Assembly: GCA_951406725.2 (NCBI GenBank) | Contig: OX597818.1 | Span: 135,842,001 to 135,906,000, forward strand | DNA length: 64,000 bases | Source: Octopus vulgaris | Taxonomy: Eukaryota | Direction: 5' to 3' | In this document: piece by piece, positions 1 to 64,000 of the stretch | How positions within the stretch are numbered: position 1 is the stretch's first letter | How the letters are laid out: each line of letters begins with the position of its first letter | Made by a program: the position numbers and the translations under genes | The notes under the pieces: generated by a model | Database searches by the model: none | What the model saw: the letters and a program-made list of their open reading frames with translations, nothing else | What the model was told of the DNA's origin: nothing

Positions 1-126
1 AGAATGTTATTAGTGCAGTGCTAGTTCTGAAAGAAAAAAAATCTTCTTCCCTCCCTTGCATATCAAATTGGCATTAGTGAAACAGTGTGTAAAATCACTC
101 GACAAAGAAAGTAAATGTTTTGAGTA

Positions 127-467
127 CAGGAGTGGCTGTGTGGTAAGTAACTTGCTAACCAACCACATGGTTCTGGGTTCAGTCCCACTGCGTGGCATCT
201 TGGGCAAGTGTCTTCTGCTATAGCCCCAGGCCGACCAATGCCTTGTGAGTGGATTTGGTAGACGGAAACTGAAAGAAGCCTGTCGTATATATGTATATAT
301 ATATGTGTGTGTGTGTGTGTGTCTGTGTTTGTCCCCCTAGCATTGCTTGACAACCGATGCTGGTGTGTTTACGTCCCTGTCACTTAGCGGTTCGGCAAAA
401 GAGACCGATAGAATAAGTACTAGGCTTACAAAGAATAAGTCCCGGGGTCGATTTGCTCGACTAAAGG
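127..467 (+). mobile_element. tRNA-derived SINE family A (3'-truncated)
   Basis: A-box TGGCTGTGTGG, B-box GGTTCAGTCCC, CORE-like CTTGGGCAAGT, internal (TA)/(TG) tract; many near-identical copies in window. Confidence 0.85.
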
Positions 468-699
468 TTGTTTAGCAAGCTACTTTTATTTAATGATTTA
501 ATGAAACTACTTGTTGGTCTTGGTATATTCAATATATGTTATTTTTAAAGACTTAGGGTCTGATTGTTATTGCAAAAGTAGTATTTGTCAATAAGCAGAC
601 CAATATTTGTTGGTTTAAATACGAATTGAGAGGTTTCTACGATTTTACTTTGAGAAATATTGTCATCGATCAATATCAAATATACAAAAAACAAATGAA

Positions 700-859
700 A
701 AAAATGCTTTTTTTCTCCAATAATAAGTTATTTTTGTACAGCAAAAACGGTAGCTAACCAAGAAAAAGTAAGGTCATTTTCAGATTCAATACCCTCAAAT
801 TAGCTAAAAAGATGTTTGGTGTGTCGACACCATTTCAAATTTTTTTTTGTTGAGCAGTG
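700..859 (+). mobile_element. Chapaev3-like DNA transposon right terminus (degenerate)
   Basis: Ends ...ttttgttgagcagtg, reverse complement CACTGCTCAACA, similar to the CACTACCCAACA start of the transposase-bearing fossil at 30827. Confidence 0.4.
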
Positions 860-1283
860 TAATCTATTAAAAAAAAGCATCCAAATCTCTCTCAGATCAT
901 GTTCTGTCCTCTTAAATAGTTTTATATACTCCTGATGACTGTCTCACTCATAGCGGACCTAGTGGTAGTGGTGAGTGGGCGACTAATTTAGGAGTGTATG
1001 CGTGCTATCCAGGGCACAAAATTTTTTTCCCCGCGAGAGTTTTGGACCCCAGTAATGAACTCATTTGCATACAGCCAATCAGAGCTTACCTTGAAAATAC
1101 ATAAACTGTGTACTGCTACAGTACAGCCAGTCAGGCACAGAATGGTGTATGCCACTCTGTGAGTACAGCTTAGCAAGTCTCACATAAGCACCCCCCCTCC
1201 ACCATCCGCATAGATCAATTGAGTACCATCTCTATATGGAGCTAACATTAGGTCCCTATGCTCAGACTGAGATTAGTGATATA

Positions 1284-1668
1284 GGAGCACTCCGTCGGTT
1301 GCGACGATGAGGGTCCCAGCTGATCCGATCAACGGAACAGCCTGCTCGTGAAATTAACGTGTAAATGGCTGAGCACTCCACAGACACGTGTACCCTTAAC
1401 GTAGTTCTCAGGAAGATTCAGCGTGATACACAGAATGTAACAAGGCCGGCCCTTTGAAATACAGGTACAAGAGAAACAGGAAGAAAGAGCGAGAGAAAGT
1501 TGTGGTGAAAGAGTACAGCAGGGTTCACCACCACCCCCTGCCGGAGCCTCGTGGAGCTTTTAGGTGTTTTCGCTCAATAAACACTCACAACGCCCGGTCT
1601 GGGAATCGAAACCGTGATCCTCCGACCGCGAGTCTGCTGCCCTAACCACTGGGCCATTGTGCCTCCAC
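1284..1668 (-). mobile_element. tRNA(Arg-like)-derived SINE family B
   Basis: Head GTGGAGGCRCAATGGCCCAGTGGTTAG...GTTTCGATTCC; seven copies in window; possibly an octopus OR-type SINE (unverified). Confidence 0.85.
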
Positions 1669-1865
1669 ACTGAGACCAATTGATATATGCAAGAGGGCAC
1701 AATATGACCCAACTTCATATTGATTATGATGCTTTCCGATCAACACCAACATTTTAAGTTAGGAATGTACAAAATCAATAAAAAAATTAGGAAACTACAC
1801 TCATTTACATTTTCTAGTAAATTACGCAAATTGGCAACATTTATGGCATCATCGGTGAGCAGCTC

Positions 1866-2277
1866 TCTATTTACTTTACTCTTACTCTTTTACTCTTTTA
1901 CTTGTTTCAGTTATTTGACTGCGGCCATGCTGGAGCACCGCCTTTAATCGAGCAACTCGACCCCGGGACTTATTCTTTTGTAAGCCCAGTACTTATTCTA
2001 TCGGTCTCTTTTGCCAAACCGCTAAGTAACGGGGACATAAACACACCAGCATCGGTTGTCAAGCAATGCTAGGGGGACAAATACAGACACACAAACACAC
2101 GTACGCATATATATAAATATACATATATACGACGGGCTTCTTTCAGTTTCCGTCTACCAAATCCACTCACAAGGCTTTGGTCAGCCCGAGGCTATAGTAG
2201 AAGACACTTGCCCAAGGTGCCACCTGGAACCATGTGGTTGGTAAACAAGCTACTTACCACACAGCCACTCCTGCACC
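1866..2277 (-). mobile_element. SINE family A
   Basis: Full copy with (AGTAAAAG)n-like tail. Confidence 0.85.
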
Positions 2278-2771
2278 TTTATACTCTAAATTTCACATTT
2301 GTCAACCCTATTAACACGGTTAGAACAGTTAGATTTTTGCTATAATGCACATTTTCCACTGAACTCAACTGGAGTATTTTCGTGATTAGATGGACACTAG
2401 TTTCATAGTTGAGCTCTGATTGGCTGTATGCAAATGAGTTCATATCTGGAGTCTGGAACTCTTGTAGGAAAAAAAATTTTGCATCTGAGGGCAGTCCTTG
2501 AATTTGTGTCTCCCTCCCCACTTATCGACCTCCAAGCCTACACAGACTTATACTGTAGACCCATAAGTGTTGCCTGGGGATGGATTGACCTCTTTGACCT
2601 TTTCTCTATCCAAGTCATTTGGCTAATCACAATTACTACCACCATTTACATTCTTGTCCTTGGAGGCCCTACTTTCGCATTACCCCTATTATTTGTATTT
2701 CCCTCTGCACCTTCTTGTAACCGATATACAATAGGCATATCACATATAGATAACACCTGTGTAGCATGTAT

Positions 2772-3000
2772 TCTTTTATTCTTTTACTTGTTTCAGTCAT
2801 TTGACTATGGCTTTGCTGGAGCACCACTGCGAAGGGTTTTAGTTGAACATTTCGACCCCAGGACTTATTTTTTAAGCCCAGTACTTATTCTATCAGTCTC
2901 TCTGTCAAATCACTAAATTACAGGGATGTAAACACACCAACACCAGTTGTCAAGCGATGATGGGGGGACAAACATAAACACAAAGACACACACAGATATA

Positions 3001-3037
<37 letters not shown>

Positions 3038-3435
3038 CTCTTTTACTTGTTTCAGTCATTTGACTGCGGCCATGCTGGAGCACCGCCTTTAATCGATCAA
3101 CTCGACCCCGGGACTTATTCTTTTGTAAGCCCAGTACTTATTCTATCGGTCTCTTTTGCCGAACTGCTAAGTAACGGGGACATAAACACACCAGCATCGG
3201 TTGTCAAGCAATGCTAGGGGGACAAACACAGACACACAAACACATACACATACATACATATATATACATATATACGACGGGCTTCTTTCAGTTTCCGTCT
3301 ACCAAATCCACTCTGAAGGCTTTGGTCGGCTCGAGGCTATAGTAGAAGGCACTTGCCCAAGGTGCCACACAGTGGGACTGAACCCGGAACCATGTGGTCG
3401 GTAAACAAGCTACTTACCACACAGCCACTCCTGCG

Positions 3436-3438
<3 letters not shown>
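2772..3438 (-). mobile_element. Two tandem SINE family A copies (degenerate partial 2772-3000; full 3036-3438)
   Basis: Sequence identity to other family A copies. Confidence 0.8.
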
Positions 3439-3471
<33 letters not shown>

Positions 3472-4836
3472 CAGTAGAAGCTTGCAGTATGAGTCCACCA
3501 TTGTTTGAGTAATTTGCTGTATGAGTTGAGGCTTGTGTAAATGTTTATCTTGAAGTATGAGCAGAAATCTGCAGCTTGAGTAAGTTTCATATAGGTGACC
3601 ACTAGGTGGCATTGAGCTTGTCATGCTCTCCCAACAGGCTTGGTCTCCGCTCACTCAGTTCATGTGTTTATCTCGTGGCAGCATCCCTGCTGTATTTTTC
3701 CCACTGTTTTTGTTTAGTTTTCTGCAGTTTTTGCTATTATTTTATGATAATTGGTTGTGTTAGGCATGGGTCCTAAGAAGGTTCGTCAAAGGATAGTGCT
3801 GAGCAGAAGGAAAAGCTGACTGCAATAGAATTGAAGACAGAAATCATTGATAAACATGAGGGGGGGTGCGTGAAGTGGACGTAGCATGCCAATATGACTG
3901 AAGCATGTTGACTATCTGCACCATCCTGAAGAAGAAGGATGAGATCAAGGCCATTACAACAGCAAAGGGTGTTTTCAGGATCTCTAAGCAATGCACCTCT
4001 GTCCACAAAAGGATGGAAAAGTTGCTTCTCCTGTGGATCAACAAGAAGCAACTCACAGGGGATGGATGGAAGCACTCCGTCGGTTACGACGACGAGGGTT
4101 CCGGTTGATCCGAATCAACGGAACAGCCTGCTCGTGAAATTAATGTGTAAGTGGCTGAGCACTCCAGAGACACGTGCACCCTTAACGTAGTTCTCGGGGA
4201 TATTCAGCGTGACACAGAGAGTGACAAGGCCGGCCCCTTGAAATACAGGTACAACAGAAACAGGAAGCAAGAGTGAGAGAAAGTTGTGGTGAAAGAGCAC
4301 AGCAGGGATCACCACCATCCTCACAGGGGATATGATTATGGAGACCATTATCTGTGAGAAAGCACAAGCGCTGTATGGAGATCTCTCTTGGAGCAGAACT
4401 CTGGAACATTGACGGAGGATACATAAGCTGATGCATTCAAGGCCAGTCGCAGCTGGTTTGATAATTTCAAGAAGAGGACTGGTGTTCTTAGTGTCATCAG
4501 CTATGGAGAAGCAGCGAGTCCTGACACGAAGGCAGGTGAGGATTTCGTGTGTGAATTCTGTTAGCTCATCGCAACCGAGAGGGGAAAACACACAACAGGT
4601 ATTCAACTGTGATGAAACTAGCCTCTTTTGGAAAAAAATGCCCAGAAGTACCTACAGAACTGCAGAGGAGAAGAAAATGAAAGAAGCCTATGAAAGATAG
4701 ACCAACTCTTGCTCTTTGTGTCAATGCGAGTGGAAACTTGAAGATTACGCTGCTCTTTGTCTACCATTCCAAATACCCACAAGCGTTCAAGTCACGAAAT
4801 CCTGAAAGAGAAGTTGCAAGTCATGTGGAGGGCAAA
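3472..4836 (+). mobile_element. Tigger/pogo DNA transposon fossil
   Basis: TA|CAGTAG start; MGPKK...IELKTEIIDKHE (CENP-B-type HTH), QQVFNCDETSLFWKKMP, KDRPTLALCVNASG (pogo DDE); frameshifted, interrupted by a SINE and truncated by a Helitron. Confidence 0.85.
4064..4319 (-). mobile_element. 5'-truncated SINE family B nested in the Tigger fossil
   Basis: Flanked by direct repeat ctcacaggggat (TSD). Confidence 0.85.
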
Positions 4837-4846
4837 TATATATATA

Positions 4847-5244
4847 CTAGGAGTATCGCCTGGCGTTGCTCGGGTTTGTAAGGGAAATAACTATATAAGC
4901 ATTTATAGAGAGTTATAGCCAAAAAATAGCAAAAAAATGCATTAAAAATGGAAAAAAATTATGGTAAATTTTTTTTTAAATCGTTGACTCATCGTAGATA
5001 TTTTTAGAGAGTTACTTCCCTTATATAATAGCGAAAAAAATAAATTAAAAGGGAAAAAAATGATGGTAAATTATTTTTAAAATCGGAGACTCATCGTAGA
5101 CGCGCGCTAATACCCAGAAGGGCTTGATATGAATCACGACTATAAGATACCCAGTTTTGGTTAAACTGCACTGCAAAATGTGGGAGTAGTTAGGAATCTA
5201 AATCGTAGGAGACAGACACACAACTTGACGTTTATATATAAAGA
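4847..5244 (-). mobile_element. Non-autonomous Helitron
   Basis: 5' TC, 3' hairpin CCCGAGCAACGCCAGG then CTAG, A|T target, no TSD. Confidence 0.8.
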
Positions 5245-5250
5245 TATATG

Positions 5251-5310
<60 letters not shown>

Positions 5311-5790
5311 CATAGGTATATATCAATGGTGACTCCAGCACCTGGGATGTTCGGGCTTAGCACAAGTATAAATTTAGTAAGGTAATGTGTATTTGCAAGT
5401 TGATTAAATTTCTGCCAACACTGACTTCAAGTATATAATTGCAGCCAATAACTCAGGTTCTTTTTATTGAGCCTAACAATTAAATTAATTTAACAATTAA
5501 GAAAAAAAAAACCGAAAGGCTAAAATTTAGGGTAAGGATTAGGGTTAGTGACACGATGTCTCAGTTTTAGATGCAACAAATGATTTTAGCTCAATAGAGG
5601 CCATTGATTGGTTAAAATTCGAAAAATTAAACTACGTTAAACTTACAAATTACAATTTTCTCAAGAAAGCCAAGAGAAAAAAATGTTTTATTTTGACACA
5701 TTCTACCAGTATACGAAGTTTAAAAGTGTTTAGTTAACTAGAAATTGTGTTGAAAACTGCCGTTCAAAAGGAAAAGATCCTATATATATA

Positions 5791-6183
5791 TGTTTATATA
5801 TAAAAGTGAGGTTGTGTGCTGTCTGTCTCCTACGATTTAGATTCCTAACTACTCCCACATTTTGCGGTGCAGTTTAACCAAAAACTGGGTATCTTATAGT
5901 CGTGATTCATATCGAACCCTTCTGGGTATTAGCGTGCGTCTACGATGAGTCTACGATTTAAAAAAAATTTACCATCAATTTTTCCCATTTTTAATGCATT
6001 TTTGGCATATATAAGGGAAGTAACTCTCTAAAAATGTATTATTAAATCTCAGAACGTAAAAAGCTACAGTAACCCCCCTTTGTGGTTGGCCATATTGAGA
6101 TGGCTATTATACTTTACATTTCTAAAAATGCTTATATAGTTATTTCCCTTACAAACCCGAGCAACGCCGGGCGATACTGCTAG
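5791..6183 (+). mobile_element. Non-autonomous Helitron (same family)
   Basis: Ends CCCGAGCAACGCCGGGCGATACTGCTAG|T. Confidence 0.8.
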
Positions 6184-6365
6184 TATATATATACGTGTGT
6201 GTGTGTATGTCTTTGTCCCTCTATTCCACCTCTTGACAACTGGTGTTGGTGTATTTATGTCCCCTATAACTTAGTGGTTTGGCAGAGGCAGATAGAATAA
6301 ATACCATGCTTTAAAAAGAATAAATCCTGGGATCGATTTCTTCCATTAAAACACAGCATTCTTTC

Positions 6366-6824
6366 GTTTCGACGTGAAAAATTACGACACAGTACTCGGT
6401 AATTTCCGTGAGCAATACAGTACTCGGTAATTTCCGTGAGCATGTGTTGTCTTGTCAACTGTTAGTTGATGTATCAAAATGGAAAGAGAAAGCTAATGGG
6501 TTGTACGTGCGTGTGTGCGTGCTTGTTCCTCTGTGTGTGTGTGTGCATGCTTGCTCTTGTTTGTGTGTGTGTGTTTGATCTTGCTTGTGTGTGTGTGTGC
6601 ATGCTTGTTCATGTTTGTGTGTGTGTGTGTGCATGCTTGTTCTTGTTTGTGTGTGTGTGTGTGCGTGCTTGTTCTTGTCTGTGATGTGTGCATGGTGCGT
6701 GTTCTCTTGTGTGTGTGTGTGCATGCTTGTGTGTATGTGTTCATGTTTGTGTGTGTGTGTTTTGGTCTTGCTTGTGTGTGTGTGTGTGTGTCTACCGAGT
6801 ACTGTGTAGTGATTTTCCTAGACG
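6366..6824. mobile_element. MITE-like element with internal (TG)n/CATGCTTG compound minisatellite
   Basis: Imperfect inverted ends gaaaaattacgacacagtactcggta / taccgagtactgtgtagtgattttcc. Confidence 0.5.
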
Positions 6825-7027
6825 GTGATCCAGTATGACTGAAGCAAGAAAAGGAATAAAAGAACACGTACATAGGAATAGCAACCTTTGCCCATTCCTA
6901 CAAACGACCACAGAAGAAGGGACATTACTCATGGCTTTCGCATGTTCTCCCAGGTTTGATACAGTTACTAACTTCGAAGTTAGATCTGTTCATCACACCC
7001 AAGGAATTATTAACTGCATTGGCAATC

Positions 7028-7457
7028 GGCAATCTTTCGTCTCTAGTAGACCTTTCCGTCGATTTCCGTAAAAAAATTTCTTTTTTACATATGGGCTTGC
7101 GGGAACTTTTGAAGTAATGAGAGCGAAAGAGACTAAGAGAAAGCGATTGTATGACGAGGGAAGTTCTTTTGAAGTTACCGTCCAGGGGAAGCATTGATGT
7201 ATATGTGTGTGTGTGTGTGTGTTTGATGGGGGTGTGGGAGACAGATAGTATGTTGTGTAAGTGAAGTGCTTCTGTTAGTGTGTGTGAAGAGACAGAGAGA
7301 GTAATGTGTGAAAGAAAGAGATAACTGAAACTTTTTACTCGGTGTATGTGTATATTTATGTATATTACTTCAAAAGTTCCCGCAAGCCCATATGTAAAAA
7401 AAAAAGAATTTTTTTACGGAAATCGACGGAAAGGTCTACTAGAGACGAAAGATCGCC
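7028..7457. mobile_element. MITE family 1 (GGCRATCTTTCGTCTCTAG TIRs)
   Basis: ~90-bp TIRs; flanking CAATC direct repeat; second copy at 9051-9477. Confidence 0.85.
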
Positions 7458-7502
7458 CAATCTACTTAAAAGTCCCAATTAGAAATACGAAAACAAAAAA
7501 AC

Positions 7503-7867
7503 GGCACCGTCATGCTTTTAGCTGTCAGAAGTGAAAGTAGTCAACTTCGTGTATTTACGTCGTCACACGTTTGTATGAATTGGTGTATGTGATCGCGGTG
7601 GTGGTGGTCATTTGTGCAGATTTGGTGTGATTTCTTTTTTAAAAACAATAATGAATAATGCAAGAATATATTTATTTATAAAGTTTAAACAGAACATGGA
7701 ATGAATTGTATTTATTTATAAACTTTAAACTGAACTTCAATTGTTTTATAAACCTAACAGCGTGGTGGTACGTAAATAAACGGCGTAAATTAACGAAGGT
7801 ATAAACCTGACGTAAATACACGAAGTTGACGACTTTCACTTCTGACAGCTAAAAGCATGACAGTGCC
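7503..7867. mobile_element. MITE family 2 (GGCAC...GTGCC)
   Basis: ~58-bp near-perfect TIRs ggcaccgtcatgcttttagctgtcagaagtgaaag...; GG termini compatible with Merlin-type elements (inference). Confidence 0.8.
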
Positions 7868-8169
7868 GAAAAAACTTTATTTAATTAAAAAAATATCGTT
7901 TAAAAAGAAATAAAAACAGTTTACCATAGAAGAAAACAATAAGATTAACACGTGATATCAGTTGACGGGTCCATTTTAAGTTGTTCTATTTTTCTGGGCA
8001 AAAGTTCCACCATTTCTTCACATATTTGCAATTCATTAGCAATAAATTCCGATCCCTTTGGGTCCTTACGACAATAATCAACAATACATTTGAAACATGC
8101 AAGCCTTCTTCCAATATTTTTGATTTTCATCTCCGCATCTGAACAAATGAATTTTGTGTAAAGGTTACC

Positions 8170-8372
8170 TGTTTCTTTATTACCCACAAGGGGCTAAACA
8201 CAGAGGGGACAAACAAGGACAGACATAGGTATTAAGTCGATTACATCGACCCCAGTGCGTAACTGGTACTTAATTTATCGACCCCGAAAGGACGAAAGGC
8301 AAAGTTGACCTCGGCGGAATTTGAACTCACAACGTAACGCAGACGAAATACCGCTAAGCATTTCGTCTAAGC
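8170..8372 (-). mobile_element. 5'-truncated SINE family D inserted in the KBP pseudogene
   Basis: 19-bp TSD attttgtgtaaaggttacc at 8151-8169 and 8373-8391; GCCTTTCGTCCTTTCGGGGTCGATAAATTAAGTACCAG central motif (Meta-like, inference). Confidence 0.85.
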
Positions 8373-8589
8373 ATTTTGTGTAAAGGTTACCGACACAAAA
8401 ATATGCAATTAATGTTGGAAGAACATCAGATTCGTCGAGCTTATCTGGCAATTGTGCACGACCACCTTTGATTGAATGGATGTATTTCATATAATGGTCG
8501 ATGCTTTGAGAGACTAATAAATCAATTTTTTTAATTGCATGTGGTGTCCTCGAAGATTCCTCGTTTTGAAATATGTTTACCTTGATGTC

Positions 8590-8980
8590 CGTGGAGGCGC
8601 AATCGCCCAGTGGTTAGGGCAGCGGACTCGCGGTCATAGGATCACGGTTTCGATTCCCAGATCGGGCGTTGTGAGTGTTTATTGAGCGAAAACACCAAAA
8701 AGCTCAACGACGCTCCGGCAGGGGATGGTGGTGATCCCTGCTGTACTCTTTCACCACAACTTTCTCTCACTCTTACTTCCTGTTTCTGTTGTACCTGTAT
8801 TTCAAAGGGCCAGCCTTGTCACACTCTGTGTCACGCTGAATATCCCCGAGAACTATGTTAAGGGTACACGTGTCTGTGGAGTGCTCAGCCACTTACACGT
8901 TAATTTCACGAGCAGGCTGTTCCGTTGATTCGGATCAACCGGAACCCTCATCGTCGTAACCGACGGAGTGCTTCCACTCC
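8590..8980 (+). mobile_element. SINE family B inserted in the KBP pseudogene
   Basis: 11-bp TSD accttgatgtc at 8579-8589 and 8981-8991. Confidence 0.9.
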
Positions 8981-9050
8981 ACCTTGATGTCTAATAAACG
9001 GGAGTATGTTTCTGCAAGTTCGTACGTTAATTGACGACAAACGTGTCTCT

Positions 9051-9477
9051 GCAATCTTTCGTCTCTAGTAGACCTTTCCGTCGATTTCCGTAAAAAAATT
9101 TTTTTTTTTTACATATGGTCTTGCGGGAACTTTTGAAGTAATGAGAGCGAAAGAGACTAAGAGAAAGCGATTGTATGACGAGGGAAATTCTTTAGAAGTT
9201 ACCGTCCATGGGAAGCATTGATGTACATGTGTGTGTGTATGTGTGTGTTTGATGGGGTGTGGGAGACAGACAGTATGTTGTGTAAGTGAAGTGCTTCTGT
9301 TAGTGTGTGTGAAGAGACAGAGTAATGTGTGAAAGAAAGAGATAACTGAAATTTTTTACTCGGTGTATGTGTATATGTATGTATATTACTTCAAAAGTTC
9401 CCGCAAGCTCATATGTAAAAAAAAAAAATTTTTTTACGGAAATCGACGGAAAGGTCTACTAGAGACGAAAGATCGCC
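9051..9477. mobile_element. MITE family 1 inserted in the KBP pseudogene
   Basis: Near-identical to 7028-7457; first G missing and no TSD, adjacent KBP sequence deleted. Confidence 0.85.
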
Positions 9478-10570
9478 TATAAGCCTTACTATGATCCCTC
9501 ATTATTTCAACATAATCATTGCAATAGCTATCAATAACATAATATCCTTTCGCATCATTTAACCACTTCTGAACAGCAATAAATACTTCTCGTGCAGACG
9601 AGAAATCTTTTACAAATTTTACAGGCATATTTTCTTCCAGATCTGTTTTATTCCAGTTTGAATCGAGCTGTGTTTTTATCCGAATTTTCGGGACTTTCAG
9701 TTTCAACAATCGGCTCCTTGTTTGCATTATGGTCAGCTTCCGATGAATTTTTTTTCTCGTTTACCAAATCAGTTCTATCCAAATGTCTGATAAGATTAAT
9801 AATAGAGAATTCTTTAGAGGACTCAAGAAGTGACAAACCATATTTTGCCCAACAGCGGCTGATGTCAGCTTTGCGCCGTGCAATGCTGTTGTTAGTACTC
9901 TCAATGATAGAGTCGTCAGCTTCCTGTAATATGTAGCAAGAACTAGCGAGGCAATACCTTGCCATCATATAATCATCCACACTAAGATAGTATTGAGAAA
10001 GACTAGCAGCATTTATAGCCCATTCTAATGGGTTATACTGGTTTGATTCTAATTGTCTAAGTAAAGTTTGGTGACAGTACTTAGCAGAAAGTTCTCTATT
10101 GCCTTTGCCAGCATAGACCTGTGCTAAATAAAACATTGTAGGTGTGTAAGTATTTTCGAAGTGTACATCACGATCGTGTTCAATAAGATCATTATCCTCA
10201 CCTTCAGGCCGGAAAAGTTCTTCAACTGAATGTGGGGCTCCACCTACTTCATGTTTAAAATCATTGTAAAGATTTTCGGCTAGTTCTAAATACTTCACGG
10301 CTTCGTCCAAACCAAATTCTCCTCGGTGGCTCCACAGAATCCCTAAATTATTAAGGGCTTCTTGGTATATGTTGCAAGAACTCTTGTTCATTTTATGATC
10401 CTCAATGTCTTTTAAAACTTTAGTAAAGTATTCCTCACCGACTCCCAGTTCTTCTGTCTCAAGATGATTCACTCCCAGTTGAAGACTTAGTCCTGCGATT
10501 AAAATATTCGTAAGTAAATCATTTGTATCAGTTAAAAATGTATTCATTTTATCACGCAAGGAAAGTAATT

Positions 10571-11085
10571 TATTACACACATGTGAGTGAGAACACTTTG
10601 AGATATTTTTGGTATCTAACATATGTCAGATACTGCGAGCGCTGCTTCTGATTGGTCAATCCATGGTGATGCCCCGAGGTCACGGTGATAGCGCTGTTTC
10701 TGATTGGTCAATTCATGGTGATGACCCGAGGTCACGGTGACGGCACTACTTTTGTCATTCATAAGTTACAACTAAATGTGAAGAATTTAGTTATTGGGTT
10801 AATAAAATATGGTCGTTTATTCGTGTGTAATAAATAAAATACCAAACTCATTCCCTATGGATACCGTATTTATTACAACTCGTGGCTTGTAAACGTATCT
10901 AACGAGCGAATAAACGACCATATTTTATTAACCCAATAACTAAATGCTTCAATCAGAAGCAGCGCTGTCACCATGACCTCGGGTCATCACCATGGATTGA
11001 CCAATCAGAAGCAGCGCTCGCAGTATCCGACATATGTTAGATACCAAAAATATCTCAAAGTGTTCTCACTCACATGTGTGTAATA
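10571..11085. mobile_element. Palindromic non-autonomous element (nested inverted repeats, Crypton-like architecture by inference)
   Basis: ~120-bp outer arms TATTACACACATGTGAGTGAG.../...CTCACTCACATGTGTGTAATA plus inner ~44-bp inverted repeat; related partial copy at 51208-51715. Confidence 0.8.
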
Positions 11086-11575
11086 ATAATAGTCTATCAA
11101 CCATTTTTTGGGGAGGCTATTTAAAGAGAACATATATCTTCTCACTCTCTGAACCATAACCAGCAGCTATGTTTAAGTGTTCCTTTTCACTTTCTTTTAC
11201 TTGTAGTTATTGTTTGCTCGATATTGTCTCCTAGAATAACCCTTTAGTGTTTAAGAAGAACCATTCTTTTATTTGCTACTGCTTGACTTTATCAACGTCA
11301 ACACATATTTCCAAAAACGACACATTTCAACATTTTCTGTTTTCTACAATACATCATTCAATTGATTTTGTAAAACACAAAGATATTTGGTACATTCTCA
11401 TAATCTCATTTATGTAAACATGTCTTGATTGATCTGGGATATTAAACTGTTTTATTCTATCCTGAATTCTGTACTATTTTCAGCCTCTACTTAGATACTA
11501 TGTGCTGCATAATTATCATTGAAATATTCTACCAATAAAATCTGCAAAAGTATATTTTTATTAGTATCTATACTA

Positions 11576-11961
11576 TCTTTATATATAAAAGTCAAGTTGT
11601 GTGTCTGTCTCCTACGATTTAGATTCCTAACTACTCCCACATTTTGCGGTGCAGTGTAACCAAAACCGGGTATCTTATAGTCGTGATTCATATCGAGCCC
11701 TTCTGGGTATTAGCGCGCGTCTACAATGAGTCTACGATTTAAAAAAAAAATTACCATCATTTTTTTCCATTTTAATGCATTTTTCGCTATTATATAAGGG
11801 AAGTAACTCTCTAAAAATGTCTACGATGAGTCAACGATTTAAAAAAAAATTTACCATCATTTTTTCCCATTTTTAATGCATTATTTTGGCTATAACTCTC
11901 TAAAAATGCTTATATAGTTATTTCCCTTACAAACCCGAGCAACGCCGGGCGATACTGCGAG
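11576..11961 (+). mobile_element. Non-autonomous Helitron
   Basis: A|TC start, 3' hairpin and CGAG (CTAG variant) end. Confidence 0.8.
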
Positions 11962-12300
11962 TAATAAATAAAGCTGCTTGTTAATTAGCTGTTTGTAACT
12001 TTTATTAAAGAGTACTCTGTCTAGAAAATGCTTATAAATCCCAGTTTCAATATATTTTTTACCAAAATGTGATTTTCAAATTTTCTTTTATTATTGAAGA
12101 TTTCAATTACATTCTTTTTTAATGTCTTATATTTGCCTCACTATTTTTTGACTGTTTCCTTAAAATATGATCTCTTTCCATCTCTTCCTTGTTTACTGTG
12201 TTTATTCCTATAGTCTATATTTAAATCCTTATAACTTTTCTCTCTCTCTGTTATCCTCATCTTTTTTCTTTTCAAGGTCTTGTTCCTTTCAGTCTTTGTC

Positions 12301-12336
<36 letters not shown>

Positions 12337-12979
12337 AACTTTGTATCCCTTTAATACTTCTTGTCTTTCTTCTGCATGTTCTGTTACTCTCATTTTCTTT
12401 CCTTGCAATGCTGTCTTTCTCATTTGCTTTTTCTGACTCTCTCTCCTTTTTACTTTCTACTGTTATTTTCCATTGCTTTCATTAAAAATAAGCTTACAAA
12501 GTTTTTCTTTGAGATACTTTCAGAATATTTGTGAACATTTTTACACTGTATCTATCATATCAAAATTACTGAGAAATTCTTTATTATAATTTATTATTAT
12601 AAATTTATTATATATTCTTTATTATAAATTTCACATATCTTTGCAGTTATGCACATGAGAGTAGTTTTGTAGAAGCAAACATCACATGTGGTAGCAAAAA
12701 CCACCTGGAGGATAACGCTTCTGCTTGTGTAAAAAATAAAGAAGGAACATTCTTCAAGTTTTCTACTCAAGGATGCCAGTAATTGCCTTCATTTTGGACA
12801 GGACTATGTGACAGTGCACAAGGTTATATGGGACTTTAAAAGTAATAGATACATAGATCAGTGGAGGCAAATTATTGAGGGACTTCTTTTAGTATTTCCC
12901 TTGCATTGCCCTTTTTATTTTTAGCAAGAATTTGCATTCAGCACATACATTGCATTATACAATAACAATCACATGTACT

Positions 12980-13009
<30 letters not shown>

Positions 13010-13011
<2 letters not shown>

Positions 13012-13414
13012 CTCTTTTACTTGTTTCAGTCATTTGACTGCGGCCATGCTGGAGCACCGCCTTTAGTCGAGCAAATCAGCCCCGGGACTTATTCTTTGTA
13101 AGCCCAGTACTTATTCTATCGGTCTCTTTTGCCGAACCGCTAAGTGACGGGGATGTAAACACACCAGCATTGGTTGTCAAGCAACGCTAGAGGGACAAAC
13201 ACAGACACACAAACATATACACACACATACATATATATATATATACATATATACGACAGGCTTCTTTCAGTTTCCGTCAACCAAATCCACTCACAAGGCT
13301 TTGGTCGGCCCTCTGCTATAGCAGAAGACACTTGCCCAAGATGCCACGCAGTGGGACTGAACCTGGAACCATGTGGTTGGTAAGCAAGCTACTTACCACA
13401 CAACCACTCCTGTG

Positions 13415-13417
<3 letters not shown>
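13010..13417 (-). mobile_element. SINE family A
   Basis: Full-length copy. Confidence 0.85.
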
Positions 13418-13450
<33 letters not shown>

Positions 13451-14299
13451 CATATAAATGTACACTAATGTATACAACATGTGACATATATTGGATGTAC
13501 ATGTATGCGTATCTTACCATTTATGATGTTTCTTCAAAGTTTTGAAAGAAAATTAGTTCATGAAATTGTAAGATCATAAAATATATTTTTCAAATTATGT
13601 TATGTCTTATATATGTATATGTTATACATATCTGTACAGTTTAGAATACCAGCATCAGTTCCTGGGAGGATGTGTCTGCTATGCATATTGTGCATATGAT
13701 CAATAATGACTTTATATCTTAAATTTATTCTGGTCAGCTAGGTGGTAAAATACATCAAGGGTCATGCTTGAAATTTTGTAGTTTAAATTGTTGAATGGGC
13801 ATGCAAGATATGAAGGTTTCTTTCCTAATATTCAAAAAGTTTGCTGTTGGAGATATGATGCATAATTTCCATGATACACAGGTTGCATCTGGTACCTTGC
13901 CCCTTATATTTGCTGACCTTAGCTATGATGCTTCAATTTATTTGGGAGTTGTTGCTCGGAGGGACGTAGAGGACGCGGATGGGATGAGGACGTGGGCGTG
14001 GGGCCTCGCCGTGTCTTTGTTCCTACTACTGCTCCTACTCCTCTGCTTCTGCTTGTCGGCGGGCTCCCTCCGCGAATTTAACCTTGTTTCTATTAAAGGT
14101 CTGTTGATATTTGTATATCAGAAATCATCTAGCTATATTTGTAGCCATGTTCATGCTGTATGGAGGATTATACCACAAAACTTTCCTACATCTGACTCTC
14201 TCATCTATACATACATTCATACATGCATACACGCATTCATACATGCACACATACACATGCATACATGTGCACACACACATGCATGCATGTGTATGCACT

Positions 14300-14574
14300 G
14301 CCAGCATCGCCTGGCCCCGTGCCGGTGACACGTAAAAGCACCATCCGTTCGTGGCCGTTCGCCAGCTCTGTCTGGCACCTGTGCAGGTGGCATGTAAAAA
14401 ACACCCACTACACTCGCGGAGTGGTTGGCGTTAGGAAGGGCATCCAGCCGTAGAAACACTGCCAGATCTGACTGGGCCTGACGAAGCCTTCCAGCTTCAC
14501 AGACCCCAGTTGACCCGTCCAACCCATGCTAGCATGGAAAACGGACGCTAAACGATGATGATGATGATGATGAT
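14300..14574 (+). mobile_element. Retroposon family C (V-domain-like motif, (GAT)n tail), 5'-truncated
   Basis: GTTGGCGTTAGGAAGGGCATCCAGC motif, ~60-bp internal GGCACGTAAAAAGCACC repeats, ...CGGACGYTAAACGATGATGAT tail. Confidence 0.75.
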
Positions 14575-14769
14575 TACGTAGGAAAGTCAGTTCTGTTGCA
14601 TTTTTGACATGATTCCCTTGATGGTATGTTTTCTGTACAGTAAAATAAGTATAAATTTTTTCTTTGCAAATTACTTTGTACTATAGTGGTTAAATTTGAC
14701 CACTTTTGCTTGGGAAATTTTTCTCTCACAGTTTCTCCTCAATCTGAAAGACTAAGTTATATCAAAATA

Positions 14770-15800
14770 TTGAGCTCCTGAAAACCATAGTTGGGGTAAA
14801 ATCCAAAGTAAACTGCACAAGAATTATCAAAACAGTCTAATTCAAGTCACACTTCAATCATTTTTATAACTGGAAGAAGTGTCTAAACTTGGTCGATGGG
14901 TCATTCATCATCTGGCTACTTTTCAGCTTAATCAAAACGATGCCTTCTGCTTGTCTTGAGTAGTCTTGCTATCAAAACTATGCTGGATAGAATCATTACA
15001 AATGATGAAAAGTGGGTTGTTTATAATTATATCCAATGAAAAGGGCAATAATTAGCACCCAATGAAAAGGGGGAACTCATCCTGAAACCAGGACTACACC
15101 CAAAAGAAGTTATACTCTGTGATTGGTGGGATACAATGAGTTGCCTTTTGTATTAACCCTTTCGTTACCGACCCGGCTGAAACCGGCTCTGGCTCTGAGT
15201 TCAAATGTCTTGTTTTCATAAGTTCTGAATTAAAATCTTCCACCAAACCTTAGTCACAATTTATGTTCCTAACACTAGCTGAATGATAACTAAGTTATTT
15301 TACTGAATTCTTTGTTATATTTAAAGTAATTGAAAGAAACACAGAGCATCTCAAAATAAATACAGTAACGAAAGGGTTAAACCAAGACAAAGTTAATTTG
15401 GAAAAGTATTGTTTTCAGTTGGTGGCATAGCACAAAACTTTGCAGAGAAAAGCACCCTCATGGGTCAAGCGTAAAAGGGTGTTGCTTATACATGATAATG
15501 CAAGACCATCTGTTGCTCAAGTAACCCAAGAAAAGATTATGACTCTAAACATGGAAGTTTTACCTCACACTACTTACTCTCTTGATCTTGCTCCAGCTGA
15601 CCATCATATTTTTTCTTTAGATCATTGCAACTTTATTTAGAGGGAAAACATTTTATTAATTTTGAAGAGGTTAAAAATGATATTGAGTGTTTCTATGCTT
15701 TGAAATCTAAAGAATTTTATGCCTGAAGGACTCAACAATTTGACAAATAGATGGGATAGAAGTCATCAGTAATGAAAGGAAATATTATCTTGACTAATTA
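14770..15800 (+). mobile_element. mariner (DD34D-type) transposase fossil
   Basis: SKLGRWVIHHL, LDRIITNDEKWVVY, GLHPKEVILCDWW, LIHDNARP, LPHTTYSLDLAPADHHIF with stops/frameshifts. Confidence 0.85.
15153..15380. mobile_element. TTAA-target (piggyBac-type) MITE nested in mariner fossil
   Basis: TTAA|CCCTTTCGTTAC...GTAACGAAAGGG|TTAA. Confidence 0.85.
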
Positions 15801-16003
15801 TATTAGTTAAGACCGTCATGAAATGCAACAAAATTTTTTTTTCTATTTATATATTCACACATACAAATATGTGTGTAAAATAGACATCCATGCATCATAT
15901 TTAATGCATATACACTGTTGACAGTTAGTTACTGCAATTTTTGTATCAGATAAAATCTCTTACTCTTACACAGTGCTGTCCTATATAGCGGGAGATTTAT
16001 CTT

Positions 16004-16368
16004 ATACTCTTTCTCTCTCTTTTACTCTTTTACTTGTTTCAGTCATTTGACTGCGGCCATGCTGGAGCACCGCCTTTAGTCGAGCAAATCGACCCCAGGA
16101 CTTATTCTTTGTAAGCCCAGTACTTATTCTATCAGTCTCTTTTGCCGAACCGCTAAGTGACGGGGACGTAAACAAACCAGCATTGGTTGTCAAGCAATGC
16201 TAGGGGGACAAACACAGACACACAAACATATACACACACATACATATATACGACAGGCTTCTTTCAGTTTCCGTCTACCAAATCCACTCACAAGGCATTG
16301 GTCGGCCCGGGGCTATAGCAGAAGACACTTGCCCAAGATGCCACGCAGTGGGACTGAACCCGGAACCG
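16004..16368 (-). mobile_element. SINE family A (head truncated)
   Basis: Identity to other copies. Confidence 0.8.
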
Positions 16369-16834
16369 TGTGTGTGCTGCGTTTAAAAATACTATGGAGA
16401 CATAAAATTGGCCCAGCAGTTGCTAGTGAGAATGCTAGATGCATTTCAGCATCGTCAATGACATGCTCACAGTTAACCACATGCCTAGACAAACTCTGTT
16501 ACCTCCAACAGCTGTTCACTATACCAATGATTCTTATCATTCACTGTTCCCTGGAGGAAACAAATCTTATCTCAGCCTGTGCTTGATTGTGAGTACATGT
16601 CATTAACAAGGTCCAAAATGGCTGAAATGCATCTGGTGACCTTGCCAGCTGCTGCTGCTGCTGGGACAATTTTTGTCTCCCTCTGATATGCATTGGGTTT
16701 TTAACACAGCATGTCCATAAGAGAGTTTGCAGTAATTCGCTTGTCAATGGTGTATATACATCAAGTATGATACATGGATGGTGGTTTTAATTTAATTCTG
16801 CTTCAGTTGTGTTCACCAGATTATTTACTGTATA

Positions 16835-17215
16835 TCTTTTATCCTTTACTTGTTTCAGTCATTTGACAGAAGTCATACCGGGGCGCCACCTTGAAAGGTT
16901 TTAGTCAAACAAATTGACCCCAGAACTTATTTTTTTAGGCCTGGTACTTATTTTATTGGTTCTCTTTTGCTGAACTTTTAAGTTATGGGGACGTAAACAC
17001 ACCAATTGTGAAGAGGTGGGGGTGAGGGACAAATACAGACACACACATATTATATATACAATGGGCTTCTTTCAGTTTCTATCTACCATATCCACTCACA
17101 AGGCTTTGTTCAACCTGAGGCTATAGTAGAAGACACTCTGCCCAAGGTGCCACACAATGGGACTGAACCCAGAACCATGTGGCTGGGAACCAAGTTTGTT
17201 ACTACATGACCACAG
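16835..17215 (-). mobile_element. Older, degenerate SINE family A
   Basis: Same layout with many substitutions. Confidence 0.7.
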
Positions 17216-17221
17216 TTATAA

Positions 17222-17255
<34 letters not shown>

Positions 17256-17345
17256 CACTCATAGTACTGCACTATTTGAGCATGAAATCTGAAACAGCTC
17301 ACATATAACTTGGGTATTTGTTAAATGACATAATATATATATATA

Positions 17346-17496
17346 TGTGTGGTAAGTAGCTTGCTTACCAACCACATGGTTCCGGGTTCAGTCCCACTGC
17401 GTGGCACCTTGGGCAAGTGTCTTCTACTATAGCCTCAAGCTGACCAAAGCCTTGTGAGTGGATTTGGTAGACGGAAACTGAAAGAAGCCTGTCGTG

Positions 17497-17535
<39 letters not shown>

Positions 17536-17740
17536 ATATGTTTGTCCCCCCAACATCGCTTGACAACCGATGCTGGTGTGTTTATGTACCCGTAACTTAG
17601 CGGTTCGGCAAAAGAGATCGATAGAATAAGTACTAGGCTTACAAAGAATAAGTCCTGGGGGGCGATTTCCTCGACTAAAGGCGGTGCTCCAGCATGGCCA
17701 TAGTCAAATGACTGAAACAAGTAAAAGAGTAAAAGAGAGT
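17346..17740 (+). mobile_element. SINE family A
   Basis: B-box, CORE-like motif, GTAAAAGA tail. Confidence 0.85.
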
Positions 17741-18105
17741 ATATATTGGATTGTCAGATAAATTTGTTCATTTTTTCCCCATTTATTCTGATCTTTTCCA
17801 GTGTTATTTGAATTAATGGGATAAACATTCTTATTGTAGTGATCTGTTTTTTTTTTAGCTCTCTTCTTCCTCTCCAACTTTTATGCATTGTTTTGAAATT
17901 TGAATTAAATTTACATCGTTTGAAACATATTTGTGTATGTGCGTCTTATATTGATGTTGGAAGGCAGCCACGATACAGCTAGAAATAAGAACAAATGTTT
18001 ACACTTTTAGCTCATATATTTCAATATTTTAGTCATAAAAGCTCCTAGTCATGAATGTGAAGTGAACTGACTAGGCCTTTTAGTAACTGTAATATCGATA
18101 TAAGA

Positions 18106-18307
18106 TTAACCCTTTAGCTTGAAACTGGCTGTATTTTTCCAGTTTTAATGTTCAAAATGGCCAGATCTAGCCTCTCACATCAACCATACAATATCATTCT
18201 AAAAAGTTATCTCATCAAGATCTCAAAGCCACATGGTAATGCATGATTAATTCAAAACAATGTGAACAAGCATTACTTTCGATAGAATGTGAATGCTAAA
18301 GGGTTAA
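18106..18307. mobile_element. TTAA-target MITE (CCCTTTAG family)
   Basis: TTAA|CCCTTTAG...CTAAAGGG|TTAA; related copies at 35440, 53804, 59888. Confidence 0.8.
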
Positions 18308-18408
18308 AGAGTAAATTTTTGTTCTTATTCCTGTACTTCTAACTCTATTGCTGTGGTTTTCTAAATCACTTGATTCTATTTGACAATGTTTCAAATAAAT
18401 TAATTTAT

Positions 18409-18655
18409 TCTACCGGTGGCATGTAAAAAGCACCATCCGATCGTGGCCGTTTGCCAGCCTCGTCTGGGACCTGTGCCGGTGGCACGTAAAAAGCACCCAC
18501 TACACTCATGGAGTGGTTGGCGTTAGGAAGGGCATCCAGCCGTAGAAACATTGCCAGATCAGACTGGGCCTGGCGCAGCCTTCTGGCTTCCCAGTCCCCT
18601 GTTGAACCATCTGACCCATGCCAGCATGGAAAGCGAACGCTAAATGATGATGATG
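18409..18655 (+). mobile_element. Retroposon family C, 5'-truncated
   Basis: Same motifs and (GAT)n tail. Confidence 0.75.
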
Positions 18656-18832
18656 AATACATATATTAAATGACATCTATTCTTCATTACCAATTACTTA
18701 ATGTAAATTTTAGCATGTTTTGCTTGATAAAATGTTATTTCCAAGTTTTCTATCATTCCTCAGATGTGGTTGAAGATTATCTGTTATTCCGAGTTTCTAC
18801 ATCACAACAAAGGAAACAACTTAACACTCTAA

Positions 18833-19212
18833 TCTATATAGATAAAGCTGAAGTTGTCTGTGTGTGGCAGGTTTGGTAGTCTTCAACTAACACTATCTCC
18901 TCCGAGACCCTGCGGCGCAAGTTGTCCAAAATTGAAAGTATGATAGAAGAAGGCTTGCTCTTCATTCCGTAGCAGATAAAATTCAAATTGGACCATGTTA
19001 AGACCAAAAATTATTTACATCAAAAAGGTGCTTTTTTTCTATGAAAATCCCTATTTTTTACGACTTTTTGACTGCTGTGTCGCCATTTTTCAGCGTATTT
19101 CAACCAGAAAAATGTTCACTTAAAGAGAATAACAAGCTACATAATGCGAAATTTTTACTTTTCAAAAATTCCAATTCTAAAGGGTCAAAACAAACCCGAG
19201 CAATACTGCTGG
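18833..19212 (+). mobile_element. Non-autonomous Helitron, second family
   Basis: A|TCTATATAGATAAAG start; ends AAACCCGAGCAATACTGCTGG|T, homologous to the 3' end of the other Helitrons. Confidence 0.65.
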
Positions 19213-19709
19213 TATATTTTAATACTGGATCTCATAATATATTGTCTGTTGCTCTGAAATCTACCTTTTACATGTAATACCAGAGACACCATATAACTGA
19301 GTACAGAGGAATTTAAGTGAAGTACAGTCCGCTGTCACTCTTGAGCAAATATAGCTTGTTAGTATAGAGCTCTCTCCCACCATTCTTAGTATACTTACCC
19401 TTGATTCAATAGATCAACAGTAAGGGAGCAGTCAAAGATGTGGCAGCTGGAAGGAGAGAGGGCTGTACCAACATGTGGCTGGTACAGCTGGAAGGAGAGA
19501 GGGCTGTACCAACATGTGGCTGGTACAACTCTCTCTCTCTGAGTAGATTGGAGCACTATGAAATGATGTGCTGTGCTCAAAGACACAAAATACTGCCTAG
19601 TCTGGGATTTGATCTCATGGCATTATGATCATGAGTTGAGCACCCTAACCACTAGAATATGTTGCTTCATGCAGGGGGATTAATAATACTAATTTTTACT
19701 TGTAATAGC

Positions 19710-20115
19710 TATTTCTTTACTACCCACAAGGGGCTAAACACAGAGGGGACAAACAAACGGATTAAGTCGATTACATGGACCCCAGTGCGTAACTGGTACT
19801 TAATTTATCGACCCCGAAAGGATGAAAGGCAAAGTCAACCTCGGCGGAATTTGAACTCAGAACGTAACGGCAGACGAAATACCTATTTCATTACTACCCA
19901 CAAGGGGCTAAACACAGAGGGGACAAACAAGGACAGACAAACGGAGTAAGTCGATTATATTGACCCCAGTGCGTAACTGGTACTTAATTTATCGACCCCG
20001 AAAGGATGAAAGGCAAAGTCAACCTCGGCGGAATTTGAACTCAGAACGTAACGGCAGACGAAATACCGCTAAACATTTCGCCCAGCGTGCTAACGTTTCT
20101 GCCAGCTCGCTGCCT
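19710..20115 (-). mobile_element. SINE family D with internal tandem duplication
   Basis: ~175-bp segment present twice; TSD ttttacttgtaatagc on both sides; B-box GAGTTCAAATTCC. Confidence 0.85.
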
Positions 20116-20242
20116 ATATAAACTTTTACTTGTAATAGCAGACAACTGTCAGGTAGGTTTAGTAATAAAAGTGTTAGTGAGAGAATAAAGAGGAACTAGA
20201 GACGACAAAAAAGAGTCAATGTGTGTTTTCATCAAATGTTGT

Positions 20243-20248
20243 TTTATT
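20243..20248 (-). promoter_or_regulatory. Candidate polyadenylation signal AATAAA
   Basis: Minus strand acAATAAAac followed ~25 nt later by tcttttttgtcgtctct; sits at the boundary where SINEs resume. Confidence 0.4.
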
Positions 20249-20625
20249 GTAGATGAAAAGGAATGTTGACTTTGGATTTATTGATATCCAGCATAAGACC
20301 ATCAGTTTGTAACAAATCAATATAAGAAATACCAAGTCACTTCTCTCTTGTGCTAACTTAAGTGATTGTGTTCAACAAACAAGACAGTAGTGAAAAAAAA
20401 AAAATTACAGTGTTTATAAAGAATAAAGCTTTTCAAAAATGTGTATTTAGGTGGGTAGAAAGTGGGAAAAAAAAAAAAGAAGCAAAATTTAAATATAAAA
20501 AGGAACTCATAAATCTTTTAAGAATAAGAAAAATATATAAACTTTTGGTTCTTCATTACACTGAAATTCGAAGCAATCATATACAGAAAGATAAGTAGAT
20601 AGCTACTGAGGATTATTTATTTATT

Positions 20626-20660
<35 letters not shown>

Positions 20661-20699
20661 GAGAAACTGAGAAGTCTTTATAGGATGGCCTCTGAATAG

Positions 20700-20732
<33 letters not shown>

Positions 20733-22336
20733 CTGGTGTTATTATTATTATTATTATTATTTTTTTGTTTTTGTTTTTGTTTTTAATAATCTGTAACCAC
20801 TTTTATTTTTGGGTTGAATGGAAAAAAAAAAAGGTTAATATTGACTTATGAAATGAGCGAGAAGGCCACAGAATGTCGGGGTAAAGCAGCGGTATTGAAA
20901 TAATAATAATCAACTGGATGCCAATGTACAAAAGAGCAGCACTTAATGCAACAAATAACACCAATACTATATATTACAAATGTCTATTATGATGCTTCAT
21001 TTGCTCCCCCTTTTCTTTTTCCTCAGCATCCTTTTCCACTATGCCGCTACACAAACAGCAAGAAACATAAAAATAAAAAACCACACAGGACCTTAAAAAT
21101 AAGAAGATCCACACTCCAACATTTCGTCCATTGCTGGGCCCAGGTGGAGAGCACATAAATGGCTTCTGAAAGTTTTTATTCAACAATTTATTTTTGAATT
21201 TACACTTATCTCCAGATACTATGAAAATAGTGAGATCACTTTGCCACCAGTCCATATATATATATATATATATGTACGTATGCATATATATGTGTGTTTA
21301 TATGTGTACATAATATAAACATACACATATATATCTTTATATTATATACACATATGTATATAAATATATGCACAGACACATAGATATTGAGATAGACAGA
21401 CAGACACATGCACACACACCTACACACCTGCCTTCTATAGTGTAATAAAGAGACAACACTCACTAACAAATACATTTACACACAGACATACTTGTCATTT
21501 TGCATTCTTGAATTAGAGGGTTTGCGAGCTGCAAACAAATATATGTATGTATATATATATATATGATGCATACCATTGTGTATATACGTACATATGAATA
21601 CATAAACTCCAAACTCCTACATGTTGACACAAATATGAAAGGAGAATAATAAAACTAACAAAAACAAAAGAACCCCTAAAATTTACTGACACCAGCCCAA
21701 ACAGGGACTCATTTGAGTCACTGTTGAAAATTTCTACTTCTTTTCAGACATGACAGATGAAGCTAGAAGCTGTGTGAGATACAATACTTTTTGTACAAAG
21801 GATGACAGTACATATATCTATTTAGACTTGGGAGCTAAAATGATAGAGATATTGAATTATTATTAAATACTTGCATTTATTTTGCATTTGACATTTCTGG
21901 ATATTTTGTCCAACAGTTTTAAATTGGCTTTGATAAGTATAATTAACCAGGTACTATTGCTTCAGAATTCCTATTTTGCATGTGTGAGAATGTGAGAGAG
22001 AGGGAGGGAGATAGAAATTTCTTCAAGACAAACTGTCTGAAATTTCCTGAGAGAACAACAGTGTGCTGTTTGACTTAGTCAATAGATTTTAGAGAATTTC
22101 TTGAGATCTCTCAAGGAGTAAATTATATATTCTTTAAACCACAGCTTCTTTTTAAAATCTTGGAACTAAATTTTTGGAATAATAAATAATCTTTGCATAA
22201 AATATATTTAAAAAAAAAAACGAAGCATAAAACATAGTAGAATCAGTTTTAATGCTCATGTAATAGCAATAGCATCGATGGGTAAAATAGTGAACTTTAT
22301 CTCCAACTATAAACAAGGCAAAGCAAATCAAACAAT

Positions 22337-22693
<357 letters not shown>

Positions 22694-23697
22694 GAGTAAT
22701 CTGTTTGGTAATTTCTGAGAGTGTTATCAACAATTTATCGATAATTTCAATAACTTTAAAACGTTCAACTAATAATAAACGAAGGGCTGTTTTAACAATA
22801 AACTACAGCTTTTAACAAAAATATATATTTCTTTGAAATGAAGATTTTTTTTTTTTGTTTTTTACTGAGCTCAGTTTCAGCAAGCAAACTATAACTTGGA
22901 ATTTTCTGCAACATGAAATTAAATGCAGAAACAAAATAATAGAAAAAAAAAAATGTTTAGAAAAGCATTAAATTTTAATTGTCTTTATAATTAATTATGT
23001 TATGCATAGTAAAATAGAATATATACATACATATGCATGTACACCTACACATTTACTCACACATGTGCATATATAAACATATCCACACACACACACATAT
23101 ACAAGTATGTATATATATATATATACATTCATACATACATACAAATATATATATATATACATATACGTACACATATGTATATATAAATAATGGTGGCACT
23201 AATAAGAGTAGCTGGATAATAATATGTCAATCATGAAGAACTGTCTTCTTTAATAGTGGTAAATGAAAAGGAAGGAATTATTTAAGACAAAAATCTTGTA
23301 CTTTAAATACCCCTTATATATTAACTCAATGAAATATTAACAGCCAAGCAAATATGTTGGCAAAACAAATAAACCAAGAAACAAGGTAATTTCAGTAGTA
23401 TAGGTATAATATTAATAATAATTATTATTAATAATAATAATGAAGATGATGATAATAATAATAATAATAATAATAATGATAATAATAATTGTTTCTAATT
23501 TAGGCACAAGGCCAACAATTTTTGAGGTGAGATGGTCAGTCAATACCACTGACCCCAGTACTTGACTGGTATTTATATTTTATCAACCCTGAAAGGCAAA
23601 GATGACCTTGACAGGGCTTGAATTTAGAAAGTAGAAGACTGTAAGGTAGTATTTTCTCCAACATTCTAACAATTCTGCCATGCATCACACTGGATGA

Positions 23698-23707
23698 TGA
23701 TAATAAT

Positions 23708-23795
<88 letters not shown>
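23698..23795. repeat. (AAT)n microsatellite
   Basis: Directly visible. Confidence 0.95.
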
Positions 23796-23797
<2 letters not shown>

Positions 23798-26699
23798 AAA
23801 TTAAAATATCACTGCTGTCATTTGGAGGGAAGTATACACAATAAAAATACAGTTAAAAGAATAGTTTTAAAAATAAACCGAATGAAATGCTGGCAAGATT
23901 ATTATTGTTATTGTTATTATTATTATTACTAATTTTTTTAGTGGTTTGTTTTCTTAGGCCAGTAACAGCAGTGAGAACAACAAAATATAAGCTGTAGACA
24001 CTGGATTAATTAAATATGATAAATGACATACAGATTTAAGTAATTTCCTTTTACATTAATTGTTTTGTAATAGGAAAGTAAATTTATGCTATGAAAAAAA
24101 TTGAACTGGGAAAATAAGTAAATTTAGAAATGAAAGAGCAAAAATAAACAACATGGATTTATTCTAGGAGAGACAAGAGAAATTATAGATGAAGTGTGGT
24201 GTGTAGTAGTAGTAGTTGTTAAATTATTATCAACTGACAAGAAGAGTTCAGGAGCATATTGCGGTAATGTGCCATATTACGTTTGTCTAATGCTAACAGA
24301 AGGATAATCAGTCAACAGCTTTCAATGACTAGAATTCTTGAAGGGGAATGGACACATATTTGTTTCAGTAAATTTAGTATTACCATAAGCTATAGACATC
24401 AAATGAAATTCCAAATTGATTTTTGGAATTAATATTAAAAAAAATAAAACAAAAACAAACAAAAAACTTCTTGTTGAGGTTATAATTCCAGGTAAAAACC
24501 ATGCCAGGTGTAAAATAAAAAAAACAAAAAAAAAACAAAAATAAGACATTTAAATGTTCCCTTTTTAATTTTTATTGTTATTATGTTTTTTTTTTAATTA
24601 AAAAATGAATGTAACTTTTATTTTTCTGCTCATTTTGCAACGAAGAAAGAAACTTTGTTTTAACGAAAAAATTCAAGGAAAAAAAACTGAAAAGAAAAAA
24701 CCTTTAAAAAAGCCAAAGGCTTTTTTAGTAATAATAAATTGACTAGAACATGTTGATTGCACATTTTGGAGAAGTTCTATAGGAGGCAGTTAATACATAT
24801 AAAGCAATGATGAAATAATCCAAATTAACATCATTTTTTAGTCTTTGAATCACACTCAAAGCCTGACTATGAACATCATTTTTCAGTACTAGAATGATTT
24901 TGTGTGTTTGTTGTCCATTTTGTAAAGGATAATCATAAATCCATTTAGTTGAGGAGTGGACTAATTCAGTATTACTGAGTTGATCTAATTACAGATTTCA
25001 GTTATAATTAAGTGATGTTTTAGTTGCATTAAAGCTTGCATGGAAGGAAATTATTGGTAGAGTTGATAGGAAACCAACATTAAGTAGTTTTTAAGGTGAA
25101 CAAGCTTCAACATTTAAGACATGTACCATAGTTGATAAGACTCATACGTACAGCATTGCATGAATATGCAGTCAGATACACAGGCATACAGTAGAATACA
25201 TTATTTATCAAGTATAGATCTACATTCACTTGATGCATATTTACAAACACCCATGCACAATGACACCCTCACAAAGAGCTGTAATATCAAAGAACTAATG
25301 TTATCAAAATGGAGTCAACCACAGAAAAAGCTTCAAATTGACTTGGTTTGCCACAAATGGCCAAAGTTGGTCTAGTGGTACTATATATTTCCTTTGCCTA
25401 TTACATTGAATGAAGAAGGAAAAACACACAGCAATGATCCATGTGTCAGAGTGGAAGCTTTCATCTAATGTGTTGTAATAATAAAGCTATGAAATTTATT
25501 TCACAGAGAAGAACAATTAATGTAAAATTAGCTCCAAAGCAGAAGGGATCCATCGACAGGTTTGTGTAGACATAGAAGAATAAAAGCTGAGTAAAACTAT
25601 TAATTTTCACTGAACAATTGTTTAGGCATTGTACCATCATCAATGTTAATAATAATAATAATGATAATGATGATAATGATAAAATAATAATAATAATAGT
25701 AGTAATAATGATATAGTAATTCTTTGAAGAATAAATAAAAGTTCAGAAGCTTCAAAAGAGTTAGTAAAGAAAGTTCTGAAATTTTGTAAATTATTTATAT
25801 TCAAGAATGTAGGAGATAGAATAGAAAGGAGGTAAAAATCAAAATATGAACTTTCCATGGCAAATAAATGTTAAATTGCCACAGACAGTCGATATATTTT
25901 AGTTTAACTACAGAGAACTAAAGAGTTAATATTTATGGTACTATAATATCATCAATGATGATGATATTATTATTATTATTATTCTCCTCCTCCTCATCAT
26001 CATCATTATTCAGTACTATCTATGACAGCACACTTTAACATCAACAGAAAATTACACAAGAACACAAAGAAAATCCTCAAATAATTCCAACTAAGAATGA
26101 AACCAAATAAATCGGTCAAGTCCAAGAGATTATATCACAGAATCAGTGGTCTAAACCTTGAGTTTTAGATCTTATATATTAATACTAAAGCAGATGAAAC
26201 AGAAATATACCAGAATTAGGAAAGAATATGAAAAGTTTCATAAAACTTAACAAGTTCAAACATATGCACAAATTTTGTTCTTTAATTCAAATTGAATTTG
26301 TGTGTGTGTGTGTGTGTATGTGTGCGCATGAGTGTGTCCTTCAAAATAGCAAAGTAACGGATAAAGAACTTGGATTATGTTAAAACGATCGTCAATAAAA
26401 TAATAAAAATCTGAGGTTATGTGTAAGACTGTATGAAGTGTGTGTCTGTATATGTGAGTGTATTTCAACAACTTACAAACAATTGTAGAAACAAACAAAA
26501 AGGAAGGTGACTGAAGGATACTATTAAATAAATTTTGCATTAGTAAAAATATAAGAGCGGGGGAAATGAAGAAAAAAATGTAAACAAAGAGGTATGAAGG
26601 AAAGCAGATGGGGAATTTTACTAAAACAAAATGCGAAGATTACAGTTTCTGGCAGTGGTGTATAAGCAACAGAGAGAACTGAAAAGAATGCATATGTAT

Positions 26700-26709
26700 G
26701 TGTGGATAC

Positions 26710-26761
<52 letters not shown>

Positions 26762-26932
26762 AGGAAACAATTTTTAATGAAATGGGAAAACTTAAATGGA
26801 TAAAAAGGAATGTTGCTGAGAGAGGTGCATAAAGATCCACCAAGGATTGTAGTGATGGAATACACATGTACATACACACACATTATATACAATACATACA
26901 TACACACATATAACATGTACATATATATGCAG

Positions 26933-26977
<45 letters not shown>

Positions 26978-26989
26978 TACATACATACA

Positions 26990-27036
<47 letters not shown>

Positions 27037-27310
27037 TCGCAGGTCATAAAGAAAAGTGATTGAAGTGGCGGTGGCAATAGGGGGGGAGGGTGGTTTGTAA
27101 AGGCTTTAGCAAAGATGGCGGCAACAAGCTGCAACAGCACTGAATGCAATGGTATTCCTATATCAACTACTAAAGTGTGGGACAATTTCAGGTATCAAGC
27201 AGTGAAAATATTTTCAGAAATATTTTTTGACAATAAATAGAATGAAGAATAAACTTCCATTTAAAAAAAAAATTTTACTTACTTTCTTTTTTGTTTGCTT
27301 GGTATTTTTT

Positions 27311-27376
<66 letters not shown>

Positions 27377-27447
27377 TTTTTATTGTCACTAATTTACTTT
27401 CAAAGGAAGGATAAACTTTAAAAAAATATTAAAATAACGAATAAGTC

Positions 27448-27526
<79 letters not shown>

Positions 27527-27542
27527 ATATATACATACATAC

Positions 27543-27589
<47 letters not shown>

Positions 27590-28222
27590 TATATATGTGT
27601 ATGACTACATACACACACACACCTATCTTTGTGTGTGTGTGAGCGTATGTGTGTATACATATATGCATACATATAGTTCTATATAGACATATACATACAT
27701 ATGCATATATATATATACACAGTACTTACATATACATACATATATATATGTAAACACATATGTGTGTGTGTGTGTATATATATGAGTGAGTGTATCAGTG
27801 TATGCGTGTTTGTGTGTGTGGAAAGGTGAACAAAGTGCTTTCTGCACCCCCACAACATAGGTGCTTTATAAGATAATGGACAATGAAGTTAGAATTCAGC
27901 ATCAATCATTAATCCACAGAAACTGACAATACACAGTCGTTTGTGCAGGATTGATAGGATAACTATGGAATGATACTGAATGAAGGTGAATAATTCATTA
28001 AGCCAGTCATGTAGACCTCTTTACATGCTGGAGATCACAGAAAGATAAACAGGCTGAAATTATGAGATAAAAAAAATTAGTCAATAAAGAGATAAAGAAT
28101 ATAAATGACTGGTGAATAAAGATTGATTAATGAATAAGAGCATCACACTACATGTCTAGATAGTACCCATGTGTGTGTACCTATGCATCTAAGGATATAA
28201 ATATATGTATACATACATACAC

Positions 28223-28271
<49 letters not shown>

Positions 28272-28300
28272 ATAAACAAGCACACACACACAATTGTGTA
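26700..28300. repeat. Cluster of (AT)n/(AC)n microsatellites
   Basis: Directly visible; source of many spurious YIYI/HTHT ORFs. Confidence 0.9.
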
Positions 28301-28984
28301 TATACTATATACATGTGGCTGTGTGATGACACCCTAACAAACAGGAATAATGTAACAGAGACTCATAATGCTATAAACGAGGCAGCAACAAGAACAAGGG
28401 TTAAGAATTTTCCTTAAAAATAATAATGATGATGATGATGATTATGATGATGAGAATGAAGATGATGATGATGATATTAGCAGAAGACCACAAATATAGA
28501 GAATTAACTCCCAGCCAAGTAAGTACAACAAAGTATTTTGTCTGGCACTCTACTGAGTCTGCTAATAAATAATAATAATGATGATGATGATGATGATGAT
28601 AATAATAATAATAATAATAATAATAAAGAGATGCTGTCAGCCAGAGTGTATTCTGTTGCAAGCACAGTAACAATATTAGACACAATTTTGATTATAAAAC
28701 AATATATTTTTCTCTTATTTTCTCACTTGAAGTTGCTGCCTAGACCATATCTGAATAGACACCTACATTGTACCAGCAGACAGCAAATGTCTACACATCG
28801 ACAAAACACTGCATTATGATTTTGTATTCAATATGATTTGGTGTGGTGGAAAAAAACCGAAACTAAAAGTTCCAGTTTTGAGGAATTAATATGAAGGAAT
28901 AAATAGGAAACTTAAGTCATTTTTGAAATGTATTAAGTGAAATAGAATGGATAAATGATTTAATGCAGAGAGTATATATATAGA

Positions 28985-29022
<38 letters not shown>

Positions 29023-29886
29023 AAACAATAACTAAATTAGATAATGCAAAGAGAAGACAACAAACTTCCAATGAAGAAAGATGGCAAAAAACTGCATCTA
29101 AACATTAATTTAAACAAATAACGCTATTTTGAAACACTTTTACATGCAGCAGTAGCAGATAAGGCTGTTCTTACTAACTACACTTTTCATACAGTTTGTA
29201 GAAAAAAAAAACCATAGTTGCAGCACAAGTATAGCTGTAGACATAACTTTTGAGTCAACTACTCACACTCACACACAGACATACTGATGCATGCACACGC
29301 ATACACAGAGAAACTAGTACATACATACACACATATCTGCAGATGTTGAAGGTTGTAACAAACACACTTTCTCCCCACCCAACATTAATTTTTTTTTTTT
29401 CAATTTTTATTTTTTCGCACACTTGGAAAAAAACCCCCTCCAAAATACAACAAAAACCAACAAAACAAAAACAGTATGAAAGTTAATGATTAAATAAATA
29501 GAAGTATTTAGTTATGGATGATTACTGTTGGGTATTTTAATCATTGATGTGAATTCTAGTTTTGGTTTGAAGCAAGTTATTTTGTTCACCTTTTTTGGGT
29601 AAATTTTAAATTTAAATAAATGTTTTTTTTTTTAATGGCACTGAAGCATCTGTTAACAATAGTTTATCACTGTTGTTTGCAATAGTATTCAGCAGCTGGC
29701 AAGGGGATCAAGCTAAGCCCCATATTTGATGAACCAGTGCAGCTCAGAAATACATACAAAAAGGGTAGTTAAGGAGAGTTATAATCTCCGTAGTTTCATT
29801 GGTGTTTTTATCATTTTTCTCCTCACAGCCACTGAGAGGAAAGAAAAAGAAAACCCCAAAAAACAACCTCAATTTTTTTTGCCGAG

Positions 29887-30094
29887 TTACACAAACGTAG
29901 ACATGGCAGATGGTGCAGCAGTCTCCGTTGCTTCCTTCTTGTCCTGGGTGCCATACTGTCCAATGAAGGAGCCATCTTCATTGAATTTACTAGGATCAAC
30001 GTCTCCATAGTCTCCTAAGCTATCGGAATCACTTATTCCACTGGTTTTGTCTCCATTCACTAAGGCTCCAGGTTTACCAATTCCATTTTCATCA
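29887..30094 (-). CDS. Nrg: Neuroglian-like last coding exon (FIGQY ankyrin-binding motif, class I PDZ ligand)
   Basis: gtttcag|T GAT GAA...; [71 protein letters not shown]. Confidence 0.96.
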
Positions 30095-33000
30095 CTGAAA
30101 CATCAAAGAGTTAAATGGTTATTGAAATAAAGGTTCAGATTTGGAACAAACTGATATTATTTAAGGGAAAAACATTATGTTCCATAAAAACATTTGCAAT
30201 TGTAAATCTATGTTTTACAGGCTAAACAGAACCATCTGCTGTTTGCATTAGACTAATGAAAGCCAGCTATTGTAGTAAAAATATGAATAAAAATTTATAA
30301 ACAAAGAAATACATGGAAAAAGTAATTAGTTTAACCCCTTACCCAACAATTATTTTGAAAATAAATGTATTTTTTCAGACATATTTTTTAATTGTTTTAT
30401 TTTACTATGTTTTGAATGGTGATTTTGAGGTATATTTCTTTTGACGAGTTAACTCGCCAGAGATAGAAAAAAACGATTTCGGTCAAAACGCATATATTCG
30501 TTTCTGCCGGGTAAGGGGTTAAAAAGAAATATATGACATTAACTAGTGAAATAATGTAATTATTTTTTCACCAAGTAAGAAAAACAAAAAAAAAAAAAAA
30601 AACTCATAGTAATGAAAAAATGTAATGATAAATGTAAAATTATTTTTAATAAATAAAAATGTAGTTTCCAAAATTTCTTCAAGAGAATCAGAAAACAAAT
30701 TAAGGAACACAGTATTAAAACAGCAATATCTAATATTAAATCAATACTAAAATCTGGAGTATTGTTTTTATTCTAAAACAATTATTATACTAATAAGATG
30801 ATGTTAACAGAAATAAATATGGATATCACTACCCAACAGGTATTTTGTTGTCAGGACATTTTAATCTGATTTGCAGGTTTTTTGAAATGCTGAATCCCAA
30901 AATGGAAACCATGTTTTACCATCATGTCTAGATTTCAAGATATCCAAACTGCAGCAATTATCGGTGGGTGATAAGCATGAACTTTTAAATGCTCAATTTT
31001 CTTCTGGGGAAACAAAGTAGATACACCAAATATCCATGCTTTTTATGTATGTGGGACAGAAAAACATTGGGCTGATCAAAGAATGGGTGCAGCGAACATT
31101 AGTTCCAAGGTCTTTTAATGTGGCTAAAGAACCTTTAGTTTAACTAGGAAAAAACCCCATCCTACCTCCACTCCATATGAAACTGGGCATAATGAAGCAG
31201 TTTGTTAAAGATCTGGATACAAAAGGATGATACTTTCACTATATCTGCAGTACATTTCCCAGTCTGGGCAGTGAAAAGATAAAGCTGGCCTCAAATCAGA
31301 AAATAGATGACAGATGGGAACTTTGTAAATTCAATGAATTGTATAGAAGCAGCTGCATGGAATCCATTTGTAATAGGGCAACAATAAAGCAGCTAACTAT
31401 GCCAAAATAGTCAACAACAAGCTGTAAACCTCAGTAACACAAGTAATGAGCCAGGAGAACATTTCCATCAGGACATAAAATCAATGGAACAAAGGTATTG
31501 TGGCAAACTGACTTGCATGTGATGGCAGGCTATTGCTGGAACTTGGCTTATAATCTTCCTAAGGTCAAGAAAAATTATCCAAATCCAAATTCATGGGAAT
31601 TAAAATGATGTAATTTGTCTGTAAAAATTTTAAGATTTTTACTAGTTTTTCAATAGAATCTTAAGAGAGCATTCTGGTTTTGAAGAAAATACAATTTCTA
31701 TCTATGTATATGTGTTATACCATGTTTTTCATAAGCTGTTTTATTGAAAAAACAATGAAATTCTATGGATCAGGTATCTTAAAATCTTGACGTGATGGTA
31801 ATAGACTGATCCTCATCTTTTTTCTTTCCATATAAGGAAGCCATATACTCACCTCTTCAGTAAAAATGTTGCACCTATCCTATCATACCAAAACTTTTTG
31901 GAAGGCCAAAAAGTTTACCCATATATAACAAATACTTCATCCTTATTGACATTATTATTAGTAGTGACCAGCCATTAGGTAAAACTCAAGCAATTGTTCC
32001 TTTTAGATATAATAAATACTCACACACAACAGACTTCTACACCCTTCAAGGCATTACGCACTCACACATTTATATTTCTCACATACAAAATATTCCTGTT
32101 ATATCCATTTTATTTATTTATTTTTTGCTTCACCCTTTACCTGTCCTGCATATCTTAAATGAAACACAAGACATATTTCCTTGGCATACACGTGTCATAT
32201 GTGACATATTCTCAGTTTTTTTTCAGTCACCAGAGTAACTTGAGACTTAGAAAAGGAAAGGTTTAAATTCCTCAGAACATAAGAAATAAAGTCTAACTGA
32301 AATTCTGAAAAGAAGCTTGAACATTTGGGACAAACTTATGAAAATGCTTTGGATAGGCAAAGGGCTAATACAGTAATGGAAGTTTATAATTTATCGGAAA
32401 GAAGTTGTTACTAAAAGGAATTGAGTGTAAACTACAGCTGTCATTTACCAACAAAGTGTAATGACTTGGCACAAAATGGATAATTATAAAATAATTAAAA
32501 AATATGATAAATTAAAAAGAAACAGTTTAAATAAATAGGAAGAAGACAAACATTTAAAATCTGTGCACAGTGAAACATTGAAGATTGGAATGAAGGTGGA
32601 AAAAGGTGAAATTTAAAATGCTATTATTGTTGTCCCACAGAGTTGAAGAAGAGATAAATATTTTCAGCAGTGAACTTAAGTGCAAATGTAATTATAACCG
32701 ATGATTAGACCAATGATGAGATATGCTTGAAATAGCAGCTACATCTCGTTCAAATTAACCGTACCGTCTTATAGTAAGGACTCATTGGACAGTGTAGTCA
32801 GGGATATACTATAGCTGCAAAATAAATAAAAGATGTGGTGATGATGGTTGGAATGAGTTTGATCATAGCGTTGCTTGATCATGACTGACTTGGGACCAAA
32901 CAACAATAAGAACTTCGAGAGTTAAAAGGAAAAAGCAGTAGCGCACATATTGATATTTAAGTTCAAATTAAAATATAAATATAACAAAAGCAGCCATAAA

Positions 33001-36000
33001 AAAAAAAAAACATAAACTAGAGACAACATATTTTACATTTGCTATATAATGTAAATGAACGTTATTGGTGGTGGTGGTGATGGCAGTGAAGTGATACTGA
33101 TAATGATGGTGATGATAGTGGTATTAGTAGTAGTGTCTATGCCAGCAGTGGTGACAATGATTGGTGGTGGAGCTGGTGGTAGTGATGATGGTGGTAGTGA
33201 TGATGGTGGTAGTGATGAATAACAACAACAACAACAGTTAACTTAATACTAAATTCCTGTTTTTTAAAAATGAACTAAAAAGTGTAGTATGGCTGAAAAT
33301 GGTGTGTCATGCATAGAATAAAGTAAGGTGACGTAAGGTCGCGATGGACTTACAAAAACTAAAGAGGAGAGAAAATGGAGAAGCAAGTGCTTAATATAGA
33401 TTTTACCTTTTTTTTCTGTAAAGCATTGAAGGAAAAGAAAGAAGGAACATGATGACAAAAGAAAACACTGAATGTCTGTTGATGTGAATACTCTGCCAGT
33501 CAAATAATAAATCACATCTTTTTTTAAGGATATAATTAACAAAGCAAATATTTAACCCAAAGGGAAGAAATACACATGTGAGGTTTGTAATTTATTTATT
33601 CTATGATAAATATTCGAATATTATTTACTGATTAACATTGTAGAGAATAAACACTGCAATTCTATATATTTTCTCAAATAAGCATAATACAAGAAATACA
33701 TATGGTAATATAAGATATAACATGATAAAGTATTAGGTAGATAAATGTTTCATTTTAACGACAGCAGCTCAAGATTTTAGTGTTTTTATTATAGAGCTGG
33801 GGGTTAAAGTTTTTCTTTAAGTAACAATAGTTTGCTACATTGATAAGAGTAAAGGCCTTTTCAGATTTGTGGGAGGGAAAGAAAAATACATTGTTTAACA
33901 ACATAGGCACCCCTAATATTCACCTTACAAAAATACATACCAGTAATATTGGCTTAAATAAAATAGATGCTTGTAATATTAGGTCTAATAAAATAGGTAC
34001 CTGTGATATTAGTCTTACATAAATATATATCTATAATAATGGCCTTAATAAAATAGATACCTGTAATATTAGTTTTAATAAAATAGGTAGCTGTAATATA
34101 GGCCTTAATAAAATAAGTCCCTGTTATAATGGTCTTAATAAAAGAGATACCAGTAATATTAGGGGCAGATTCAATCAGCTGTAATCCTCCCTTACAAAAT
34201 TGACATTGTACTTTGTACAAGAACAAAAATATTAAAATATCATTTTCTTGCTATTTGTGGATTGATGAGATTATTAAAGAAGAACTGTGTCACTGGAGAA
34301 TATTTATAAAAGTTATCAGAGAAGGTATCTAGTTTGTGACTTACTTTTTACTGTCATTGGGGTGGTCATCAGTACTGTACGGGTCATGGCCTCGTAGTCT
34401 TTCTTCTTCTTGCACTGAAAAGGAAAATACATTTTTAAATATGACAGACATATACGTCATTGTGTATGAATACATCATTTCAGACTATAATATTTTTAAA
34501 ACACCCATAAATATATGTTCTGGTTTAATCTCTCAGAACCAGAGCACAGTGATGATGATGATGATGATGATGCCTAAGATGATAATGACGGCAACACAGT
34601 ATGGTAAACTATTGTACAGATATTTTACTAATAACAAAAATTGCTTAACTAATTCTCTTTACGGTGGCTAAAACTATAACAATTCAGTTTACTTAGAAAC
34701 ACATGTCCATAATATTAACATTTCTATCAAGTAATTAAATCTTCCTCTTCACAACTCAAAATGATATCCTTAATGAATTACTAAATGTATGTTAGTCTAC
34801 GACATCATGGGTTGGATAGGTCTGTTTTATTGTTTTTAACCATCAATCTATTATTTGTCATTCTTCAATAACCTATAATCTCTCAAATAGTCACCCCTTG
34901 TCTTATTTACATTATCAATTTACATAGAGTTCACATTGATTAACTAACACAATGGTTATATAGAATAATGAATTATTATCCTTAATTACAAGTATTTATA
35001 AAACAAGAATCCGATGAAATATGGTTGATTTGTTTAATTTTATTTTATGATCATTTATAGATAACTTCTAACATCAAATCTGTTGTTGAACAAATTTCTC
35101 TCGTTATTTTTGCTAATATATCAATTTACATCTCACAAGACTAAGCATTGTTACCTGTTCATAATACTTTGTATCAAACAACACAAACATATCTTCATTC
35201 TCTTAACTTCATTTTGGAATAGCAGTAGTAGTAGTAGCAGTAGTAGTAGTAGTAGTATTCATCATTATTTAATGCCCACTTTCCATCCTGGAATGGGTTG
35301 GAATGTGTTATCTATTTTTTCTACTGCTTAAAATTTATAGAATTCTGAGTAAACTTCTAAATGAATTAAACATTTCAACCAAAATTAACAAAAGCTCAGA
35401 ATTGTTTTTCCCAATATATTGAAAATGACACTGAGATACTTAACCCTTTAGTGTTTAAACCGGCCATATCTGGCCCAGATATTCTACATGTTTTATATTC
35501 AAACTGGCCATATCTAGCCTCTCACACCTAATGTACATTGACACTCTAAAAATAAACAATCACATCAAAGCTGTAAGATAATGCATGATTAATTCAAAAC
35601 AATTTGAGTGAAAAAGTATTACATCTAACAGAGTAATCTGAACACTAAAGGGTTAAAGTATTCACGAAGTGCTTACTTCTTTAGAAAAAAAGAATAAACC
35701 AATAAAATATGACTTACCATCATATTTGGCTTCATGGTTTCTCTTGGCAATACACACAATGATCAGAATGAGGATGAGAAGAGCAATTGCCACCATCATG
35801 GCAATAAACCAGGTAGCAGAAGTTAGATCTTGAGTAGCTGTGCCTTAAAGTACACATGGACATAAAATTAGTGTTACATTTTGCATTTAAAAGCTATTTA
35901 GAATAGATAAAAGGTTGGTCACAAGTGAGACTCAGCTCACAAGTGAATCCCTGATGGAATGAAGAGGAGGAGGAGGAACATTGGAATATTTTTACATGTG

Positions 36001-39000
36001 ATATATGATACACACGCACACACATGTGTGTGTGAGCAATGGACATAGGAAAACAATGAAAAATAGAAAATGGACCATTACAAAAAGAAGTTGCTGATAT
36101 CTGTAGTAGATAAATATTTATTTACTAAGGCCATGCATTTTGAGGCATGTATTTTAATAGGCAATTAAATCAGCCCAGTTATTTGTATCCATCCAAGAAG
36201 AATGGCAGTATTTGGATTCAAATAGAGATGAAAATAAACACCAGTATGTATGTCTAACGCTACTCTACACTGAGCTTCACTGACATAATACAGTCATACT
36301 TGTTTAACCAAGTTTAGAAGGATCAAGAAAGTGAGTTAATGAGAACAGGGTTATTTGAGATAATTTGGCTTTTTTTTTTATTTATTAATTATTCATTAAT
36401 AAAATTCATGTGTTTAACTTTTTATCCCTTTAATATACATATGTCAGAGATGCAACTAGTTACCACAATATTTCTAATATTTCTTCACAGAATTTGTAAT
36501 CTATATTCCTGAAATTGTCTTTAGCAAATATTGATGAAGGAGACTGAATACAAGCCAACAGCAATGTGGTTTTCTACCTACTAGAAATAGCAACTAAAAT
36601 ATCCTTTGAATTACACTATCATTTCTGAAGAGAGAGACATACATTGGTTAATGTAGTCTGACAGAGTGGTCAGAGTTGGAATGCCTTAATCATCAAGTGT
36701 CTAGTTAGAATGACTTCTATAAATTTGTTTCTCAATGGTACAAACAGAATCATATCATTTTAACAATCACCTTATGTTTCCTTACAGGGTGTCTCTTGTA
36801 CTTCAGTCAAAATTTCTTTTAAAACTATTTAGTGTTTCACCTGTTTATATTTTAATATAATAATTAGTATTAATGAATGTAAAAATTTCCTCTCCAAATA
36901 ACATTGGTCCCAAACACTTGACATCTCTTTAGCTTATATTCCATTTTGTAAATCATTTGTCAATGCAAAGAAGTTCTTGATTTCTTGAATTCAGCCGTTT
37001 CCTTTATGTATAGCATACCTCTCTTAACCTATGTAATAGCTAATAAGAGGTGCAATGGCCCAGTGGTTAGGACAGCGGACTCGCGGTCGTAGGATCGCGG
37101 TTTCGATTTCCAGACCGGGCGTTGTGAGTGTTTATTGAGCGAAAACACCTAAAGCTCCACGAGGCTCCGGCAGGGGATGGTGGTGATCCCAGCTGTACTC
37201 TTTCACCACAACTTTCTCTCACTCTTACTTCCTGTTTCTGTTGTACCTGTATTTTTCAAAGGGCAGGCCTTGTCACTCTCTGTGTCACGCTGAATATCCC
37301 CGAGAACTACGTTAAGGGTACACGTGTCTGTGGGGTGCTCGGCCACTTACACGTTAATTTCACGAGCAGGTTGTTCCGTTGATCGGATCAACCGGAACCC
37401 TCGTCGTCGTAACCGACGGAGTGCTTCCTATTCCTCCTAATAGCTAATAAGCAAGAAACCTTCTGATTATGCCTAAAGGATTAGTCTGGAAGAAGATAAA
37501 ATCTAATGTTTGTTGTAAGTGATCCCTTATTTATCCACTGTCTAGGATTACTTTCTACTGTCATACAAAATGTACACACTTAGTCTCCCACAACTAAAGT
37601 AAAATACTGTATTGGATATAAACAGTGACAACGGAATAGGTCTGGGCTCTTTGCTTCCTGTTCAGCACAATTTGTATCATTGGATGGTAGCTATAAACAG
37701 CTTTGAGGAACATCTCTTGCCCCTGGGTCTTTCATATGCAGCAGGCCTGCAAACATTATTGAACATTAGTATACAGAGTCTAGTTTTAATAAATAACATG
37801 AATGAAAACACAAGGTTTATAAAAACATGCTGATGATTGAGATGATAGATGAAAAAATGCAATAGAGACAGTCAGGCATGTGAAAGGAAAAGAGACAGTT
37901 TGAGATAAAACTAGTTTATAGGAGCCATAGGCTTTCTAAGATACATCATTCAATTATTATAGCCAGGTATTTACTATCATGCTTAGATGATGACTGATTA
38001 TCTTAAGATCCGTATATCAATATAAAAATTAAAAGACAAAAGGATGAATTGGGAGATGCAGAAATGAAAAGACATAAGTTGAATAGGAAATATTGATTTA
38101 ATCATGTTTTTACATGATCAGATAATGATGCTGGGATAATGTAGATGTTTTAAAACAATAGAAAAGAACAGAAAGAATGGAAAATGGGGTGAAAATAGAA
38201 CCAAACCATGTATCTATATGCAATGGGTAAGACAGAATCAGAGATTATAGTCAAAGAAGGTAACAGAAAAATTGAAATTAGTTCATATTTATGCATATGA
38301 AGTGTAGGTAAAAATATGAAAGTATGAAGATAGTCTTTGAGAACTGTATAAAAAAAACTAAGTTCATTAGAAGTACTGAAGTTGATGGATTATTGTATAT
38401 TTAGGATGTGAGTATATAATTAGAAAATGGTAATGAGCTTATGAATGGAATCATTCAATCAGCAAGAATCTTCAACTTTTTAAAGCTAAAATAGACCCAA
38501 TGAATGTAACTATTTCTAAATGCGCCATCTCCTGAGATGGTGCATTAATTTCGTCTATTTATATTTAAAAGTATTAAAATTCTTGAAAATCAAAGATATT
38601 CAAACTCGGCAATAAGGTAAACTAATGACTTTGAGCTTTTCCTTCATTTTTGCCGAAGGGCAGGGTGACTAACTTTTGATGTCTGTTTTGGTGAAATTCC
38701 ATAAAATGATTCTATTCCCAATGATAGCCAGGGTTAATCCTTGATTATGAGGCAACAACTGATTATGGAAAATGTAATGGGCAGTAGAAAAGGATTGTGG
38801 CTATTGTCTGCAACAGGAGTTAAATGATGATGATGATGATAGTGATGATGAATCCAAAATTTAAAAGTAGTTAAAAAGGTAGAAACATAATGGAAATAGT
38901 ATCAGATGTAAGAAGAAAAGGAATTTACTTTAGTTATATACAGTTAAAAATACCATCACATTCCAAAATAAATAATTAAACATTAAATTTATCCAATGAC

Positions 39001-42000
39001 AATATTAAATTGGTCATTTTTACATTAACAAATTACAAGTTATAAATAATTCTTGGAATAAAGTGTTAACCAAAATACAAAATATTTTCTGTATTATAAC
39101 AATGATTAGTTTAAAATAGGCTGCTATAAAAGTTATGAAGGTTAGTATTTTAGTATTTTTAGACTAATTTTGCCTACAGTATGTTAGTAGAAAAAAAACT
39201 CCATGTATTTAATAGGTTATTACTACAAGTTAATAAACAACACCAATATTTTAGTTCTCTCAGTTTTTTTTTTATAAGTTTGTTTTTACATGTACAATTT
39301 GTGTTTTGAAGAGAAAAAAAACAATTTAGTAAGTGGATAGAATTTTTTAAGGATAGAATGGATGAGGAGAGTACAATTCTTATTTCTTGTAGGACCTCAA
39401 TGGTTAAAATATTTTTTGGCTTTGAGGAAGCAGCATATATTTTGGATAAATTTGAGAAATTGCCAAGGGATGCTGAGTTAAGTTAGTGTTAACATATTTG
39501 ATCCACTGAGCATCAAACAGTTAATAAAAAAAATGCAGTGAAGAAGCAATAGCTTTAGTTCAATAACTAAAATTATTTTAATCACTTCTTATCCACTTGA
39601 TTAAAATAATGTTAGTCATTGAAGTAAGGTTGTCTTTTCTTTAACACATAATTTTTTCTAATTAGATTTTTGATGTCCTCCTTGACATAGTTTGTATAAA
39701 GCTAAAAATATGAAGGATTCAGAAGAAATCATCGAAGACGATAAATTGTATTACATTGTGTACAATTATTTTATGTTGGTGGATGAAAATGAAGACGTAT
39801 CACAGTTCTCTGCTAAAGTAGGGTAACATGCATTTTGAAGTTATTCACAAATAAGATGAAAATTTTAATAAATAGAAAATGAAGATCAGTTGGTACTGAA
39901 TAGATGAGCAGGCCATGAGAATAACATGTGGTATTGATAACATGTTAAGGAATTGGTATAGAGTATATAAGGAGGATAAAAGAAATTCTTTGATGAAAAT
40001 AAAGTACATAAGGAAGATGAAAGGAACTCTTAATGAAAATAGAGTACATAAGAAGGATGACAGTAATTTGTTAATGAACAGAAAGTTAAAGTTATAACAT
40101 TGATACTCTTCCTCCCTAGCAGTAACTACTAATTTATGGCCATTGTCACACTATTGTTTAATAGCATAGATATTGTTATACAATGTTTATAATATAGTTT
40201 CTTCTATAATCAAAATAATGAATGGACTTACATCTACTTTTGTTAATGGAATGATCTGGAGTAAGGGATTATGCTTATAGCCTTCTTAGCTCCTTGGAGA
40301 CTAATGATGTTGACATGGCTGATGTTTCAGTTATCACAATTTCTATTCTTAAAACTGGAGGCGCAATGGCCCAGTGGTTAGGGCAGCGGACTCGCGGTCA
40401 TAGGATCGCGGTTTCGATTCCCAGACCGGGGGTTGTGAGTGTTTATTGAACGAAAACACCTAAAGCTCCACGAGGCTCCGGCAGGAGATGGTGGTGATCC
40501 CTGCTGTACTCTTTCACCACAACTTTCTCTCACTCTTACTTCACGTTTCTGTTGTACCTGTATTTCAAGGGGCCGGCCTTGTCACTCTCTGTGTCACGCT
40601 GAATATCCCCGAGAACTACGTTAAGGGTACACGTGTCTGTGGAGTGCTCAGCCACTTACACGTTAATTTCACGAGCAGGCTGTTCCGTTGATTTGGATCA
40701 ACCGGAACCCTCATCGTCGTAACCGACGGAGTGCTTCCAAAATTCTTAAAACTGGCAGAAAACCAAATTATTCTCTCCAAAGATAATTTGTACATTCAAC
40801 TACTCATATTCATGACAAGCAAATTCTAAATATTTTAATTCTTAACTGTGCACCTAACCATTTGATCTGAAATATTTTTCACAAAAAATATTTTTAACAA
40901 AAATATGTGCAGGTGGTACGTAAAAAGCACCCACTACACTCTCGGAGTGGTTGGTGTTAGGAAGAGCATCCAGCTGTAGAAACACTGCCAGATCAGATTG
41001 GAGCCTGGTGCAGCCCCTGGCTTCCCAAACCCCGGTCGAACCGTCCAACCCATGCTAGCGCGGAAAACGGACGTTAAACGATGATGATGATGATGATGAT
41101 AAGATTCCTAGACAAATTACGAGTGGGTTGAAGATTTTGTAATGAGTAAATGTAAGACTAATTATACACAATTAAATATATCAGAGTGTTTTACATTAAA
41201 AAAATTACCATCAACATAAGTTCATTGAAAGTATCAACATAAACTCATTGAAAGCTTCTAGAATCTTAACAGGTAAAATAATCAAATAATCTATCATTAT
41301 CAACAGGCTTCTTTTAATAAAAGAATTCAGCAGCCGATAAAATTCTATTTTTAAAACTGTTGAAACTATTCTTTGAAATCTTTCTTTTTGTTGAAAGTTG
41401 GGAAGAAGCATTAAATGTGGATGAGCTAAATTTTACTGTTCTATCAAAGAATATTTTGCTTGTTTTTAAACCCCCCTTGTTATGTCCTCTTTCAATGTGG
41501 GAAGATAATCCAAGAAACCAAACACCATAAGAAAATGAAAACAGAAAATATGTGGCACATTTCACAGATAATACAATGATAAAAGATAAAAACAAAAGAT
41601 TATGTACAATAAAATTTAATGAAATAAATTTTTAAAATATAGCTTCTTTTTTATTGAGAAAAATCTCCTGTCTTCATTTTCCCTAAGGAAATTATTTTAC
41701 ACTTTATCTTTGATATAGGTATTACCTAAATATTCTGAATACAATATAATGAAGTCTTGTGCCACATATTTTTGATAGAAAGAAATTAGAAAATGAATCA
41801 AGATGAGAAAGCTCTATGATGGTGTTAGTAGAAAGGCCAAATACCATTTTAGTTATTATGAAGGAGAGGAATTGTTTAAGTAAATGCCAGAGTAATGGAC
41901 CTATTGCAATCACAGATATATTTACCTTTAAACATAATAGAAGGATGAGCTGAAATAAGCATTTGTATAGAAGTTGGCATGAAAATAATGTAAAAGCACA

Positions 42001-42650
42001 ACAGCAAATGGTTGAAACATTCAAATAATATTTTCAAAATAGAGAAAGAGAAAACAGAATTGAGAAGACAAGAAATATATTTGAAAGGTATGTTAAATCG
42101 TGTAATACTGTGCTAAATAGTAATAATAATTGTTTCTAATTTAGGCACAAGGCTAATAGTTTTGAGAATAGTTAGTCAATTATACTGACCCCAGTACTAG
42201 ACTGGTACTTTATTTTATCAACCCTGGAGGGATAAAAGGCGAAGATGTTCTTGCCAGGATATGATCTCAGAATGTAAAAAGTCTGAACACATACTGTAAG
42301 GTATTTTTTCTGATGCTCAAATTCTATCAACCTACCATTTAAAAAAATTATTTCTAACAGAGGTGCAAGGCCTGAAGTTTTATGAGAGGAGGTTAGTCAA
42401 ATATTGTGCCTGCACCCAGTACTTCAACCATACTTTCTTGAAGTACAAGGGTTAAAGTTAACTGAACATCTTCCCACAGATTTCTAGCCTTGTGCCTATG
42501 CTAGAAACAGTCACAGATTTTGCTGGAACTCCTGGCGTCTTGCATGTGTTGCGGGTTTGCTACCTGCAGTCTACGGTACCATGATATCCGTTCTTTTCAG
42601 CTATCTAATACTTTCCTGGTTATTCTGGCCATTATCATTATTATTATTAT

Positions 42651-42691
<41 letters not shown>

Positions 42692-44779
42692 TTAATAATA
42701 ATAATAATGATAATAATAACAACACTTCATAATAGTTTAATAGAATTCTAAATTTAGAATTAACTTCCTTTTAATTTTAACTTGTATGTATGTATAAATG
42801 ATGCATATTCATTGAGGCAAACAGACAAGAACATTTGATTTAGAGTAATTAATTTATTTCTCTATTATGTAAATCCCCACTCTATTAAATTACCAATGAT
42901 ATTCAATTTGCTGAGTCCAAAACTCTTGTTAGAAATTTATTTTTGGTCTTAGTTATTTTAATAATCTTTCTTCAAATATCTTGCTTTAAACAAAATACAG
43001 TTATTTATTAGGCATAATTAAATCTCAGAATGAGATTGAAACAGTAATCACTCGATAATGTAAAGTATAGAAGCCATCTTATCATGGCTAACCACATTGG
43101 GGAGGGGGTGTTACTGTAGCTTTATAGCCCCAAGAGATCGTCGTCTCTAGCTGGCTTTAAACACAATATCTGTGTCCTTGGAGTATTTGCAAAGGGAGGC
43201 CATCCCTTCCTCGCAAGCCTGAGTGATACGCTCCCCAAAACTAGTTCGAGCGTATCACTCAGGCTTGCGAGGAAGTTATGGCCTCCCTTTGCAAATACTT
43301 CAAGGACACAGATATTGTGTCTAGATCAGCTAGAGATGAAGATCTCTTGGGGCTATAAAGCTACAGTAACACCCCCTCCCCAATGTGGTTAGCCATGATA
43401 AGATGGCTTCTATACTTTACATAAGTTATTTATTAGCTATCAAAGAATCTGATGGATTAATCTATTAAAATACTAACAAAACATTCTTCTACATAATAAG
43501 CTCAATTTTTTTTCTCTGTAGAACTTCTTCTATGAAATCTAACCACACATATATAATAAAGTTATATTTTCTATAGTGAGAAATTCATAAACAGAAGCGA
43601 TTCATTTTCTAAGTAGTCCAATGTTTGTAGGGAAAAACTTCATCTATAATTATAACGTTGTGTAGCCTGAGTGTTTCCAAGAAAATCTTTGCAGAGAATG
43701 CAATGCAAGTATAGCGAAGCCTGCCTAAGTTAATTAAAGTATATAAATGTATCATTTGTGAATAGACGACATTAGATTCATCAAGCAAAGTATAAATTAG
43801 GAATTGAAGAAGAATGTGAAAAATATTTAAAGATTTAGAGGCAGAGTTGCATCTAAAGCATTTGTGTGTTTGCATTACCGACTTTCTGAAAGAACTGATA
43901 ATGACACGAAGAACAGCTAGTAAGATGGCAATAGCCATTCATAAGCTTTGAGACAGATAGGAGAAACATTTCTGTTATTTTAAGACGAGTAATATAACAA
44001 AACAAAACATAAAAACTAAAATATCACACACAGATATAACTGAACAATATCGATAACAAGACACTGAAGTAAAATAGATGTTTAGGCAGAGAGAGTATAA
44101 AGAGATGAAGTTTAGCAGCAGAAGAGTAAATATAACTTATAAACAATATACAATTTCTAAGTACAATAACAACAACAATAAAAACCAACCATCATTCTTT
44201 TATTATTTAATATTAAATTAATCACCTGGCTTAGGCAAAGTAATTTTTTTCCAGCTACTTGCTGCTTGGCGTTCACCACTTTTAGCAACAACTCTAAATT
44301 CATACCATATTCCGGCAGATAAGTTGGATATATTCTGCCAGCGATTCAACATCTGACCAGGAGTGCTTTTCAGATTGCTTTCACCTTTCATAGAAAATAA
44401 AAAAAGAGATTTTTGTTTTGAAAGTAAAATTCAATATGCATGTATATTTATGCTCACATTACTGCAGTGCATTGTGATAAATTAACTTTTAAAGCAATCA
44501 TTATGAATGTTCAGCATATATTTTGCTTAACTATTATTTTTTGCATATTTATAATTAAAAAAAAGTTTATTAAAAAGGGGTGCCATTAACTGGGAGATTA
44601 TTAAGTGAGACATAACCATATGTGTATATGTAGAAATATGTACACACGCACACAAAACAAAGGGCTACATCAAGGTGGTGAGACACTGCACTGGAGAAGA
44701 TTCATTCAACTTATGAATGAAAGTGTAGAAAAGTTCAGATGTAAAAGAAGGATAATTATGATGTATACGTGTGTGTGTG

Positions 44780-44844
<65 letters not shown>

Positions 44845-45072
44845 GTTAAGATATCAAACAGATAAATAAGAATTTAGAGTAAGTTAATGAATCAACATGA
44901 AGTAGATTAAATAAATGGTCCAGACATACCAAGTTTTCTATATTCGACAACGTGCATCAAGCCAACATGTTGATTGGTTTTGTTGTAATCAATTTTCCAA
45001 GATACATTTAATGAATTATTTCCCATTGGTATCATGTTCCAGTCAGGAACAATTGGCACTAGAAAATACATA

Positions 45073-45106
<34 letters not shown>

Positions 45107-48100
45107 GAAAGAAACAGCAACAACAACAACAACAATAATAACAAGAGTAATATTTTCAAATCTTAGTACAAGACCAGCAATTTTGTCGGAGGATGTAAGT
45201 CAATTACATTAACCTTTTGATTTGTGCCTCTATACACTTACTTCCTGCATCTGTGGTCCAGACATCAATATAATATGGTTCTCCTTCACCAGCAGTGGTC
45301 ATTGCTTGAATCTGTATCCGATAGTTTGTACTGGCTTCCAAACCACGTAGTATATACTCTGTCATTGTTGGATCAGTAGTTGGTTCATCTTCATATTTTA
45401 CTGGAGATACTTTCAAACCATTAACTGCAGAAGACATTTTAAGGCAATATATCACTTAAGTACTTTCTCTGACACAATTAAAAATTTTGATAATTATAAA
45501 TTTAATTTCATTGAATGAAAATATTTTACACATAATTTTTATATATAAGAAAACTTACTCTTTTGGAATCCAATATTATAGCCAATTAACACACCATTCC
45601 TTTCTTCTGGGGGTTCCCACTTTAAGTGGAAGTGACCAGATCCTCTAACTAAGGCCATAAAAGAATGAACTTTGCCAGGAGCTGTATAAAGAAAACAATA
45701 GGAGAGTAACAAATATTTAAAATATCTTTATTGTAATTATAAATTCATTTTGAACTGATAAAAGAACAGTTTTGCAAGAGATTCCTCCTTAGTCTATTAT
45801 TAGAAGTTATTTTATTGACCATATAAGGATGAAAGATGGTAGTATCAACAGATTTTTGTGTAGTATCTGCAACTAAGGGAAGACTAATACCTCAGATAAC
45901 AAAGTCTCATAAAAATAATAGCAAAGGATATGCCTCTGGGCATTATTAGACTATGCAAAAATGCAAATATTTCACTAAAATGGGGATATTATCAACCATT
46001 TCCAGCATTTTTCTCAAAATGACATTTCTGATTATGAGTAGCAATCTATAGGTCACAATATCTCTGAGAATAATTGATATAATAGGCTGAAAATTTGCAC
46101 ATGTATTACTTTGATACTTGCCTAGATGCTGTTTTAGTGTGATTAGATACACGTCATTTGTTCATCTTTCAGAGACACTTGAATGCTACTATCCAGGGAC
46201 AAAAACGCTTGAACTGCTGCATATGGCTATGAGCAGCCCCACAACGAAATCTAGGCCAACTTCATCAATGTCTTTGATTCAGCATCTAGTCTGTACCCCA
46301 ATCCGTTGGCATTCCAAGTTAGAGCATATTATCTTTGATAGTTTGGTAGAAAACTTGACTTAAAATAAGAGTATGTTTGCCTTATCGGTCATTTTGAATT
46401 TACAATTAGGTCATGAATAGATAATGTGGAAACTTGAATATTATGATTTTTGATAGAACTAATGTTGTTCTTTATGTATTTGGTTTGCCTGGGCTTTATT
46501 CCCACTGAGTGAGAGCATCTTCAATTCAGGAGTGTTTTCTTATGTCTGAGGTGTTAGTCTTGCCTTAACTTTAGTATCTCTGATTAGCTTTTAGAGTAGT
46601 ATCCATAATCTTGTACAGTAGTATCTATTGTGAGGTGGTAGTTTGCAATCTACATCCTACGGATGCAAACGTTTATTTTAATGATTGAAGAACAGATAGA
46701 TTTATACAAAAAAATTTAATACATTGAAAGCATAACTCTCCACCATTCGTCGTTAACTATCCACATCAGTGGTTCTACACTTGTGGGTGGCAAGGACAAA
46801 ATCTTACTCTGATAAAATTTAAAATGTTCATGAATTATGTCACACAATAAGCCATAGGAAGAATGTGGACCATATCTCAATAATTACCAAAAACAAAAAT
46901 ACAAAAATGAAGAACATTTCTCCAAGAAAATGATCAAATGTGAAATGTACTTATTAGAATATATTGAACAAAAATGCTGCAGATGTAAAAGTTCTGAAAT
47001 CTCTGATCTATATCTGATCATCATCATTAATAATTATTATTAGGAGAAATTATCATTAGTTTGATATGCACTTTTCCATGCTTGGATGGAATTTTGTTGA
47101 GGCATATTTTCTACTGATGGATGGCCTTCCTGTCACTCACCTCCATCTATTTCTAGGCAAACTAATATTTCTCACAAAAAGACATTTCCTTGGAAGATTG
47201 GAAATGAGGGACATCACTCGCATCATGATGGTGAAACTTATTTACAACTATTACATGATGTCAAGGTAAGAAGACAGTAACACACATGCACTGTGGCTTC
47301 TTCCAGTTTTCACTCATGAAGCTTTGATTGACTCATAGTCATAATAGAAGACACTTGCCCAATGCGTCACACAGTGGCACCTTGGATTAGGAAGCAAACT
47401 GTTTACCATACAGCCACACCTACTCTTTTTACTCTTTTACTCTTTTACTTGTTTCAGTCATTTGACTGCAGCCATGCTGGAGCACCGCCTTTAGTCGAGC
47501 AAATCGACCCCGGGACTTATTCTTTGTAAGCCCAGTACTTATTCAATCGGTCTCTTTTGCCGAACCGCTAAGTGACGGGGACGTAAACACACCAGCATCG
47601 GTTGTCAAGCAATGCTAGGGGGACAAACACAGACACACAGGCATATATATATATATACATATATACGACAGGCTTCTTTCAGTTTCCGTCTACCAAATCC
47701 ACTCACAAGGCATTGGTCGGCCCAGGGCTATAGCAGAAGACACTTGCCCAAGATGCCACGCAGTGGGACTGAACCCAGAACCATGTGGTTCGTTAGCAAG
47801 CTACTTACCACACAGCCACTCCTGCGCCTATTATATTCTCAAAATACTTTATGCTACATAGTTATGGAAAGGATGATAAAATAACTTGATATTGATAAAT
47901 TTAAATTTAACTTGAGATGTTTAATGTATCAGGTATTACAAACTCTGCTTATAAAATTTATATTAAGCAAAGCAGAGTTTCAATATATTTTCAATCAACT
48001 TAATTTAACTGACCTCCCTCAGGTGTCTGGACATCAATGACATTGCTCTCGGGGCCTTCATAATATGTGTTGCGTGCTACCACTGACAAGCTAAAGTTTG

Positions 48101-51100
48101 AATAAGCAGGGAGCATCACATTGGCTTTCACTTTAGATGATGTTCTACGATGTCGACTTCTCCGTGTTGAACGCCGATTGTGTGTATTTTCAGAAACATC
48201 AATTTTCTTTAAAGTTGTTTCTTTCTCACCAGGTTTCCAGAAAAGAATCTAGAATCAAAACAAAATTTGATAAATGTATTGCTATGCTTCAATTAGAATA
48301 TCAATATCTAAGCTATTAATAAACCGTTACAGTTATTTCATTCATTTGACATTCATTTTTCCATGCTAGTATGGATAGGAATTGATTTTGAGGCAGTATT
48401 TTACAACTGAATGCTCTTCTTGTTGCAAACTTTCACCAGGTTTTTGGGTAAGGGGTTTTTATATTCCATAGTTGTTTGAAAGTGCCGAGCAACTGATTGT
48501 AATGTTATCAACAAGGAATTTCAACATCAGCATCATTTTGCTCACATGATGTTAAGCAAAATATTAGCTTTCACTTCCACAAGCCATCCCACCACAAAAA
48601 ACAGACTTACTACAGTTTCTGTTTACAAAATCCGTTCGCAAGACATTGGTCAGCTTGAGGCTATAGCAGAGGATACTTGCCCAATGTGTTATGCAGTATG
48701 ACCGATGGAGGCGCAATGGCCCAGTGGTTAGAGCAGCGGACTCGCGGTCGTAGGATCGCGGTTTCGATTCCCAGATACTGGGCGTTGTGAGTGTTTATTG
48801 AGCGAAAACACCTAAAACTCCACGAGGCTCCAACAGGGATGGTGGTGATCCCTGCTGTATTCTTTCACCACAACTTTCTCTCACTCTTACTTCCTGTTTC
48901 TGTTGTACCTGTATTTCAAAGGGCCAGCCTTGTCACTCTCTGTGTCACGCTGAATATCCCCGAGAACTACGTTAAGGTTACACGTGTCTGTGGAGTGCTC
49001 AGCCACTTACACGTTGATTTCACGAGCAGGCTGTTCCGTTGATTCGGATCAACCGGAACCCTCGTCGTCGTAACCGATGGAGTTCTTCATGACCGATCCA
49101 GACCACAAGGTTAAGAAATGAACTTCTTACCCCCACAGCCATGCTTGTGCCTTTAGAATAAAATATTCAGTTTAAACTGAAAGTGTAACGGTTTGTAAGT
49201 ACTTTAAGAAATAACCCCCCCCTCTTTTGTTATACAGTCACATTTCATTCATGGGATTTCTCATTATGTGAATTTATGAAAAATCCCATGAATGGAACGA
49301 GACTGTTTTCCCAAATGGAGGCTAACACCTTTTTCCATGTGATCGGCTTGAAAAATTGTTAAGCCACTTAGGATATTTTCCTACTCTTCTTAACATGAAA
49401 CGGTTCGACTGGAGACTGGCAAATCAGGTGGCTGCACCAGGCTCCAATCTGATCTGGCAATGTTTCTACAGCTGGATATCAGAAAGCAGCACCAAAATCG
49501 AAGTCGATCAACATCAATGGAAATTGCAGCTGTGATACCAGTGCCGGTGACAAGTAAGCGAACCATCCGAACGTGGCCGTTGCCAACTCCGCCCCGACTG
49601 GCCCCTGTGCCGGTGGCACGTAAAAAGCACCATCCATCCGTGGCTGCTTGCCAGCTCCGTCTGGCACCTGTGCGGGTGGCACCAAAAAAGCACCCACTAC
49701 ACTCACGGAGTGGTTGGCGTTGGGAAGGGCATCCAGCCGTAGAAGCACTGCCAGATCAGACTGGGCCTGATGCAGCCTTCTGGCTTCACAGACCCCAGTT
49801 GAACTGTCCAACCCATGCTAGCATGGAGAACGGACGTTAAACGATGATGATGATGATGATGCCCTTCCAAACACCAACCACTCTGAGAGTGTAGTGGGTG
49901 TTTTTTACATGCTACTGGTGCGGGAGCCAGTCAAGTGGCACTGGTATGAACCACATTTGGATGGTGCTTTTTACGTGTCACTGGCACGGGGAGCCAGTCA
50001 GGCAGCTCTGGTAGTGACCCACGCATGAATGAATGGTGCTTATCGCAGGCCACCAGGACTGGTTATGGCCACAACTACAATTTCCTTACCTCCCTGGCAG
50101 TTGATGGAGTCAGGATTTGTGATTTGTTTACCTTCCTACTTACTAAGACTTTGGTTTTTGCTAGGTTAACTCTTTCGATTGTAGACCTTGCTTCCATACC
50201 TGAAACTTCTCTAGTTCTGGTAGTGATTCAGCTATAAGAACAAGGTCATTAGCATGGAGGAGCTCCCAAGGGCTGCCTGTCTTAAATTCCTCTGTTATTA
50301 CCTGGAGGACTATGACGAGCAAGAGTTGGTTGAGGACCGATCCTTGATGAACCCCTACATGTACCTTGAATTCTTTGCTGTACTTGTTGCTAACCTACAC
50401 CTTACTGGTAGCATCTCTCTACATGGCTTGTACAGCTCTTACCAACCAATCATCTATCTCTAGTTTCTGCATTGAGCACCAGATAAGGGACTGGGGGACC
50501 CTGACAAAGGCTTTCTCCAAGTCAACAAAAGCCAAGTACAGAGGTTTATCTTTGGTATTTCTCTTGCAGCTGCCTTACCAGAAATATAGCATCAGTGGTG
50601 CTTCTCCCTGACACAAAACCAAACTGCATCTCATCTAGACTAACTCTCTCCCTAATTAATTGCCCCACCCTCTCTCTCTATATATATAGAACAAACAGTA
50701 AGTGATTACCATCATGAAATGATGATCACACACGAAATTCAATTTATAAATAATGATGTCTAAGTAAATGTCTATAAAATTACTATATTGATATATATAT
50801 ATACTTACTCTGTAACCTTTGAAAACACCTCTCATTTTCTCTTTATCAGTATTAACTGGGTCCCATCGGAATCTTGCAGATGTAGCTGTCATTTCATGGT
50901 CGGGATCTACTTCAAAGTTGCCAGGTACTTCCAGTGGAGCTATAAAATAAAATTTAAATGCTTAATGCAGGTCATATTGGGTATATGTAAGTGTTCTAAG
51001 TATCAAGTAATTAACTTAAAAAAAAAGGAACAAACCTTTTAATTAAAGAATGAATATTGAATTCATTTTAAGAGTTAAATTTAAAAGAAACAATAGAAAT

Positions 51101-54100
51101 ATACAAAAGTTATTGAATGAGCAAAAGAAGAGTTTCTTTATTTAAAACATTAATTCTATAAAATACTAATATTTGTTTTGCATTTATCTTTAAAACTTAT
51201 ATATAGAGAATACCAAATGAGTTCCCTGTGGATACCGTATTCATTACAACTCATGGCTTGTAATAAATACGGTATCCATAGAGAATGAGTTTGGTATTTT
51301 ATTTATTACACATGAATAAACGACCATATTTTATTAACCCAATAACTAAATTCTTCACACCGTGTTGAAGCACGCATGAATACAGCTTGATTTCACGTCA
51401 GTGACATCACAATGTGTAACTGTAAAAGATGTCATGCCGCAGGAAGATAGTCCGACTTTATAGCGCTAAGTTTTCAGGTGAAATGACTGATAACTGATGA
51501 CTGTTTAACATTTTGTTAACATTCAAGTTCACGTTCAAGAAATACATAACACAGATTGAAAGTTTAGTTGTAACTTATGAATGACAAAAGTAGTGCCGTC
51601 ACCGTGACCTCGGGTCATCACCATGGATTGATCAATCAGAAGCAGCGCTCGCAGTATCTGGCATATGTTAGATACCAAAAATATCTCAAAGTGTTCTCAC
51701 TCACATGTGTGTAATAAAGAGTACTCTTAGGAATTCTGTCTTCTTTGCTTTAGCTTCAAGAACTCTGTGTGTGTGTATAAAATATTGGCAAAGTTTACTT
51801 ACCATCTTCTCCAGAATATCCTTCGATTTCTTCAAGTTCATTTTTTGCATAACCTTTATCATTCTTTGCAGCGACAGTAATTGTGTATGGTTCATATGTG
51901 GTATTGGTTCTGATTTCTTTCTTAGCTTCTTCATTGCCATCAACAGTATAAGTTTCAACCTTATCATCCTTCTCAATTTTGACCTCATAATAAAATCCAG
52001 GCCCATTAAACTGCAGAGGTGACATCGGCTTTAAAAACAAACACATAAATAAGATTACTTAAATGTATGAATTACCTGACGTAATAATTATAATCATAAA
52101 AAATACAAGTAAAGTAAAGTGATTGAAAAATATAAATAACTAGCAGTATCGCCCGGTGTTGCTCGGGTTTGTAAGGGAAATAACTATAAAGCATTTTTAG
52201 AGATGTAAAGTATAATAGCCATCTCAATATGGCTAACCACAAAGGGGGGGTGTTACTGTAGCTTTTTACGTTCTGAGATTTAATAATACATTTTTAGAGA
52301 GTTACTTCCCTTATAAACCGAGCGAAAATGCATTAAAAATACGGAAAAATTATGGTAAATTTTTTTTTAAATCGTAGACTCATTGTAGACGCACGCTAAT
52401 ACCCAGAAGGGCTCGATATGAATCACGACTATAAGATACCCGGTTTTGGTTAAACTGCACCGCAAAATGTGGGAGTAGTTAGGAATCTAAATCGTAGGAG
52501 ACAGACACACAACTTGACTTTTATATATAAAGATATCTTAAGTTAAGCAGTAATTTTTCACTTAGATTAAAAGAACTTGTTATTTGTAAAAAGTGAAAAT
52601 AATCAAAATATTACTATTGATAGATATTTTACAAATTATGAGCAAATGAAAGACAAAATTGACCTCCAACTGTATCTAGATTCAGAATTATGCAGCTAGA
52701 ACAACAATGACAGACTCTTTTAAGTTTAGATGATACTGAGGTATATTCTCTATTGCAAACATTTGAGTCAGACATACACAAAGAAAATCTCCTTGATACC
52801 ATAAGAATGTTTCCTATTTATCCCAAACACGATCTATATATTTCCTGATATTATGTTGATATAACTAAATCTGTTACTGTCCATCAGTTAACCCAGTCAC
52901 AAGGCATTTGTCAATCTGAGACAACGGTAGAAGACTTCAGTGCAGGTGTCAAACCTGGAACCACATGGATGCAAAGTGAACTTTTTTAATATAGCCATAC
53001 CAGCATAAGTGCTTTTGTTGGTTTGCAACATTAAACGCTACACACATCTGTGAAAATACTTCAGTATATATTTGCCAAATAAATGTGGCGGTGGCAAATA
53101 TATTTTACGATTCCGTATTGTTACTGTTTACCTCTCGTTCAGATATTTAACATAGCTTACTTTAGTATATTCTTCAATAAATCATTATATGAATATGATG
53201 TTCTCAATGAAGAAGTAATTATATATTATTCCCTGACTTACTACATGAATATAGTTTTTTTCTTATTTATTAAGTTTGGAGAAAGGGGCAGTGCCCATGG
53301 CTCTTATAGACCAGCCAAGATCAGTGACATTGATGGTGCTTCTGTTCAATTCTGCCTAAACTGTTGCAATTCAATGACTGCAAGAAAGGCGTGCAGAAAG
53401 GAAATTCCAGGGAGGAATGAAATAAGAAAAGCAGCCAGTGTGGGACTTGGTAAATTAGACACAACATATGTAATAAGAGAAGAAATAAATCAGGAGGGCC
53501 TGAGTGGAGGTGTCTCAAATTCTAGGACTCAGAGAAGATACCTTTTCCTCAATCCTTTCCCCGTAGAATTTGTATCTCTTTGTTACCCATCTTCCCAACT
53601 TTACATGTCTGGAATGTCTAGGAGGCCTGAATGGAGTATGGGCACTGCCTCTTACTTTGAACTAATTAGCTAAAACATTTTGATGATTACCAAAACATTA
53701 CAGTGGTGGATTATGACAATGATCATAATGATGATGACAGTAGTTGTTAGTGTGATAAGAAAGCGAATCTTCTTTTCTTCCAAACATGACAGGTGAAGTG
53801 TATTTAACCCTTTAGTATTTAAACCTGTTTTATGTTCAAACTGACCAGATCCAGGCTCTCACACCTACCCTACAATGTTATTCTACATTAAGTAATTACA
53901 TCATCAAGATCTTGAAGATATGAGATAATGCATGATTAATTCAAATCAATGGGAATCAATAGGCATTATGTTTGATAGGATAATCTGAACACTAAAGGGT
54001 TAATGAGAAAAAGAAAACTTTGAAATGTTACTTACGTCCCAGACCACAACTAAGTAGTCCTTCTTGTTGATTAAGGTCCTCACATTTCTGGGATGGAATG

Positions 54101-54677
54101 GTGGGAAATCAGCAGCAGTTGAACACACATTATCTGCAGGTTCACTAGGTGCCCCGGTTCCTAATTCATTTACACCCTTTACTCGGAAGGTAAAGTTTGA
54201 CCAAGATGTCAATTCTGTTTCCCACTTTTCAACTTTGTCATCTGTCTTGCCCTTCTCATACCAAGCATCATCAAAAGAAGTTTTGAACTCAATGATGTAA
54301 TGAGTAATAGGTGAATAATTATCTTTTCCTTCTTTCCAAGCAATAGTGGCACTTTCGGGTTCACAATCAACCTTAACATCTATAGGAGGGTCTGGGGGTC
54401 CTAAAATATAAGACAGGTTGTCATAATTATTATTTGTTGAAAATACACACACACACACACACACACACATGTACATATATATATCTATTAATTTCAAATT
54501 TTGGTGGAGGAGGTAAGTCGATTACGTTGACTCCAACACTCAACTGATGCTTATTTTATCATATCAAAAAGATGAAAGACAAAGTAGACGGGTGGTATTT
54601 GGACCCCGAATTTTAAGGTGGACAAAATGCAGCTAAACATTTTGCCTAGTGCACTAACAATTCTACCAGCTCACTGC

Positions 54678-54719
<42 letters not shown>

Positions 54720-54842
54720 TAAAATGAGATAGGGGTTGAAAATTCAACCCACCATGGGATAACATATATCCAACTATCTGATGGTTGATGTTTGATTGAT
54801 TTAAGTATGTTTCTCCATTTTCTAATTTTGTAGTATATATAC

Positions 54843-54879
<37 letters not shown>

Positions 54880-54934
54880 CATATATATATACATATATAT
54901 ATACATATATATATACATATACATATATATATAC

Positions 54935-54986
<52 letters not shown>

Positions 54987-57900
54987 GCTGTGTGGTTAGG
55001 GAGCTTGCTTCCTAGCTACATGGTTTCGGGTTCAGTCCCACTGCGTGGCACTTTGGGCAGGTGTCTTCCACTTTAGCCCCGAGTCAACCGAAGCTTTGTG
55101 ATTGAATTCGGTAGGTGGAAGTTACTGCCGTGTGTGTATGTGTGCGTGTAGGTGATCAGTGCTTCTTTGAAAGAGAGAGAGAGAGGAGAGGGATATTATA
55201 TATATATATATATATACATATATACATATTTTTATGTCCTGTTATAATAAAAACAATTTTACGTTAATCTGATGGCTTACTCTACACTTTTCATAGAGTA
55301 CAAATTTATAATTCTTAAACAAGAATTTTACTGACAGTGACTTTGAAGTTTCAGCCAGCTAAGCCATTGTCGGCCAATATGTTAGCTGGATGAAACTCTG
55401 AAGTCACTGTCAATAATATATACACACACACACGTGTGTGTGTGTATGTGTGTGAGTCAGTATGTATGTATATACATACATACACAATTAAGCATTGCTT
55501 AATTGTATTTAGTGAAGGCACATGGCTCAGTGGTTAGAGCGTCGAGCTTACGATCGTGAGGTTGTGAGCTCGAATCCCGGACTGGGCTGGGTGTTGTGTT
55601 CTTGAGCAAGGCACTTTATTTCACGTTGCTCCAGTTCACTCAGCTGTAGAAATGAGTTGCGACGTCACTGGTGCCAAGCTGTATCGACCTTTGTCTTTCC
55701 CTTGGACAACACTGGTGGCGTGGAGAGGGGAGGCTGGTATGCATGGGCGACTGCTGGTCTTCCATAAACAACCTCGCCCGGACTTGTGTCTAGGAGGGTA
55801 ACTTTCTAGGTGCAATCCCATGGTCATTCATGACCGAAGGGGGTCTTTACTCTTTTAATTGTATTTATATACTTAATGAATGGGTGGGGAGGGAAATTTA
55901 GTCTTAATGATATGGCTCATCCAATAATTACCATAAACATAAAACTAAACATTAGTGTGGATATATCTTTTATTCTTTTACTTGTTTCAGCCATGTTGGG
56001 ACACTGCCTTGAAGGGTTTTAGTTGAATGAATTGGTCTCAGCACTTATTTTTTTTAAAGCCTGGTACTTATTCTATCAGACTCTTTGGCCAAATTTCTAA
56101 GTTACTGGGACACAAACAAATAATATCAGTTGTCAAGCAGTGTTGGGGGACAAACACAAAAACACACACATGCATATTCATGTATGTGTGTGTGCATATA
56201 TAGACACACCCACACATATATACATATAGATACACACAAATATATGTGATGGGCTTCTTTCGGTCTCCATCTACCAAATCCTCTCACAAGGCTTTGGTTA
56301 GTCCAGGGCTATGAGAGAAGACACTTAACACTTGCCCAAGATGCCATGCAGTAGGACTTAACCCAGAACCATGTGGTTGGGTAGCAAACTTCTTACCTCA
56401 CAGCTGTGCCTGCACCTATATATACACAGGGAGTTTATGTTCATAACAGAATTAAAAAAAAATTCAATTAAGGCTGTTGAGATTGGAATTGAAATATTGC
56501 TAGAATTAGTATTGCAAGTAGCCATTGCAAATGTTTACTTTGATGTTACATCATTAAAATATTATAATTGATTTCCAATAGCACAAAGATGATTTGAACA
56601 CATTACCTTTCACTTTTAACTCTGCTCCTTTTGTGGCATTATCTAAGCCATTGCTAGCCACACAAGTATAATTTCCAGAATCTTTGTTGGAAAGGTTAGA
56701 AATAATCAGGTTGTTGCTTTCTTCATGCTTAATATTTGGGTCGTTAACATCAACAGGTACACTGTCTTTATACCAGGATATCTTCAAATTGTCAATTTCA
56801 TAAGAGTCTGTAATTGCATAGCAGGTAAACAATGCTGTCTTTCCAACCATGACGACCATGTCATCAGGGCCCTCAACAATACTGGTGCGTTCTGAAAAGG
56901 TGATAGAAATAAAATAAATACCATTTCATTTATCAGTTGTCTACATACTTGGCTCTACATAGCTAATTTTTGTTTTGAAAGTCTGGTACTTATTCTATTG
57001 GTCACTTTTGTTGAACTGCTAAGTTGGGGATGTAAACAATGCTGAGTACCCTCATCACTTGTTCCTCTTACTATCAGTCATGCTTCTGCCATATCCTTTG
57101 AGCCTCTCTGTAAAACGGTTGGCAAGTGAGCAAACATGGGGGACAAGAGAATCCTTTAGTCATGTCATGGACAAGGGTATCTGTATAGTGCAGGTGCCAG
57201 GGAAAATTGCTCCCAGAAAACTTGGTAAAGTCTAAGGGTTGAAAGGACCCTTTAGACTTGTAGGAGATAAGGCACTGCCTGAGTAATGGTACTGTGAAAG
57301 GAAGCGCCCTGTATATTTCGTAAAGTGGTTTATATTAAAAAGGGCATCAAGTCATAGAAACCAAGTAAAATATGCAATTCACAAGTGATACTCATCACAG
57401 CTTGGTGAGAAGCACCTCCTAATATGATGTACTGATGCTTACTGTGGTGACCTATCTAGACCGTGCCAGTATGGAGAGTGGACATAAAATAATGATGATG
57501 ATGATGATGATGTAATGTTATACAAAATATAAACTTTTTAAACTTGTTACCTGGCCCTGTGGTTAGCAAACTCGTTTCACATTCATGTAGTTTTGGACTT
57601 GATTCAAATGCAAAGTGGCCAAATGTCCTCCGCCAGTTATGTAGTGATATCATACCATGGAAGAACTTGCTGTAGTCTTATCTACTGTCATTGCCATGTA
57701 GATATGTCATACCATGGAGGAAATTCTCATAGTTTTATCTACCACTGATATGCAGAGGAACTTATTTCAGTACATTCGGCTTAATGCAGTTAAGATAAAC
57801 ATTTTGCTCTCTCACTGAATATAATCCTTTCTACTAAAGGCAGAACACCTGAAATTCTGGGGGAGGGGACTAGTCGGTTACATCAATCCCAGTGTTTCAC

Positions 57901-60900
57901 TGGTACTTAACTCATCAACTCTGAAAGGACGAAAGGCAAAGTTGACCTTGGTAATATTGAAACTCAGAATGTAGCAACAGGTGAAATACTGCTTAGCATT
58001 TTACCTGGCATGCTAATGATTCTGTCAGCTTGCTGCCTCTCACTGAATATAATGCCAAATTATTATAGTTGCTTTACTCATGTCAGTGGATGGGATGGAA
58101 GCACTCCGTCGGTTACGACGACGAGGGTTCCGGATGGTCCGAATCAACGGAACAGCCTGCTCGTGAAATTAACGTGTAAGTGGCTGAGCACTCCACAGAC
58201 ACGTGTACCCTTAACGTAGTTCTCGGGGATATTCAGCGTGACACAGAGAGTGAGTGACAAGGCCGGCCCCTTGAAATACAGGTACAACAGAAACAGGAAG
58301 TAAGAGTGAGAGAAAGTTGTGGTGAAAGAGTACAGCAGGGATCACCACCATCCCCTGCCGGAGCCTCGTGGAGCTTTAGGTGTTTTCGCTCAATAAACAC
58401 TCACAACGCCCGGTCTGGGAATCGAAACCGCGATCCTATGACCGCGAGTCCGCTACCCTAACCACTGGGCCATTGCGCCTCCACACTCATGTCAGTATCT
58501 AAGCAATGTCAATGCATCTTTGAGCATTGAAATTTAATGAAATGGACCAGTGAATTTTGAGAGTCTTTCTTACGGCTACAATACCAGTAGCAAGGTATGC
58601 GGTATCAGGCTAACCAGCTGCAACTCTCTACTGTAATGTTACAGATGAATTAACCTAAAATTGCCATTAACATCTTATATCTTAAGGAAGAAAAAAATAT
58701 TGTAGTAATGAGCTGATTTTATAAAAGCTTTGATATAAAACTCCTGAAAGGAAAAGAGACTTGAGAATAATAGAAAAAGACCAGTAAAGTCGCACGAAGG
58801 AACTTACTTCGAACAGCTAGTTTGCCTGTGGAACTCATTTCACCAAATTTATTTTTAGCACGACAAGTATATTCTCCTGAATCTGTAGCTTGTACCCCCT
58901 TTAAAGAAAAGATAAATATATATATTTATAAAGTGAAAAAAATGGACAAAATCAAAGCAAACTCGATGAACATTAATGGAATTTGTAGTTTTGTGGTACC
59001 AGTGCCGGTGGCACATACGAAAACCATCCAAACGTGGCCGTAGCCAGTACCGCATTGACTGGCCTCCATGCCGGTGGCACGTAAAAAAACACCATCTGAG
59101 CGTGGCCGTTCGCCAGCCTCGTCTGGCACCTGTGTCGGTGGCACATAAAATCACCCACTACACTCTCGGAGTGGTTGGCGTTAGGAAGGGCATCCAGCTG
59201 TAGAAACACTGCCAGATCTGACTGGCCTGGTGCAGCCTTCGGGCTTCCCAGACCCCAGTTGAACCATCCAACCCATGCTAGCATGGAAAGCGGACGTTAA
59301 ACGATGATGATGATGATGATGATGATGAATAGAGCAAATCTGAATGTTGAGGTCATTCTACATGTATCAAAAAATCTGACGGTAGGAGAATCAAAACCAT
59401 ACACTAGATAATATAAGTATTCCTGGAGAATATAAATATACTAGCAAAGCAATGATTATCAGAAGCAACTAATGAGTAAAGGATCAGATCTTGTGCAGGT
59501 TATTTATGGTGTAGGTAAACATGTAGTGAAATATCTTTTGTTAAATACCTGTTCTTTTTTACAATTTGGAATTATTAGCTGCTATTATCTATTCCCAGGC
59601 CAATTCTAAATTCAGAAGATCTATGATCAAAAGCATTTAGAATCATCACATCTTCTTTCAGTAAAGTTTCTAACATCTCATTTTTTAAAGACTGTAGAAT
59701 ATGGGCTGAGGAAGATTCAGGTGCTATTTCAAACAGGTCAATCGAGTATACAAAAGCTCCCTTATTGGCTGGTGGCATCATTAGTTGATGATATGATGAA
59801 AGGACTTTATGGAAAATGAAGAGTTGATCCTTGATGTGTGAATGATATCTGAGATCTTGCAGAATAAGGAGTTTACCATCATGAAATTTAACCCTTTAGT
59901 GTTTGCATTATTCCACCAAAATTAATGCTTATTCATCCACATTGTTTTGAACTAATTATGCATTATCTTGTAGCTATGAGATTTTGATGAGGTAGCTGTT
60001 AATTTTTCAAACGATATTGTAGGGTTGGTGTGAGAGACCAGATCTGGTCAGTTTGAACATAAAACAGGCAGAATACTTCTGGCTGGATATGGCCGGTTTA
60101 AATGCTAAAGGGTTAAAAGGTAAAATTACTAAATGAAAAGCTAGAGATTTCACTTCTTTGAAATAGAACACTGAATTCTACATTTCCAAACTTTGAAGTA
60201 GCAAAATCTTCTGGAGCAGTTTTAGTAATGTTCGGCACCAGCTTAATTTCAGGCACAACTTAAGTACAGAAACACAATTAAGTTTGGTATCCTATATATT
60301 TGGTTATCATAACATATGTTTATTAACAAGACAAAAAGAGAACTTCTGGATGGTCACTTAATTTGCCAGATATAGCAGCCAAATCTTTCACAATCACCCT
60401 CCCATCTTAGAAACAAGACTTTACACAGTATCAGTATTTTACATCTATTTTTCTGTGTAGGACAGTTTTACTGAGGCAGTATTTTATGGTCAGATATTTT
60501 TTCCATCAAACCTGTTAGTTGCCTTGTATGACTCATAGGAACACACTGTATCTGTTTGGAAGCCATCATGCGATTAGGTAATAAAAGGTAAAGGCTAAAG
60601 ACCTCCTTTGGTCATGAATGACCATGAGATTGCACCTAGAAAGTTACCCTCCAAAGTACAAGTCCAAGCAAGGTTGTTTTATGGAAGACCAGCAGCTGCT
60701 CATGCTTACCAGCCTCCTCTCTCCACCCCACTGATGTCATCCAAGAGGAAGGCAAAGGAGCCGATTCAGCTTGGCATCTATGACATTGCAACTCATTTCT
60801 ACAGCTGAGTGAATTGGAGTAATGTGAAATAAAGTGTCTTGCTCAAAAACACAACACACAGCCCAATCCAGGAATCGAACTCACTATCTCATGATTGTGA

Positions 60901-62212
60901 GCCAGGTGCTCTAACCACTGAGCTATGCACCTTCACCATTAGGTAATACAATTTGGAATATAATGCATCAGAAAAAAGGAAATCTTAAGATGGTCTTGGC
61001 TGGAGAAAAATAATAGGTCTGTGGCTTGCATCTAGTCCTTTGACCAACTACCTACTGTGTCATACACCTGTTCAATCTGGATTGGCCAAGAGTTAAACAA
61101 CAACAACAAAACATATATTCTTGCACAAATATGCAGTCACGAGTATGTTTGGAATTATGATGAAAACAAGAGAATTTGTTAGCATATATCCATATACTTA
61201 CAGTTATTTTTAAAGCACCACCAGGTAACATTTCATGTCTATCACTCTTAATTAGCTGATCACCTCTGAACCAAGTTATAGCTGGTGTTGGTTTACCTTC
61301 TGCAATGCATGGTAATACTACAACAGATTCTGCTGCAACTTTAGTTAATTCAGGAACTCCTTGCGTAAAGGATGGTGGAATTGCTGAAATATAAATACAA
61401 AAGAAATGTGAAAATCGCTTTAATATATTTAATCTTCAAATTGTGGAAGAAGAATTTTTTTTTTTAACTTTTTCAGTTACTGGACTGTGACCATGCCGGG
61501 ACACCATCTTGAAGGGTTTTAGCTGAACAAACTGGTCCCCAAGTACTTATTAAGTTTGGTACTTAATCTATCATTCCCTTTTGCTGAACCACTAAGTTAC
61601 AGGGATGTAAACAATTATCAAGTAGTAAGAGACAAACATAAACATAAAGATGCATGTGTGTGTACACATGCGATGGGGTGCTGAACAGTTCCTGGCTTTA
61701 AGGGTATTGCAAAAGGCCCAGTTGGAGGCTCAGCCTTCTGAGTTCTTTTACATGACTTGGAATGTCCAAGAGTTAAACAATAACAACAACAACAACAACA
61801 ACAAAACATATATTCTTGCACAAATTCGCAGTCACGAGTATGTTTGGAATTATGATGAAAACAAGAGAATTTCTTGGAATGTCAAATATATATATATATA
61901 TATATATTTTGTGAAATAGAAAGATGAATAATCTTGTTGCAGATTAATCAAAAGTTTAACCGATACCTTGGTAGCAAAAATCACAGCAGAAGACAGCACG
62001 GTTGGAGGTACAACCATATGGTGTTGCAACCGTGCGTTGGTGCGGATAATTGAATTTTAATATTATTAGTGAATTGAAGAAATGGAGTTGAACGGAATTT
62101 GGAGTTGAATGGAATTTGGTAAATTGTGCCTTTCGAAACACGTGTAGAATGCAATAAATCGATTTCTGTTCAATCTTCGTTCAACTCCATTTCTTCAATT
62201 CACTAATAATAT

Positions 62213-62246
<34 letters not shown>

Positions 62247-63410
62247 GATAGAGAGAGAGAGATAAATAAAAATAGATAGATAGATAAATATAAATAGTAA
62301 AATAGACAGATAGATTGGTTTGGGTATGGTTGTGTGATCCAAGAAGTTAGCTTTGCAACCACATGGTTTCAGGTTCAGTTTTACTGTGTGGCACCTTGCT
62401 ATAATTTTCTGCTATAGTCTCAGACCAACCAAAGCCTTGCAAGTGAATTTAGTTGATGGAAACTGAAAAGAAGCCCATTGCATATGTATACATCCAAGAA
62501 TTTTTCAGCACACCCTTGTCATTTTAATGATGATGTATTGATTAATCTGAGGCTTTGGTTACCAAAAGGGCTAGGGCTTCACAGTGGAATTAAGGACACA
62601 GGATACAGTGGCTGAGAAACTAGTTTCTTAAATGAATGCTCATACTTGCACCTATCTATTTACTTTATATCTATCAAAAGGATACTATTTAAACTAATTT
62701 CTGAGTGAAGGTTGGTTGTGTTTATGCAAATATTTATTAATTTTTCTTACTGTCGTAAACATTATTAACAAATTTATTCCTTCAAATAAGAACACAGCCA
62801 TTTTAATTGTATTTGCATAATATCATCATCATCATCATCGTTTAACGTCCGTTTTCCACGCTAGCACGGGTTGGACGGTTCGACTGGGGTCTGGGAAGCC
62901 AGAGGCAGCACCAGGCTCCAGTCTGATCTGGCAGAGTTTCTACAGCTGGATGCCCTTCCTAACGCCAACCACTCCGCGAGTGTAGTGGGTGCTTTGTACG
63001 TCCCACCTGCACAGGTGCCAGGAGGGGGTCCGGCATCGGCCACGATCGGTTGGAGCTTTTAACGTGCCACTGGCACGGAAGCCAGCCAAGGCGGTGCTGG
63101 CAACGGCCACGTTCGAATGGTGCTTTTTATGTGCCACCGGCACAGAAGCCAGTCGGGGCGGCACTGGCATCGGCCAATAAAAATAAGAAATAAATGGAAA
63201 TTTTACCAGTGAGTGTGTTACATTATAAGGAAACTAAATTGAATTTCAACATTAGCTCATATTTACCTAACACATTTAGATAGAAATCGGCCCATAAGTA
63301 ACCATTTTCATTTGAAGCATTGCATTGAATAACCTTTGAATCATTCCTTGTTAGCATAAAATACTTCAAAGTATCGTTTTGAAATTGCTGATTTACTCGT
63401 GGAGGAACAG
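29887..63410 (-). CDS. Nrg: L1CAM-family cell adhesion molecule (neuroglian/NrCAM-like), partial gene; 15 exons in window, 5' part lies beyond window end
   Basis: All 15 exons have GT-AG boundaries and compatible phases; they join into one frame (2657 nt) encoding Ig, Ig, Ig, 5x FnIII, TM and a cytoplasmic tail ...[20 protein letters not shown]...[16 protein letters not shown] is the diagnostic L1-family ankyrin-binding motif. Confidence 0.96.
30331..30522. mobile_element. TTAA-target MITE
   Basis: TTAA|CCCCTTACCC...GGGTAAGGGG|TTAA. Confidence 0.85.
30827..31880 (+). mobile_element. Chapaev3-like (CMC) DNA transposon fossil in neuroglian intron
   Basis: CAC start; degenerate transposase motifs [62 protein letters not shown]; family assignment from recall of motifs. 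Confidence 0.7.
33354..33358 (-). CDS. Nrg: Candidate 5-nt microexon (TTTTT) or start of an alternative terminal exon
   Basis: ttgcttctccattttctctcctctttag | TTTTT | gtaagt (consensus donor); TGCATG ~40 nt downstream. Confidence 0.4.
33407..33415 (-). CDS. Nrg: Candidate 9-nt alternative microexon (AAAAAAAAG; N->KKKS)
   Basis: ~50-nt AG-free pyrimidine tract ending caaTGCtttacag | AAAAAAAAG | gtaaaa; frame-preserving in a phase-2 intron. Confidence 0.55.
33900..34165. repeat. 30-bp minisatellite, ~8 degenerate units
   Basis: Unit ~AATAAAATAGATACCTGTAATATTAGTCTT. Confidence 0.85.
34345..34414 (-). CDS. Nrg: Neuroglian-like exon (cytoplasmic, membrane-proximal)
   Basis: ttttcag|...|gtaagt; 70 nt, phase 1-2; [23 protein letters not shown]; bridges TM exon and last exon in frame. 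Confidence 0.88.
35440..35656. mobile_element. TTAA-target MITE (CCCTTTAG family)
   Basis: TTAA TSD and CCCTTTAGTGTT TIR. Confidence 0.85.
35718..35843 (-). CDS. Nrg: Neuroglian-like exon (transmembrane helix)
   Basis: ctttaag|...|gtaagt; 126 nt; [42 protein letters not shown]. Confidence 0.95.
37048..37437 (+). mobile_element. SINE family B
   Basis: 14-bp TSD taatagctaataag. Confidence 0.9.
40356..40741 (+). mobile_element. SINE family B
   Basis: TSD attcttaaaactgg. Confidence 0.9.
40905..41100 (+). mobile_element. Retroposon family C, 5'-truncated
   Basis: Motif and (GAT)n tail. Confidence 0.75.
43059..43421. mobile_element. Foldback MITE (near-perfect 363-bp palindrome)
   Basis: ~175-bp arms around a 14-nt loop at 43234-43247; TGT...ACA termini flanked by TAA. 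Confidence 0.85.
44226..44384 (-). CDS. Nrg: Neuroglian-like exon (FnIII-5 C-half)
   Basis: atgaaag|...|gtgatt; 159 nt; [53 protein letters not shown]. Confidence 0.88.
44784..44844. repeat. (GA)n microsatellite
   Basis: Directly visible. Confidence 0.95.
44930..45058 (-). CDS. Nrg: Neuroglian-like exon (FnIII-5 N-half)
   Basis: ttttctag|...|gtatgt; 129 nt; [43 protein letters not shown]. Confidence 0.9.
45242..45424 (-). CDS. Nrg: Neuroglian-like exon (FnIII-4 C-half)
   Basis: ttctgcag|...|gtaagt; 183 nt; ...[40 protein letters not shown]. Confidence 0.93.
45559..45681 (-). CDS. Nrg: Neuroglian-like exon (FnIII-4 N-half)
   Basis: tatacag|...|gtaagt; 123 nt; [41 protein letters not shown]. 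Confidence 0.93.
47421..47829 (-). mobile_element. SINE family A
   Basis: Full-length, adjacent to an older degenerate copy. Confidence 0.85.
48014..48248 (-). CDS. Nrg: Neuroglian-like exon (FnIII-3 C-half, polybasic loop)
   Basis: gattctag|...|gtcagt; 235 nt; [78 protein letters not shown]. Confidence 0.93.
48707..49088 (+). mobile_element. SINE family B nested in an old family A copy
   Basis: TSD atgaccgat at 48698-48706 and 49089-49097. Confidence 0.9.
49480..49860 (+). mobile_element. Retroposon family C, nested in an older inverted copy
   Basis: Longest copy in window; opposite-strand fragments at ~49400-49475 and 49860-50070. Confidence 0.75.
50140..50662 (-). mobile_element. RTE-clade LINE reverse transcriptase fragment (degenerate)
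   Basis: [57 protein letters not shown]. Confidence 0.85.
50809..50939 (-). CDS. Nrg: Neuroglian-like exon (FnIII-3 N-half)
   Basis: ttttatag|...|gtaagt; 131 nt; [44 protein letters not shown]. Confidence 0.93.
51208..51715. mobile_element. Partial copy of palindromic element at 10571
   Basis: Shares right arm and inner repeat. Confidence 0.75.
51803..52028 (-). CDS. Nrg: Neuroglian-like exon (FnIII-2)
   Basis: tttaaag|...|gtaagt; 226 nt; [16 protein letters not shown]...[16 protein letters not shown]...EGYSGED (GYSGED is typical of the L1 family). Confidence 0.95.
52140..52533 (-). mobile_element. Non-autonomous Helitron
   Basis: TC...hairpin...CTAG, A|T target. Confidence 0.8.
53804..54003. 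mobile_element. TTAA-target MITE (CCCTTTAG family)
   Basis: TTAA TSD; lies ~30 nt from an exon donor. Confidence 0.8.
54036..54400 (-). CDS. Nrg: Neuroglian-like exon (FnIII-1 and start of FnIII-2)
   Basis: ttttag|...|gtaagt; 365 nt; [11 protein letters not shown]...W...[12 protein letters not shown]...[23 protein letters not shown]. Confidence 0.95.
55515..55850 (+). mobile_element. tRNA-derived SINE family E
   Basis: A-box TGGCTCAGTGG, B-box-like CTCGAATCCC, CORE-like CTTGAGCAAGGCACTTT; older copy at 60586-60935 (-). Confidence 0.75.
55966..56417 (-). mobile_element. Degenerate SINE family A
   Basis: Same layout. Confidence 0.7.
56607..56891 (-). CDS. Nrg: Neuroglian-like exon (Ig6)
   Basis: ttttcag|...|gtaatg; 285 nt; [23 protein letters not shown]...SWYKD...[25 protein letters not shown]. 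Confidence 0.94.
58088..58484 (-). mobile_element. SINE family B
   Basis: 12-bp TSD actcatgtcagt. Confidence 0.9.
58808..58898 (-). CDS. Nrg: Neuroglian-like exon (Ig5 C-half)
   Basis: tttaaag|...|gtaagt; 91 nt; [30 protein letters not shown] (DxGxYxC motif). Confidence 0.92.
58945..59327 (+). mobile_element. Retroposon family C
   Basis: Motifs and (GAT)n tail. Confidence 0.75.
59888..60116. mobile_element. TTAA-target MITE (CCCTTTAG family, opposite orientation)
   Basis: TTAA TSD, TIR. Confidence 0.8.
60586..60935 (-). mobile_element. SINE family E (older copy)
   Basis: Reverse complement similarity to 55515-55850. Confidence 0.7.
61202..61383 (-). CDS. Nrg: Neuroglian-like exon (Ig5 N-half)
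   Basis: atttcag|...|gtaagt; 182 nt; [61 protein letters not shown]. Confidence 0.92.
62059..62213. repeat. Palindromic MITE-like remnant
   Basis: aatattattagtgaattgaagaaatggagttgaacg / cgttcaactccatttcttcaattcactaataatatt (36-bp perfect arms). Confidence 0.75.
62822..63176 (-). mobile_element. Retroposon family C
   Basis: (ATC)n tail on plus strand, V-like motif reversed. Confidence 0.75.
63267..63410 (-). CDS. Nrg: Neuroglian-like exon (C-terminal part of Ig domain, probably Ig4)
   Basis: tttttcag|...|gtaaat; 144 nt, phase 1-1; ...[22 protein letters not shown]. Confidence 0.9.
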
Positions 63411-64000
63411 CTGAAAAAGACAAAACAAAACAAAGTAAATAATCACATGAGACATCCTGTATTAGATTAAAAAAAACGATTCAAATAATTAAATAACATA
63501 TCATGTCTGGGATAAAATAACAATAAAAGTTTTCACTTTGTCCATTTTACGTCTCTTTTCAACACTAGCGTGCATGAATGGATACTTATTATTAAGGCTT
63601 TATTTTACAGTTGTACATCCTTCCAGATGCTAACTCTTCATTGTTTCTCAAGTAAGTGATTTTTAATTCCACTTGTACATGAAAGCACAGAGCAACAGCA
63701 AGATTTGTTTATAGGGAATGCCAACATAACATCATTTTCCCTTGAATATGGAATGTAAACAATCACACAGATACACACACCCAAATGCACAGATGGGCTG
63801 CCATACAGTTTCCATCTATTACAAGGCATTAATCAGCCCAAGATATCATAAGATAGAACTTGAAACCATGTAGCTGTATACTGAAATTTGTATCCACACA
63901 GCCATGCCCACATCTATTATATTTTGTATTTTCTCCTACAAATGTACTTATAAAATATTTTATTTTTGTAATGTTGCAAAATGATTTATTGAATGCATGA

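Follow-up and report, generated by a model that had tools for sequence, protein, structure and literature searches.

In the last intron of the Octopus vulgaris neuroglian gene, a 9-nt microexon is followed at close range by a candidate 5-nt exon, TTTTT, whose inclusion would shift the reading frame. We tentatively read the block around these two units as the flank through which the 9-nt microexon is controlled, with a 5-nt competitor that is silent or seldom used, and we would attribute tail-less neuroglian mainly to read-through of a donor further upstream. The window analysed is a stretch of 64,000 nt from contig OX597818.1 (positions 135,842,001 to 135,906,000), and all coordinates below refer to it.

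The gene lies on the minus strand and encodes neuroglian, of the L1 family. The 68 residues of its last exon are 100% identical to the neuroglian of Octopus sinensis and O. bimaculoides, and isoform X1 of O. sinensis (P0033) could be mapped to 23 exons across the window and two adjoining stretches. X1 has the Ig, fn3 and Bravo_FIGEY domains (the last by Pfam, E 3.5e-12) that define the L1 family. The last intron, which holds the microexon block, measures 4.25 kb, and the shortest of the gene's 22 mapped introns measures 134 nt. The block occurs once in the genome. On the minus strand it reads ...ttaagcacttgcttctccattttctctcctctttag/TTTTT/gtaagt, as the first-pass annotation had described it, and the 48-nt spacer and the TGCATG that the annotation placed there were also found, the latter being the only TGCATG in the intron (Table 1).

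Table 1. Features of the 3' part of the neuroglian gene, in window coordinates
Feature	Position	Strand	Basis or remark
Neuroglian transmembrane exon	35718..35843	-	Exact peptide mapping, O. sinensis X1 (P0033)
Juxtamembrane exon, 70 nt, phase 2 end, ...PNDSK-AA	34345..34414	-	Donor read-through gives SKK*
First AATAAA, a possible poly(A) signal within the intron, for the SKK* form	33785..33790	-	Sequence
Second AATAAA, likewise a possible poly(A) signal, then U/GU-rich sequence	33595..33600	-	Sequence
Upstream side of the 9-nt exon: pyrimidine tract, UGC (33425-33423), acceptor; layout like that of eMIC exons	33416..33470	-	Sequence; 10.1101/2021.02.24.432780
9-nt microexon, N to KKKS, weak donor GTAAAA	33407..33415	-	9/29 cephalopod proteins
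48-nt spacer: TTAAG (33394-33390), UGC, 15-nt pure pyrimidine tract and AG	33359..33406	-	Sequence
Candidate 5-nt frameshifting microexon TTTTT	33354..33358	-	Sequence and scores; 0/29 proteins
Consensus donor GTAAGT; could also end a 62-nt exon from 33415 (SKKKKR*)	33348..33353	-	Sequence and score
Two CCTTAC-containing elements complementary to the GTAAGT donor	33323..33340	-	Sequence and predicted pairing
TGCATG, RBFOX-type; 40 nt past the 5-nt unit, 93 nt past the 9-nt exon	33308..33313	-	Sequence
Last exon, coding part: FIGQY 29967-29953, STFV* end; frameshifted TAG 30062-30060	29887..30094	-	Sequence, Pfam Bravo_FIGEY

Comparison of cephalopod proteins shows the 9-nt exon to be alternatively included. 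Five cephalopod clusters comprise 35 members, 34 of them listed; 29 span the junction and five are fragments. At the junction, 17 of the 29 skip the exon (SK-NDENG...), nine carry KKKS (SK-KKKS-DENG...), two end in SKK* and one has a KKKKV frameshift. The KKKS carriers are O. sinensis, O. bimaculoides, Logan members of the cuttlefish cluster and one further Logan cluster; the Logan-source proteins among the 29 (n=9) divide into six skip and three KKKS forms. A 9-nt exon adding KKKS had been proposed from the letters of the window alone, and these nine proteins bear it out. The peptides given at first pass were also right, as recomputed translations agree for the skip, +9 nt, +5 nt and read-through forms.

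The layout of the 9-nt exon, with UGC 10 nt upstream and a UCUC-rich tract, is of the eMIC type. Microexons regulated by eMIC/SRRM3-4 are reported to be 3-27 nt long, with UGC near the acceptor and a UCUC-rich tract (10.1101/2021.02.24.432780; 10.1101/2024.09.17.613571), a description that the 9-nt exon fits well, whereas in the 5-nt unit the tract abuts the AG, the UGC lies 27 nt off rather than 10, the donor is strong and the length is not a triplet one. UGC is reported not to be strictly required for eMIC-type microexons (10.1101/2024.09.17.613571), and it occurs within 30 nt in 4 of 33 genomic look-alikes of the 5-nt site. We propose that the 9-nt exon would be an eMIC/Srrm234 target by virtue of its UGC at 10 nt, and that the U/C-rich spacer and TGCATG would tune its inclusion. 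An SRRM_C profile had one match in the genome, in an RS-rich frame and with a weak score (32.6 bits against a cut-off of 27, E 3.3e-4), which is likely the octopus Srrm234 eMIC exon. A Fox-1_C profile matched neither the octopus genome nor any control genome.

In position, the 9-nt exon recalls a vertebrate one. RSLE of L1CAM and NrCAM is a short, neural, in-frame cytoplasmic microexon that also lies between the juxtamembrane segment and FIGQY, making the KKKS exon a functional look-alike. The likeness is one of position: RSLE differs in length and sequence, and it keeps the frame, which the 5-nt unit would not. A novel alternative exon of NrCAM, reportedly the subject of Dry et al. 2001 by its title, may be a comparable vertebrate form.

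The TGCATG element had been linked by the first-pass annotation to the 5-nt unit as an RBFOX site. The element is there, downstream of the unit, but it is common to the 9-nt exon and cannot be assigned to the 5-nt unit in preference to that exon. Downstream of alternative microexons, TGCATG is reported to be the sole enriched motif (PMC4317164), and therefore the 9-nt exon accounts for its presence.

Searches for products of the 5-nt unit came back empty. Neither NFLMK... nor NFCKS... (the 5-nt and read-through products), nor KKKKR*, occurs in any of the 29 junction-spanning cephalopod proteins, and 0 of 11 candidates among shorter proteins had the 5-nt or read-through product. A search for near-length proteins that was not tied to the last exon gave eight matches, none of them new in cephalopods; among 50% representatives the one match was the skip form, and ten further clusters were singletons. 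We take this silence as weak negative evidence because the proteins are not independent, represent few assemblies and species and may in part come from the window's own assembly. Frameshifting exons of 5 nt are commonly missed by aligners and annotation pipelines. Of 115 relatives in metagenome contigs, 80 loci were kept, the best at 73% identity and none cephalopod-like, and blastn found the block in 0 of the 80. Among 24 listed sequencing runs, from nine studies where the block was found, 20 held the block or part of it (at least half of its 31-mer words in 13), and none of the 24 was an RNA run holding it. Runs of two other organisms held shares of 0.60-0.72 of the block's words, a figure that has no flanking-intron baseline and is hence mute on constraint; lower shares, 0.20-0.36, in a further organism and two other rows were left out of account.

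Models of tail-less neuroglian do exist, and most point to another route. FIGQY is absent from 5 of the 83 proteins that have a transmembrane segment: O. vulgaris CAI9723577.1, O. sinensis X6 and X5, Saccostrea echinata X2 (P0059) and Gigantopelta aegis X3 (P0083). CAI9723577.1 and O. sinensis X6 (P0032, P0038) end in SKK*, which is what translation through the juxtamembrane donor gives in the window. The S. echinata and G. aegis models diverge at the equivalent junction, and their first divergent residue fits donor read-through; these oyster and gastropod forms, compared as protein alone, are consistent with that origin. Four of the five tail-less models would thus fit read-through of the upstream donor. 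An alternative source of SKK*, the +4 donor of the juxtamembrane exon, scored -0.3 bits, and read-through was preferred. Two AATAAA hexamers (33790 and 33600) lie between the juxtamembrane donor and both microexons and could end the SKK* transcript; the SKK* models may themselves be retained-intron artefacts. Three mollusc classes have tail-less models that part at the same junction, which is a lead to check.

The fifth model, O. sinensis X5, has an 8-nt insert and a KKKKV frameshift, and reads on in the frame that the 5-nt product would also have. The last intron contains no canonical 8-nt exon that would supply it. Inclusion of the 9-nt exon creates a run of 13 A in the mRNA (34349-34345 joined to 33415-33408), with four AAA lysine codons, and the insert is likely slippage on this run at the juxtamembrane/9-nt junction. 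Slippage or ribosome sliding at the 13-A run could also yield the same shifted tail as in X5. An in-frame 9-nt variant, TTTTTGTAA, was ruled out by a donor of -1.5 bits. The three-way splice choice proposed at first pass is supported in that skip, +KKKS and tail-less models all exist; its attribution of the tail-less form to the 5-nt exon is not supported, as the product was seen in 0 of the 29 proteins and the tail-less octopus models carry SKK* or the 8-nt insert.

In the mechanism that we favour, cleavage at an intronic poly(A) site would produce the form without FIGQY and STFV, much as in the Elav-controlled neuroglian of the fly. There, Elav-controlled poly(A) bypass sets the last exon of nrg, giving Nrg167 or Nrg180 (PMC8055025). 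The two systems share a gene family and a design in which RNA 3'-end processing would switch the cytoplasmic end, between a proximal intronic poly(A) site and a distal exon (PMC8055025). They differ in what is lost: both fly isoforms are reported to keep FIGQY and to differ at the PDZ end (PMC4384726), whereas the octopus branch precedes FIGQY, so every octopus short form loses the ankyrin site.

The donor of the 5-nt unit is predicted to be paired, a point that the first-pass annotation had not raised. Two CCTTAC elements follow GTAAGT (33340-33333 and 33330-33323), and the first pairs with GTAAGTC in a predicted bulged 7-bp stem of -4.5 kcal/mol. Mean pairing predicted for this donor is 0.97. 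Among 20 true donors, 2 score as high or higher, as does 1 of the 33 look-alikes; a CTTAC lies no more than 40 nt away in 0 of the 20 and in 1 of the 33. The hairpin may reflect masking of a harmful cryptic site, a regulated gate or a donor born by local inverted duplication. Under our preferred reading, the CCTTAC elements would mask this second donor, so that neither the 5-nt exon nor a 62-nt exon ending at the same donor would form often. Folding of the whole block gave a stability no better than that of shuffles (z -0.83). An antisense Rfam match to snoR29 (32.9 bits, below the gathering score of 50) was taken as chance on A-rich sequence. Just past TGCATG, at 33294-33250 on the minus strand, several more AG follow short pyrimidine runs with no strong donor behind them, and the CTTAC elements also match the branch-point consensus for these AGs.

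The chief alternative makes the 5-nt unit a non-triplet microexon under regulation, which for steric reasons cannot be included together with the 9-nt exon and whose frameshift drops FIGQY and STFV, a reading that we regard as doubtful but quite possible. The receptor would keep its juxtamembrane segment, the hairpin would serve as an on/off control and decay would be escaped. The unit has microexon size (3-27 nt) with AG and GT borders, and its product would end at TAG 30062-30060, 35 nt into the last exon. A new stop within the last exon is what non-triplet alternative C-termini have, and junction-dependent decay would therefore not apply. Non-triplet splicing is reported to give stable alternative C-termini (PMC13247117; PMC7392665), and NMD-resistant C-termini from non-triplet exons are documented as a class (PMC13247117). 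The shared traits are a frameshift at the penultimate position and a stop in the last exon, and the class includes a regulated non-triplet microexon, tnt-3. The known cases are from C. elegans and mammals and have read support, whereas the octopus unit is a candidate with a triplet microexon for a partner; moreover, mutually exclusive exons of C. elegans are reported to be 100% triplet (PMC13247117), which speaks against the switch.

Geometry favours exclusion, if both exons are used. At 48 nt, the spacer falls short of the 50-nt donor-to-branch-point limit reported for steric exclusion of exon pairs (PMC5740500) and of the gene's shortest mapped intron, so joint inclusion would be unlikely, as the first-pass annotation had argued. 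Mutually exclusive exons should both be used and never together, and here the 9-nt exon is found in 9 of the 29 proteins and the 5-nt exon in 0. Also unfavourable to the switch are the weak branch-point candidate in the spacer (TTAAG, judged from sequence), a UGC distant from the AG and the exonic TTT before the donor. In its favour, the genome has the SRRM_C-domain match, and the tail-less models in three mollusc classes suggest that such a product is tolerated. That the two exons form a mutually exclusive pair, with a hairpin-gated frameshift switch uncoupling the receptor from ankyrin and PDZ scaffolds, is again possible and again something we doubt. If it were true, the switch would be, with donor read-through, one of several mollusc routes at one intron to an L1 protein without FIGQY, and a pairing of triplet and non-triplet microexons would be unusual as a design.

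Further support for the switch comes from the splice sites. A weight matrix was trained on the gene's own 23 acceptors and 22 donors, a few of which may be mis-snapped by some bases. The acceptor of the 5-nt unit scored 8.0 bits and its donor 7.2 bits, mid-range for the mapped acceptors (4.9-16.0) and donors (-0.4 to 12.7), and both outscore those of the real 9-nt exon (6.8 and 5.5). Candidates of 3-27 nt that were equal or better numbered five, at four places, in 360 kb of background, and within the gene's 46 kb there were three unannotated ones on the sense strand and none on the antisense strand; the chance of such a unit in a given 100 nt is about 0.1-0.7%. A rule-based scan of the sense strand over 29,890-64,000 returned five microexon-like candidates, the 9-nt exon among them, and the 5-nt unit was the best of these in the 34 kb and the most pyrimidine-rich.

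Genome-wide, the exact pattern Y15-AG-N5-GTAAGT has at least 13 matches in 2.8 Gb, the octopus neuroglian site included (reversed control, 45). With N6 there were at least 10 (control 61) and with N7 at least 11 (control 33), all counts being lower bounds. A first pattern with 17 pyrimidines had given eight matches, the neuroglian site not among them, and was relaxed to 15. There is no triplet-length excess (13, 10 and 11 for 5, 6 and 7 nt), which indicates that such matches arise without coding use. Of the 34 sites of this kind, the neuroglian one alone has a TGCATG no more than 100 nt away (0 of the 33 others, against a background of 3.6% per 100 nt), and 1 of the 33 others has an upstream microexon-like element. 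These chance figures overstate the surprise, because the pattern was fitted to a site already known, and the flank of a real microexon tends to be rich in pyrimidines in any case. The site is uncommon, and is in part more than chance. Two of the look-alikes, L104 and L111, share AG-AATCA-GTAAGT and similar flanks and are probably repeat copies.

The same GTAAGT, at 33353, might instead be paired with the 9-nt exon's acceptor, giving a 62-nt exon and the end SKKKKR*; in cells that lack microexon factors it would then win over the weak GTAAAA. This is unlikely. The donor is the better of the two (7.2 against 5.5 bits) and the acceptor is known to work, but KKKKR* occurs in 0 of the 29 proteins, the donor is predicted to be paired and the 15-nt pyrimidine tract and AG would be left unexplained. 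Junction-dependent decay follows a 50-55-nt rule, and the stop of the 62-nt exon, ending 49 nt before the last junction, would sit at the edge of it.

It is distinctly improbable that an alternative terminal exon begins at the 33359 acceptor, with the hairpin suppressing the donor: a 17-codon open frame does follow the acceptor and the donor is predicted to be masked, but the product is in 0 of the 29 proteins and the first downstream AATAAA is about 1.2 kb away. Its FYA end would resemble the EFYA end of syndecan, a class II PDZ ligand.

Least probable is an assembly error, with six T in place of five and an in-frame N-F-F exon, which the first-pass annotation had raised as a caveat; long-read assemblies are prone to errors in homopolymers. 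Yet all 25 sampled 31-mers of 33245-33500 occur in each of four runs, which come from three studies and one of which may be the source of the window itself. About 2.8 of the 25 would be expected to cross the T-run, and random sampling would leave it uncrossed with a chance of 0.045. NFF is in 0 of the 29 proteins, and five T is likely right.

Control of the FIGQY-ankyrin link is known through tyrosine phosphorylation. A splice-made receptor without FIGQY would, if true, give the largest invertebrate brains a second, hard-wired way of uncoupling adhesion from the spectrin skeleton. FIGQY is reported to couple L1-family proteins to ankyrin (PMC2139872), with further support for its being the ankyrin site (PMC2196473), and in fly Nrg180 its deletion is reported to disrupt mushroom-body axons, whereas deletion of the PDZ end does not (PMC4384726). 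A literature search, at the level of titles and the starts of abstracts and with most subscription papers outside its reach, found no account of the 5-nt exon or of a mollusc neuroglian lacking FIGQY. The main text of a study that includes octopus (10.64898/2026.09.05.749416) does not name neuroglian, and its supplements may list these exons. Should the 5-nt unit be silent, what is left is an ordinary, already annotated neural-type microexon and the lead offered by the tail-less models.

Other parts of the gene also vary. A 24-nt alternative exon (AHPSIMFK; 41949-41926, minus strand) lies just before the transmembrane exon; it is present or absent among octopus proteins and has a counterpart in cuttlefish-cluster and Logan proteins. 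A tandem repeat of 30-nt period and 7.7 copies (33923-34163) lies between the juxtamembrane exon and the microexons. In Gigantopelta (P0079/P0082) and Owenia (P0021/P0073), the interval between the juxtamembrane segment and FIGQY is variably extended by in-frame inserts (4 and 10 residues), and this interval is, judging from these proteins, alternatively spliced in other lophotrochozoans too.
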